Part shown: piece after piece, positions 1 to 64,000 of the stretch
How positions within the stretch are numbered: the stretch's first letter is position 1
Layout: each line of letters opens with the position of its first letter
Virus record (IMG/VR): IMGVR_UViG_3300028591_000095
Location: 1-64,000 of that record
DNA from: a virus
Taxonomy: Duplodnaviria > Caudoviricetes
Reading direction: 5' to 3' (one strand)
DNA length: 64,000 nucleotides
Made by a program: the position numbers and the translations under genes
The notes under the pieces: model-generated
Database searches by the model: none
Seen by the model: only the letters and a program-made list of their open reading frames with translations
Told to the model about the DNA's origin: nothing

Positions 1-1445
1 GTAGTACCACCAGCTGCATATTGTGATACATAATAATCATTCAATGATGGTGTTGATGTTCCAGTGCTCAAAAGGTTTATTGCGGCGGATACACCCGCTG
101 ATGTATTTGGTACATAATCCAATGCAGGGATATCGCCTTTAACGACATTTGCAGTTCCAGTGATATGTCCCTGTGCATCATATGTTATCTTTTTGAATAC
201 TGCAGATGTTTGTGCTGTGATTGAGTTAGAATGTTTTATAATAACTCCATCTTTTAATACATATTTATTATCACCAGTACCAATATCTGTTGTGGTTGGT
301 GTTACAGTAATACCAGCTTCACCAGAAACATCATCTGCCGACATCGTTTGAATCCAATCAGTCCATGCACCACTACTATCATTAGAATCATCCATTCTCG
401 TAATAAGATGACCATCTGAACCCATTATTTGTAATTTATCAGTACCTGATGAAACTTGGAGACCAACCCAATCATATGTATCACCAATCAGACTGTTACC
501 CTGGAACATAAATGAACCTTGTGTTGAATCAATGGTTGATGATGTCAATGTTTTATTATACTGAGGAAAGATTCCTGTCAATGATGTACCATCATAATAG
601 AACATTGGATTGTATGCAAATAATGCCAATTGATATATTGATGTATTATACATACATCCAAGAAGAATATAATATTTTCCCGTTGTGAATGTTTGTGTTA
701 ATCCGGTTGATGTAATTGACCAATATCCATTTGAATCCATTGTGCATTCGATGTACACAGGTTTGTATTGTGCAAATCCAGCAGATGTTGTTATATTACA
801 ACTGTAACGAAGATCAGCCGAAGGCCACTGTTCATACAATACATTGTTTGCAATGACATTTCCATTTGTGACTGTTGCATTTGCCGAATGATACATTATT
901 GTCGGAGGATATAAAAACTTCGCACCTGTATTAAATGCTTTTGAAGTTCCAGTACCACTGGTGGTTGTAAATGATTGCATTCTCTGATTACTGTCAAGAC
1001 CAACCAATGAATAGTTGAACACACCAGTGGTGCCAGCATATATTCGAGTCTGTACTGATGTACGATCATAATGATCTGAATCAGTATTAAGATCTCCGAC
1101 AATCTGCCAATATGTACCATCATACACGAATAGATATATTCGATTTGCAGTTAATGTACCAGCTGCGGGTAAATTAGCATTACGATATTTTATTCCTTTT
1201 GCTCCCGTTGAGTTAACATTCATTGTCAAATCCGCAACCGCTGCGGTGTTTGTTACTGTAAATTTTATTGCGACCCATGATCCAGTTTCCAATTTAAAAC
1301 CACTCATTGTTACTGTTTTGGCGGCAGTCGCCGCAGCTGTACCACATGTGACATAATGTATTGCTGGATCTTCTTTGATTTGATATGTTGAAGTTCCAGT
1401 ACCCGCGCTATTGGGTACTGTCAGTCCCTTGACATATTCAGCCAT
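1..1445 (-). CDS. Tail fibre protein, 3'-truncated by the window edge (not in ORF track)
   Basis: ATG at 1445 follows an RBS-like GAAAGGATGA. My translation begins MAEYVKGLTVPNSAGTGTSTYQIKEDPAIHYVTCGTAAATAAKTVTMSGFKLETGSWVAIKFTVTNTAA...LNVNSTGAK-like...FVYDGTYWQIVGD, a common phage tail-fibre module. The same frame is open at the left edge (TSTPSLNDYYVSQYAAGGT); I did not translate every codon in between. Confidence 0.75.
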   Translation of the reverse strand, partial: MAEYVKGLTVPNSAGTGTSTYQIKEDPAIHYVTCGTAAATAAKTVTMSGFKLETGSWVAIKFTVTNTAAVADLTMNVNSTGAKGIKYRNANLPAAGTLTANRIYLFVYDGTYWQIVGDLNTDSDHYDRTSVQTRIYAGTTGVFNYSLVGLDSNQRMQSFTTTSGTGTSKAFNTGAKFLYPPTIMYHSANATVTNGNVIANNVLYEQWPSADLRYSCNITTSAGFAQYKPVYIECTMDSNGYWSITSTGLTQTFTTGKYYILLGCMYNTSIYQLALFAYNPMFYYDGTSLTGIFPQYNKTLTSSTIDSTQGSFMFQGNSLIGDTYDWVGLQVSSGTDKLQIMGSDGHLITRMDDSNDSSGAWTDWIQTMSADDVSGEAGITVTPTTTDIGTGDNKYVLKDGVIIKHSNSITAQTSAVFKKITYDAQGHITGTANVVKGDIPALDYVPNTSAGVSAAINLLSTGTSTPSLNDYYVSQYAAGGT

Positions 1446-1481
1446 GTTTCATCATCCTTTCTTATAAGATTTATAGGAAAC

Positions 1482-1494
1482 TTACATGGAAGTA
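1482..1494 (-). promoter_or_regulatory. Putative late promoter (degenerate TACT-N6-TAA)
   Basis: Minus strand reads TACT TCCATG TAAG, a variant of the motif seen upstream of other structural genes. Confidence 0.35.
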
Positions 1495-1515
1495 TTTCCA
1501 AAGAATCAAAGTAAA

Positions 1516-1547
1516 TATATAATCCCGGGATGTCCCGGGATTATATA
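1516..1547. terminator. Perfect 15-bp inverted repeat, probable terminator or RNA hairpin
   Basis: TATATAATCCCGGGA-TG-TCCCGGGATTATATA, just downstream of the 1562..2782 gene. Confidence 0.7.
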
Positions 1548-1561
1548 ATACATTATAAAGA

Positions 1562-2782
1562 TCAGGTTGTAACTGGTGTAACAGTCCATGTTCCTGCAGT
1601 ACCAGAGAATGTTGGCTGAGAAACACTACCAGCAGCGGTTGTGCTACCAGCAATCTTAACAGCAGTACCTGTGAATGTAGGCTGCGAAACAGAACCACTT
1701 GCGGTTGTTGTACCAGTGAACTTGTACTTGTCTCCAGTGAATGTTGGCTGCGATACAGTACCAGTTGCAGTACCGGTAACGGATACAGTTTTGTCTTCGT
1801 TTGTAGGTGTAACTGTGTATGTTGCAGGAACTGCAATGTTTCCAGTAATAAGACGAACACCTGTACCAGTGAATGTACCCTGAGTAACTGTAGCATCACC
1901 ACTCTTACCAACGGATACTGATTTCTTAGTAGGAACAGAACCACCACTGAAGTTAATCTTAAGATTCTCAGTTCCACTTGTATATGCTGTTGTAAGGGTT
2001 GCAACAGAACCAACACTATCAATGATACTAATTGATTGAGATCCAACCGATACAGCTGTACCAGTAATTGTACCAGCTGGTGTATATGTAGCATCACCAG
2101 ATGAAGCTGGAGCAACTGTTGTAGTTTTGTTTGTTGTTGTATTCGTGGTTACAGCAACACTCTTAAGAACATTGATCGTACCAGATGCTGTAACTGAACC
2201 ATTTGAGAATGTAGGTTGTGAAACACTACCTGTCAACTGAAGGGTGTAATCATCACCAGATGTAACTTTCGATGCAGATATTGATACAGATGATTGAGAA
2301 CCCGTGAATGTGGGTTTGGATACAGTACCTTCAGGTGTATAGTTAGTACCTGATGAAGGTTTAGTAATTGTGAATGTAACAGATGACGATGAACCGGTGA
2401 ATGTAGGTTTGGAAACTGTACCTGCTGGTGTTATAGTAACACTACCAGTATCTACATATGCAAAGGCTCCAAGTGCTGACATGTCTCCGAATTCACGCCA
2501 TGCAGCTCCATCCCATACGAATTCAGCATTTCCTTTAGTAACGATATCACCAGCAATTACAGTAACCGGATCAGTTTTACCAACGATGGTGACTGGGTTT
2601 GTTGTTGCTCCATCTGATACATTTGAAGTGGTTACACCGACATAGTGCATGCCACCTTCAAGTACAGGAAGGATATCGTTTACAATGGTTTCTCGTGCCC
2701 AAGCATCTTTAAGGTCATACGTGACATACGCAGTACCCGCAGAATTTGGCACTGTAATATTTGATATTACGCTATTAGGCAT
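1562..2782 (-). CDS. Tail fibre-like protein with GxVS(K/Q)PTF(T/S)G repeats
   Basis: 406 aa, rich in Thr/Ser/Gly/Val, with about 6 copies of GxVS[KQ]PTF[TS]; N-terminal EFVWDGAAWREFGD module; lies in the fibre cluster. Confidence 0.65.
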   Translation of the reverse strand: MPNSVISNITVPNSAGTAYVTYDLKDAWARETIVNDILPVLEGGMHYVGVTTSNVSDGATTNPVTIVGKTDPVTVIAGDIVTKGNAEFVWDGAAWREFGDMSALGAFAYVDTGSVTITPAGTVSKPTFTGSSSSVTFTITKPSSGTNYTPEGTVSKPTFTGSQSSVSISASKVTSGDDYTLQLTGSVSQPTFSNGSVTASGTINVLKSVAVTTNTTTNKTTTVAPASSGDATYTPAGTITGTAVSVGSQSISIIDSVGSVATLTTAYTSGTENLKINFSGGSVPTKKSVSVGKSGDATVTQGTFTGTGVRLITGNIAVPATYTVTPTNEDKTVSVTGTATGTVSQPTFTGDKYKFTGTTTASGSVSQPTFTGTAVKIAGSTTAAGSVSQPTFSGTAGTWTVTPVTT

Positions 2783-4437
2783 TATTCAACATCTCCTTTA
2801 TTTCGATATAATATTAGTCGTTCAGGATCTAACTCAGACATGACAGCTCCTACTTTATCATTCCAATTTTCAATGTCTTCATCTGTAACTTTACAGGTCG
2901 GGTTGAATACCGGAAGATCTATCAGAGGTGTGTGACCATCTCCGAGTTTTACACCGGGGATCCCTTCCGCGACATGGTAATCGGTGTAAAAGTATAAAAC
3001 TTTATCTTCAGATATCAACAAAGGTTGAGCATCCCATTCTTCCTTTGTAGCATATAAAGTTTTTGAAATATCATAATACAATGACGAACGGATACCATCA
3101 ACTGTTTTACCATTGATTGAAGGTTTATCATCCAGATCATCATAGTCACCAGAGAATGCAACATCTGCAAGTTCTTCCTTTGATACAACCCGGTCTTCCA
3201 AAGCTTGAACATGCATGATTGTATCATTCAATTTACCGAATGATTGAGCTAATGATTCTCCATCTACAAGTAATTCAAGATCACCTGTATAGTATAGATC
3301 AGTCTCAAATTCAGGTTGATCATCAACTGGTAATCCAACAAAGTGTTTATCATACCAAGTATAGTCACTGAATGAATCTCCAGGTTCACCGATTACATAA
3401 TTTTCATCGACCCATTTATAGTGTTTGGTTGGATTGAAATGAAGAGGTTCTTCTTCAAGTTCATCATGTTGTAGAGCAAAGTACCTTGTCCATGAAGTAT
3501 CCCAATCTGGAGGTTCCTCATGCAACAAAACAAATTGATTTGGATCAACCAGTTCAGTATAAACATCATCGATTGGATCATGAGGAATCGTAATTTCTTC
3601 AGTTCCGTCTCGAGTACGAATTGTCAATATATTCATATGATCGGGATCTTCTTGAGTGATATCTAAAATACCGTCGTTGTGAATAACACCTTGATGATGA
3701 TCATCCTCTGGAGGTTCAATACTGATTCCGTCTCCAGGTTCATATTCAGTTTTTATTTCACTCCAAGTACCATCACCTTTGAGATATTTGTCAATGTCTG
3801 TGGTTTCTGGGTGTGGTACTAAACCATCTTCACCGATAGTTATTGCAGTTGCACCGGTAAATGGTTTATATGGTAACAGATTTAATTTCTCTTTATCTTC
3901 ATGAGTGAAAGATTCCTCAGTTGCATCGAGGATAGATTTATTGTCATGAGTATGTAATTTAGATTCAATTTGTTCCAGTCGTGGTTCAAGTTCTTCTTTC
4001 TTTACATATTCAGACAAATCAATATCTGTAATCGGAGCACCAACTAACAACCATCGATTTCCATTCCAGATATATTCATCCGGATCTGGTTTAATATCTT
4101 CATCAGAGCTCTTGACAAATCTGACATCACCGAGTTTATTTCCAGTGGTTGGAAGATGTTCTTTATCAACATATACATCAGTAGAAGCAATCGCCATGAA
4201 ATCAAGATTACCGATTATGGTATCGACTTCTTCTTTTGTATAGTAATCTGACAGATCTGATGATCCAGCAATGTATGGAAGATTCTTGTAGTGTTTATTA
4301 CCTACACCAACTTTGATCTTCATTGTATTGTCATCAAATATTTCGATACACAAAGTTCCACGAGGGATGATACGTGCTCGATGTGAAGTTGAATTCCATT
4401 GGGCTGTCGTGGCTACAATGTGATCATGATTATCCAT
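2782..4437 (-). CDS. Tail fibre/attachment protein with two Mtd_N (hyaluronidase N-terminal)-like modules
   Basis: N-terminal TTAQW...RGTLCIE...KIKVGVGNKHYKNLPY and C-terminal TKEEW...VKLGDGHTPLIDLP both match the Mtd_N-type pattern. Also has fibre motifs LSDYYTKEEVD and LADVAFSGDYDDLDDKP. Start moved to ATG 4437 behind GGAGGTG. Confidence 0.65.
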   Translation of the reverse strand: MDNHDHIVATTAQWNSTSHRARIIPRGTLCIEIFDDNTMKIKVGVGNKHYKNLPYIAGSSDLSDYYTKEEVDTIIGNLDFMAIASTDVYVDKEHLPTTGNKLGDVRFVKSSDEDIKPDPDEYIWNGNRWLLVGAPITDIDLSEYVKKEELEPRLEQIESKLHTHDNKSILDATEESFTHEDKEKLNLLPYKPFTGATAITIGEDGLVPHPETTDIDKYLKGDGTWSEIKTEYEPGDGISIEPPEDDHHQGVIHNDGILDITQEDPDHMNILTIRTRDGTEEITIPHDPIDDVYTELVDPNQFVLLHEEPPDWDTSWTRYFALQHDELEEEPLHFNPTKHYKWVDENYVIGEPGDSFSDYTWYDKHFVGLPVDDQPEFETDLYYTGDLELLVDGESLAQSFGKLNDTIMHVQALEDRVVSKEELADVAFSGDYDDLDDKPSINGKTVDGIRSSLYYDISKTLYATKEEWDAQPLLISEDKVLYFYTDYHVAEGIPGVKLGDGHTPLIDLPVFNPTCKVTDEDIENWNDKVGAVMSELDPERLILYRNKGDVE

Positions 4438-4482
4438 ATTACACACCTCCTATCATATATAATAATAGTGTTGGGTAACACC

Positions 4483-4495
4483 TTATCCGTTGGTT
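4483..4495 (-). promoter_or_regulatory. Putative late promoter AACC-N6-TAA
   Basis: Minus strand AACC AACGGA TAAG upstream of the fibre operon. Confidence 0.55.
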
Positions 4496-4515
4496 CGTTA
4501 ACTATTATTCTTACA

Positions 4516-4557
4516 TTCCATATATACATTATTCTTATGAGCAATACGAAAGTATTG
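4516..4557 (+). promoter_or_regulatory. Putative early (virion RNAP) promoter followed by a GAAA-tetraloop hairpin
   Basis: TTCCATATATACATTATT then CAATAC-GAAA-GTATTG; the motif recurs at 9999, 40328 and 54599. Confidence 0.6.
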
Positions 4558-4585
4558 TATCATTATACGAAAGGAGATATGTTAA

Positions 4586-4759
4586 ATGAAAAACATATCA
4601 GATATTGTTGAGGCTGTAAAAGCCATCAGATCATTCGCAAAAACAATAAGTGAGAGTGAGGTTTCCAAAGAGGACATGGAGTCACTCGCAACTCTCTCAC
4701 CCACACTCAAAGAGGGTCTCGACAACATGAATGAGTGGATGAACGGAGGTGACAAGTAA
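4586..4759 (+). CDS. Small hypothetical early protein, 57 aa (not in ORF track)
   Basis: AAAGGAG RBS, ATG 4586, MKNISDIVEAVKAIRSFAK...WMNGGDK*; stop codon is 1 nt before the next ATG. Confidence 0.7.
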   Translation: MKNISDIVEAVKAIRSFAKTISESEVSKEDMESLATLSPTLKEGLDNMNEWMNGGDK

Positions 4760-4760
4760 T

Positions 4761-5585
4761 ATGTTAGATCTCAAAATCTACACTGAATTCGCTCAGAAGA
4801 TGAACGAATTCTCAGAAACCATGACACTCGCAGGTATCTCATTCGATGATCTCGCTAAGTTGGATGAGATCTGTCCGATCTCCAACGATTTACTCGTCAT
4901 CAAGAACTGGTGGAACGGAAAGTCAACCAAGACTGCTAAGACTGAGGCTAAACCCGAACCTAAGGTTGAAACTCCTAAAAAGGATACAAAGAAGAAAGAA
5001 ACTCGTGGTAAGCGTCCCTACAATAAGCTGACCAACGATAGGGCTGCAATAATCTCAGAGTACATAGCTACAAGACATAACGATGATACTTTTGAAGTTA
5101 CTGTTAAAGATTGTGCGGCTGAATTCAAGGAATCACCTAAGACAATTCAGCGTCTTCTTGAAAAGACCACGTTTGTTCCAATCACAGACCGATACTTTAA
5201 GGTGTGTTCAGGACGTATCGTTGCAGTTCTCACTGAGAAGAAGAATATCTTTGGATCAAACCAGTCTGACATCAAATTGATCAAAGACTTGTTAAAAGAC
5301 TGCAACTACAATGTCATATCAGCTATAACTGAGGATATGTCAGCTAACGACGTTGTTAAACTGGCAATGGTCAGACTTGCCATGTTCAAACACGGAGAGA
5401 TCGACAGCATTGGCGGTGGTGTCAAGGAAATCTTCATAATGGAAGCAATTGCCTCCAATAGAAGCGGAAATAACGACGCCATCATCAAGGCAGTCAACAA
5501 AAAGTACGGTGTGACTTGTACACCGGAACTGGTCTCCGCTGTTAGAACTGGCAGATCCCATAAGGAGATCTTTGCTAGATTCTAA
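4761..5585 (+). CDS. Hypothetical early protein, possibly DNA-binding (two HTH-like segments)
   Basis: Start moved to ATG 4761 behind GGAGGTG. Segments CAAEFKESPKTIQRLL and VNKKYGVTCTPELVSAVRTGRSHK resemble HTH modules; Lys-rich linker. Confidence 0.5.
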   Translation: MLDLKIYTEFAQKMNEFSETMTLAGISFDDLAKLDEICPISNDLLVIKNWWNGKSTKTAKTEAKPEPKVETPKKDTKKKETRGKRPYNKLTNDRAAIISEYIATRHNDDTFEVTVKDCAAEFKESPKTIQRLLEKTTFVPITDRYFKVCSGRIVAVLTEKKNIFGSNQSDIKLIKDLLKDCNYNVISAITEDMSANDVVKLAMVRLAMFKHGEIDSIGGGVKEIFIMEAIASNRSGNNDAIIKAVNKKYGVTCTPELVSAVRTGRSHKEIFARF

Positions 5586-5599
5586 AAGGAGCTGATAAA

Positions 5600-6832
5600 A
5601 TGGGAAAAGGTAAAAGGATCAGAGAACAAAGAAAGATAAAAGCTACTGAAAACACTCTTGATCTCAGTAAAACTTCAACACTGAAAATGCTTGGTAATAT
5701 TAGAGACACTAAGCAACAAGAGTTAGTGACTTTAATAGTGGCAAAACATATAAAGGATCATTTCGATGTATCTCATACACCATATGGTGAATATAACATA
5801 GAATTGTCATATGACACACGTCGTGACGATCTGAATAACCTAATAGACGCATTGCATGATGCTGGTATTTCTGAAGTTACATTTTCATATCCAAATGTAT
5901 CAGGAAATAATTTCTGTATTGAAGTTGAATCAGTTTCGGAAGATTATATCGACGATATAAACGATTCAGTTCCAAAGGCTGACATTATAATATCAGAAGA
6001 TAAATTATCCGAATTAAATAATAAATATGGTTTCACTCCAAAATATGATGGATATGACATGGTGACTAGATTATCTTATGATGATCTAATATTCGCTTCA
6101 TCAAACTGGGATTTTAAGATCAGAGTTATTGTCAACATAGAATCTACTAAAAATGAAATTCAATACATGAAACAACACAATGAAACCTGGGGTAGAATGA
6201 TTGTAGGCTATATAATAATATATGATAACATGGTGTCTGAGGATCCTGATGAATGGGATGTGGCAATGCCCATACATATATATGAGTCATTTAGAACTAG
6301 AAAACAGAGATATTATCAGTTCATCGCATCAGAGGATGATGGTATATTTTCTATATCAGATAAATTTGAAGTAAGAAGAAAATTCCGTCATAACATGATC
6401 CAGTTTGGGTCTGACAGATATACCATAACATCATTTAATCAAATGCTACTAATGTGGGAGAATATTGCCAAGGCTCTTAATGACCCTGAGATAAAAGAGA
6501 TCTGGGAAACCAAAGAAATAAAAATAAGTAACGACCCAAGCATCAAACGTTATTCTTCAAACAAGAAACCTCTTGAGAACATTAAGAGGATTTATATGTG
6601 TGAACACCAATCGACAGGTCGTGAAATCGAACGACACACGGACAAGTGGTACGTTCGAGGACATGAAGTTCACAGAAAGAACGGGAAAGTATTCTTTAGA
6701 AAAGGTTACTACAAAGGACCTGGTCGTGATGATAAAGATACTAAACCTGAACCAAGAAAGCGAGTCATTAATACATTCGGGAATACTCTGGACAAAGAGG
6801 ATCTCGATGATTTCTATAATCTTATTAAGTAA
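5600..6832 (+). CDS. Hypothetical phage protein with C-terminal VRGH...GK...YKG basic motif
   Basis: 410-aa ORF with AAAGGAG RBS; the WYVRGHEVHRKNGKVFFRKGYYKG motif is typical of uncharacterised phage proteins. Confidence 0.6.
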   Translation: MGKGKRIREQRKIKATENTLDLSKTSTLKMLGNIRDTKQQELVTLIVAKHIKDHFDVSHTPYGEYNIELSYDTRRDDLNNLIDALHDAGISEVTFSYPNVSGNNFCIEVESVSEDYIDDINDSVPKADIIISEDKLSELNNKYGFTPKYDGYDMVTRLSYDDLIFASSNWDFKIRVIVNIESTKNEIQYMKQHNETWGRMIVGYIIIYDNMVSEDPDEWDVAMPIHIYESFRTRKQRYYQFIASEDDGIFSISDKFEVRRKFRHNMIQFGSDRYTITSFNQMLLMWENIAKALNDPEIKEIWETKEIKISNDPSIKRYSSNKKPLENIKRIYMCEHQSTGREIERHTDKWYVRGHEVHRKNGKVFFRKGYYKGPGRDDKDTKPEPRKRVINTFGNTLDKEDLDDFYNLIK

Positions 6833-6839
6833 TCTATAC

Positions 6840-6869
6840 ACACCCGGGTTTAACCCGGGTGTATTTTTT
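6840..6869 (+). terminator. Rho-independent terminator
   Basis: ACACCCGGGTT-T-AACCCGGGTGT followed by a T-run. Confidence 0.75.
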
Positions 6870-6873
6870 CATT

Positions 6874-6886
6874 CACGATTTGGTAA
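6874..6886 (+). promoter_or_regulatory. Putative late promoter CACG-N6-TAA driving the endolysin
   Basis: CACG ATTTGG TAAT lies between the terminator and the AAGGAGG RBS. Confidence 0.5.
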
Positions 6887-6910
6887 TCTAATACGAAGGA
6901 GGTCGTTAGT

Positions 6911-7723
6911 ATGGCGACAGTATTACAACCAGACCGAGTTGTCACATGCAATGGTGTCAAGGTAAATCAATATTTTTTGACCGTGAATAATCCTTTCCAT
7001 ATTGATATGCCTACATCAGAAATGAATAAAGTCATAGGTGTGACAATTCACAACACCGATTGGATATCCGTCATCCAAGGTAGCACCCCAGCAGAACAGT
7101 ACACTCGTGCAACTGTCAATGGTAATATGAATGATGTCCGTGTTCATTATTATGTTGATGATAAATGTGCATGGCAAAATTTACCATTGAACCGTGCGGG
7201 TTGGCATGCTGCAGATGGCAAAGGTGATGGAAACAGAAAAACAATTGCAATCGAATGTATCATGTCACCTAATTACAATGGTATCGATCAAGCATCTGAA
7301 TTGAATGCAGCTCGATTAGCAGCATACTTACTCCACGAATACAATCTGGATATCAATCATTTGTATACACATACACATTGGTTGAATGTCAGAGATGGTA
7401 AACGCGGTGATGTTGATTTTTTGAATACCGATTATAACAAAAATAAGATGTGTCCTTTATATATCCTGCCACATTGGAATGATTTCAAAGAGAAAGTTCA
7501 AGATTATTTAAATGAATTGAACAATGGTAATGAAATTGAACATTCTAATGAATTGGTATATTTGAAGAAAGGAACTCCGATATTCCCGAACGCAGGAGTC
7601 AATACCAGAATGAGTGGTATCATTAAAACATCATGCAAATATACGATCGTTGAAAAACGTTCTGCGTATGGTGTTAATTGGGGTAGATTGAAATCAAATA
7701 AAGGATGGGTTAAATTGAAATAA
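6911..7723 (+). CDS. N-acetylmuramoyl-L-alanine amidase (Amidase_2 endolysin) with C-terminal SH3-like cell-wall-binding domain
   Basis: Zn-amidase motifs TIHNT, VHYYVDD, GWHAADG, IAIEC, YTH, KMCP; C-terminal YTIVE...WGRLKS..GW. Confidence 0.9.
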   Translation: MATVLQPDRVVTCNGVKVNQYFLTVNNPFHIDMPTSEMNKVIGVTIHNTDWISVIQGSTPAEQYTRATVNGNMNDVRVHYYVDDKCAWQNLPLNRAGWHAADGKGDGNRKTIAIECIMSPNYNGIDQASELNAARLAAYLLHEYNLDINHLYTHTHWLNVRDGKRGDVDFLNTDYNKNKMCPLYILPHWNDFKEKVQDYLNELNNGNEIEHSNELVYLKKGTPIFPNAGVNTRMSGIIKTSCKYTIVEKRSAYGVNWGRLKSNKGWVKLK

Positions 7724-7724
7724 G

Positions 7725-7749
7725 GATGTGGGGGTATTACCCCCACATC
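7725..7749. terminator. Hairpin between convergent genes
   Basis: GATGTGGGGGTA-T-TACCCCCACATC. Confidence 0.7.
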
Positions 7750-7750
7750 A

Positions 7751-9943
7751 TCATACACTGCTATAGCCGAACTTACGATTGAGCCATGAGTTAGCTCCAG
7801 ACATGATAGCATCACCGATGTTATCGAAACCATTTCGAACAAATGATGCTGCAAGTGCAAGCTTAGATACTAATCTTACAGCTGGATTGACTCTGTATTT
7901 ATCACATCCACAACATTGAGCAATGTAATCAAACATCGTATTGTTGTTGAGGAATGTGGATACTTGGTTCATTGGAGATGTCATCAATACATGCTGTAAG
8001 TCAGCAATTTGCACTTGAACATCTACTGAAAGCGGATATCCATTTACAGATACATCACCACCATTTGGATTTTTTGTAACTGTCAAACTGGTTATCATAC
8101 CAAGACGAGTACCCCATAATCCAGGAACATTCACCTGAACTACTGGTGGGAATGCATATGCAGCTGCATTGTTTCTTGACAACTTTGGAAGTGCCATTCC
8201 CATAAGATAAAACAATGGAACCAATATATTTATCAAATATGAATATGGATCTCCAGCATCTGACGATAGATGGATTGTAAATGATACAGATTGAGTTGCC
8301 TTGGAATCTTGCCATATCTGTGGATAAATAGTATGGTCACCTGTGAATGACTTTGCAAATCCTCCAAGGATACCAGCTGTAAATCTACCAACACCTCCAC
8401 CAAGAGATGATAACAATGCTTCTGCAGCATTGGTTCCTTGTTGTGCGAGATTGATAATAGCATCATCAAGCTTACTAACTGAAGCATTTGTCAAGAATGC
8501 AATTTCATTACCAACACCTTGACCTGTTTTTATTCCACTGAACAACTGGGATTCACCGATATCGTTCTGATATGATTCTGTGAATGATGAAGGATCTACC
8601 ATGAATGACACATATTGTGATGTTGTACCAGTCATGTTTTCACGCTGAGATATCTGACCAAGACCTTCGGTTGGAGTGATGTATCTATAGTTAGCCCATA
8701 CATCTCCAGCGTCTTTTACTCTTACATTCATACCAATTGGATATAATTCTTCACCGATTCTTACTGGTGCTTTCTGAAGACCTAACATGATGACAGCAGT
8801 ATTGATCATCATCTTTACATTATTTATGTATGTCAACCAATCAGCTTCAAATGTGTAGAATGGTTGTTGTACTGATAATGATGTAAGGATTTGAGCTGTA
8901 AGAGTTCCACCACCAACGATCAATGATTCACTGATACTGTCGATAATTCCTCTGGTGTAACCTGTAATGTTTGCAACCAATGGATCTTCCTCTCCAGCAT
9001 ACAAACCAAGTGATGAAGCTTTAGCTAACTCAAAGTCGTCACGGCTGTCATCCCCGATTGAAGAATCGAATGATTCAAATAACACTTCTTCTTGAACAAC
9101 ACTTGGAGCTGCTATCGATTGTGATGTAGTTGAATCATTTCCATAGATATCATATGATTTTAATGCTTTGAAGTAGTTCTTTGCTTGGTTGATGATACCA
9201 AGTATTGAACCAGTACCACCTGTGAATCGAGCTTTACCAACAAAGAAATTACAAACTTGAGCTTGTTGGAGAATCTTTGTAAGATAGAAATCACCAACAG
9301 GTCCATATGTATTCTCATCATATGCTGATAATAATCTCATATCGCATAGATTGGTTAACTGTGGTGGTGCTCCAAGTAATCTTGGTGAGTAGTACTTGAG
9401 TAATGGATTCGCTTGATACATCGAAGTATTCGCAGTTTCAACTTGATCACCACTGACTGGGATATAGTAATGATTGTTAGCATTACCAGTAACCGAATCA
9501 GTCAAATCTTGTTCAAGTTCTTTTCTCATATTCTGAAGATTTTCAGATGCAGTCTTTTGATCTGCAACCTTCTGTTCAGCAGCATATCGATTTTCAGCAT
9601 TCTCATAAGCTTCATATAAATCAAGCAAACCTTGATCACTTGCCAATGAACGAGCTGCTGTTCCTTTACCGTTTTCAGTCATATCATGTAATACTCTGAG
9701 TGATGCAAGAACAACTTCATCAGCAGTCATCTTTTCATATTTGTCAATCAATGCATTGTATTGAGCACCTTCATAACCTTGACCCACTTGCCTATATGAT
9801 TCGAATTCTTCAGTCATATAATCAATAAGGTGATCCTGTTTAGTTTTGGGTCTTTCTTCAGTAGTAGTATCTTTCAATGTGTCGGTAGTTTTAGTATTAG
9901 TAGCTGTACCATCAGTAGATACGTTATCAATTAAATCAGCCAT
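7751..9943 (-). CDS. Virion structural protein (jumbo-phage baseplate/tail-associated family)
   Basis: 730 aa; the C-terminal pattern PQIWQDS...LVPL...ALP...AYAFP...LGMITSLTVTK...NGYPLSVDV resembles phiKZ-like baseplate hub proteins from memory; late-type motif upstream. Confidence 0.55.
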   Translation of the reverse strand: MADLIDNVSTDGTATNTKTTDTLKDTTTEERPKTKQDHLIDYMTEEFESYRQVGQGYEGAQYNALIDKYEKMTADEVVLASLRVLHDMTENGKGTAARSLASDQGLLDLYEAYENAENRYAAEQKVADQKTASENLQNMRKELEQDLTDSVTGNANNHYYIPVSGDQVETANTSMYQANPLLKYYSPRLLGAPPQLTNLCDMRLLSAYDENTYGPVGDFYLTKILQQAQVCNFFVGKARFTGGTGSILGIINQAKNYFKALKSYDIYGNDSTTSQSIAAPSVVQEEVLFESFDSSIGDDSRDDFELAKASSLGLYAGEEDPLVANITGYTRGIIDSISESLIVGGGTLTAQILTSLSVQQPFYTFEADWLTYINNVKMMINTAVIMLGLQKAPVRIGEELYPIGMNVRVKDAGDVWANYRYITPTEGLGQISQRENMTGTTSQYVSFMVDPSSFTESYQNDIGESQLFSGIKTGQGVGNEIAFLTNASVSKLDDAIINLAQQGTNAAEALLSSLGGGVGRFTAGILGGFAKSFTGDHTIYPQIWQDSKATQSVSFTIHLSSDAGDPYSYLINILVPLFYLMGMALPKLSRNNAAAYAFPPVVQVNVPGLWGTRLGMITSLTVTKNPNGGDVSVNGYPLSVDVQVQIADLQHVLMTSPMNQVSTFLNNNTMFDYIAQCCGCDKYRVNPAVRLVSKLALAASFVRNGFDNIGDAIMSGANSWLNRKFGYSSV

Positions 9944-9968
9944 TATAATTCCTCCCTTTCATAGAAGA

Positions 9969-9981
9969 TTACTTTTGGGTT
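9969..9981 (-). promoter_or_regulatory. Putative late promoter AACC-N6-TAA
   Basis: Minus strand AACC CAAAAG TAAT. Confidence 0.55.
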
Positions 9982-9998
9982 TTCAGAACATTAATATA

Positions 9999-10041
9999 TT
10001 TCATATTTATATCATTATTTCGGTAACAGTCATGTACTGTT
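9999..10041 (+). promoter_or_regulatory. Putative early promoter plus 5' hairpin
   Basis: TTTCATATTTATATCATT then AACAGT-CATGT-ACTGTT. Confidence 0.55.
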
Positions 10042-10067
10042 CAATATTCAGAAGGAGGAAGTATCGT

Positions 10068-12437
10068 ATGAGTAGTAAACCCAAAATATTCAAAGACGAT
10101 GAAATGTACATCAAACAAAACGACATCGACGCTATTCAGCACAGACCATCTATGTATATCAGCCAGATAGGTGAAGGTGGTGCTGGTCAGATTTGTCGTG
10201 AGCTGATAGACAATTCACGTGATGAATGTGGAAAGAAAGATTCACCTGGTGATGAAATCTATATAGAGATTGATGACAAACATCTTCTCGTCAAAGATAA
10301 TGGTCGTGGTATCGACACCAAGTATCTTAGGAAGATTTATGAAACCAATCAGGCTGGATCCAATATGTTGAGAGCTGGTGGTGAAACCGTTGGTGAAAAT
10401 GGTTCCGGTACAGCATTGGCAACTGCATTCGGAGGTAAACTCATAGTCACGTCAATCAGACCAAACGAGAAGAAGAAACTCACACTCGAATATCATGATG
10501 GTAAACTTGTCAATGAGAAACTTGAAAAGTATACTGGAACTGAACATGGTTTGATTAACTATTTTGAACCGTCAAAGTTCTATCTTGGAACCGATAAAAT
10601 TCCTGTTGCAGATTTAGCAGAATGGATTAAAGATTTTGATTATACAATCAATAATGCCTACAAGATTCATTACAAGATCAGGAATAAAAACTTTGAGGTT
10701 ACTCATAGACCTCTCAAGCATTACATCCAGATGCATTGTATGGATGTGAATGGATATGCAACTTTCCCTCTCGAAATAAGTTGCAAGGGTAAACTTGATG
10801 AAGATTTCATGGGTAAGACTTATCATCGTACATTCAATGTTGATGCTGTATTGGTATATGCGACCCCAGAGTATAAGGATGAACTTGTGTGTCAATCATG
10901 GATGAATAAGATAAATACTATCCAGCACGGTTCACATCTTTCAGGTGTACTCAAAGGATATCAGATGTTCATTACAGAAAGATGCATCAAACGTAATAAG
11001 AAACTTGAGGATGAAGATCTTCGTAAGGATATCGTCAATCATCTCCATATCGTTGTAAATGCCAGATGTAACTTAGCTCACATGTTCTCTGGTCAGACCA
11101 AATACAACTGTATATCTCCAACACTTGAGAAGAAGATAACTGAAGCTGTGTATGAAGCATTATGTGAAAGCAATTCAAAGGACGTCATTGAATCATGTGT
11201 TGATATGGTCATTGGTAACCACCGTGCAAGAGTTGCAGGTGAACAAGCGAGAAATATCAACAAAACTCTCAAAGATGATAAGAAATGGTCACATCCTAAA
11301 TGCTTCATACCATGTTCAAATGTTAAGTGCGAATTTCCTAGAGAACTGTACATCGTTGAGGGAAATTCAGCTGGTGGTGGTCTTCGTGCTGCAAGAGATG
11401 CTAGGTTCCAGGCAATCTATCAGGCTCGTGGTAAGACACTCTCTATATGGAATAAACCAATCGACGAGATTCTCAAATCACAGGTTTGGAGAGACTTAAT
11501 CAAAGAACTTGGTTGTGGTATCCGTGAGTCATTTAATATGAAGAAACTCAAGTATGACAAGATCATCATATCCACGGATGCTGATATTGATGGATTCCAG
11601 ATCAGAGTTCTTGACGTATCTATATTCGTTCAGGAATTCCCAGACATAATTCGTGAGGGTAAACTGTATATCGCAGAACCACCACTGTATCGTCTGGTAA
11701 AAGGTAAGAATCACTTCTATGTTGCAACTCAGAATGAATACATCGATGCTTGTATCAAATCTATTGGTGATATTAAGATATCATTCCCTGAGAAGAATGC
11801 GACTATGGATACATCGACATTTGTACATGATACATTTGATTATCTTACGAATCTCAGAGACATTGCAATTACGCGTGGTGTGAATGCTCAATTGCTTGAA
11901 TATGTTGCATGGGGAATTGCAACAAACGATGGTGACTTGAATAAGTTCATCAAGAATATAAATAAATGGATGAAGAAGCTTGCTGGTGTATATCCAGAAC
12001 TTGGATTCGATGAAGTAACTCATCAGATCTCAGCTGTAATCAATTATAATGATCAGCTTGTAGTATTGGATGAATATCTTGTTCAATCTATCAGACCTAT
12101 TATTGATGTAATAAGTCAGTATGGTGTAATGATTACATATAGCTCTAAAAAGCTCAATACAGAAGTGACCAACACATTGTCAACTTTCTATGTTGATATG
12201 GAGAAATATTACCCAACAATCACAAACCGTTACAAAGGTCTTGGACAGTCTCCAGCTCAGGTATCAAAGGAAGTTATCATGGATCCTAGAACTAGAAGAA
12301 TCATTCGTCTTACAATGAATGATGCACTGATAATGCAACAGATGTCCGTACTGTTAGCAAAGGATAAGGATTCATTGATTGCAAGAAAGAATCTCATAAC
12401 AGGATTCAACTTCACTAAGAATGATATCGATAACTAA
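10068..12437 (+). CDS. gyrB: Type IIA topoisomerase B subunit (GyrB/ParE-like)
   Basis: GHKL ATPase motifs RPSMYI, ELIDNSRDE, DNGRGI, GENGSG; transducer FSGQTK; TOPRIM EGNSA, RGK, DADIDG, YIAEPPLY; YKGLG. Start moved to ATG 10068 behind AAGGAGG. Confidence 0.92.
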   Translation: MSSKPKIFKDDEMYIKQNDIDAIQHRPSMYISQIGEGGAGQICRELIDNSRDECGKKDSPGDEIYIEIDDKHLLVKDNGRGIDTKYLRKIYETNQAGSNMLRAGGETVGENGSGTALATAFGGKLIVTSIRPNEKKKLTLEYHDGKLVNEKLEKYTGTEHGLINYFEPSKFYLGTDKIPVADLAEWIKDFDYTINNAYKIHYKIRNKNFEVTHRPLKHYIQMHCMDVNGYATFPLEISCKGKLDEDFMGKTYHRTFNVDAVLVYATPEYKDELVCQSWMNKINTIQHGSHLSGVLKGYQMFITERCIKRNKKLEDEDLRKDIVNHLHIVVNARCNLAHMFSGQTKYNCISPTLEKKITEAVYEALCESNSKDVIESCVDMVIGNHRARVAGEQARNINKTLKDDKKWSHPKCFIPCSNVKCEFPRELYIVEGNSAGGGLRAARDARFQAIYQARGKTLSIWNKPIDEILKSQVWRDLIKELGCGIRESFNMKKLKYDKIIISTDADIDGFQIRVLDVSIFVQEFPDIIREGKLYIAEPPLYRLVKGKNHFYVATQNEYIDACIKSIGDIKISFPEKNATMDTSTFVHDTFDYLTNLRDIAITRGVNAQLLEYVAWGIATNDGDLNKFIKNINKWMKKLAGVYPELGFDEVTHQISAVINYNDQLVVLDEYLVQSIRPIIDVISQYGVMITYSSKKLNTEVTNTLSTFYVDMEKYYPTITNRYKGLGQSPAQVSKEVIMDPRTRRIIRLTMNDALIMQQMSVLLAKDKDSLIARKNLITGFNFTKNDIDN

Positions 12438-12465
12438 ATAAAGAAACATCAGAGGAGGAATAGAT

Positions 12466-14535
12466 ATGTTTAATTATAACATGGCTACAGATGTAAACGA
12501 ATCTGAGTATCCGGATCTCGCTTGCATGGATGAAATCACCGATGTCGAAACCCTTAAGGAATTAATGGGTGTGCCTATCATACTTGATAGACACATCAAC
12601 GACATCGAGGATCTTATGAAGAGAACTGTTGACATAGCCGGTATGTGTTGGAGTAATCCAGATGGTAATGGAGATACACTTGAACATACAAGAATCCCAT
12701 TCAAGGTATCATACGATGATGATATCGAATATGCTATGCCGTTGAATGGATTCATGTTCTTCCTGTTATTCATAAACCCAATCATGCAGTATATCAACCA
12801 TGTCGATATCGAGGACTTCATCTTTGAGTGTCCACTGATTGAAAAAGAAAGAAATGCAATCATCAATAAGATGTTTGATGTTCGTCGTAGCTTCGGCGTA
12901 CCAGTTCATGAAATATATCAGTCTGTATCAGATGTTCTGTTGTGGATTTCCGAACTCAACATAATATTTGGTCAGGCTTGCATTCAGGTATTTACTTCTG
13001 AGAATCTGTTCCTTGACCATTATAGAGAATCAGAATTAATCAGAGAGCTTAATAATACCAGATATCCGAACAACATTCAGACTGCCGAGATTGTTGAAGA
13101 GAATGCAAAACGTTACAAGTTATTACGTGAAGAGATGATCAAACGTAATAATCCATTATTCATCGATGACCAGTATACAAAGATTCTTAAACCTAAACAG
13201 ATTGAAGAGTTGTATCTCCATTTCGGTCAGATTCCAGATGGTAAGAATATCATCAACGTTGTTATGAACGGTAATGGATTCAATGACGGTTATAAGGATA
13301 TGGATGTTATTTACGCAGCGGCAATAGCAGCTCGTGTTCCAGACATCATGAATGAAGAATACATGGGTGTCGCAGGTTACTTTGCTAGAAATCTCTGGAT
13401 TCTCACATATGGTACTATCTCACCAAAGGTAGTAGATTGTGGTTCCAAGAATCCAATTCCAATCATGATAGATGAATGTGCACTTAAGATGTTTGATGGA
13501 CGTTACTATTACACTACAAAGCATGGAGATAAAATTCACATGCTTCATCGTAGTGATAAACATCTCATTGGTAAACAGCTGTGGTTCCGTTCACCTTGTA
13601 CATGTAATCTCAACAACGATGTTTGTCATGTATGTTATGGTAATGCTGCATTACGTGTTAGAGATTTCAGTGGTGGATTCATCTGCACAACTCAGTTCAT
13701 GACAGCTCGTATCAATCAGAACGTTCTTTCAGCAAAGCATCTGCTTAGAGCAAATGCAGAACTCATTGTATTCACTCAGAACTTCGAGAAGTATTTCGAG
13801 ATCGATTCTTGTCAGGTTGGTTGTAAGGAAGACGCTAAGTTTGATATCTATATCAGAGAAGATTATATGGATGAAATCTCTGAGAAATTTGAGATGTTCA
13901 TCGGTAAGAATCTTGAACCAGTTACAATCGGTAACTATGCAAACATCAACATATCTGATGAGATATTCAAGAAAGCTAAGATTGTTACAATCGATGATGT
14001 TAACTACTACAAGGTCAATTCAACTAAGCTTCTTGGTGATATATGCATACTCACACCAATCAACATCATGATGACTGCGAAGTACACCAAGATGATGAGA
14101 CTTCTCAACAATGATATCAGTAATAAGTATACAAACATTTCAGAAGTTGTAACTGAACTGTTCCATCTGTTCGAGGATACAATTCCGCTTCTGTCAACAC
14201 ATGGTGAAATCATCATTGGTTCACTCATAAGAAATAAAGACGATCAGATGAAACGTCCTAACTGGTTACTGTATGATGAACCATATCAGATGGTATGTGT
14301 AAAGACAGCACTTACAAACACTGATTCATTCACATGTGCACTTGCAAGTGAACAGACTGATCATCATCTCAGAGATAGAATCTTTGATCGTCGTAATAAA
14401 ATCAATAAGATTGGTGCTCGTAGCTTCATCGATTATCTGTTTGGATATTCAACTAAGGAAGTATCTGATGCTGAGATCATGAAGATCATGGCACCATTCT
14501 GGGACGAAGGAGGAGAATCTAATGATTCCCAGTAA
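12466..14535 (+). CDS. rpoC: Phage multisubunit RNA polymerase beta-prime C-terminal subunit (split rpoC), probably non-virion RNAP
   Basis: Bridge-helix-like GYFARNL, then DCG, Zn site RSPCTC...VCHVCYG and trigger-loop-like QNVLSAKH. There is no NADFDGD, as expected when beta-prime is split as in phiKZ/AR9-like phages. Confidence 0.85.
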   Translation: MFNYNMATDVNESEYPDLACMDEITDVETLKELMGVPIILDRHINDIEDLMKRTVDIAGMCWSNPDGNGDTLEHTRIPFKVSYDDDIEYAMPLNGFMFFLLFINPIMQYINHVDIEDFIFECPLIEKERNAIINKMFDVRRSFGVPVHEIYQSVSDVLLWISELNIIFGQACIQVFTSENLFLDHYRESELIRELNNTRYPNNIQTAEIVEENAKRYKLLREEMIKRNNPLFIDDQYTKILKPKQIEELYLHFGQIPDGKNIINVVMNGNGFNDGYKDMDVIYAAAIAARVPDIMNEEYMGVAGYFARNLWILTYGTISPKVVDCGSKNPIPIMIDECALKMFDGRYYYTTKHGDKIHMLHRSDKHLIGKQLWFRSPCTCNLNNDVCHVCYGNAALRVRDFSGGFICTTQFMTARINQNVLSAKHLLRANAELIVFTQNFEKYFEIDSCQVGCKEDAKFDIYIREDYMDEISEKFEMFIGKNLEPVTIGNYANINISDEIFKKAKIVTIDDVNYYKVNSTKLLGDICILTPINIMMTAKYTKMMRLLNNDISNKYTNISEVVTELFHLFEDTIPLLSTHGEIIIGSLIRNKDDQMKRPNWLLYDEPYQMVCVKTALTNTDSFTCALASEQTDHHLRDRIFDRRNKINKIGARSFIDYLFGYSTKEVSDAEIMKIMAPFWDEGGESNDSQ

Positions 14536-15586
14536 GAATAGAATATACTCATCAGGTATATTGTCAGGAACTGTCAAACCTAAATACCTGATAATCAAAA
14601 GTCTCTTAGGAGATGAATACGATACATCACGTGGGGTCGATATCTTTATCGACCTCAACACCTTTATCGGCGCGATGTTATCATCAAGAAATTATCTGAC
14701 ATCATTACCATTCAATGAAAATGCTGAAGCTGATATTGTGTCATCCCTCGTACATATAGCACTTCATTGGAAGAACTTCTCCAGACAATGGGAAGATGTT
14801 AAGATCTATATGGTGATGAATGATTATGTTGATAATCCTCTCTGTTGTGAACAGAAAATCATCAAGTCATATCTCCATCCGTATAAGAATACAATCAATG
14901 GTTCGAGATATGATAATGTCAGATATTATATAACAGAAGCAGTTAACATCACTCAGAAAGTATTCAACTTCATACCGAATCTGTATCTCGTTAAATGTAA
15001 AGATTTCGATTCATTGGTATTCCCAAATGTAATCAAAGGATATGAAGTGAATAATAGAAAACGTATCATTGTTACAGGAAATAATATGTTCACTGGATAT
15101 ATGTATGAAACTAACTGCCGAGTTATATATTCAAAGTGTAGACACAACGGAATCACTCAGGTGTATGATCCTGTGATGATAGCAAAGTCTATATCTAAGA
15201 TCGATGATGAAATCGTTGAAACATTCACAAAGAACAAAGTATTCTATAATCTGTTGAATGTAATCGTTGGAGATTTCGATAGAGGAATACTTGGAATGAA
15301 TGGAATAGGAATCTCAAGGGTTGCTGCAGAATTAGCTCGTTCGATTGAGAAAGGTAGTATACCATTAGAACCAAAGAGTTTCAATTCAGTATTATCTGTA
15401 ATCGATCCGACATTCCATTCGTATGTAACAACTGCATATCCATTGGTGGATTTAAAGACTCATTCCAATATGGTAAAGCAGTCATCAATAGAAACAATCA
15501 AAACTGAACAGCTGATAGATAACATCGATATCGATGGTCTCAGACAGTTCAGTATTGATGGTGTCAACTTACTTGAATTATTATGA
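14522..15586 (+). CDS. 5'-3' exonuclease / flap endonuclease (PIN-fold, T4 RNase H-like) protein
   Basis: N-terminal IFIDLN strand and H3TH-like VGDFDRGILGMNGIG; overlaps the RNAP gene by 14 nt. Confidence 0.6.
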   Translation: MIPSKNRIYSSGILSGTVKPKYLIIKSLLGDEYDTSRGVDIFIDLNTFIGAMLSSRNYLTSLPFNENAEADIVSSLVHIALHWKNFSRQWEDVKIYMVMNDYVDNPLCCEQKIIKSYLHPYKNTINGSRYDNVRYYITEAVNITQKVFNFIPNLYLVKCKDFDSLVFPNVIKGYEVNNRKRIIVTGNNMFTGYMYETNCRVIYSKCRHNGITQVYDPVMIAKSISKIDDEIVETFTKNKVFYNLLNVIVGDFDRGILGMNGIGISRVAAELARSIEKGSIPLEPKSFNSVLSVIDPTFHSYVTTAYPLVDLKTHSNMVKQSSIETIKTEQLIDNIDIDGLRQFSIDGVNLLELL

Positions 15587-15633
15587 GTAGAAGCTCCTTC
15601 GTATAAAGAATGGAGAGTCTTTTGGAAATGATG

Positions 15634-15663
15634 AAAAGCAGCCGGTTTAACCGGCTGCTTTTT
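15634..15663. terminator. Bidirectional rho-independent terminator
   Basis: AAAAGCAGCCGGTT-T-AACCGGCTGCTTTT between convergent genes. Confidence 0.8.
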
Positions 15664-15668
15664 CTTGT

Positions 15669-16622
15669 TTAGAAATCAAAGTCATCTGAAGAATCATCAG
15701 TTGATGTTGTAGCTGGATCCTTTGGGATGGGTTCTTTTTTCGGAGGTTTTGATGTAGGTAAATCATTAGTCTCTTCCATAGCACGAGAATCAAAGTGATC
15801 GATCTGAGCTTTCAGATTATTCATCTTGATGTTATACTTCTGGATGTTCTTCTGATACTTGGATTCGATCTTACGTTTACGATCACTTTCAGGAATATGA
15901 AGATACTCATCATATGCTTCCTTAGCAGCATCATACATTGCACAGATCGTATCATACTTATCAATCTTCTTATCATATGAACGCATCAACATAGCATTCA
16001 TGAATGATATAGGATTGAGTTCCTTTGCACCTCTGAAGATGTTAGGTATTACATTGAGAGCACCAGCAATGAGTTTAGCACCCTTAGTGAGAACTGCTGA
16101 AACAGATTCATGGAATACTACAGATTCTGAATAAGTTGAACGAATATATTCATCAATCTTACCATCGATATTGTCATTGAATGCTTTGATGAACCAACCG
16201 AGATCCTTACGACGAGAAATCTTGTCAGGTTTATAAACAAGACCTTTTTCAGTAGCTTCTGTTGATGCATAGATTCTTGCAAGTTCACCAACAAGAACAC
16301 GATATCCAACGGTAAACAATGCAGTGAACACACTGTTACGTTCATTCGGTTCGTTCATATATTCAGAAACCATCTGTGCGAATACAGGTCTGTGTAAAGC
16401 GTTGAACATATTCTTCAAGTCTTTAGCTTCTACAGCTGAGAATCTCTTCAATGATGTAAGATCTGTAAGCTGTTTCTCGATTTCGTGATACATTCTTACT
16501 TTTCTTATGTCACCACGACACTTATATTCATCCGAGCTTTTGTTAGAATATATCTCTCCTAACAGATTCATCATGTTTGAGAGCATATCTACTTCATGCT
16601 GTGTAGGTTTACGTCTTATCAT
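15669..16622 (-). CDS. Probable head/virion protein
   Basis: 317 aa, helical, with internal VFHES putative maturation site; in a late-strand operon. Confidence 0.5.
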   Translation of the reverse strand: MIRRKPTQHEVDMLSNMMNLLGEIYSNKSSDEYKCRGDIRKVRMYHEIEKQLTDLTSLKRFSAVEAKDLKNMFNALHRPVFAQMVSEYMNEPNERNSVFTALFTVGYRVLVGELARIYASTEATEKGLVYKPDKISRRKDLGWFIKAFNDNIDGKIDEYIRSTYSESVVFHESVSAVLTKGAKLIAGALNVIPNIFRGAKELNPISFMNAMLMRSYDKKIDKYDTICAMYDAAKEAYDEYLHIPESDRKRKIESKYQKNIQKYNIKMNNLKAQIDHFDSRAMEETNDLPTSKPPKKEPIPKDPATTSTDDSSDDFDF

Positions 16623-16640
16623 TATTCATTCACTCCTTCC

Positions 16641-18470
16641 TTAACCAAGTAATTTGAAGATATCACGAGTCTTAGAACCAGCAGTGCTAAGTTCTGCAAG
16701 CTGTTTGTTAACGGATGCAAGTGAATGAACTTCATAATCACTATGCTCATCTGGTCTGAGAATCTTAATCGATTCAGCATCTGTATCAATTACAACAAGT
16801 GATATCAGGAAAAGTTCCTTACAGAACTTCGTAGCTGTTGATCCCTTCAAGAGGTCAATCTTTGTTTTAGCCTTGATGTTTGATACATCAGATGCAGAGA
16901 TGATAAGTGATGCATTAGGAATAACACCATAGTTGAAACTCTGATCAACCTGAGATTTTACAACACTCCATGCAATACTCTTACCTTTGAGAACTGCCTG
17001 TGATGGAGCATCACCAGCTGTATGAGCGAGTTCATATAAACGACGATACCATTTACGTTTAGGATCACGACTGTCAACAGCTGTCTGTTTCTTCTGCTTG
17101 ATCTTGAATACGATATCACGGAAGAACTTGAGTTCTCCAGCACGCCATTTAACTTTACGACCGATCTTGTCCATTTCCTTGAGAGGATACTGAGCAACTT
17201 CAGGAAGTATATCAGCGTCAATAACACGGTTGAAAGTTTTAACACCGATAACATAATTGACTGGACGTGATATCTGACCATCTTCAGCACGAACATTGAA
17301 TGATACGTTCATCATGAGCGGTTTCATAGTATTGAGTTTCTTGAGTTTAGTTTCATCAAGAAGCTCGGGTTGTTTTATAGCATACTTGAAGTTGAGATCA
17401 CGTTCCCAATCTTCTTTACGTTCTTTCTCATGCTGTTTTTGATCGTGACGATCTTTTACGATCTGATGTCGCAGCTGTTTTCTTTTGAGATCTTCATCAG
17501 CCTTGTCATGACGTTCAGATTCTTTTTCAGTTGCTTTATTATGACGCATCGACTCAGCTGCTTTATTTCTTTCGAGATTATACTCTTTTTCAGTTTGATT
17601 AAGCTGTTCCTCTAAACGACGCAATCTTTCTCTCTCAGCTTTTAAAGCCCTACCTTCAGTTCTTAGTTGGTTAAGTCTTCTCTCATGTTCAGCACGTCTC
17701 TGTGCATCACGATTTTGTTCTCGTATCTGTTGACGAAGTTGTTGTTCTCGTTGCTGAATCTCATTTTCACGGTCATCGACTCTGTCTTGAGCTTCATGAA
17801 GTCTTCTCCAAGAGGCACCAAGTAACTGTTGTTGATGTTGAATATCATCTCTTGAATTATGAATTTGCTGTATTTGATCTTCTATCTGGTTGGCAGCGTC
17901 GCGAGCATATCGTTCATTATTATATGAAGAATCCTGTGCTTCCTGGAAGAAATGATCGAACTCAGACAGAGGACGTTTGTTATACTGCTCAAGAATAACT
18001 CTACCGTCAGCATCTTCAATACTCATCATATTGAACTCAAGAACAGAACCGTCTTCTGTAGTGATTTCATTATGAACAGCATCATGTGCATAATCCATGT
18101 CAGTGTATTCAACGTATCTGTTTACTGAGGATTGATACTGAGCAAACGGTGTACCATTAGCAACAAGTGTATGATCAACAACAGGATTGAGACTCAATGC
18201 AACCTGTACATATGATGCATAGATCTGTTCGAGTAATGATGATGTTGCAGTTGCATAATCCAGCTGAACAGATGATGAGATAAATACAGGGAATTCAAAA
18301 AGATTTCCCTTTGATGCGGCTATGATTGAATTACTTTTAGAACGGAAAGGTTTGGTAGCATCATAAACAGGTTTTATTGTATCATAACCTTGTTTGCCGA
18401 CACGTTTACCAGTATCGATAGCTTGGTTAGCTTTATCTCGAACTTTTCCAACAGTGTCTCTAATAGCCAT
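16641..18470 (-). CDS. Probable head/virion protein with central Q/E/R-rich coiled coil
   Basis: 609 aa; FFQEA motif followed by a roughly 190-aa coiled coil containing ESMRHNKATE and ESERHDKADE. Confidence 0.55.
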   Translation of the reverse strand: MAIRDTVGKVRDKANQAIDTGKRVGKQGYDTIKPVYDATKPFRSKSNSIIAASKGNLFEFPVFISSSVQLDYATATSSLLEQIYASYVQVALSLNPVVDHTLVANGTPFAQYQSSVNRYVEYTDMDYAHDAVHNEITTEDGSVLEFNMMSIEDADGRVILEQYNKRPLSEFDHFFQEAQDSSYNNERYARDAANQIEDQIQQIHNSRDDIQHQQQLLGASWRRLHEAQDRVDDRENEIQQREQQLRQQIREQNRDAQRRAEHERRLNQLRTEGRALKAERERLRRLEEQLNQTEKEYNLERNKAAESMRHNKATEKESERHDKADEDLKRKQLRHQIVKDRHDQKQHEKERKEDWERDLNFKYAIKQPELLDETKLKKLNTMKPLMMNVSFNVRAEDGQISRPVNYVIGVKTFNRVIDADILPEVAQYPLKEMDKIGRKVKWRAGELKFFRDIVFKIKQKKQTAVDSRDPKRKWYRRLYELAHTAGDAPSQAVLKGKSIAWSVVKSQVDQSFNYGVIPNASLIISASDVSNIKAKTKIDLLKGSTATKFCKELFLISLVVIDTDAESIKILRPDEHSDYEVHSLASVNKQLAELSTAGSKTRDIFKLLG

Positions 18471-18500
18471 TTAAATCACTCCTTTAAAAATATTAAATTT

Positions 18501-18521
18501 ATGGGGAGATAAACTCCCCAT
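18501..18521. terminator. Intergenic hairpin
   Basis: ATGGGGAG-ATAAA-CTCCCCAT. Confidence 0.55.
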
Positions 18522-19075
18522 CATTCAAGACGCATTACTTTTAATAATGCTTTAGGTACTTTATCCATATATTCAATGGTAACTTCGTAACGTGGATTGG
18601 TTGAATAATATTTGTTTGTGTGAGATTCCACAATCAATCTATCATCTTCGAGGATACCAATCTTACCACGTTTCTCATTATGTGTCATCATATCGAATAC
18701 GGCTTTGTCAAAGTTATCAACATCGCCAATATTTCCCCAAGGTCTTATATATCCGTGTTCAGCGAGGAACTTCTGACTCTTCGTCATACTGGATGGAATT
18801 GGCATATAAATGTCAACCTTGATTCGACACGGAGTTTTGATGTACAGTCCATTGAGTTTAGGACGAACTACATCATTGAAGAATTTAGCATTCTTCGCAG
18901 CTCCGGGTACATAGAATCTGTACCCGGATAAACGAGGACGATGTGATGGAACTGGTACTGTTGGTATGGTAAATGAAACTGATTTCCACTTGACCTTTTT
19001 GTATACTGCAATGAAACTCATCACAGTGTTTTTCACAGCACCTGAAAGTTCTCCGAGATCAGCAATTATACTCAT
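18521..19075 (-). CDS. rusA: RusA-family Holliday junction resolvase
   Basis: PVPSHRPR, YMPIPSS, RPWGNIGDVDNFDKAVFD, ILEDDRLIVE, KYYSTNPR match the RusA catalytic pattern (D-x-D-N-x-x-K...DD). Confidence 0.88.
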   Translation of the reverse strand: MSIIADLGELSGAVKNTVMSFIAVYKKVKWKSVSFTIPTVPVPSHRPRLSGYRFYVPGAAKNAKFFNDVVRPKLNGLYIKTPCRIKVDIYMPIPSSMTKSQKFLAEHGYIRPWGNIGDVDNFDKAVFDMMTHNEKRGKIGILEDDRLIVESHTNKYYSTNPRYEVTIEYMDKVPKALLKVMRLE

Positions 19076-19084
19076 ACAGTCACC

Positions 19085-20392
19085 TTAGTTAGCATAGATA
19101 CGATAATAAATCAGTATCTCCCAATCTGATTGGATTGGTAATGCATTGAATGTATAGTATGTGATGAGCTTGATACGCTGAGCTTCATCTGTGATTGAAG
19201 CACCTGTTACTGCATATGCAGCTGTATCAGCGTATTCCTTGTATTTATCAGTAGCTGACAGGAATGTTTGATCAGCATTGTAAACATCTTCAACTTTGAT
19301 GTTTGTATCTTTTCTGAGATCAGCCTTTATGGTATCGAGAACAGTAGTTTCATCTTCAACGTTGATACTGATAATATCATCGAGAGTTCCGATGAATTCA
19401 AGTATATGAGACTCTTCAGTTGTTCCAAGTGCTCCGGTGAGAACTGTTTTGATTTCAGATGCAAGATTCTGAATCTTAGTAAGAAGATCAACTGTATATG
19501 TGTTGTTTCCATATATGAGTTTGATCATCTTCTTTATATGTGTATCATATACCTTTTCAACTGTACTGAGTACACCTGGAATTGTATCGAATGCAACAAG
19601 ACCAAGTTCGTTGATCTGTGCTGTTCCATTACCATCATGATCGAAGAAAGCAACACAATCATTCTCATCAAGAGTCAGATGGCATTCAGCATAAGTTTCG
19701 ATACGGTTTGTTCCAGCACCATTAGCAGCACCAGGACCGAGATCACCTTCTGTAACAGGATCTACATAATCCCAACGTTCTCCATCTTTCCACCATGAAT
19801 GGAATATATGTGGAGTATCTTCGAACTTCTTGATGTAGTATGCTTTTACACCACCACTTGATGAAGCGGATGGTCTGTAAACTCCGAGATACTTATTTGC
19901 ATCTGTAGGAGACAATACTTCAGAAGCAGTTGTCTCACGGAACGGGATCGCATTTCTCAGTCTCATGAATGAGTAGTTTGTGTTCTTAGCTGTGATAGCA
20001 TCTTCAGCAGAACCACCATTACCAATCATAAATCCCTGAATGAAGTGATTAGCAGAGATGTTCTCCGGCATAGCTTCATATGAGTTAGGGTAAACACCTA
20101 TAGACATCTGAGTCTCATTGTTGAGATCAGGAATTATGATTGTAGAGTCCTTACCCATATCTTCTGGGTCAGAACCTTCACCATGATTGGAATCAAGATA
20201 AAGACCAAACATCTTCATCAGAATCCATTGATAACCACTGATGGAAATTACATTGGTACTTTTCTCATGCAGTACAGTTTCACCAGTTGTTTTGTTTTTA
20301 CGATATATGCTGATTTCACCCATCAAACCCGAATGATCATCATTGACATTCATGGAGTCTTCGAATAAAATAGCATCTTCTTTATTCAGCAT
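19085..20392 (-). CDS. Baseplate/tail structural protein
   Basis: GFMIGNGG, IPFR, INELGL and C-terminal IYYRIY resemble the tail-collar/baseplate protein pattern. Confidence 0.55.
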   Translation of the reverse strand: MLNKEDAILFEDSMNVNDDHSGLMGEISIYRKNKTTGETVLHEKSTNVISISGYQWILMKMFGLYLDSNHGEGSDPEDMGKDSTIIIPDLNNETQMSIGVYPNSYEAMPENISANHFIQGFMIGNGGSAEDAITAKNTNYSFMRLRNAIPFRETTASEVLSPTDANKYLGVYRPSASSSGGVKAYYIKKFEDTPHIFHSWWKDGERWDYVDPVTEGDLGPGAANGAGTNRIETYAECHLTLDENDCVAFFDHDGNGTAQINELGLVAFDTIPGVLSTVEKVYDTHIKKMIKLIYGNNTYTVDLLTKIQNLASEIKTVLTGALGTTEESHILEFIGTLDDIISINVEDETTVLDTIKADLRKDTNIKVEDVYNADQTFLSATDKYKEYADTAAYAVTGASITDEAQRIKLITYYTFNALPIQSDWEILIYYRIYAN

Positions 20393-20409
20393 TTATATTA
20401 CCTCCTTCA

Positions 20410-23400
20410 TTAGTTTATCTCAGCTCCAGTAAATGCGACCCACTTACCCCATCCAGTTCCATTACTAAATCTCATGTAGAATTGAGTTAGATGATTGTAT
20501 GAATATAGACGTTGCATGTATATTGTACCGAACATTTTAACTTGTTCAACTCTGAATGCACCTACATCATTTGTTACATTTGGACGGTTAACGATTGAAT
20601 TACCTATGTCATATGTCGGAGCACAATATGCACCAGCTGACAAGTTATTCAAATCATATCCAGCACTGAGAGGAATGACGTTAGTTGTACCCTCGTTATC
20701 AAGTGTCAATGCACCGTCTTCAGTGAATGTAAGTCCTGGACCTATGTTAATAGCTAAACCACCAGAGTCTGAAACTTCAACGTTTCCAACTGTATCACTT
20801 GACATTGCTTTTGCGATGTAAGTGTTTTTCAGTCCTCTCGATGTATCAATAGGTGAACGGAGTACACCATCTTTATCGAATATAAGTGAATCATCAGGCA
20901 TACCAGTCTGAATAGAACGATATACAGTATTAGGACCACCCAGGTCATCAGCTTTGATTCTTATCTTCAAAGCGTGTGGAGCCGATGAGTTCATTGTGAA
21001 TCCAAGACCATATTTAGTATCAACATACGCACACAATCCATGTTTAATTCCTGTTGGTGATGAATCTTGTAACAGGTTGACTACCTTGTGATAGTTACTG
21101 AAGATATCAATATCATGATATGTGACTGGTGATATATTGACTGCAACCTTAGTATCTTTGATGACTATTGTATTTGAATCAACATTTACATGAACAGCTT
21201 TATCATATGGATCTGATGGACTTATTGTACGAACAACCAATCCACTATCTTGACAGAGCTTCAACTGAAGACGATTGTCGTCATTGACAAAGATACTATC
21301 ATCATCTGTACGAACACATACTTTGCCGCATTCATCAAACCATGATGTTCCATATTCATCATATGAACGGATGTCAAGTCCTTTACCAACATTCACCATC
21401 AATCCACCGGATGTAGCAAATGATTCAAGTTTTGCATCGTATGTTGGACCACCGTTAAAGTTTAAGTATGAGTCAGTTGTTTTACCAACCAATGATTTAG
21501 AAAGAGGTGTGTATTTGTCAACAACTCTGAGACCAGACATATTATAGAAATGATACTGTCTCATGTATTGATCAACTTCATCAACAGTACGTCCTGTACG
21601 GTTCTTCTGTTCAACAACTTTAAACAGATTGACTCCGACATATGAAGGAGTTTCATGTTCATATCGTGGGAATACGTATGGTGTTGATGCAGCCCAGTTG
21701 TCTGCAAGTGCTGAAGTTTTCAGTGGTATTGTATCACCATCGCCTTTACGAGTATAACCACCACAGATTTCATGTGGTTGCAAACATAAAGACATATCAG
21801 TCATTATTGTAAGACCACCACTAGACATCTGAGAGTTACTCATTACTTCAGTTACACCAGATGGAAGAACTGCTGTTCGTTTGAATCTTGATGGTTCGAC
21901 AATTGTATTTCCTACAGTATCATCTATAAGCTTACAACTCTCACCATCGTAACGGTATGTACCCCAGTCTTCTGCAATTGACAAACCTGAGACATCAAGT
22001 GATTCTTTGTATAAACCGAATTGATTGAAGTGACCTTTTCTTGTACGAACATCGATACATTGTGATGGCTGACCACTATGAAGTGTTTCATATGTACTGA
22101 ATTTAAGACTGTTACCAAGTAATGGTCTGACAGAATTTAATTCAATTCTGTATTGTTCATCGTCTAATCTTGTAGGTGCGTTGGTAACTCTACCAATACA
22201 CATACCACGCATTGTCAATTCGAAATCAACACCATCTGGACAAACGTATTGCGCTGGGATGAAACAATCATCGGTGATGTGTATTATCAAATCTTTAGCA
22301 CATGAACCGTTTAGAATCTGATAATCAGCATCACCATGATATTCAACACCATCGATTGTCATAGTGGTTTCAATATCCTCAATAGTTTCTGAGAATGAAC
22401 CTGCATCTCTTGGATCAAGGAAACGATATATAGGTTTAACTTTATATTCTCCAGAATGAAGAGTTGGGTCAAAACCACTTCCGGAATAAATAGTCTTGAA
22501 GTAAAGCAGATTTACAGATGCAACAGGACCTTCATACAAACCATCCTTGATACTGGTTACAGTAAACTTAGCATCTATCATTTTTACATCGTTTTTAACA
22601 CTGACAACATCACCGACACGATATCCGGTACCCAGTGTGTTTTCATCAGATAAATCAATATAGATCTTGGAAGCATCGAGTGTTGTATAGTGTGTACTTT
22701 GGAATCCACGATAATCATCGAAGTTACAAACGATGATATCATTCTTGTGAATGTTTCGGAAGTCCTTAAGATAGAATTGACCAAGGTCTTTACCATCAAT
22801 TGTGATTCTACAGTTTGGATAGTCGACACCATGTTCATCACTACCAACTGGAGATATCAAACCTCCATCGAATTCACCTTCATGGTCTGGATCCGGTGTA
22901 CCATATGCTCCATCATAGAAATGAAGCGTTCCACCAATACTATTCGGATCAAGTGCAAGACCTTTCTGTTCATCAGTACCATCTTTATTTACATACAGAA
23001 TCTTTTCATCAGATGATATCTTAACACGAAGCTCACCTGCTTTGAGTCCTGATGTGTTGTTATTACCGGTACGAGTCTCATACTGTAATGATTCATCTGT
23101 ACAACCGATACCGTTGATTGGTTTCATTACAGGTCTTAGTATGTGATTCTCTGGATCAAGAACAATACATCCAATGTATGGTCGAGTATCAGATACATCA
23201 TCATGACGTTCAACATAGAATGGACGATACAAATCATTCAGGTCTTGGTTCTGGAGATGTTGTTCAAGATCGTAATTTGTATCAAACAAAAGAATTTGTT
23301 TGTAACCAAACTGTTTACTGAGTTCATCGATAACCCAACTCTTTATATCATTGAATGATACATTGTCAACGTTTTCCAGACCAACATCAGATGCATCGAT

Positions 23401-23610
23401 TACAACAATACCGCTTTTACCGTTGACACTGTTTACAACTCTGGCGACTTTGTTATTTATTGCTGCCCAGATACGTTCAATGGTTTCAGATAACGATGTA
23501 CCAGTTTGATCATCATTGACTGAATCGGTATTCGTGTTAGGAAAAATATCAGTTGATTCAACTTGATCACCTACCAAGGTTTCTCGTGAGAGCTGCACTT
23601 TATCATCCAT
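20410..23610 (-). CDS. Long tail fibre with C-terminal pyocin-knob-like domain
   Basis: VNSVNGKSGIVVIDASDVGLENVDN fibre motif; repeated GxGL segments; C-terminal DLNNL...QRL...YMR...WGKW. Start moved to ATG 23610 behind AAGGAG. Confidence 0.7.
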   Translation of the reverse strand: MDDKVQLSRETLVGDQVESTDIFPNTNTDSVNDDQTGTSLSETIERIWAAINNKVARVVNSVNGKSGIVVIDASDVGLENVDNVSFNDIKSWVIDELSKQFGYKQILLFDTNYDLEQHLQNQDLNDLYRPFYVERHDDVSDTRPYIGCIVLDPENHILRPVMKPINGIGCTDESLQYETRTGNNNTSGLKAGELRVKISSDEKILYVNKDGTDEQKGLALDPNSIGGTLHFYDGAYGTPDPDHEGEFDGGLISPVGSDEHGVDYPNCRITIDGKDLGQFYLKDFRNIHKNDIIVCNFDDYRGFQSTHYTTLDASKIYIDLSDENTLGTGYRVGDVVSVKNDVKMIDAKFTVTSIKDGLYEGPVASVNLLYFKTIYSGSGFDPTLHSGEYKVKPIYRFLDPRDAGSFSETIEDIETTMTIDGVEYHGDADYQILNGSCAKDLIIHITDDCFIPAQYVCPDGVDFELTMRGMCIGRVTNAPTRLDDEQYRIELNSVRPLLGNSLKFSTYETLHSGQPSQCIDVRTRKGHFNQFGLYKESLDVSGLSIAEDWGTYRYDGESCKLIDDTVGNTIVEPSRFKRTAVLPSGVTEVMSNSQMSSGGLTIMTDMSLCLQPHEICGGYTRKGDGDTIPLKTSALADNWAASTPYVFPRYEHETPSYVGVNLFKVVEQKNRTGRTVDEVDQYMRQYHFYNMSGLRVVDKYTPLSKSLVGKTTDSYLNFNGGPTYDAKLESFATSGGLMVNVGKGLDIRSYDEYGTSWFDECGKVCVRTDDDSIFVNDDNRLQLKLCQDSGLVVRTISPSDPYDKAVHVNVDSNTIVIKDTKVAVNISPVTYHDIDIFSNYHKVVNLLQDSSPTGIKHGLCAYVDTKYGLGFTMNSSAPHALKIRIKADDLGGPNTVYRSIQTGMPDDSLIFDKDGVLRSPIDTSRGLKNTYIAKAMSSDTVGNVEVSDSGGLAINIGPGLTFTEDGALTLDNEGTTNVIPLSAGYDLNNLSAGAYCAPTYDIGNSIVNRPNVTNDVGAFRVEQVKMFGTIYMQRLYSYNHLTQFYMRFSNGTGWGKWVAFTGAEIN

Positions 23611-23648
23611 ATTATCAACTCCTTTTATATTGTTATATACAGGCGAGA

Positions 23649-23661
23649 AACGCTGAGGTAA
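23649..23661 (+). promoter_or_regulatory. Putative late promoter AACG-N6-TAA
   Basis: AACG CTGAGG TAAT upstream of the 23728 gene. Confidence 0.55.
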
Positions 23662-23678
23662 TGCGCGTTCGCCGAGTA

Positions 23679-23691
23679 TTACCACTTGGTT
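23679..23691 (-). promoter_or_regulatory. Putative late promoter AACC-N6-TAA
   Basis: Minus strand AACC AAGTGG TAAT upstream of the 23610 gene. Confidence 0.55.
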
Positions 23692-23727
23692 GACGGTATA
23701 TATTTAATAAGAAAGCGAGTGATTTAG

Positions 23728-26700
23728 ATGGCAGACGAAGTTGTACTGAATAACTATTCGGATGATTCTCAAATAAAAACATATATCAATTCTGAACTGA
23801 TGCCACGAGTATTCAAGAATATTCCATTGAATTTATTGAATGTCGGTGAGATTGGTATCATCAATGAATACTTATCTCAAGCATTAGAAAACCAAGCATT
23901 CACTTCATCATTCTACTTCAATGAGAGTTTCATCACCAAAGCTGTATTGCCAAGTTCTATATTTGCGGAAGCTGCAATATTCAATCTTGGATATTCATTT
24001 GCAACACCATCATCATGTAACATATTATTGGAACTGAGTCTCGATGATATTTACAGAAATGCAGAATTCAATTCGACATCTGGATTGTATGAATTCATTC
24101 TCGATAAAAATACTGTAATCAATCTTAAGGATAATGGTAATACTTATTCTTTGGATTATGATATTCTGATTCAGTATCGTAATGTCGAAACATCAAATGA
24201 CAAAGCATCGATACCTGCATGGAACTGTCAATACACAAATATGGATGAATTGAATGTGTGTGCTACGAACAAAGATCGATACATCACATACAGAGTTACA
24301 TCCAAATGGTTGTGTTTATTCCTTAATGTAAATGAATACGTTCGTGAGAAACATGTTGTTGTTAATAACTCATCATTGGGTATTGCAAACACCGATACTG
24401 TTATCTCATGCACAAATCATATCTGTGGATTTGATGTTAAGTTCATAGATGCTGATGGTACTGAGCAATGGATTCCACATGATCATCTGTTACCAATGCA
24501 TGCAAATGTAAATGATCAGAATCCATATCTCCATTATATTATGGACAATCCTCAGACTATCAGATTCATGTTCCAGCTCGACGGTAGTAAATACTTCACT
24601 CCAAGTATCGGTTCACAGTACGAGATTTACATTTATACATGTCATGGCGAACCTGCTAACTTCACAGCATGGGATAATGAAGAATCTCAACCATCCGTAA
24701 TTGCAACGACTTCAAGATATTCTAATAATGGTAACGTATTGAAAGCTTGTTTCGTATTGGCTGGTGGTAGTCTTGGTGGTACAAATATTGGAACCGTTGA
24801 AACCACAAGACGTGAAACTATTCAAGCATATAATACAGCTCATGTATTATCAACCGATCATGATATAGATGAATGGTTTAAAACATTCTACTTCAAGAAT
24901 GTACTGTATCCATATTTCTTCAAACGCCGTGATGATCCATGGGGTCGTATCTGGAGTGGATATCTCGCACTCAAAGATGATGATGATTATGTTTACAGAA
25001 CCAATACACTTCATGCTCGTATTCCATATGAGATTCTGTATAAGAACAATGACAACACCGTTAGTTCAAATGAGATAATCATCCCACCTGGTTGGTTATG
25101 GGTATACAATGATCGTAGTGATCGTATGACAGTAATACCTGTAACAAAAACTAAGTCTAAGAAGGTTGAACATGCTAACACTAAAACATCAGTTGCGGAG
25201 AAATTCGTATTTGCAAATCCATTTGGAATCCGTATCCAGAAAGATCCATTTGCAGTAGGATATTTCAACCCATGGATTAATCAGTATCTCACAACAACCA
25301 ATACTGGATATGTTAATGAGAATCCAGTTGAGAAAACTGACAAAGTATTGCTTTATCACGCATCTGCTGTATTCAGTGATATCAAACGTGTATACAAATC
25401 TGACTATTATAACTTCGAAACTTACATTCTTCCTACAATCGATCAGTGGGGCACTGCTAATACCAGAATGGTTCAGTATCTCAGAGGTGGTTTGATGGAA
25501 CCTCTGTTCAATGAAGCTATTTGGGATTACTTCAATGAACCAAAGGACAAGTTCGCTCAGCATATTCCAGTATATGCAAGAAACGAAGATGAAGACGGTT
25601 ACTTGCCTTATGATAAAACCAAAACATATTTCTGTGTTCAACGTAAGGAACAATATACCGATAGTAAGAAATGGAAGTTGTATAATATCTGGATAGAGGA
25701 TACGTCAAACCTGTCAGAGACAAAGCAGACATATTTAACAATCACCGGTAATATCGATGGTGTTGAAGGTTCTGATGAAATCTGGGGTAATGATGGTATT
25801 TGTAAAGACTATGCAGTATATTCAACTGGTGTTACAGATATCAGCATCTATCCAACAGAAGTTCTTGATAAGGGGCTCACATTTGGCAGAGTTCAATATC
25901 AGAATTATTACAGATTGACTTTGGCTGATAATGCTACGTATGGTTTGATCGATGAGATCTATGTTACATCAGCAACACTTACAAATGAAACTGGATATGG
26001 TGAAAACAGATTATATCGTATCGGAAACAAATATGATGATGATGTTAATCTCAATATTCATTTCCATGATGGTTCAACTCAGACAGTTACTATCAGAAAC
26101 GCTGCTGTTGTATATACACCATATACATGTCAATATGATGATACTAGCAAACTCTATCGTATCGATATGCGTAATGTCGATGCTAATGATGTTGTGATAT
26201 ATGCAGAAATGCGTCCATCTGCTGATAGTGGTTCTGTTGAATATTACCGTATACCATTCTCAGAAATCGGTGACAATGTTCCATTCTTCGATGTTGCTAA
26301 CAGCCAACTTCCAACAGATAAGAATAACATGAGAGTTGTACTTACAGCATACATGAATGGTACTGCTGTTGGATATATTGAAATGCAACCTGTATCAAAA
26401 GAAGAAGATGGAAGTTACAAGTTCGATGCTAAGATGTATCCGTTGAACGAATTGATTGATATCGATGATCGTATACGTATTGCATCAACTGTAATCGGTG
26501 GAGGTTCATGGATACCACTTAATGGTGCATCTGCTATAACACTGGATGCATCAAATCCTGATCTTAGAATCTCGATTCTCATGCGTGCTGAAACCGCGGA
26601 TTATGGTACTGAAGTTCAAAACGATCCTAATTTCGAACAGTTCAGAATTGTTGATGAATACAAAGTTGATTCATTCGAACTCGTTCAAGAGTTAAAGGAA

Positions 26701-27765
26701 ATGCGTTCAGTTGTTGACTTCTCTGAAGGAAGTATTCCAACGGAAGAACAGGTAAACAATTACAATGATTTCCTTGGATTATATGATCCTATGTCAGCAT
26801 CAAATGATATCTACACGATATACAAATATGCTGATACCAGACATAGAGGTTCTGGTATCTTAATCCCATACGATGAAATCATTTCTTGTGCATTAAAGAT
26901 GTACCAATTGTACACTTCTTACGAGGTTACATATGAGGACATCATTAGTCCTACAATACCTGAAGAGCTTACTGTGATTGGAAATATTCTTAAATCTATC
27001 AGTGAAGATACAACTCAAGGTGATAAACTCGACTGGGCTTACATCGCTTATAATCTTCAGAACTATCCAGAGTATATCAATGAAGCATTTGACAATACAA
27101 GTGTCAATAACGGAGTAACAATTCAACTCATGCCATTCGTTGAAAGTAAACTGATGATGAATGATAGATTCGAAAACTTTGTTGGTGCATTTGTAAATGT
27201 TCATAAATCTATCGAACCTGTAATCTTCAGCAGACTTGATGGAAACCACTATCTTGATTGCAAACTCATTGCAACATACGGATTACCACATACATTCTGT
27301 ACTGATACCGAGAAGCTGAAGGATCCTGTACAAACAAACTTCTGGCCTAACCTGTCAATCCAGATATCATTCGATGTAAGATTTGTCAATCCATCATTGG
27401 CAACAAATACAACGGATGAACTGAAGACAATCGTCAAATCATACTTCAATAAACTTACAACATTACACTCTCCATCCGATAGAGTTGATATGAATAACAA
27501 TATCTACATATCTAGACTCATAAGAGAAATGAGTATTCATGATAATGTAGAATACTTGAAGTTCAATGGATTCTATACAGATGACAAAAGTAATCCAAAG
27601 GGTGACTATATGGATGCTAACGTACAGGCAATTGTCCAGCGTTGGGATACATTAGAAGACTTCCCGAAGTATAGCAGTAATGGACAAATGATTTCTGAAT
27701 TGGAGAACTTTGTTCCAGAGATGTTTATACTTGAAGATGATAACATTGTAATCAATAGCATATAA
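23728..27765 (+). CDS. Large baseplate wedge-like structural protein
   Basis: 1345 aa; NESFITKAVLPSSI, YTCHGEPANF, SLGG...ET, STDHDI, KRRDD and C-terminal IYISRLI follow a T4 gp6-like / jumbo-phage wedge layout. Confidence 0.6.
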   Translation: MADEVVLNNYSDDSQIKTYINSELMPRVFKNIPLNLLNVGEIGIINEYLSQALENQAFTSSFYFNESFITKAVLPSSIFAEAAIFNLGYSFATPSSCNILLELSLDDIYRNAEFNSTSGLYEFILDKNTVINLKDNGNTYSLDYDILIQYRNVETSNDKASIPAWNCQYTNMDELNVCATNKDRYITYRVTSKWLCLFLNVNEYVREKHVVVNNSSLGIANTDTVISCTNHICGFDVKFIDADGTEQWIPHDHLLPMHANVNDQNPYLHYIMDNPQTIRFMFQLDGSKYFTPSIGSQYEIYIYTCHGEPANFTAWDNEESQPSVIATTSRYSNNGNVLKACFVLAGGSLGGTNIGTVETTRRETIQAYNTAHVLSTDHDIDEWFKTFYFKNVLYPYFFKRRDDPWGRIWSGYLALKDDDDYVYRTNTLHARIPYEILYKNNDNTVSSNEIIIPPGWLWVYNDRSDRMTVIPVTKTKSKKVEHANTKTSVAEKFVFANPFGIRIQKDPFAVGYFNPWINQYLTTTNTGYVNENPVEKTDKVLLYHASAVFSDIKRVYKSDYYNFETYILPTIDQWGTANTRMVQYLRGGLMEPLFNEAIWDYFNEPKDKFAQHIPVYARNEDEDGYLPYDKTKTYFCVQRKEQYTDSKKWKLYNIWIEDTSNLSETKQTYLTITGNIDGVEGSDEIWGNDGICKDYAVYSTGVTDISIYPTEVLDKGLTFGRVQYQNYYRLTLADNATYGLIDEIYVTSATLTNETGYGENRLYRIGNKYDDDVNLNIHFHDGSTQTVTIRNAAVVYTPYTCQYDDTSKLYRIDMRNVDANDVVIYAEMRPSADSGSVEYYRIPFSEIGDNVPFFDVANSQLPTDKNNMRVVLTAYMNGTAVGYIEMQPVSKEEDGSYKFDAKMYPLNELIDIDDRIRIASTVIGGGSWIPLNGASAITLDASNPDLRISILMRAETADYGTEVQNDPNFEQFRIVDEYKVDSFELVQELKEMRSVVDFSEGSIPTEEQVNNYNDFLGLYDPMSASNDIYTIYKYADTRHRGSGILIPYDEIISCALKMYQLYTSYEVTYEDIISPTIPEELTVIGNILKSISEDTTQGDKLDWAYIAYNLQNYPEYINEAFDNTSVNNGVTIQLMPFVESKLMMNDRFENFVGAFVNVHKSIEPVIFSRLDGNHYLDCKLIATYGLPHTFCTDTEKLKDPVQTNFWPNLSIQISFDVRFVNPSLATNTTDELKTIVKSYFNKLTTLHSPSDRVDMNNNIYISRLIREMSIHDNVEYLKFNGFYTDDKSNPKGDYMDANVQAIVQRWDTLEDFPKYSSNGQMISELENFVPEMFILEDDNIVINSI

Positions 27766-27770
27766 TAGTA

Positions 27771-27791
27771 GGAGGGGCTTAAAGCCCCTCC
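27771..27791. terminator. Hairpin between convergent genes
   Basis: GGAGGGGCTT-A-AAGCCCCTCC. Confidence 0.7.
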
Positions 27792-27799
27792 CAATATAT

Positions 27800-30700
27800 T
27801 TAGTTTGATATTGATACTGTGATAACGTTGTTCATTACGAACTCTTTCGGGTTGTTGATTGTCTGTATTGATTCTGTCGTTGCTTCAATCTTATGAACAC
27901 GGTAACGATCAATTGGTCTGAATATAAGATTAGATGCATCTGATTTAGATATGAGCCAATCTTTATAAATAACACCGTATGTAGCCCACGGAACACCAAT
28001 ACCAAGATTGGTTCCATAGATATCATCAACATTATCATTATCATATAGATTACCAATATCCAGATATTTTACAGCCCAATCAGTTGCTGTGTATGTTGTG
28101 CGTGGATTTCTACTTGCTTCTGAATATATGAATGTTTCAAGTGCAAAGAAACTACCATCGCCGTTCTTCATGAAGTTTCCAGATGTTCGCTGGTTATTAG
28201 ATGGAATTGTACAAGTTTCACCATAGTCATCAAAGCTCGTTGGATATAAAGTTCTGAAGTTATTCGGATCTTTATCCAACACGATTCTACAACATAAAGA
28301 AACAAGAGTGTCATCATTGTAACTCATATATTCACCAGTAGGCATTACGAATACTTCATCACATGAGCATGCACTATGGTCACGTCCGCACTGTAACCAA
28401 TTCGAATTGAAGTAGTTGTATTCAGTTGTACCGAATACATCAACACTCACAGTAGTCACGTCGACAATTGTTTCATCAGTGATATTGTAGTGAAGTACAC
28501 TATATGTACTGAGGGTCTCATCATATACACGAACGTATACATCGTCTCCCCAACCAGTAACACAATTGACAGTATATGTTTTATCAAGACTGAAACGTTT
28601 GACTTCGGTAGCAGTAGACATATCATATATTACGAATGTAGTATTACCAGCACCGGTGATATCCTGATATACCATATAACTAGTTCTGTTGAGAGCATAA
28701 CCCCAGTTACCCAATACTGTTGAAACTTCACTACCTGCAGCTGCATATACATCAATGATCTTGATTTCATTATCACTGTTGTGAGTTGCAACAACATAAC
28801 CTTGATCTGAGAATGTATGAATTGTAGGAGTATCTACAGCATCAGTTGTGAATCCAACGTTTATATCAGTATATGTTGGAGCAGTATTCTTATCACTGGA
28901 GATGGTCCATATTCTATATACACCACTACGGAAGTTATTCTTTAAATTGCTTGCAGATCTAGAGAACATTGACATTACAAGTTTATCACCAGCTTCTGTG
29001 ATTTTGAACATTGCAAGTGTTCCAGTGTCTGTGCTATCCAAAGATGAGTTTCTTGTATTTGTGACAACATTGTTTCCAACATTTGTTATTGGATATGCTA
29101 CAATTGCAGATGTATCTGAAGGATCTGTTGAATCAAAGTATAGAAGAGCATTTGGTGAAACAATACAATTCTTTGATGGAATTGGATACACGATTCTACT
29201 GTAAGTATCTTCAGCCATGATGATACCATTATTAGGTACAGTGAATTGAGGTACATTAGTATCAAGTCGGAGTGTGAGCATTGTTCCAGCATTTCCAGAT
29301 CTATCCCAGGTCGGTGATGGGAAATCAGTCGTTGTAGTGATATAGTATTTCTTCTTTGCAAGAGATGGATCAACGTTTGCAGGTGTAACGACTTCCCATG
29401 TAGAAGGATCCCAGAATGTATCTGTTGCCCAAATCTGTGCAGTTGTATTGAAATTTGTAATTGGAAATTCCGTTCGGTCATTTACCCACACATATCTATC
29501 ATATACAGTATCATTATATTTACAATAAAACCATGTACAGTGTTCCCAACAGAAAGCCGTATTGTAATCGATATTACTATCCTGCAGATATGATTCTGAA
29601 ACCCAATCATGTTGTGTATGATCATACATCTTCATGGATGATACATTAAGTTGTGATAATGGTAAACGACCAGCATAACCCTGTCTGATGGGCATAGTAG
29701 TTCCACTGGAATTACTATAGAACAATACACCATTGAATGTGTTATCATTAGCATTCGTCATTATTGTTTGTGTGAATGCTTCTGGTGTCGCAAGCTTAAA
29801 ACCTGCTTTAGGACCAATACTGAGCATCATTGAACGATAACTGAACCAAGTCCAACCCATCCAGCTATGAGGTGGTCTCCTGAATCCATTGGTTACTACA
29901 TATCTAGAATACCATTCACCATTTTCAATGAATTTCTTTCCAGTTACTCTAGAATCAACAGAAAGAACACCTGTAGATGTATTATATGTTGCTGTACATG
30001 TATAGTCATGTCCACTACCGCCAGCATTACAGAGTCTAGGGCAATCATATTCTATCGTAGTATATGGATTATCCTTACGCTCCAGAATTGTACCAGAATA
30101 TCCAATATTGAATATGAGTTGTAAGAACGCCAAAGGTGTCACTACTCCCGGGATATGATTACTCTCGAGAGCACTCATTATATTAGCTATATTAACAGCA
30201 ATTCCCATATACGCTGTTACGTTCAATTTCTCATTAATTCGTTTAACGAAACTTGTCTCATTACCATCGATATCATACACCTTAGAATGAGTTATAAGAT
30301 TATGATTATAAACACTTGGATTACAACCAAGACCAATCTCGGTGATTGTTAAATCTTCGGTTACACCAGTTATGTTATAATCAAAAACATATGCAGTTCC
30401 TTTATCACCCAATGACAAATACATTGTTGATATTCCTGTGTTTGAATCATACTCAATAGGAGTTATACATTCTTTGAAGTCAGATTTACTATCAGAAGAA
30501 TACCAAAGAGTGCTGTTTGTTGATATACAACCGGCTGATGGCAATTGTAACATACTGGTGCTTGAACGATCGATGGTTCCAATACCAGTACCAATCAACA
30601 ACCTCCATGATATATCTCTGGGAAAGGATCCAATATAGTTCCGCATAGCCCAATCGGTTATGAGATTCTTACCAAAACACTCATTGGTTACATTACCATC

Positions 30701-30832
30701 TCTATCGATAGATTGAATATGATACACATTGTTGAAATGTGCAGTAGTGTCATCGCATTTCATCGGATGTAATTTGTTGTAATTACTGATGAATTTTTGC
30801 AATGATTCTGGCATGTTCATAGACAACACCAT
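27800..30832 (-). CDS. Tail/baseplate receptor-binding-like protein, paralogue of 31364..33997
   Basis: About 1010 aa (true start may be ATG 30820); N-terminal NLITD / TITEIGL / THSKVYD; beta-rich C-terminal half. Confidence 0.6.
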   Translation of the reverse strand: MVLSMNMPESLQKFISNYNKLHPMKCDDTTAHFNNVYHIQSIDRDGNVTNECFGKNLITDWAMRNYIGSFPRDISWRLLIGTGIGTIDRSSTSMLQLPSAGCISTNSTLWYSSDSKSDFKECITPIEYDSNTGISTMYLSLGDKGTAYVFDYNITGVTEDLTITEIGLGCNPSVYNHNLITHSKVYDIDGNETSFVKRINEKLNVTAYMGIAVNIANIMSALESNHIPGVVTPLAFLQLIFNIGYSGTILERKDNPYTTIEYDCPRLCNAGGSGHDYTCTATYNTSTGVLSVDSRVTGKKFIENGEWYSRYVVTNGFRRPPHSWMGWTWFSYRSMMLSIGPKAGFKLATPEAFTQTIMTNANDNTFNGVLFYSNSSGTTMPIRQGYAGRLPLSQLNVSSMKMYDHTQHDWVSESYLQDSNIDYNTAFCWEHCTWFYCKYNDTVYDRYVWVNDRTEFPITNFNTTAQIWATDTFWDPSTWEVVTPANVDPSLAKKKYYITTTTDFPSPTWDRSGNAGTMLTLRLDTNVPQFTVPNNGIIMAEDTYSRIVYPIPSKNCIVSPNALLYFDSTDPSDTSAIVAYPITNVGNNVVTNTRNSSLDSTDTGTLAMFKITEAGDKLVMSMFSRSASNLKNNFRSGVYRIWTISSDKNTAPTYTDINVGFTTDAVDTPTIHTFSDQGYVVATHNSDNEIKIIDVYAAAGSEVSTVLGNWGYALNRTSYMVYQDITGAGNTTFVIYDMSTATEVKRFSLDKTYTVNCVTGWGDDVYVRVYDETLSTYSVLHYNITDETIVDVTTVSVDVFGTTEYNYFNSNWLQCGRDHSACSCDEVFVMPTGEYMSYNDDTLVSLCCRIVLDKDPNNFRTLYPTSFDDYGETCTIPSNNQRTSGNFMKNGDGSFFALETFIYSEASRNPRTTYTATDWAVKYLDIGNLYDNDNVDDIYGTNLGIGVPWATYGVIYKDWLISKSDASNLIFRPIDRYRVHKIEATTESIQTINNPKEFVMNNVITVSISN

Positions 30833-30838
30833 CCTTTC

Positions 30839-31351
30839 TCATGTTATTGTGGCTTGATTACCAGTTATACCAACAATTGCTACAGTGAAGTCATCCACAT
30901 TATTTGGAGCTGTTGGTATATTTATTACAGTCGCTTGTGCTGATGTCACAGTTATATCAGCATACACCTTATCATCATAACAAGTTTCATAGCCTCTTGT
31001 ATAGTAGATGACAGTTGGTTCTACAGCTGATATATCGATGGATGCATGTGAAATGATATCCTGATATACAGTTTCATTTGCTTTGGTATAGTATGTAACA
31101 TCAGCACCTGCGGCATCACTGATGTTTATAGATGCATGTGTGAGACAATCCTGATATGCATCGACATCAAATTCAGTATACTCTGTGATGGTTGCAGGAG
31201 TATTACTGATAGCTTCGATTGATACCATGTTATCGATGATGTATGGTGGACGATATTCACTTGCAACATATACACCTCTAACAGGTACAATCTTATGAAC
31301 ACCGTCAACAACTACATGTTTACATACTTCTTTAAATTTGTAGATTTCCAT
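30839..31351 (-). CDS. Small tail-associated protein with internal tandem repeats
   Basis: Repeats YQDCLTHASINIS, YQDIISHASIDIS, YDDKVYADITVTS. Confidence 0.6.
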   Translation of the reverse strand: MEIYKFKEVCKHVVVDGVHKIVPVRGVYVASEYRPPYIIDNMVSIEAISNTPATITEYTEFDVDAYQDCLTHASINISDAAGADVTYYTKANETVYQDIISHASIDISAVEPTVIYYTRGYETCYDDKVYADITVTSAQATVINIPTAPNNVDDFTVAIVGITGNQATIT

Positions 31352-31363
31352 ACGATCACCTCA

Positions 31364-33997
31364 TCAGTTACTGGTTCCTGGTGGTTTACCGTTGAATATG
31401 GTTTTATTCGAATAAGTGATCTCAAATTTTTTACCAGATACATTTCTTTCAGTATTATTGATTGATGTGATTGTAGTTGTTGTACCTTGGAGCTTTATCG
31501 GTAACATATTTATCATCGGAATCATCTTATCACCGTGAACAAACCATTTATCATATACGAATTCCATACCATACTGATCAACACCCTGAATGTATGATGT
31601 ATCACCGGTACAAATCATTCTACCGACATCGAAGTATTTGAGATTAGGTCTACCATTACTACTCCAATGTGTTGATACACCTCCGACAATACCGAGTATT
31701 GAGTTGCCAATTCTATATGGCATAATTCCAAGGTTTCCGTCATTGTAACCATCGAGATTAAATGTGGTTGAATTAACGAATGCAAGATGTGATGGATCAT
31801 CGTTTACGTTGATGCCGATAAACCATGCATTACCACCTCCAACATGACCCAGTGTGACAATATTGTCAAAACACTTTAAGTACACACCCCAAGTGCTGTA
31901 GAAGTCGACGTTACGATCACATTCGGTGAACGTTGCTGCGGTTAAGTTGCATACATATGTTTTGGAATCAGTTGTACTAATCCATACGTGATTACGGTGA
32001 GCGAATATGGTTCTTGCAGTACCGGATAATGATGATAATGGTAAACTACTTTCATCACGACTGTTGTCAATGTCATAGATTCTAAGTTCACTTCCATCTG
32101 TTGTGACATATGCTATTTTGTTAACACCATACATGCAGCAACCACATTTACACGGGAAATTAGTTTCTACGATCGGATCAACACGAAGATCATGTATCAT
32201 ACCTGCTGATATTGATGGTTGTGATGAAAATACTATTCCTGCAGTTGTTTCTGTAGCAAATACTACACCACTGGAATAATTAGTTCTTGTTGGTGATGCT
32301 AATGTACCATTTGGAATTGTTGAAGTATCCCAAACAGATCTCCTTGGTGTAGAATCTACAACGAACAACCATTTGTCATATGTCGTAGCATACTTTATAT
32401 TTCCGGTACTCATATCCTGATGGAAGTTTACATCGAATCCGAATATCTCAGATTTGTTGTTATAGTAGGAATCATCTTGACCACCCCAAACATATGACCA
32501 ATGATATGTCGTATTGAATATTGAACATGTTGGTTTTGAGAAACCACTATCGGTTACAAACTTATTCGGAGTTGTCATATATCCAGAGTCTGCAGCATCC
32601 TCAGTAAGTTTCAAATGGAAGTCCTTATAACCTCTAAGAGGTTGGATATTTATACTGTCTGAGTTGGTTATCCAGAACCGTTTATTTTGTGCAGCTACTG
32701 GGATATTGTCATGGTCTTCGATTCGGATCCAATCATTGTTAGGTATGTTAGGACCTTTCCAGTATTTATCCGTAGCGTAAACAACCTCAATGTTACCACG
32801 AATCTTTATGATAGGATCTGATATATTTGGATTTAAGAAGACATATAATGTTTCAATATTATCACCATTCGTGTAGTACATCACGGTCCGGAATCCGACA
32901 GTCATCAGCGTTTCATCATATTCATGACGAGAGTCATTATAATAGTATACACCTGTATTATTCCACTCACCAGTACCTACGAAAGGATTGAACATCTTAA
33001 CATCAGTAACAACTAACTGGGTGAAAGGATATTCAACACCGAACCTCTCCGAAAATCCATAATCATTCTCAGGGGTGTATGACCAGAATGGACCTATCTC
33101 AAATGAAATAGGTTCCGTCAAACGTTGAGGTTGTGCGATTAACATTCCAGTGGTGTATGCGTAGAAACCATCTATGTATTTTTCATATTCAGTGTTATTT
33201 TGTGTAACCAACACGTTCTCCATCAGAGCGGTCTTAGTTACAGTTGAATCAACAATAGCTGATCTTGAATATGTTGAAACGGTTCTACTTTTATAGCCAT
33301 TAGTATTAGAATGATTTACACGCTTATATGTACCAACCGTTGGTATCTTCATTCTGTTCATCATGAGATTTCCAGTTGTGATAATTGAGAATGTGTTAGC
33401 AGCGAAGTTGTCTGTAATAAGACTCTCGAGGAATGAACAGCAGAAATATACTGTGATTTCAAGAATCTCATTTGGTTTCTTAATCATTGCAGTACGTTGA
33501 CCTTGGTTATCATATACGAATGAATGAGTCCACAGTTCATTCCAGTTAGTACCAATACCATATTCAGTGATGGTAACATTCGCAGATATATCAGTGATAT
33601 TTGCTGGGAAGTAACACACTAAGTATCGACTAACTGTCGTAATGCGTCCATCTGTGTCAGTTTCACCAGGTGCATAAAACATTGGGTATGTATGTGATAC
33701 TGTTGTATTGCTAGTCGTCGCAGCCAGTCCATTAAACAATACAGCTGTCATGATTGTACTGGTCTTATCAAATGACTGAGTACCTTCGCCGACATACAAC
33801 TTTGTCGGAAAGCTGACGTCTACGTCATTCGCAAAGAACCGAGCAAATCCGTAATCAGTTAACAGATTCATTCCATACTTTGTATCAGTAAGAGTACCAT
33901 CAAACGTGTATGTTTTAGCAACATACACGTTTGATACATGACCTGATACGGATTCCATATTCTTTATGAATTCATATAAACCTTTTATATCTTCCAT
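31364..33997 (-). CDS. Tail/baseplate receptor-binding-like protein, paralogue of 27800..30832
   Basis: 877 aa; NLLTD / TITEYGI / THSFVYD; beta-propeller-like C-terminal half. Confidence 0.6.
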   Translation of the reverse strand: MEDIKGLYEFIKNMESVSGHVSNVYVAKTYTFDGTLTDTKYGMNLLTDYGFARFFANDVDVSFPTKLYVGEGTQSFDKTSTIMTAVLFNGLAATTSNTTVSHTYPMFYAPGETDTDGRITTVSRYLVCYFPANITDISANVTITEYGIGTNWNELWTHSFVYDNQGQRTAMIKKPNEILEITVYFCCSFLESLITDNFAANTFSIITTGNLMMNRMKIPTVGTYKRVNHSNTNGYKSRTVSTYSRSAIVDSTVTKTALMENVLVTQNNTEYEKYIDGFYAYTTGMLIAQPQRLTEPISFEIGPFWSYTPENDYGFSERFGVEYPFTQLVVTDVKMFNPFVGTGEWNNTGVYYYNDSRHEYDETLMTVGFRTVMYYTNGDNIETLYVFLNPNISDPIIKIRGNIEVVYATDKYWKGPNIPNNDWIRIEDHDNIPVAAQNKRFWITNSDSINIQPLRGYKDFHLKLTEDAADSGYMTTPNKFVTDSGFSKPTCSIFNTTYHWSYVWGGQDDSYYNNKSEIFGFDVNFHQDMSTGNIKYATTYDKWLFVVDSTPRRSVWDTSTIPNGTLASPTRTNYSSGVVFATETTAGIVFSSQPSISAGMIHDLRVDPIVETNFPCKCGCCMYGVNKIAYVTTDGSELRIYDIDNSRDESSLPLSSLSGTARTIFAHRNHVWISTTDSKTYVCNLTAATFTECDRNVDFYSTWGVYLKCFDNIVTLGHVGGGNAWFIGINVNDDPSHLAFVNSTTFNLDGYNDGNLGIMPYRIGNSILGIVGGVSTHWSSNGRPNLKYFDVGRMICTGDTSYIQGVDQYGMEFVYDKWFVHGDKMIPMINMLPIKLQGTTTTITSINNTERNVSGKKFEITYSNKTIFNGKPPGTSN

Positions 33998-34000
33998 ACA

Positions 34001-37000
34001 TCATACTCCTTTCTCATTTAATGTGATTTTTATAAGTGAACGGTAATCTATATCATTTATACAACGCTTGATTGTACCATCGTATGTTTCCAGTTCAAGA
34101 TCGAATTCACCAGGGTGAATGTTAGCATATGCATCGTAGAATGTGATATATTTTGGATCATACTCATATGCTTCTTCGTATTGTGCTATAACAGGATAAA
34201 TATGATCATTGTATTTATATCCAAGATTGTACTTAATATCATCACGGTAGTTAGCGGTGAACAACTTGAAATATGGTACGAAGTAATATGATTTGAATGT
34301 ACATGGGAACACTTGCCAGTTGTTAGTATTACTTGTTGATTGTGATTTGAATTGATACATGTGATGAATTGATTTGAATTGATCAGAACCATCACTGTGG
34401 AGTCTACATAAGTAAATATTGTAATCATCTGCCAAAGTATAGTATAATGTACCATTCGCAATTACTAACGTTTCTGGAGCATTTGATGTTGGTAATGATA
34501 CAACTCGAACTCGTTCAAGTGTATTGATATCCAATATCTCAACAACTGCAGAGCCACCCGAAACAGCTTGACCCACGTAGATATAGTTGTCATCTTTACA
34601 CAACGATTGCCAACCAGTACCATATTGAGATTTCACTGAGAATGTTTCAGCGACTCTATCATATACAAGCAGATTGCTATTTGAACTTGTAGAACCTTTG
34701 ATCAGGTATTTATCGGTAGCAATCCAGTCAAAAGCATCCCAATCGCTAGTATACGCAAAACTGTCACTAATATTTTGGGTTTTTGTATTGAATATAACAA
34801 AACCTCCCTTTGTTGCAACAGCAAACTCTTCTATTGATACCCAGAACATCTTTCCACGTCCGGTAATTGTTGTCGGTAATACCGTAAGTTTTGTAATGTC
34901 TGTAGTATCTGCACGGTTTATTCTGATTATATATTTCTGATCAGTCTTCGCAGTGATGTATACGTAGTTACTATCAACAAGGAAGCCTCCAATATATGTG
35001 GTATTACCTGAGTATGGTAATCCAAGTACAGAGTTAGGAAGTTCAAATAAAACAGAATATTCTTTTGATATCAATGTGAACTTTATCAAACGAACAGTTG
35101 TACCATTGACAGCCATCAGTGTATACAATTCACGATTGTATTCCAATGTATTTGAATAGTAGATGTCAGTGATTGGTGTGGTTCCATCCAACAACGTTGG
35201 ATCACTGTAATCATTATATCTATTAGGAACACGCTCATTCTCACCGACAATCATTAGATCAATATGATCCAGATGTTTGTATGGGCGAATTGGAGGATGT
35301 AATCCACATGCTTTTGTGTTAGTTGATGTAGTATAAATGTTGTAAATATTATTCTGCACTGTGGGTACATTGAACATATCGAATGTGCATTTGAATTCAA
35401 TTCTATCACGTGTTTCTTTGGTTGTCACTGTGTATTGAAGTGATGGATCACATGTAATATCAAGAGTACATGAATCTACTAAATATGGTGTATCGATGGT
35501 AGTTTTCATTGTTAATGTATTCGGAATAACTGATATAGTTATACTATCATACATATCATCTTCATCGTTGAGATATATTGTATATGGGTTAATTAATCCT
35601 GTGTCGTTTTGTAGATAAGCTGTACCGTATTGATTTAATGTATCAACTGTAATCTCAGTAATCTCTTCATTGTATTCCCATTCATGTGTCTCTTTATTGT
35701 ATGACTTAATACCTTCGATATCTTCACATAAAATTCGGACTGCTAATACTTCAACAGCTGTAATCTTTACAGATGTAACTCCAACAGGTTCTTGACTTCC
35801 TCCAGCAATAAGAGCTGTATCAGTTAAGTAATAGCGTTCATCAGGGATGTAACCAGATGGTTTATATGAGCTATCAGTAAGAACGTATCCGCTACCACCA
35901 GAACCAGCTTGATCATCATCACCACTTCCATCAGGTACAGTACCGGAACCGCCATACCAGCCTCCACCACCAGAACCACCGTATCCGCTATCTTTGTAAA
36001 GTCCAAGACCACCATAACCAAAACCACCACGAGCACGTTCATCACCTGATTGAGGTGATTCAGTTTGGGTACCTGGTCCTGCATTACTACCATATCCACT
36101 ACCACCATCTTTTGTGGTACCTGATAAACCTCCACCTTGACCACCTTTACCATCACCACCACCAACACCAGCACCTCCACCAGCGACAATGATTCGTGAT
36201 AATAAAGATTGTTCAAGGTTTGCGATAACTATTTCAACTACAGTCTTTTCTGATACCGGATCTCCAGCATTTAATCCACCATATCCATATGTAGATATAG
36301 AACCTTCAATGAATTGATCAGTTACAAGATCATACATACCAATAGCATCATCTGAATCACGTTTGCATGGTAACAGATATCTTTTATAAATACCATTCTC
36401 ATACATTTTGAATGAATACAGTTTTAATCTACCAATATCAGTTTGGGGATTTCCACTTGTATTGTTATTAAATATAAACATTGAAAATTTGCCATCAACT
36501 TGTTCAGTTGCTTCTGATTGAATACTTCCAATGAGTATACCTTGACTGTCATACCATGATGCAGTTGTACCGTCTACAATAATCGTGATGTCTTGACCAT
36601 ATACTAATCCAGATCCTTCTGTTTCATATGTATTACAACAGAAAACGGGAATATCTCTACTATCGAACCTCATGAAGAAATTGAGATTACTATCATGAGG
36701 ACCAATTCTACTACCGAATATCGATTGATATGCTTGATAGGTATTTTGTGTTAAACAACATTTACACTCAACGATCGTATTCGCTTTATGCGTGTAACCA
36801 GTATTGATGTATCCTCGATTATTCTCCTTATTCTCAATATATGTTAACTCTGTATATCCATCAGGTATAGATTTTTCGATTGTAATTTGTTCTGGTCTGA
36901 TAAGTCTGATATCACTACCACCACCAGATGCACTCCAACAACCTGAACGAGATGAATAGTTATCAACGTTTCCTCCGTTGTATGTTGCTGTAGGAAATCT

Positions 37001-39319
37001 GGTGTTCCAATAAGTTCCTGCAATGGAGATATCAGCAGTTACAGCATGTGCAGGACTACCTCCAGCAACCATAAATACATTAGTATCAGTGTCAAGAGTT
37101 AATGTTCCTGCGGCATAACCACCTTCTGATTCACGACCATATCTACGAGCATTACCCCAACCACCATTACATTCCAGACGGTATGTTCCCGGTGGTAATG
37201 AAACTTGCTCCATTCTACCGGTGCATATCGAGTATACAACATCATTCCGTCGTATATTATTTACTTTTCTTGCAATGATGATTTTAGCTGTATCTGAACG
37301 AGCAGATTCCATGAATATGTTAGAGAAGTAATAATCACTCATGGTGTATCCATCCATATAACCAGATGGTTTATATGAGTTGGTAGTGAGAACGTATCCA
37401 CTACCACCTCCACCGCAACCTATTGTGTGTTCTCGGTTGCTGACACCCATAGTACAGTAACCACCATACCAGCCTCCACCACCACCGGGTTCTCCTTCAG
37501 CACCACAATTACCGGTACCATAGTTGTGTTTCAATAAACCATCCTGACCACGACCGAATCTCCAACCATTCGTTTGGGTAGGATAACGGTATCTATTGAA
37601 ACCACTATCTGAATTTGGATAACCACCAAACACTCCACCACCGGAAGCCATGTCACTCATTTTGGCTATTGTGGCTTCCCAGAATTGTCCACCTCCGCCA
37701 CCACCAGCGACAATGATTCGTGAATTTAACGACGGTGATGACTTAGTATTGTATGTGAATGTACGTGTTGGAATTGTTGTGTAGTTGTATGGTGAGAATG
37801 GTAAATTTCCAGGACCGTAACTGTTACCCGCTGTACAGTATATCATTAATCCAAGACTAATGTCTGTGGTGACACCGCTATTAACAGTAAACTCAATAAA
37901 GTTTACTGTAGTATTACGAAGATCACCCATGGTATAGTCTAAGACATAAGTGTCATTTGGCAAGTCATCGATGCTGTAAGTTTTTCTGATGGTTGTGGTT
38001 GTACCATCATCATATCCGAATTTGATAGAGAATCCTGATGGAAGTGCGATAGTATTTCTGAAATGTACACAAGCAGGTCCACCATAACTTTTTGAATCAG
38101 GAACATTACAAGTTTCAAGCAATGGGAATCTATATGTAGTATTATCGCTTGCGGTACCTGATATAGTATATTCACCATTGACAACTGCGAAGGTGACATC
38201 ATTAACAGTTGCTGTTGTATCTACAGGACATGGTAACTTGTTCAGTCTCTGTTCATACTCAATAAATGTGTCACCTATGATATCATAAAAACCAGAGATC
38301 GAACTTCCGTTTTCAGTCTTAACAACTGGAACGAATTTATGTACATCAGAATCATCTTCTCTGATAGTAAGATAATAAATTCTCGCATTGGCAAGATCCT
38401 CCCAGAAAGGAGTACCAGTACCACTCGCACGATGAGTTCCAAACACACCTAACGATGGTACTGGATATGAACTGTTATCAAAATCAACTGGTGCGAATGT
38501 AGTATGATCATCATTTGATGAATGGTATATTGTATCAGAACCATTTTCATGCCAAGTAGCTTCAGTCTCACCCATATTGACAATAACACGAGTGTTGTAT
38601 AACGCAGGGTCGGTACTGCCTGTTGTAATGTCAACCTGTTGGGAACCTGGACAATTGAATCTATATTTCCAAGTACCATTATTGCGTATCTGGAATGAAT
38701 ATGTAGCCCAATAGTCAGATGCTTGTGTACCCATACCAGTATTATCACAACCAACTAAACTCTGATATGAGTTTCCACCAGCGGAATCGTCAGCATAGAA
38801 TTCAAATTCTAGTGTTGTAAGATGATTAACATGATAACCTGTATCAAGACCTTGACTTGATGCACGCAGATATTCCATTGCTGAATATTGTGCTGGTAAT
38901 GTCACCTCATGTTCAATATATTCATCTGGATCTATATTCAGACGAACATCGGAAGCTCCACCACCGCCAGGTCCACCATAATATGATGCCGTGTTTGCTA
39001 AACCACCGCGGCCGCCACCGTTATATCCACCGGGTGCGAATGTGACTTTATCCGAGTTAGTATTTGCACCATCACCACCGACAACAGCATACATTGTGGT
39101 GGTTTCTGCAAGATCCAGTATACCCATTGACAAACCTCCGTAGGGTTTCTCTTGATCACGACCTGAATCACTTGAATACATACGACCACCACGAGCGCCA
39201 TAACACATCATCAGATATGTATCAGGTTGAAGTGTAAACTCTTCAGGTTCTCCTGTGTATTGGAAATCGTGTATTACTTCGAATAATTGATCTTGGTAAA
39301 CATACAAAGTTCTACTCAT
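34001..39319 (-). CDS. Large adhesin: two glycine-rich (Gly_rich_2 / ALK-LTK-like) domains with inserted LamG-like domains and a beta-rich C-terminus
   Basis: Two copies of GGxSDxR...SRIIVAGGG...GGGGWYGG...GGSGY; inserts begin YSAMEYL...LDTGY and YTELTYI...INTGY and end FVP...GFYD and LLP...GMYD. Confidence 0.72.
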   Translation of the reverse strand: MSRTLYVYQDQLFEVIHDFQYTGEPEEFTLQPDTYLMMCYGARGGRMYSSDSGRDQEKPYGGLSMGILDLAETTTMYAVVGGDGANTNSDKVTFAPGGYNGGGRGGLANTASYYGGPGGGGASDVRLNIDPDEYIEHEVTLPAQYSAMEYLRASSQGLDTGYHVNHLTTLEFEFYADDSAGGNSYQSLVGCDNTGMGTQASDYWATYSFQIRNNGTWKYRFNCPGSQQVDITTGSTDPALYNTRVIVNMGETEATWHENGSDTIYHSSNDDHTTFAPVDFDNSSYPVPSLGVFGTHRASGTGTPFWEDLANARIYYLTIREDDSDVHKFVPVVKTENGSSISGFYDIIGDTFIEYEQRLNKLPCPVDTTATVNDVTFAVVNGEYTISGTASDNTTYRFPLLETCNVPDSKSYGGPACVHFRNTIALPSGFSIKFGYDDGTTTTIRKTYSIDDLPNDTYVLDYTMGDLRNTTVNFIEFTVNSGVTTDISLGLMIYCTAGNSYGPGNLPFSPYNYTTIPTRTFTYNTKSSPSLNSRIIVAGGGGGGQFWEATIAKMSDMASGGGVFGGYPNSDSGFNRYRYPTQTNGWRFGRGQDGLLKHNYGTGNCGAEGEPGGGGGWYGGYCTMGVSNREHTIGCGGGGSGYVLTTNSYKPSGYMDGYTMSDYYFSNIFMESARSDTAKIIIARKVNNIRRNDVVYSICTGRMEQVSLPPGTYRLECNGGWGNARRYGRESEGGYAAGTLTLDTDTNVFMVAGGSPAHAVTADISIAGTYWNTRFPTATYNGGNVDNYSSRSGCWSASGGGSDIRLIRPEQITIEKSIPDGYTELTYIENKENNRGYINTGYTHKANTIVECKCCLTQNTYQAYQSIFGSRIGPHDSNLNFFMRFDSRDIPVFCCNTYETEGSGLVYGQDITIIVDGTTASWYDSQGILIGSIQSEATEQVDGKFSMFIFNNNTSGNPQTDIGRLKLYSFKMYENGIYKRYLLPCKRDSDDAIGMYDLVTDQFIEGSISTYGYGGLNAGDPVSEKTVVEIVIANLEQSLLSRIIVAGGGAGVGGGDGKGGQGGGLSGTTKDGGSGYGSNAGPGTQTESPQSGDERARGGFGYGGLGLYKDSGYGGSGGGGWYGGSGTVPDGSGDDDQAGSGGSGYVLTDSSYKPSGYIPDERYYLTDTALIAGGSQEPVGVTSVKITAVEVLAVRILCEDIEGIKSYNKETHEWEYNEEITEITVDTLNQYGTAYLQNDTGLINPYTIYLNDEDDMYDSITISVIPNTLTMKTTIDTPYLVDSCTLDITCDPSLQYTVTTKETRDRIEFKCTFDMFNVPTVQNNIYNIYTTSTNTKACGLHPPIRPYKHLDHIDLMIVGENERVPNRYNDYSDPTLLDGTTPITDIYYSNTLEYNRELYTLMAVNGTTVRLIKFTLISKEYSVLFELPNSVLGLPYSGNTTYIGGFLVDSNYVYITAKTDQKYIIRINRADTTDITKLTVLPTTITGRGKMFWVSIEEFAVATKGGFVIFNTKTQNISDSFAYTSDWDAFDWIATDKYLIKGSTSSNSNLLVYDRVAETFSVKSQYGTGWQSLCKDDNYIYVGQAVSGGSAVVEILDINTLERVRVVSLPTSNAPETLVIANGTLYYTLADDYNIYLCRLHSDGSDQFKSIHHMYQFKSQSTSNTNNWQVFPCTFKSYYFVPYFKLFTANYRDDIKYNLGYKYNDHIYPVIAQYEEAYEYDPKYITFYDAYANIHPGEFDLELETYDGTIKRCINDIDYRSLIKITLNEKGV

Positions 39320-39351
39320 GTAAGTTCACCACCTTTCTATTTAAATTGATA

Positions 39352-39753
39352 TTATGTGAGATTATAAGGATCATCTGCTGAGTTGTAAATAGCAACCAGA
39401 GTATCCTGTGGAAGACTGTTGACTTCTTCCTGAGTAGGATCTGAACCATATGTGACAATAGATGATTCAAATCCAACGAGTTTGAGTTTGACACTACCCT
39501 CAGTACCATCACCACGATAGTCAGTTTCAAAATCAACTGCAGTATATGTCATCAATACACGGTATACAGTTTCATTATATACTACAAGGGTATTACGTTC
39601 GTAAGTTGTACCAGGTGTATAGTCAACGATAGTGGCATTGCCTCCACCTCCACCAAGTTCAAGTTGTTTAAGCTTCTCGGTAATACTTGCAAGTTTTAAA
39701 GTATTAGCTTCAATCTGTTCCTGCAAGTCAGTAAATATTTTAGGCAGTTCCAT
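39352..39753 (-). CDS. Small virion protein: coiled coil plus CBM5/12-like module
   Basis: N-terminal coiled coil, GGGGG linker, then DYTPGTTYERNTLVVYNETVYRV. Confidence 0.5.
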   Translation of the reverse strand: MELPKIFTDLQEQIEANTLKLASITEKLKQLELGGGGGNATIVDYTPGTTYERNTLVVYNETVYRVLMTYTAVDFETDYRGDGTEGSVKLKLVGFESSIVTYGSDPTQEEVNSLPQDTLVAIYNSADDPYNLT

Positions 39754-39764
39754 AATTAACCTCC

Positions 39765-39974
39765 TTATTCTTCAGGCTGTTGCTCTTTCAGCCATTCATC
39801 GATTATGTGTTCAATTTTATCTAATAACTCACCATTAGCTCTTTCCGCAGTGAGTATCGGTGTTAAGAATTCATCCATCATTGATACGAAGAATTCATAT
39901 GTCATAACATTACACATAGTACCATCGGCATCGGGTAATTGGAATGTTAAAGGTTTATTTGGATCAAAAGCCAT
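39765..39974 (-). CDS. Hypothetical protein, 69 aa, first gene of the late tail operon
   Basis: AAAGGAGG RBS; late motif upstream. Confidence 0.65.
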   Translation of the reverse strand: MAFDPNKPLTFQLPDADGTMCNVMTYEFFVSMMDEFLTPILTAERANGELLDKIEHIIDEWLKEQQPEE

Positions 39975-39998
39975 TATAAAACCCTCCTTTATGTAAGA

Positions 39999-40011
39999 TT
40001 ACCGATTGGTT
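39999..40011 (-). promoter_or_regulatory. Putative late promoter AACC-N6-TAA
   Basis: Minus strand AACC AATCGG TAAT. Confidence 0.55.
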
Positions 40012-40135
40012 GGTCTGGTATTTTCGAAACATACAATAAAATCATTGTGATTTATTTTTATAAATATAAACAAATAAGTATTATTCTTATCCAACGAATA
40101 ACAAGAGATATACAAATGAAAGTGAGGTACGCAAA

Positions 40136-40318
40136 ATGAATATCACTGTTTACAATAAAACAAATGGTCAAGTTGTTGCAGAACTCATGTCTGCTACAAC
40201 AGGTGACGTTCTTAAGTTCATCCAGAAAGGTTTTAAAGTTGTCGATAACATGACAAAGGAAGAACTTACAGAATCAGCAGTATTGTCAATGGTTGGTACA
40301 TCCGAATGTGTGATATAA
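40136..40318 (+). CDS. Hypothetical protein, 60 aa
   Basis: GAGGT RBS; fills the intergenic gap. Confidence 0.65.
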   Translation: MNITVYNKTNGQVVAELMSATTGDVLKFIQKGFKVVDNMTKEELTESAVLSMVGTSECVI

Positions 40319-40327
40319 ATTCATACT

Positions 40328-40371
40328 TTCGATATACATATCATTAGAATGAATAGGACAGAGTCCATTCA
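40328..40371 (+). promoter_or_regulatory. Putative early promoter plus 5' hairpin
   Basis: TTCGATATACATATCATT then TGAAT-A-GGAC-AGA-GTCC-ATTCA. Confidence 0.55.
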
Positions 40372-40396
40372 AATAAAAATCAAAGGAGAAATCACA

Positions 40397-40834
40397 ATGG
40401 CTGGTATTTTTAGCATGGGTGCTTGGATAGCATATGGTAATTCAGCACTCAACAATCAGAAGGGTAAATCATCAAATCTTCAGGATGCATTCCGTGCAGA
40501 CCTCAAGAAGAACATCGCAAAGGCTGGATACCCTTCAAAGGACGAAATCGGAATCATCGATGAGATTAATGACTTCTCATTCGATAACACTCTCAAGCAG
40601 ATGCCTCAGCTCGTAGCTGACTACATGAGAGACGAGAACAGAAAGTTCAACCTCCCTGCACCTGATGGCAGCTGTACAACAGCATCAATCGAAATCGTTC
40701 ACAAAGAGTCTCAGACCAAGAGCGGTGTTGCAAAGCTCGGTGGTGGCAAAGATCCTATTCCGTGGGAGAGCACAATCAAAGAGCATGACGAGTATTCACT
40801 CTCTAACAACAGAGACGCATTCAAAGTTAAGTAA
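40397..40834 (+). CDS. Probably highly expressed small protein, possibly HU/TF1-like DNA-binding
   Basis: ATG 40397 behind AAAGGAG; codon bias (CTC, AAG, GAC, AAC) like the capsid gene; C-terminal beta-arm-like segment. Confidence 0.5.
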   Translation: MAGIFSMGAWIAYGNSALNNQKGKSSNLQDAFRADLKKNIAKAGYPSKDEIGIIDEINDFSFDNTLKQMPQLVADYMRDENRKFNLPAPDGSCTTASIEIVHKESQTKSGVAKLGGGKDPIPWESTIKEHDEYSLSNNRDAFKVK

Positions 40835-40876
40835 TCTTCTCACAATCGATGTTGATTTCCTTACGAACACATTAAA

Positions 40877-40898
40877 GGACGGGGCATTAGCCCCGTCC
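40877..40898. terminator. Hairpin between convergent genes
   Basis: GGACGGGGC-ATTA-GCCCCGTCC. Confidence 0.7.
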
Positions 40899-40908
40899 CA
40901 AGTGTGTT

Positions 40909-43900
40909 TTAACCACGTATCAAACTCTTAATGACATCTGGAACTTCTTCATCATACATATCGGATTCATCCGCTGTAGTTTCAGTTGTACCAGTTGTCT
41001 TAATAGCGTCCAGTTTAGCAAGTATCTTGTTGAGTATTTTTTCTGTTCGAGGAGATCTAGTTGTGAATTCTGACTTAAGTAGATAATTCAACAGATCAGT
41101 TCTACTAAGATCACTTGTGTCATTGTTGATACCTGAACCTTGGATAGTGTAGTTGTTTACTGTATATGAACCCTCTGAACCGTAATTGAGCATCTGATCT
41201 ATTACGTTATCACTCAGAGGTGGAATATCATTAGCTACGGTTGTTACATCTCCGGAACCGTAGATACCGCCAGGAACGAAGAATCCTGAATCTGTAGTAT
41301 TATAATCGAAATCACCACATGCACCAATCATTGAATTAAGTTGTGCGAGAGTCTTTTCCGTACCTGAAGCAAGAACTTCAACTGGACGGTTCTTGTTCTT
41401 GATAGTCTTATCGTAAGACATACCAAGCGTTGTCCATTTAAGATTATGACCGTTTCTCTTGTACCTTCCATCAGTGTATACTGATCCATGTGTGTAGTAA
41501 TGTTTAAGATCATCATTTGACATTACCTTGTTAGTATCCAGCCATTTCTGACCATATGCAGGTTTGTAGAATTTGGTACTTGTATCTGTACCCACCCAGT
41601 TATTTATCTTTGCATCTGATGCGGAGTTAACCGGATTAACAGTTGTTGTCGTATATTTATGATCGTTCTTTTTATTGATTGCAGTTGCTGAATCTGTAAA
41701 GTCCGAACTATGACCCCAACCACAGTAAGGACGACCATCTGAAGCACGACCTCCAGCATATACAAATACCCATGAACCCCATGTAGTAACCTTTGTATAT
41801 GATTTGTTGTTTTGTAATTTACACGATAACTTACTACTGTCTGAATGATCGAGATATAGATATACATCTCCATGTCCCTTAGTGAGTAATTGACTATTAG
41901 ACCATGTAGTTCCACCATTATGGTTCTTTTTCATAGTCTTATAAAGAGTCTGAACCTCAGTGTTTGTAGCCCATACTCGAGTGTCTGTATTGCTAGCTTC
42001 AGCATCACCCTGTTCAAGTTCTTCATCATAATCATAATCTCCAAAATCACTATAGCTTGAAGTAGAGTATGAAGAACTAAGTGCATCTGCACTATTGTTG
42101 ATGTTAGTCTGTACTGTGCTGTACATGTTCTTGTAGTAATCAGGTAAGTAATCAGCATACTCGCCAAGTATACTACTTAAATCAAATCCAGACACAGTAC
42201 CACCACCGCCAGCTACAGTTGTACTTCCACCACCAGCTGCATAACCACTGGACTGACCATTATCAAGCATCCAGTTATATGCATCAACGGCTGTACGCAT
42301 ATGCTTCGCAAGCTGTGCTGATGTGTACCAGTTCTCAGGCACGAGTGCATTTGCAACGTAATGACCCATTGACTCAGCGATATCAGTTTCCGCATATGGA
42401 CCCCATCTATCATTTGCACCAAGTTTAGGAGCATGACCAAGAGCTTGAGTAATTCCAGCTTTATAATCGTTGAAGTTAACATTCTTTGCACGTGAGAATG
42501 TAGAATCTGCATCGAAGTATTGCTTCTTGATATATGGAAGCTGATCAGCTAATGTTGAACCATACTTAGTTTCATGACCACCACGATATGCATTCTTCGA
42601 ATCTGGAATCCAGTTCATCAAACCGAACGCAGCTTGACCGTTCTTATCAAATGTAACTGCTGTAAGTGATTTCTCACCGGTAAGTTTCTGAGCGGCATCT
42701 TCATGGATACCAATAGCAGCAATCATAGCGGTTTGTGCCGCAGTAAGTCCTGCTTTCTTAGCTTGATTCCAGTAACCACCAGATGTGAGTTTTGCTGGAT
42801 ATGGAGACCAGAATACCGGAGCAGCTTTCATTGCAGCTGACAACTGGATCTTACCCTGTTTACCTCCTGCAAACTCACCTGTCGAACCACTGGCATCACC
42901 AGCGTCAGCACCTTCTTCAAGTGCACTACCAGATTTACCACCGACATATCGAAGAATGGTTGTTGGTATACCACCACCACCTTCTCCGGCGTATCCAGGA
43001 CCCATAGTCCATAACAGATAATTCTTCCAATTCTCATCTCTATCAAGATATGCTTTAGCTGCACCAGCACCGAGTTGTCTAAGTCTCTGACCACCAGCAT
43101 CTTGGTCACCTGCATCGTAACCATATGCGTTCGGTTGATCACCTTTGATATACAAACCGACGTGTTTCGGAGTTGTGAGAATGTCGCCAGGTTTGAGTTT
43201 CTCAGCACTATATGGGATGAACTCCCAGTCATTTGAAAGAGATCCATCAGAATTATAAATCAAATCATTCTTAGTTTTACCAGTAAGATCATGGGTTGTC
43301 CATCTTCTGGTACTACCATTCATAGTTCCTTTGAATGAGTAACCCATATAGTTCATTGCAGCACTGATCATGCCTGAACAGTCTGGATGTAATTCAGGAA
43401 GTTCTACACCACTACGAGTTGTGATAGGACCATGGTTTGCATTCGAATATATTGCTCCAAGTTTCTTAGCAGCACCTTCCCATACTTGAGCAGCAGCCTC
43501 GTAAAGATCTGATGTTTGTCCGGTCATGTTACCACCACCACCGCCACCACCAGAACTTCTTCCACCACCACCAGCTGTAGCAGCAGATGCCTGAAGAGCT
43601 TCACCGAGTTTCTTAATAGCGATTGATGCTTTCTTGGATTTAACATAATCACTATCATCTGATTCTACCAAATATTTGAATCCACCGGATACTATAGGAT
43701 TACCAGCTTCGTCATGAACGATATTACCAGCAGCGTCTTTCTGATAAACAACGTATGGTTCGTAATATCCCTTACTGTTAGCGACCATAGTATCATAACG
43801 ATTCCGAAGGTCTTCACTGATCTTATCGGATACAACCATTGAAATGTATTTATTTCTTACAGTCGATTTACCATTCCATTCATCAGATATACGCTTTTCG

Positions 43901-46900
43901 TATTCCTCTAAAGTTTCATCATCTCTTATAGGATTATCTGTACGATAGAGATCCATCGCAGTCATAACCTTAGTCTGATAGTCTTCCTTAGAGAGTTCTT
44001 CCATTGCTGTCTTAGCGACACTAGCTTCAGAGTATTCTTGTTTCTTCTCATTAGCCATGTTAGTAATATCAGATGATGCATCTGTATTAAATATATTACT
44101 GAAAAGATTTGTCATTCCCTTCAGTGTTTCCATAGCTGATTGAGTTGCTGTAGATAATGAATCCATTGTTATCATATCACCGTTACCATAGATACCCATC
44201 AACGATGAACCTGCAATATCATTTGCATTTCTACGCTGAATCTTACCCGTTAACGGATTAGATACATATACACCACCGTACTTGTCCGTACCAATTGCAT
44301 TCATGTAATGAACGTTTCCAGTACGTGTTCCATATGCTGATCCACTGCCTACGAGAGTTATTGGATTATTAGGTGAAGCCTTCTTGAGTGAACGCATTGT
44401 TACTCCACCTACGGTTGTATTCATACCCAGAGCATTTGATGCAGCTAAATATCCGCTAACAGATGTTCCTCTCGATGGGTCATACGCACCATTTGATGTC
44501 ATAGAACCTGCAAGCTTTCTAGCATTGATGTTAGAACCAGTTCTACGATTATATGCTTCAGCAAGTGCTACTGGACCACAACCACGACGTGCCATGTTAA
44601 GATAGTTTCCGTATGATGTTTGAGCATCACCACTACCAATAATCTCAGCTGTAGCCTCATCATTAATATTCGAATAAGGTATATCACCTTCAGAATAATG
44701 ATACGGACCATTAGCTATGACAGTTGTATCAACAACTTTAGTGGTTTTGGTTGAAGTCGGAACAGTTTCATTTGTAGCAGCTTTTAATGATGCACCAACA
44801 GTTGCTGCTGATACAAGTGCAAGCTTTGTATTCTTTATAGCAGACAAACCTTTTTCCTCAGTTGATTGACCATCTGCAAGAAGTTGATCGGTATCTCCCA
44901 TCATCTTCTTACCGAGTTCAGCAATCTTGTTATTCTCGTCAACCCATGGGAGTAATGCGAATGCTTCACCGATTGCATGGATTATCTTACCGAGACCACC
45001 AACGATACCACCAGAACTACTCTTAGCAGCGCCATATTGTGCAGTAGCCAAACCAGTTTGAATTTCAGCTTCATCAGCAATCTTGTTTGTGTTAGAAACC
45101 ATCTCAAGTGTACCATGTTTGAACATCGATTTCTGCATCTCGATATCCTCTTCACGATTCTTGTCAGCTTTCTCTTCAGCAAGTTTTCTAGCATCGTCTT
45201 CTTGTTTATAACGATCACCAAGGAACTCAATGAGTCTATCAGTATCATTATTAACTGCTTCTCCATCGACTGTTGTATTTTGAGCCTCAGTAGCAACTGC
45301 AGTTCTCGAAAGTGTTTCAGCATCTTCAAGCGACATATCACCAGTCATGATGCGCTCGATGATATTACGAGACTTATCAGGATCATTAGGATAAATCATT
45401 TGAGCTAAACGTTTAGCTTCTCTTTCCTTCTCAGCATGAGTAAGTTCAACAGGAATAGTTGATTTAACTTTACCTTGTTCATAGAATGAACCATCAAGTT
45501 TAGCATCAAGATAAGCATTCATCTTCTCTGAACCATGAATATCATATGCTGAATAACGAGGTGTACCATCTTCATCAATACTGCTGGCACCATATGGAAG
45601 TGTGGTTGTAGTATTTTGTTTATTAGAATTGGTATTTGATCCTGTACCGGCTGTAGTATTAGAAGAATTAGATTCATTACTTTCTTCTTCAGGATCATTA
45701 TCCGGAATACCCATACGTTGCATATACTTAAAACGTTTCTTTCTACTGCCTGGATGAACGATGAACGCCAGAGCTTCAGCAAATTTGTTGATTATCTTCT
45801 GAATGAATCCCATAAATTTGGTTAATGGTTTTGCAATCATCGATACAATTCCACCAACAGCCTTAGCAATACCAGCAATAATTGGTGACAATACTTTGAG
45901 GATTGTATTTACAGATCCAGCTATGACTTCAAGTAATGGTCCGAGTGCAGTGAGTGTGTCAGCGATTGGTCCTGTAATTGATGCAACGAGCTCTTGTAAT
46001 GTACCTGTGAGTATCTTAAGAACTGGCTTTACAGTTTTAACGAGTTCCTTGAATACACTGTTGAGAGGTTTAAGTATAGCAGTGAGAGTTTGTTTGATTA
46101 ATTGCATAATAGCTTTAGCACCACTCATACTAGCAATGATTTGCATAATCATTCCTGAGATATTCATGATTGCACCTATAGCACCACCAAACATCTTACC
46201 AAGACCACCAAGAAGTTTACTACCGTAGCTTTCTTGCTTACCATCAGCTGCAGCATTTGTCATTGTTGCCGTTCGATGTTCATCGTCAGCACTTGTTGCA
46301 GCTGCAGAACTATTCTGCATACTACCAACATCAACAACGGTTGCTTGTAATTCATTAGAATGTTTAACATCTGCAGTTTGAGCTGATGTATCTCGAGCAG
46401 CTTCAGCTTCGTTTCCTTTGACAGTTTCTTCCTTGAGTGAATCAACTGCATCAACGATTCGAGTTGTTTGTTCTTCTTGCTTCTGTTCAGCTTGCTGTTG
46501 AGTATCTTCAGCGACAGTAGTTTGTTCAGTTCTGGCAGGTGCATTCCAGTCACCATAACCACCATCTGCAACAGGATTTATTACGACTTGAGATTGTCCA
46601 GGAGCTGACCAATCTGTTCCATCTGCAACACCAGGTTTCATTTCGATAGGTTCAGTCTTTTCTTCTTTCTTAGAAGATTCACTAGAAGTTTCTTCACCAC
46701 CATTTTTCTCAACTTCAATCAATTCATGAAGTTGATCACGTATCTCTGTAAGAACTGAGGTTTGTTGACCCTTGAGCATTTCCTCCATTGCACGCTGTTC
46801 AGCGAGTCCTGGATTCTGTGCTTCCTCTTTAGAACGCATTCTCTCACGAGTCTTGTCGAATGATGACATGAATCCCTTACCGAATGAAGTGTTTCTGAAT

Positions 46901-49900
46901 TTATCTATCTGACGTTTAAAGAAGTCTCCATTATTCCACCAATCGGAAATCTTACCAGCAAAGTCTTTGAGTTTATTAAAGACACCCTTACCGAAATTTT
47001 TAAGTTTTTCACCTACGAACTTGAAAGCACCTTTGATTTTACCAGTAATAAATTTTCCTATTGACTTAACTTTATTGATTACAGCAGTACCAACTTTCTT
47101 AGCAATATCTATAATCGGTTTACCTATTTCTTTGAGTTTCGGAAGAATGATTTCTCTACCGATAGCGGTTATACTTTTATAGACATCTGATGCACCAGAA
47201 CCAAAACTCTTGATACCTTCTACTGTACCAATAGCACGTTTCTTGAATCGGTTAACCATGAACGTCACAATTGGTGAAAGGAATTTCTTTGCTTTACCAA
47301 CTACTTTTCCTACAAGAACTGAAATACCTGTAATCAATGGAGCAAAGAAGTTTTTCAACATTCCTTTTCCACCAGATAACAAACGACCCAGCAATCCAGT
47401 ACCAGATGCTTTCTTAGCACTACGCTCGAGCATTCCAGATACTGATGTTCTAAGACGGGCTTTCAGTTTCTGATCCTTGATACGAGAGATCTCCATCATG
47501 ATAGCTTGTCTGTCAGCAGTACCATCACCATCTTCAAGTGCACTCTCCATCAATGACAATACGAGATTCATCTGAGCTTTGTCTTCTTCAGATATTTCTT
47601 CTCTATTACCATATGCTCTGGCTTTATCAAGTGACTTCTGTAAAGAGTTATCAATGAAATTGTCAGTTCTGTCAATAACCGTAGATCCAGCTTCTCTAAT
47701 TTTATCCTTTGCCATTCCAAAAAGTTGATCTCCGGTTCTATGCATAAATGAATTTATAGCTCCTGATATTCTACCAGATCCGTACAATCCAACAACTGAC
47801 GAACTTCCAACAGAACCGATTGGACGTTTGTGAATTCTACCATCGATTGGATTTGATATTATAACATTACCATTTCCATCAGTACCAATGACATTCATAA
47901 AATGATTACTGCCTGGCATTGTACCAAAATCATCACCAGAACCAAGAACTGTGATTGGATTTCCAGGTGTTGCAGTACGAAGAGACATGTTGCTAACCTT
48001 ACCAGCAACCAATGGTTGACCGTACATGTTAGATGCTTTAATAAAGTCTGAAACGTTCATACCGTTTGTTGGACTATATAAACCTCTACGTGCTAAAGCT
48101 TCAGCGAGTGCAACAGGTCCACAACCATGCTGTGCTATTCCGAGATAGTTTCCATAAGATGTCTGATTGAATCCAGAACCATGACCACGGTATTGTTCTG
48201 TAAGTTGTTCAAGCTTTTCTTGCAACTGGCTTATCTCTGCAGCATTGTCGGATGTTAAAGAATCACGAAGATTTCGAGCTCGATCAAAGATCGATGAATC
48301 ATTTCCACCATGTTGATGCTTGAGTTGATATATTTTTTCTCTGAGCTCTTTGATCTCATCAGCGAGTGCTTCTTTCTCATAGAGAGCTTTGATCTCAGTA
48401 ATACCAGCTTCTTTTACATCACTATCGGTTACAACACCTGCCAATGATGTGAGTGGAGATCCAGTGCTTGTATACTTCTTACGACGATCACGATCCTCTT
48501 TATATTTTCTATTGACAGCATTTACAAATTCACGACCACCAGAACCAACTGCAATACGTTGTAATACTTTAGTTACAGCCATTGACCAGTTGACACCGTG
48601 TTTAGGAGAACTTGAACCTATGATCTCAGCTGTCATTGAAATAACATTTGTGTCGAGATCTTTAAGTTCCTTTACAGTGAGACTATTTTTTCCACTTGTA
48701 TTGAGATTCTGAACATATACAGCTTGCAATACTCTTTGAATCATTTGTACATCTGTATTAGATATATCATCTGTCTTTGATTCATAAAGATCCTGCATTG
48801 CAGTTCTACTTAAATCAGAATTCCAATCACGGAAATTTTCATTGTTGAGTTTACCCCAGTTCTCATCTTTGTATTGCTTACGGTTTGCGGTTTGATCTTC
48901 ATCCCATAACCGTTGTTGATAAGAATTCAGGGTGCTTGTACCCATTGACAAACTACCAGATTTGTCAACATTATAATTTATACCAGTAACACCTCTGGCA
49001 ATTATACGAAGATATTCCGGAATGGTTTTGATGATAGTCGTCTTTACGAAGCCATCAAATGCAACAGGCTTTTCATTATATGTATTGGCTACTTCAGATC
49101 CCCAATTCTGATTTTTAGGACCTCTACGAAGATCACCGAATAATACTTTAAAAGGACCGCTGGAGATCATATTTTCCAAACCACTTTGAACAGCTTCTCC
49201 AACTTTATCATTCAATGATTTTAAAGTTGAATTAATTGATTCACCGCCGAGAATATCAAGTTTCTTAGAACCAAGAGTTTTCTCGAGAATTGATCTAACA
49301 TAGTCTTCAGGTTTGCCTAAGAAATCTGTGATCTTTGCATTCTTTCTATCTTCATCGTTACCAAAAGACATAAGAGTGCTAGCAAGACCTGCGATACCAC
49401 CACCTTGTTCTTTGCTATAGTTATATATACCACCGAGAGACAGTTTACCATTAGAATCGTATAAACCCCTTTTTTCTTCACTCTCAGTTTTAAGAGTATA
49501 TACATTAGCAAATGCATCGAGCTTCTTAGATATTCCTATGAGTGTTGAATTGATATTATTGACTGATGCAAGTAATTCAGAACTACGCTGATTCAATGTT
49601 GTTATTATTTCAGCAGTAGACGCTAAACGACTCTCATTATGCTTAGCTGCAATGGAGTACATTGCATTTGTTTGACGTTTGCTGATTTTATCCATCTCAT
49701 CTTTATCTAAAACATGAGACGAAGGTTCATCATCCTCGTTATCATCGAACCCAGCATCAAATCCTGGATCAAATTCATCGTCTACATCGCTTTCTTGTTC
49801 TTTCTGATAGAACCAGTCACGAATATTTCTGAAATTAATACTACGCTTCAGACTTCTAAGAGTCTCAATCGTAGTTTTAGATGAACCCATTACTTCAGTA

Positions 49901-50013
49901 CGAAGTTCATTAGCGTCATTAACCAATGCTATCGAATTGCTGAAGTAATCTTTACCATAATCAGCGGCGGCATCTTTGAGTAACTTGAGACTCTGAGACA
50001 ATAAGTTTGGCAT
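40909..50013 (-). CDS. Giant tape-measure / tail-associated lysin with two C39-like peptidase domains, an NlpC/P60 domain and a phage tail lysozyme domain
   Basis: 3034 aa; amphipathic tape-measure repeats; two copies of Q...GCGPVALAEA...H(F/Y)MNxIG...SNP; PDCSG...PGDIL...HVG; AMIAAIGIHE...FGLMNW...LADQLPYI. Confidence 0.8.
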   Translation of the reverse strand: MPNLLSQSLKLLKDAAADYGKDYFSNSIALVNDANELRTEVMGSSKTTIETLRSLKRSINFRNIRDWFYQKEQESDVDDEFDPGFDAGFDDNEDDEPSSHVLDKDEMDKISKRQTNAMYSIAAKHNESRLASTAEIITTLNQRSSELLASVNNINSTLIGISKKLDAFANVYTLKTESEEKRGLYDSNGKLSLGGIYNYSKEQGGGIAGLASTLMSFGNDEDRKNAKITDFLGKPEDYVRSILEKTLGSKKLDILGGESINSTLKSLNDKVGEAVQSGLENMISSGPFKVLFGDLRRGPKNQNWGSEVANTYNEKPVAFDGFVKTTIIKTIPEYLRIIARGVTGINYNVDKSGSLSMGTSTLNSYQQRLWDEDQTANRKQYKDENWGKLNNENFRDWNSDLSRTAMQDLYESKTDDISNTDVQMIQRVLQAVYVQNLNTSGKNSLTVKELKDLDTNVISMTAEIIGSSSPKHGVNWSMAVTKVLQRIAVGSGGREFVNAVNRKYKEDRDRRKKYTSTGSPLTSLAGVVTDSDVKEAGITEIKALYEKEALADEIKELREKIYQLKHQHGGNDSSIFDRARNLRDSLTSDNAAEISQLQEKLEQLTEQYRGHGSGFNQTSYGNYLGIAQHGCGPVALAEALARRGLYSPTNGMNVSDFIKASNMYGQPLVAGKVSNMSLRTATPGNPITVLGSGDDFGTMPGSNHFMNVIGTDGNGNVIISNPIDGRIHKRPIGSVGSSSVVGLYGSGRISGAINSFMHRTGDQLFGMAKDKIREAGSTVIDRTDNFIDNSLQKSLDKARAYGNREEISEEDKAQMNLVLSLMESALEDGDGTADRQAIMMEISRIKDQKLKARLRTSVSGMLERSAKKASGTGLLGRLLSGGKGMLKNFFAPLITGISVLVGKVVGKAKKFLSPIVTFMVNRFKKRAIGTVEGIKSFGSGASDVYKSITAIGREIILPKLKEIGKPIIDIAKKVGTAVINKVKSIGKFITGKIKGAFKFVGEKLKNFGKGVFNKLKDFAGKISDWWNNGDFFKRQIDKFRNTSFGKGFMSSFDKTRERMRSKEEAQNPGLAEQRAMEEMLKGQQTSVLTEIRDQLHELIEVEKNGGEETSSESSKKEEKTEPIEMKPGVADGTDWSAPGQSQVVINPVADGGYGDWNAPARTEQTTVAEDTQQQAEQKQEEQTTRIVDAVDSLKEETVKGNEAEAARDTSAQTADVKHSNELQATVVDVGSMQNSSAAATSADDEHRTATMTNAAADGKQESYGSKLLGGLGKMFGGAIGAIMNISGMIMQIIASMSGAKAIMQLIKQTLTAILKPLNSVFKELVKTVKPVLKILTGTLQELVASITGPIADTLTALGPLLEVIAGSVNTILKVLSPIIAGIAKAVGGIVSMIAKPLTKFMGFIQKIINKFAEALAFIVHPGSRKKRFKYMQRMGIPDNDPEEESNESNSSNTTAGTGSNTNSNKQNTTTTLPYGASSIDEDGTPRYSAYDIHGSEKMNAYLDAKLDGSFYEQGKVKSTIPVELTHAEKEREAKRLAQMIYPNDPDKSRNIIERIMTGDMSLEDAETLSRTAVATEAQNTTVDGEAVNNDTDRLIEFLGDRYKQEDDARKLAEEKADKNREEDIEMQKSMFKHGTLEMVSNTNKIADEAEIQTGLATAQYGAAKSSSGGIVGGLGKIIHAIGEAFALLPWVDENNKIAELGKKMMGDTDQLLADGQSTEEKGLSAIKNTKLALVSAATVGASLKAATNETVPTSTKTTKVVDTTVIANGPYHYSEGDIPYSNINDEATAEIIGSGDAQTSYGNYLNMARRGCGPVALAEAYNRRTGSNINARKLAGSMTSNGAYDPSRGTSVSGYLAASNALGMNTTVGGVTMRSLKKASPNNPITLVGSGSAYGTRTGNVHYMNAIGTDKYGGVYVSNPLTGKIQRRNANDIAGSSLMGIYGNGDMITMDSLSTATQSAMETLKGMTNLFSNIFNTDASSDITNMANEKKQEYSEASVAKTAMEELSKEDYQTKVMTAMDLYRTDNPIRDDETLEEYEKRISDEWNGKSTVRNKYISMVVSDKISEDLRNRYDTMVANSKGYYEPYVVYQKDAAGNIVHDEAGNPIVSGGFKYLVESDDSDYVKSKKASIAIKKLGEALQASAATAGGGGRSSGGGGGGGNMTGQTSDLYEAAAQVWEGAAKKLGAIYSNANHGPITTRSGVELPELHPDCSGMISAAMNYMGYSFKGTMNGSTRRWTTHDLTGKTKNDLIYNSDGSLSNDWEFIPYSAEKLKPGDILTTPKHVGLYIKGDQPNAYGYDAGDQDAGGQRLRQLGAGAAKAYLDRDENWKNYLLWTMGPGYAGEGGGGIPTTILRYVGGKSGSALEEGADAGDASGSTGEFAGGKQGKIQLSAAMKAAPVFWSPYPAKLTSGGYWNQAKKAGLTAAQTAMIAAIGIHEDAAQKLTGEKSLTAVTFDKNGQAAFGLMNWIPDSKNAYRGGHETKYGSTLADQLPYIKKQYFDADSTFSRAKNVNFNDYKAGITQALGHAPKLGANDRWGPYAETDIAESMGHYVANALVPENWYTSAQLAKHMRTAVDAYNWMLDNGQSSGYAAGGGSTTVAGGGGTVSGFDLSSILGEYADYLPDYYKNMYSTVQTNINNSADALSSSYSTSSYSDFGDYDYDEELEQGDAEASNTDTRVWATNTEVQTLYKTMKKNHNGGTTWSNSQLLTKGHGDVYLYLDHSDSSKLSCKLQNNKSYTKVTTWGSWVFVYAGGRASDGRPYCGWGHSSDFTDSATAINKKNDHKYTTTTVNPVNSASDAKINNWVGTDTSTKFYKPAYGQKWLDTNKVMSNDDLKHYYTHGSVYTDGRYKRNGHNLKWTTLGMSYDKTIKNKNRPVEVLASGTEKTLAQLNSMIGACGDFDYNTTDSGFFVPGGIYGSGDVTTVANDIPPLSDNVIDQMLNYGSEGSYTVNNYTIQGSGINNDTSDLSRTDLLNYLLKSEFTTRSPRTEKILNKILAKLDAIKTTGTTETTADESDMYDEEVPDVIKSLIRG

Positions 50014-50052
50014 ACACTCACATCCTTTCTTATTAATATTTGCTATGGAAGC

Positions 50053-59137: not shown

Positions 59138-59156
59138 CCCGGGCATAATGCCCGGG
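59138..59156. terminator. Hairpin between convergent genes
   Basis: CCCGGGCAT-A-ATGCCCGGG. Confidence 0.6.
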
Positions 59157-59213
59157 AAACCTCTTGTTATTACATTGCGCTTTGTTATATATTAATTATT
59201 TTTTTCGCCGTGA

Positions 59214-61313
59214 TTACTTAACGAGACCAGCATTGCTGTCCGGTACGAGTGCAGTATTCTTAGCAATGATTCTTGCATCAACACCCTGAACAGTGATCAT
59301 CTGATACTGTGAAGATGTTGTGATAAGAACTGCCTGTCCGCCAGGTGAGTTGATATCCTGGTAACCTGCATTCTCAGGAGAGTTTGTCAGGTGACGAGCA
59401 AATCTGAGGTGCTTGTGAGTAATGTGGAACTTATCCATCGGATATGCACAGATCTTCCAGAAGTATTCCTTTGACTTCATGCCAGGCTTGTAGTCAGGAT
59501 CACTTGTCTGGTATGCATCGATGAGTGTGTATGCAGGAACACGGTTAGAAGCAACAACACGAATCGGAACTGACTCGTCTGTCATTACACCGAATGCATG
59601 GTTCATCTTTACACCACCGATTTCTGTAGACTGCTGAGTTGTCCATGTAACGAACTTCTCAAGAAGTCTTGCACTCTTCGGGTTGCTGTAGATAACGAAG
59701 CCGAGGTTGTCGAGCTTACCCTTATCGCAGAGCTCATAGATGGTAGAAGCAATTGCATTGTGAAGTGCATTTGTTCTGTACTCGAACGGATCACCAGCGA
59801 ATGAAGGTGAGATGAATGTAGGATCGAAGTCAACATACTCAGTGTGAGTATAGGAATCAAGATTCCAGATGTTGCTGTCAGCACCATCCCACTCAGCGAA
59901 CTCTTCGTCGAGCTTCTCAAGGATGTACTGATCCTCGAACATTTCCTGAGCTGTAACAAGCTCCTGAACGAGTCTGTTGTAGAGGTTGAAGTTGAGTGAA
60001 GCATTAGCCTCAGCAAAGTCTTCAACTGTGAATGGAAGCTGGAATCTGCAGCCATCACCGATTGTCCACTTTCTGATCTCAGGATACTCACGGAAGCCGA
60101 TTGTTCTGAGGTTTGTCTCATTTGAAATATAGCCATTGATGTAGAAGCCCTTGATAGTGCCACATGCAGAAGCATTTACATAGCCCTTAACGAAGTCAAC
60201 AACACCGCTGAGTCTGTCGTCAAATGATGTAGTTACACCAGTAGGCTTGTTTGTTACAGGATCAACAACTGTAAGAACCTGTGTAGCATCGATACCACCG
60301 TTGAGGAATACACCACCGTTCTGGATATCAACCTGGATACCACCGCGAGGAAGTTTGATCTTAGCATTTGTAATAGCAGCTACTTGTGAGTAGTAAGTAT
60401 CAGCAGCCCATGTAGGAGCACTACTACCAGTTACTGCAGAATATGTATCTGTCTGAGAATCGTATGTGTAGTAATCAGTATATTTTGTAGACCAGTCTGC
60501 AGGCTCCTCTGTTGTTACAACATATGAAGCAGGAACATCAGCAACAACGTACTTGACGTGGAAGTCATAGCTGAGTCTTGTTCTGGGAGTCTTCACGAAG
60601 TTTGTAGGATGATTACCGTTCTCATCGAGGAGGTACTGAGCATCGAGAAGCTGGAGCTTCTTACCAGGTGCAGCAGCGATAGCAGCAAGAGTAATAGGAG
60701 TTGTGTCATCCAGACGGAGACCCTTACCTGTATACCAGAGTTTCTTCCAGAGTTCTGTATCAAAGTAAATTCTTGGTGTCTCGTACTCTTCACCAGTCTC
60801 ATTGTTTACGAGGTACTTTGTGAAGATACGCTGCTCGATGTTTGTTGAACCAGCTGTAGCAACAGGAATCAGATCCTTACCGAGGAACTTGATGAACTGC
60901 TTAACGAGTGCCGGGAAGTCGAGAGTTGAGAGAGGAAGATATGTAGATACGTTGTAACTTTCCTGAATGAAGTTGTTAACTGCACCATCCCAAGCTGAAG
61001 AAAGCTCGTCTGCAACAGACTCGAGGTGGAGACGCTCAACTTCACTCTCTGTAGGATAGGTTCTGATCTCGTCACAGATAGGATCGAGGTAAAGAGCCTT
61101 GTACTCCTGCATGATCTCAGGATGATCGAGCATCTTTCTGAAGTCAACAGTTACGTTGATATCATGTGAATCTTTCAAAGTATTTACAGCGGATTCCAGA
61201 TAGTTATCAGCAGTTTCTCTGATAGCTAAAAGATCAGACTCTGTAGCATTATTAATCATAGTCTGCTGTTCCTGGAACCAAGAACCACGAGCGGGTACGC
61301 GTGCGTATGCCAT
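59214..61313 (-). CDS. Major capsid protein (precursor)
   Basis: About 700 aa with the strongest codon bias in the window; N-terminal propeptide with YLESA and FIQES sites; size and layout fit phiKZ/AR9-type capsid proteins; start ATG 61313 behind AAGGAG. Confidence 0.75.
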   Translation of the reverse strand: MAYARVPARGSWFQEQQTMINNATESDLLAIRETADNYLESAVNTLKDSHDINVTVDFRKMLDHPEIMQEYKALYLDPICDEIRTYPTESEVERLHLESVADELSSAWDGAVNNFIQESYNVSTYLPLSTLDFPALVKQFIKFLGKDLIPVATAGSTNIEQRIFTKYLVNNETGEEYETPRIYFDTELWKKLWYTGKGLRLDDTTPITLAAIAAAPGKKLQLLDAQYLLDENGNHPTNFVKTPRTRLSYDFHVKYVVADVPASYVVTTEEPADWSTKYTDYYTYDSQTDTYSAVTGSSAPTWAADTYYSQVAAITNAKIKLPRGGIQVDIQNGGVFLNGGIDATQVLTVVDPVTNKPTGVTTSFDDRLSGVVDFVKGYVNASACGTIKGFYINGYISNETNLRTIGFREYPEIRKWTIGDGCRFQLPFTVEDFAEANASLNFNLYNRLVQELVTAQEMFEDQYILEKLDEEFAEWDGADSNIWNLDSYTHTEYVDFDPTFISPSFAGDPFEYRTNALHNAIASTIYELCDKGKLDNLGFVIYSNPKSARLLEKFVTWTTQQSTEIGGVKMNHAFGVMTDESVPIRVVASNRVPAYTLIDAYQTSDPDYKPGMKSKEYFWKICAYPMDKFHITHKHLRFARHLTNSPENAGYQDINSPGGQAVLITTSSQYQMITVQGVDARIIAKNTALVPDSNAGLVK

Positions 61314-61385
61314 AATTAAATACACTCCTTATTGTAAATTTGGTGATTTTTTATACTCACCATAGTATTTGTAGTTAGAAAGCAA

Positions 61386-61973
61386 CTAATCTTCATCAGT
61401 TTTAACTTTCTTGAGATTTGAATCAATCGAATTCAGCAGAGCAGTATATAAAGCGTTCAGCTTGTTATAATACAATCTGTTCTCTCCATACGCTGTATCT
61501 ACGAAATCGTTGACAACATAGCTTTGTCCAGTGAACAAAGCTGTTTTGAGGTCGGTGATGAACGGTTGGATTTTATGACTTATATCATACGGAAGAACTG
61601 ATTGGAGTTTGTCAATGTTCTTCAATATGTTCTCAACCTTCGAGTTGCGATCGATAAACTCTTCATACAAACGTTGATTGAGAATATTACTAGCCTTCTC
61701 CGTTATAGAGGTATCATCTTTCTGATCATCCTCATTGTTGTTTTCATCACCAGTGTCACCATTCATCATAGTTTCATCTGAATCCATAGGCATATCGCCC
61801 ATATCATCAGAAGTCGGAACTGGTCCGACGAGATCCTGATCGCCTGCTGGAGCTGTGTCCGTAGAACCTTGATCTGCAGGAGCAGGTTGTTCATCCATAC
61901 CAGGATCGAATGGTTCCGCAAGGTCACCTTCTGCTTCCATTACAAATGTAAACAGATCTTTCATTGGATTCAC
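61386..61973 (-). CDS. Acidic head/scaffold-like protein
   Basis: FVMEAE motif, D/E/P-rich N-terminal half, helical C-terminal half; directly upstream of the capsid gene. Confidence 0.5.
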   Translation of the reverse strand: MNPMKDLFTFVMEAEGDLAEPFDPGMDEQPAPADQGSTDTAPAGDQDLVGPVPTSDDMGDMPMDSDETMMNGDTGDENNNEDDQKDDTSITEKASNILNQRLYEEFIDRNSKVENILKNIDKLQSVLPYDISHKIQPFITDLKTALFTGQSYVVNDFVDTAYGENRLYYNKLNALYTALLNSIDSNLKKVKTDED

Positions 61974-61980
61974 CTCCGAA

Positions 61981-64000
61981 TCAAGCTATACTATTTGGAT
62001 GGGCTAACTTGGAAGCACGAGCTGTACTAGCCATTTGCATCAGCTTATTTCTTTGACGCATTAACTGATATTTTTCTTTGGTTAAAGCAGGATTGCTATC
62101 ACCATAACGTGTATGAGAATCGATACTCTCAATTTTATCATTGATAATTTCAATCTCAGTCACAAGTTCATTTTGAACTTCGCCTTTCAGACGGTTCTTA
62201 TCAATTGCGCTAAGAACCTGACAAGTTGCAATAGCAGCTGCCAAATATCCACTGATGGTAGCACTAATACCAACCAATCCAAGTTTGAGAGCAAGTCTCG
62301 ATGCTTTATACAGCGCAGTGCGATAACTTCGGCTCTCGACTATTTCGGCTTTCACTTGGTCCTCATTGCGTTTGATCAACGAATCAACAACTTTTGTCAT
62401 CCATTGTTTAGCTCGTGATACAGGCTTAAGGACAGCTTTTGTAGTGTTTATGCCTTTTTGAACTCTTTGCTTTATCTTTTGCTGACCAGATAAAAGTTTT
62501 CTGTCTCTATCCATAGCTCTAGTTAAAGCGTCCTCCTTTGGAGGTGTAGCACCTGCTGCTTCCGATAGGGGCTTTACTGATTCGAGAATGTTAAACATTT
62601 CATGAACGGGAATACCGTTCGAAAGTTTAGCACCCGTAGCAGCAATATCTGAAGAAGTGTTGCTATTATTATAATTGTTGGTATATGCGTTGTGGGAGTC
62701 TGTAGTAGTGGTATTAGTTGATGTATTATGAGAGTCACGAGTTGTTCGTTTATCTCTTGATACATCTTTATTATGTGATGAATCGTTATGAGAATTGGTC
62801 ATGTTGTTAGAATCGTTCTGCACATTAGAGTTGTTATTTTCTTCATGTTTGTTCTGAGAATTGTCGGTAGTTGTTTGTGTATCAGTTTTTGTATTATACG
62901 AATCACGATTGAAAGAGTTGTTGTACGTGATGTTGTATACAACTGATCTACCATCTTTTCCGATATTGCCATCATATCCTCTACCCAACATTCCTTCAAG
63001 ACCATCCGATGTATTTGTATCCATTCTTTCATCGATAGAATTTATCAATTCATCATATGGGTTTTGAGGAATTCCTATTGGTAGATTGACATCAGTTGTT
63101 GGAGGCTGTTTAGGAGCACCCAGTTCATCACTCATCTTAATGCGTTGACGGATGTAATTTGGAAGAGCACCATCATCACCAGTATCAGTATCAAATTCCT
63201 GAATGGCATTATATGATTCACCAATCCAGTTGTCAACATCGATTTGAGAAAGTCCTTCATTGAACATTGAATCGTTCATTGTAGCTATCTCATCATACAA
63301 AATCGACTGATATCCTTCGCAATATTGAATATCAAGAAGTGACATGTCTCCGAATTCACGTTCCATGATGGAAGTATATTCTTTGACGGTTTCTGATTTA
63401 TTCAATCCATTATCTTTCTTCATATTCTCAGTATCATTATACTTCATAGCTTCACGAGAATTCTTGTTGATTCTTGCACGGACTGTTTTGATGAATTCAT
63501 CAACAGTTCCTTGCTTACTGGGCATGAGATTGTACATCAGAGTCAGATAGATATGAGAATCGAATATATTAAATAATGTAAGAAGAGTGTTATTGTTAAT
63601 TGAGCAACTCTCATCATTCATAAGATTCAATGTCATGAAGTCTTCAATGAATTTGATTGTTGCTTCTTTGTCAGCTTTAAAGCAACTGAACAGATCATAG
63701 TTCTTGAAACGTCCAGCACCTTTATTCTGTTTGATGATAGATTCATATGAATCGGTATATTTCTTCATTGTATCTTTATCTATTTCAGATGAAGATTTCT
63801 TTGGGTTGGTTAATGTTTTAACCAGAATGAATGGTGCAACTGTTTTACCGATGAAGTCAGTCATACCTTTATTAGGTTTGCTGAATAACAACATCAAGTC
63901 TGCAGTTGAGTTACACTCATTCAATGCTTTAACCATATCCTTTGCAAGTTTGGTGAATTGCTGCGAGATTATCCATTTACCATTTGCATATTTCAGATGT
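61981..64000 (-). CDS. Large head-associated protein, 5'-truncated by the window edge
   Basis: The frame stays open upstream of ATG 63936 to the edge (HLKYANGKWIISQQFTKLAKD). It has xxE motifs (IGESY, IQEF, ILESV, LSEAA), an Asn/Thr-rich tract and a hydrophobic segment near the C-terminus. Confidence 0.6.
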   Translation of the reverse strand, partial: HLKYANGKWIISQQFTKLAKDMVKALNECNSTADLMLLFSKPNKGMTDFIGKTVAPFILVKTLTNPKKSSSEIDKDTMKKYTDSYESIIKQNKGAGRFKNYDLFSCFKADKEATIKFIEDFMTLNLMNDESCSINNNTLLTLFNIFDSHIYLTLMYNLMPSKQGTVDEFIKTVRARINKNSREAMKYNDTENMKKDNGLNKSETVKEYTSIMEREFGDMSLLDIQYCEGYQSILYDEIATMNDSMFNEGLSQIDVDNWIGESYNAIQEFDTDTGDDGALPNYIRQRIKMSDELGAPKQPPTTDVNLPIGIPQNPYDELINSIDERMDTNTSDGLEGMLGRGYDGNIGKDGRSVVYNITYNNSFNRDSYNTKTDTQTTTDNSQNKHEENNNSNVQNDSNNMTNSHNDSSHNKDVSRDKRTTRDSHNTSTNTTTTDSHNAYTNNYNNSNTSSDIAATGAKLSNGIPVHEMFNILESVKPLSEAAGATPPKEDALTRAMDRDRKLLSGQQKIKQRVQKGINTTKAVLKPVSRAKQWMTKVVDSLIKRNEDQVKAEIVESRSYRTALYKASRLALKLGLVGISATISGYLAAAIATCQVLSAIDKNRLKGEVQNELVTEIEIINDKIESIDSHTRYGDSNPALTKEKYQLMRQRNKLMQMASTARASKLAHPNSIA

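Follow-up and report, generated by a model that had tools for sequence, protein, structure and literature searches.

A giant tape-measure-like protein of an uncultured jumbo phage with two embedded C39-like peptidase domains and a recurrent glycine tag: a putative self-cut virion polyprotein

The tape measures of phages lambda (gpH, processed to H*) and T5 (pb2, cut after R1127) are cleaved near their C-terminus during tail assembly, at a point between the ruler part and the muralytic or tip part; the protease is not embedded in either protein, and the text consulted names no such enzyme (PMC10038345). The wall-hydrolase tail protein Tal of phages TP901-1 and Tuc2009 is cut at a glycine-rich motif ending in G-D (NGGGNSGGGD in TP901-1), which separates its structural from its lytic portion (PMC11409707). 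Tal lacks a papain-fold domain and has only one site, whereas the 3034-residue protein analyzed here has several candidate sites that bracket a protease. The enzyme suspected of the lactococcal Tal cleavage is the M23 domain of Tal itself. Papain-like proteases that are part of their own precursor, and that cut their own and other domain borders both in cis and in trans, are familiar from RNA viruses. The present case differs in that a structural tail protein of a DNA phage is concerned, with no sequence relationship to those polyproteins, and in that cleavage is only predicted. Two kinds of bacterial C39 enzyme are also relevant. The double-glycine leader peptidases of PCAT/AMS transporters are fused to ABC transporters and cut substrate proteins after small motifs of the type G-G, G-A or G-S. 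C39_2 (PF13529) domains are found in wall-degrading, phage-related proteins, as in endolysins and murein hydrolases, including Bacillota proteins that join SLT and C39_2. In the literature searched, no description was found of a self-processing system of the kind proposed below.

The DNA analyzed (the window) is 64,000 nucleotides long and comprises positions 1 to 64,000 of IMG/VR record IMGVR_UViG_3300028591_000095, from an uncultured jumbo phage. The giant gene and its parts are laid out as follows.

40909..50013 (-): giant virion protein gene P0001, tape-measure-like precursor; single ORF, 3034 aa
48202..50013 (-): N-terminal part, aa 1-604, mostly helical, from the translation
47749..48201 (-): C39-like cysteine peptidase domain copy 1, aa 605-755; profile match E 1e-82, catalytic columns invariant
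48172..48189 (-): N-flank motif of copy 1, RGHGSG, aa 609-614; weakest site
47773..47790 (-): C-flank motif of copy 1, GLYGSG, aa 742-747; conserved in relatives
44662..47748 (-): tape-measure-like middle part, aa 756-1784; phrog_305, phrog_7334 and Baculo_PEP_C matches
44158..44661 (-): C39-like cysteine peptidase domain copy 2, aa 1785-1952; predicted papain fold (AF2 model)
44626..44643 (-): N-flank motif of copy 2, IIGSGD, aa 1791-1796; two residues ahead of the invariant Gln
44176..44196 (-): C-flank motif of copy 2, GIYGNGD, aa 1940-1946; conserved in relatives, AF2 model
42931..43521 (-): CHAP/NlpC-P60-type peptidoglycan peptidase domain, ~aa 2165-2361, Cys2212 in PDCSG; AF2 model and VIA
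42262..42813 (-): lysozyme/glucosaminidase-like domain, ~aa 2401-2584; VIA, modest support
41248..41268 (-): third site, GIYGSGD, aa 2916-2922; 113-119 aa from the C-terminus, no peptidase nearby
40909..41247 (-): C-terminal piece, 112 aa plus stop codon; small IPPL(S/D) motif, conserved extreme C-terminus

The MPNLL... N-terminus of the protein agrees with that of its homologues, about 60 of which are near full length (2100-3600 aa), on contigs that reach 295 kb. No sequence similarity of the family to cultured phages was detected, and a tblastn search of 50,697 phage records returned no relative of the giant protein among them. The N-terminal part gave no match in a family search; P0041-type proteins have homologous N-terminal parts. 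The middle part is made up of hydrophobic helices rich in Gly and Ala, with an acidic stretch of low complexity, and within it aa 1267-1422 match phrog_305 (tail length tape measure; weak, E 4.7e-4) and phrog_7334 (weak, E 1.2e-4), and aa 1278-1391 match Baculo_PEP_C. An NCBIfam search of the whole protein for tape-measure families gave no match. The tape-measure label of the initial annotation, used here as tape-measure-like, rests only on the weak PHROG matches, the helical hydrophobic composition and the position of the gene. Genes flanking the giant gene carry no annotation, and a search of the 62%-complete record for sheath families gave no match. Upstream of the giant gene lies a conserved gene of 252-253 aa that is syntenic in relatives.

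Two paralogous domains with Q...GCGP, H and NP positions had been claimed for this protein, and both points hold. The copies, each of ~150-170 aa, align at 46% identity over 155 columns (E 2e-44), with a 17-residue insert in copy 2 that is absent from copy 1. The catalytic-type residues are Cys631 (codon 48121-48123), His704 and Asn721 in copy 1 and Cys1812 (codon 44578-44580), His1902 and Asn1919 in copy 2, each set having a Gln upstream of the Cys. Domain alignment A1 shows no variation at Q, GCGP, H or NP; in the wider set every one of the 156 complete domain copies (~145 protein clusters) has the Cys, His and Asn, and the Gln is found in 143 of 157. The distribution of the domain was counted from the 148 clusters that matched its profile at E <= 0.001. 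About 143 of them carry the domain, always within a giant protein, mostly of 2000-3700 aa, or a truncated piece of one, and no stand-alone or cellular version was present among the matched clusters.

The AF2 model of copy 2 (pLDDT 86.9) has a papain fold, with the Cys predicted on the N-terminal helix and the His and Asn on the beta-sheet lobe. Its best structural matches were the C39 leader peptidases (ComA PEP 5xe8/3k8u, PCAT1 and LahT150 6mpz; Z 13.3-14.8, rmsd 2.1-3.0 A, 123-126 residues): ComA PEP (5xe8) gave Z 14.8 and 2.4 A over 126 residues, PCAT1 Z 14.1 and LahT150 Z 13.3, and Gln, Cys and His follow in the same order as in these enzymes. Foldseek likewise returned C39 and papain-like proteases (E 4.5e-6 to 1e-4). 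At the sequence level, Pfam C39_2 reached copy 1 only at E 0.23 (12.5 bits, cut-off 24) and did not match copy 2, the domain profile found no real match among PDB sequences, and the third catalytic residue is an Asn in an invariant N-P, as in papain, whereas canonical C39 enzymes have Asp. The C39-like assignment of the initial annotation is thus upheld by predicted structure and not by sequence: judged on the model, the domain is C39-like by fold, yet no C39 member by sequence criteria. Unlike the transporter-fused leader peptidases, it sits inside a giant virion protein.

The initial annotation had also placed G-x-G motifs at the borders of both domains and near the C-terminus, and their positions were found to be right. 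In 20,000 shuffles of the 3034-aa protein, G[LI]YG[SN]G was expected 0.002 times and never reached the three occurrences seen, and G[SN]GD occurs four times against 0.29 expected (P ~1.5e-4). Throughout the 166-kb genome fragment, the strict tag is confined to the 3034-aa ORF. Two of the motifs fared less well. RGHGSG is present before copy 1, but this flank is degenerate and variable in relatives, which have only G-x-G-N-like sequences there; IGACGD (aa 2896-2901) falls outside the family-wide motif and is kept only in close relatives, as (T/G)ACGD[FV]D. After copy 1, by comparison, GLYG(S/N)G is kept in all two-copy relatives. At the N-border, 2-4 residues separate the tag from the invariant Gln, itself aligned with the ComA oxyanion Gln, and the pro-segments of papain-family zymogens align to model residues 1-12. 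At the C-flank of copy 2 the model places (L/I)Y in the last beta-strand and lets G-N-G-D lead into disorder. Because (L/I)Y forms the last strand of the domain, conservation of the C-flank motif is partly structural. A conserved GSG is also found within the peptidase domain (ITxxGSG), and this internal motif cannot be a productive cleavage site.

The proposed co-occurrence of G-x-G motifs with the peptidase domain in homologues was borne out. G-(S>N,A)-G-D recurs at three homologous positions in 119 full-length relatives: on either border of the peptidase domain and ~90-170 aa ahead of the C-terminus, all set in otherwise unconserved sequence. GxGD was counted 100 times in the N-flank, 133 times in the C-flank and 121 times in the C-terminal windows, with x mostly Ser; outside the three windows it occurs at the chance rate with random x. 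The copy 2 N-border has G-x-G-(D/N) in about 100 of the 119 relatives, and G(L/I)YGSGD is near-universal at the C-flank. At the C-terminal site G-x-G-D aligns in ~120 of 125 full-length relatives, where G, G and D are the sole invariant columns in an alignment with a mean column identity of 22%. As in polyproteins, an embedded protease is thus found together with a conserved motif at its own and at other domain borders.

Further evidence comes from eight loci (L002-L009) in which, after the gene for a domain-bearing giant protein, comes a giant paralogue that lacks the domain; the pair is present in 8/8 loci, and hmmsearch of the neighboring paralogues for the peptidase domain was empty at E <= 10. 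The paralogues have MDG(L/I/V)YGSG(D/N) exactly where the partner carries the domain. This junction motif is found in 17/17 paralogues, and 13 of the 17 also have GSGD 130-160 aa before the C-terminus. For example, by BLAST against P0041, residues 1-1194 of the paralogue correspond to P0041 1-1320 and residues 1176-1382 to P0041 1479-1690. Because protease-less paralogues keep the tag, it is a linear motif independent of the fold; this is compatible with cleavage in cis and in trans, and a recognition or cleavage site fits the observation better than a linker. The two-gene layout of these pairs is the same as in the AR9-like Staphylococcus jumbo phage vB_SauM-UFV_DC4, which has an adjacent ~2000-aa tape measure with an M23 domain and a ~2000-aa tail lysozyme (PMC10638138). 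Both arrangements are unlike that of the source phage, which has a single giant gene with two protease copies. AR9, searched with the domain profile and PF13529, gave no match.

Downstream of copy 2, the NlpC/P60 plus lysozyme part that had been proposed was moderately borne out, by a predicted CHAP/NlpC-P60 fold (Z 7.3-9.3) and a lysozyme-like domain with modest scores (Z ~6). For aa 2165-2361, AF2 and VIA gave endolysin Lys2972 (Z 9.3), NlpC1 (Z 8.4), CwlO (Z 7.9) and LytE (Z 7.4), and wall hydrolases of the NlpC/P60 or CHAP type fill nearly all of VIA rows 1-22 (Z 7.2-9.3). Pfam NLPC_P60 matches this region under its cut-off (E 0.002). The Cys and His are invariant in alignment A4, so that the modeled NlpC/P60 fold is accompanied by conserved catalytic-type residues. 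For aa 2401-2584 (pLDDT 55-88), VIA matched FlgJ GH73 (5dn5), phi29 gp13 (3csq) and a T. maritima glucosaminidase (4qdn), all at Z ~6. A Pfam search of this region gave no match; relatives have Pfam Phage_lysozyme2 at the equivalent position, and a weak BLAST match links the region to the Phage_lysozyme2 region of P0053.

These neighbors bear on a rival reading that we consider rather doubtful yet worth serious attention, in which the C39-like domains are virion-associated peptidoglycan peptidases that act on the host wall beside the CHAP/NlpC-P60 and lysozyme-like domains, with the tags as uncut hinges or caps. The modeled fold by itself suits a wall peptidase equally well. PeiR, a pseudomurein endoisopeptidase, scored as high as ComA (Z 14.6), and the nearest ESM Atlas structure clusters are Bacillota Peptidase_C39_2 proteins (TM 0.74-0.76 over ~147 residues), several of them SLT-fused or named murein hydrolase; because the nearest predicted structures include such hydrolases, a wall-peptidase role is a live rival or a second function. 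The literature counts C39_2 as an endolysin catalytic domain, the 3034-aa protein and its relatives string together wall hydrolases (M23, Amidase_2, Phage_lysozyme2 and CHAP), and the C-flank motif includes a beta-strand of the domain. However, C39_2 murein hydrolases are free or lysin-type, whereas the phage domain was never seen as a free lysin among the clusters matched at E <= 0.001 and occurs only inside giant proteins, bracketed by a tag that recurs elsewhere. Copy 1 lies upstream of the entire tape-measure-like part, which is odd for a wall enzyme, and a hinge leaves unexplained both the five-residue tag ~115 aa before the C-terminus, far from the peptidase in unconserved sequence, and the tag at the exact insertion point in the protease-less paralogues. 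A hybrid is possible, in which a Gly/Ser-preferring cross-bridge endopeptidase cuts wall and tags alike; such a dual role has been proposed for the lactococcal Tal M23 domain.

The tags might instead serve a different factor that cleaves or docks there, for instance a protease of the host, a second phage protease or a chaperone of assembly, with the embedded peptidase doing an unrelated job. Retention of the tag in peptidase-less proteins would agree with this, as would a host contribution to T5 tail-protein cleavage, which was reported in reference 36 of PMC10038345. We nevertheless hold it to be improbable, given that the tags bracket the peptidase itself and that the tag-bearing paralogue adjoins a peptidase-bearing gene in 8/8 loci examined. 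The top Foldseek match, the papain-like cysteine protease toxin 9l5u (E 4.5e-6), and the CdiA-CT toxins 8ssk and 8ssm (Z ~12.5) bring to mind a further role, that of an effector ejected into the host to cleave its proteins, as C39-like interbacterial toxins do. This seems very improbable: it leaves the conserved carrier tags unexplained, and an immunity-like partner is not apparent. A peptidase that first frees itself and then acts on the host would be compatible with self-processing.

Because the G-S-G-D tag marks the protease borders and a third, C-terminal site, polyprotein-like self-cutting is the probable reading, and we lean, with some reserve, towards the 3034-aa protein being a virion polyprotein cut by its embedded C39-like domains at the tags. 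We infer that the tag is cut and that the embedded domain is the enzyme; the scissile bond would lie in a tag containing G-S, a C39-type dipeptide, and S-G, albeit without the amphipathic leader helix of C39 leader substrates. Both papain-fold domains would recognize the linear tag (aromatic)-G-(S/N)-G-(D/N), typically (Y/F)-G-S-G-D, and would cleave the precursor on either side of each peptidase domain and again ~115 residues from its C-terminal end. Their own borders may be cut in cis or between copies, and sites without an adjacent peptidase would be cut in trans. By analogy with lambda gpH and T5 pb2, the cuts would probably fall during tail assembly, although the pb2 site follows Arg and not G-S-G-D. 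Such cuts would set free two peptidases, each of ~15 kDa, and leave roughly four further pieces: a helical one at the N-terminus (aa 1 to ~612), the tape-measure-like core (aa ~748-1793), a muralytic one (aa ~1947-2919) with the CHAP/NlpC-P60, lysozyme-like and unknown-fold domains, and ~115 residues from the C-terminus.

P0001, the 3034-residue tape-measure-like protein of the window, is encoded in a 166,640-bp IMG/VR virus record estimated to be 62% complete (CheckV). It carries two paralogous C39-like peptidase domains, called copy 1 and copy 2, which are 46% identical (E 2e-44), with a 17-residue insert present in copy 2. The catalytic residues and glycine-rich motifs of the initial annotation all agreed in their coordinates with the translated reading frame:

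40909-50013, minus strand: open reading frame of P0001, 3034 residues
P0001 residues 605-755: peptidase copy 1, with Cys631 at codon 48121-48123
P0001 residues 609-614: RGHGSG, N-flank of copy 1
P0001 residues 742-747: GLYGSG, C-flank of copy 1
P0001 residues 1785-1952: peptidase copy 2, with Cys1812 at codon 44578-44580
P0001 residues 1791-1796: IIGSGD, N-flank of copy 2
P0001 residues 1940-1946: GIYGNGD, C-flank of copy 2
P0001 residues 2916-2922: GIYGSGD, C-terminal site

The segment spanning the C-terminal motif (residues 2912-2925) reads VPGGIYGSGDVTTV; copy 1 has a degenerate N-flank, which counts against the self-processing proposed below. P0001 has 3 occurrences of G[LI]YG[SN]G and 4 of G[SN]GD, against 0.002 and 0.29 expected from 20,000 shuffles of its sequence. 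Because the counts exceed these expectations, the motif, referred to here as the tag, is not an effect of composition. Its strict form is confined to the P0001 reading frame within the 166-kb genome fragment. IGACGD, suggested earlier as a further site, was rejected because it is kept in close relatives only. We lean slightly toward the view that P0001 is self-processed at the tags by its embedded C39-like domains. The precursor would be cut by these domains at G-(S/N)-G-(D/N), yielding an N-terminal part, the two peptidases, a tape-measure-like core, a muralytic part, and a C-terminal piece of ~115 residues, with the peptidase acting in cis on its own borders and in trans on the remaining sites.

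An exhaustive HMMER search for the domain over 1.84 billion representatives matched 148 clusters, ~143 of which carry it. All of the carriers are giant proteins, mostly of 2000-3700 residues, or truncated fragments of such proteins; neither a free enzyme nor a cellular protein was found among them. All 156 complete domain copies have the Cys, His, and Asn residues. Two copies are found in close relatives, as in P0001; in more distant relatives one copy precedes M23, Amidase_2, and/or Phage_lysozyme2 domains. G(L/I)YGSGD is the C-flank in nearly all cases; the N-flank mostly reads x(T/I)YGSG(N/D) and lies 2-4 residues ahead of an invariant Gln. A third G-x-G-D, 90-170 residues from the C-terminus, could be aligned in ~120 of 125 full-length representatives; only its G, G, and D are invariant there, the mean column identity being 22%. 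The co-occurrence of GxG motifs with C39 domains extends to homologues, the flanking motif being far more conserved than the initial annotation could reveal. In 119 full-length proteins, GxGD occurs 100, 133, and 121 times in the N-flank, C-flank, and C-terminal windows, with x overwhelmingly Ser, followed by Asn and Ala; the 133 occurrences outside the windows are at about chance level with random x. Covariation of the middle residue among the three sites has no power because nearly all are Ser. Natural gene splits at tags were also considered and rejected: the short members of the family are fragments at contig ends (P0082, for example, begins 115 nt from a contig end), so gene fission lends no support. 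The most divergent member, the 2752-residue singleton P0196, keeps Cys, His, and Asn and lacks G-S-G-D. It has G[KR]G at the N-flank, at the C-flank, and 108 residues before the C-terminus (9 seen versus 3.9 expected), and no relatives of it were found in the database. The sequence of this single protein hints that tag and protease may co-vary between clades. Searches by tblastn of 50,697 phage records with the domain, the C-terminal third, and a paralogue segment identified no relatives; no cultured phage in this collection has a detectable homologue, the only returns being short wall-binding-like matches in Faecalibacterium and Acutalibacter phage endolysins. AR9 was rejected as a relative, as it matched neither the domain profile nor PF13529.

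The most informative result is the contrast between two types of giant gene. In relatives, a domain-bearing gene (g1) has directly behind it another giant gene (g2), collinear with g1 and lacking the peptidase; none was detected in g2 by hmmsearch, even at E <= 10. By BLAST, g2 residues 1-1194 correspond to residues 1-1320 of the related giant protein P0041, and g2 residues 1176-1382 to P0041 residues 1479-1690; the domain is therefore absent from g2 at exactly the breakpoint. The g2 sequence at this junction reads ...SPMDGVYGSGNA..., with the junction segment itself being SPMDGVYGSGNAGV. The junction motif is kept in 17 of 17 g2-type proteins retrieved, two of them having the variant MDGLFASGD, and most of the 17 have a GSGD 130-160 residues from the C-terminus. 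Since these paralogues keep the tag without the domain, the tag is a short linear motif whose conservation is independent of the peptidase fold. In g1 the peptidase sits within one copy of the tag, which is the layout expected of a protease that entered its own cleavage site and acts in cis on its borders and in trans at other sites. In all eight loci examined (four taken from assemblies, four from IMG/VR), g2 adjoins a domain-bearing g1; g1 combines the C39-like domain with M23, and g2 has CHAP and/or Phage_lysozyme2 (L002:10001-26225, L003-L009). A conserved gene of 252-253 codons lies upstream of the pairs, its counterpart in the window being the reading frame at 50099-50860. The window's phage has a single giant gene of the family in the 166 kb of the record, and this gene unites two protease copies with a g2-type lytic module. 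A similar pair, a ~2000-residue "TMP with M23" and a "tail lysozyme", is present in the Staphylococcus jumbo phage DC4 (PMC10638138). We consider it an even call whether the giant tail proteins of tailed jumbo phages infecting Bacillota of the anaerobic gut and rumen are matured as true polyproteins. On this broader reading, a self-excising cassette lying inside its own G-S-G-D site would also cut the remaining tags of its carrier and, where g2 is present, would cut g2 in trans. Residues ~1845-1900 of P0212, the g2 paralogue of L003, are 56-60% identical to segments of Faecalibacterium and Acutalibacter phage endolysins, and related contigs carry sample names suggestive of rumen and gut assemblies. 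A member of the Bacillota, of Oscillospiraceae or Ruminococcus type, is the probable host.

Outside the peptidases, residues 756-1784 of P0001 include Gly/Ala-rich hydrophobic helices with weak matches to tape-measure PHROGs. A second AlphaFold2 model (residues 2165-2650, pLDDT 69) shows a CHAP/NlpC-P60 fold at residues 2165-2361 (Z 9.3 to endolysin Lys2972 and 7-8 to many NlpC/P60 enzymes) and a lysozyme/glucosaminidase-like fold at 2401-2584 (Z ~6 to FlgJ, phi29 gp13, and a T. maritima glucosaminidase). The initial division into helical, tape-measure, NlpC/P60-lysozyme, and C-terminal tail parts is reasonable, although the "tape measure" label is weakly supported because the neighboring genes lack recognizable families; no usable sheath or tube identification around the P0001 gene came from Pfam, PHROGs, or Atlas features. 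Features near the 3' end of the gene are:

34001-39319, minus strand: gene for a 1772-residue protein, just downstream of the P0001 gene
39352-39753, minus strand: 133-residue reading frame between these two genes
40349-40834, plus strand: 161-residue reading frame without a family match
About 41180-41205: [IV]PP[LIV][DNS] motif, P0001 residues 2930-2937, also found in gene 2 of locus L002

The 1772-residue protein has four stretches of ALK/LTK glycine-rich domain (PF12810, E 2e-62), unusual for a phage structural module, and also matches phrog_1589 and phrog_5811. The 133-residue frame has a weak, below-cut-off match to the carbohydrate-binding CBM_5_12 (E 4.8e-4), and the 161-residue frame breaks the minus-strand run of structural genes directly after P0001. 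The [IV]PP[LIV][DNS] motif occurs 5-60 residues downstream of the C-terminal GSGD in both giant-protein types, and their extreme C-terminus is conserved as ...IP..V..L..G.

Pfam returned a faint Peptidase_C39_2 match for copy 1 (E 0.23) and none for copy 2, NCBIfam and PHROGs matched neither domain, and searching PDB sequences with the profile of the domain gave solely a spurious repeat match to the tectonin-like lectin 6gxs. The AlphaFold2 model of copy 2 (25-sequence alignment, pLDDT 86.9) has a papain fold resembling the C39 peptidase domain of ComA (5xe8; Z 14.8, rmsd 2.4 Å over 126 residues), the pseudomurein endoisopeptidase PeiR (Z 14.6), PCAT1 (Z 14.1), staphopain C (Z 13.5), and LahT150 (Z 13.3). 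C39-like interbacterial toxins were also among the best solved matches, including those from Foldseek, and the nearest ESM Atlas clusters were Bacillota Peptidase_C39_2 proteins (TM 0.74-0.76), some of which carry an SLT fusion or the name murein hydrolase. "C39-like" is thus right at the level of fold and does not extend to family membership by sequence thresholds.

As modeled, the fold does not distinguish protein from peptidoglycan as the substrate. Wall-acting C39_2 and Pei enzymes are equally near to it in structure, and the carrier proteins string several wall hydrolases together; a muralytic role, alone or additional, is plausible. A pure wall-peptidase role is judged clearly less likely than self-processing. 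Part of the C-flank conservation is structural, since its (L/I)Y forms the last strand of the modeled fold, and an invariant GSG is also present within the domain. Complex prediction with the peptidase core (residues 13-158 of the domain alignment) and a 50-residue segment around the C-terminal tag gave "no answer" (score 0.02 versus a mark of 0.32), which weighs neither for nor against cleavage. That the tags are cut or docked by another factor appears improbable, and that the peptidase is an ejected, host-targeting protease more improbable still. C39 enzymes cut after GG, GA, or GS. This specificity, the N-flank tag adjoining the oxyanion Gln, the alignment of the copy 2 N-flank with pro-segments of papain-family zymogens, and phage precedents support self-cutting. 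In several model phages, assembly includes a cut in the tape measure or the tail lysin: T5 pb2 is cut after R1127 and lambda gpH is cut as well (PMC10038345; no enzyme is named for either in the text consulted), and TP901-1 Tal within NGGGNSGGGD (PMC11409707).

Full-text literature searches returned no account of any phage tape-measure or tail-lysin protein with an embedded protease. Processing of polyproteins by an embedded papain-like protease is of a known kind and would here occur in a tailed-phage structural protein. Because the substrate carries its own candidate protease and a simple, conserved tag, the question is directly testable. If true, the model would supply the first maturation protease for tail proteins that a phage encodes, and would put a concrete enzyme to the type of cleavage that the tape measures of lambda and T5 undergo. 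As a small protease with a site of five residues, it might also find use as a cleavage tool. Polyprotein maturation is a hallmark of RNA viruses. Self-processing of P0001 and its relatives would extend it to the structural proteins of tailed DNA phages, and would explain how proteins of 2000-3700 residues with several globular enzymes could fit into a tail.
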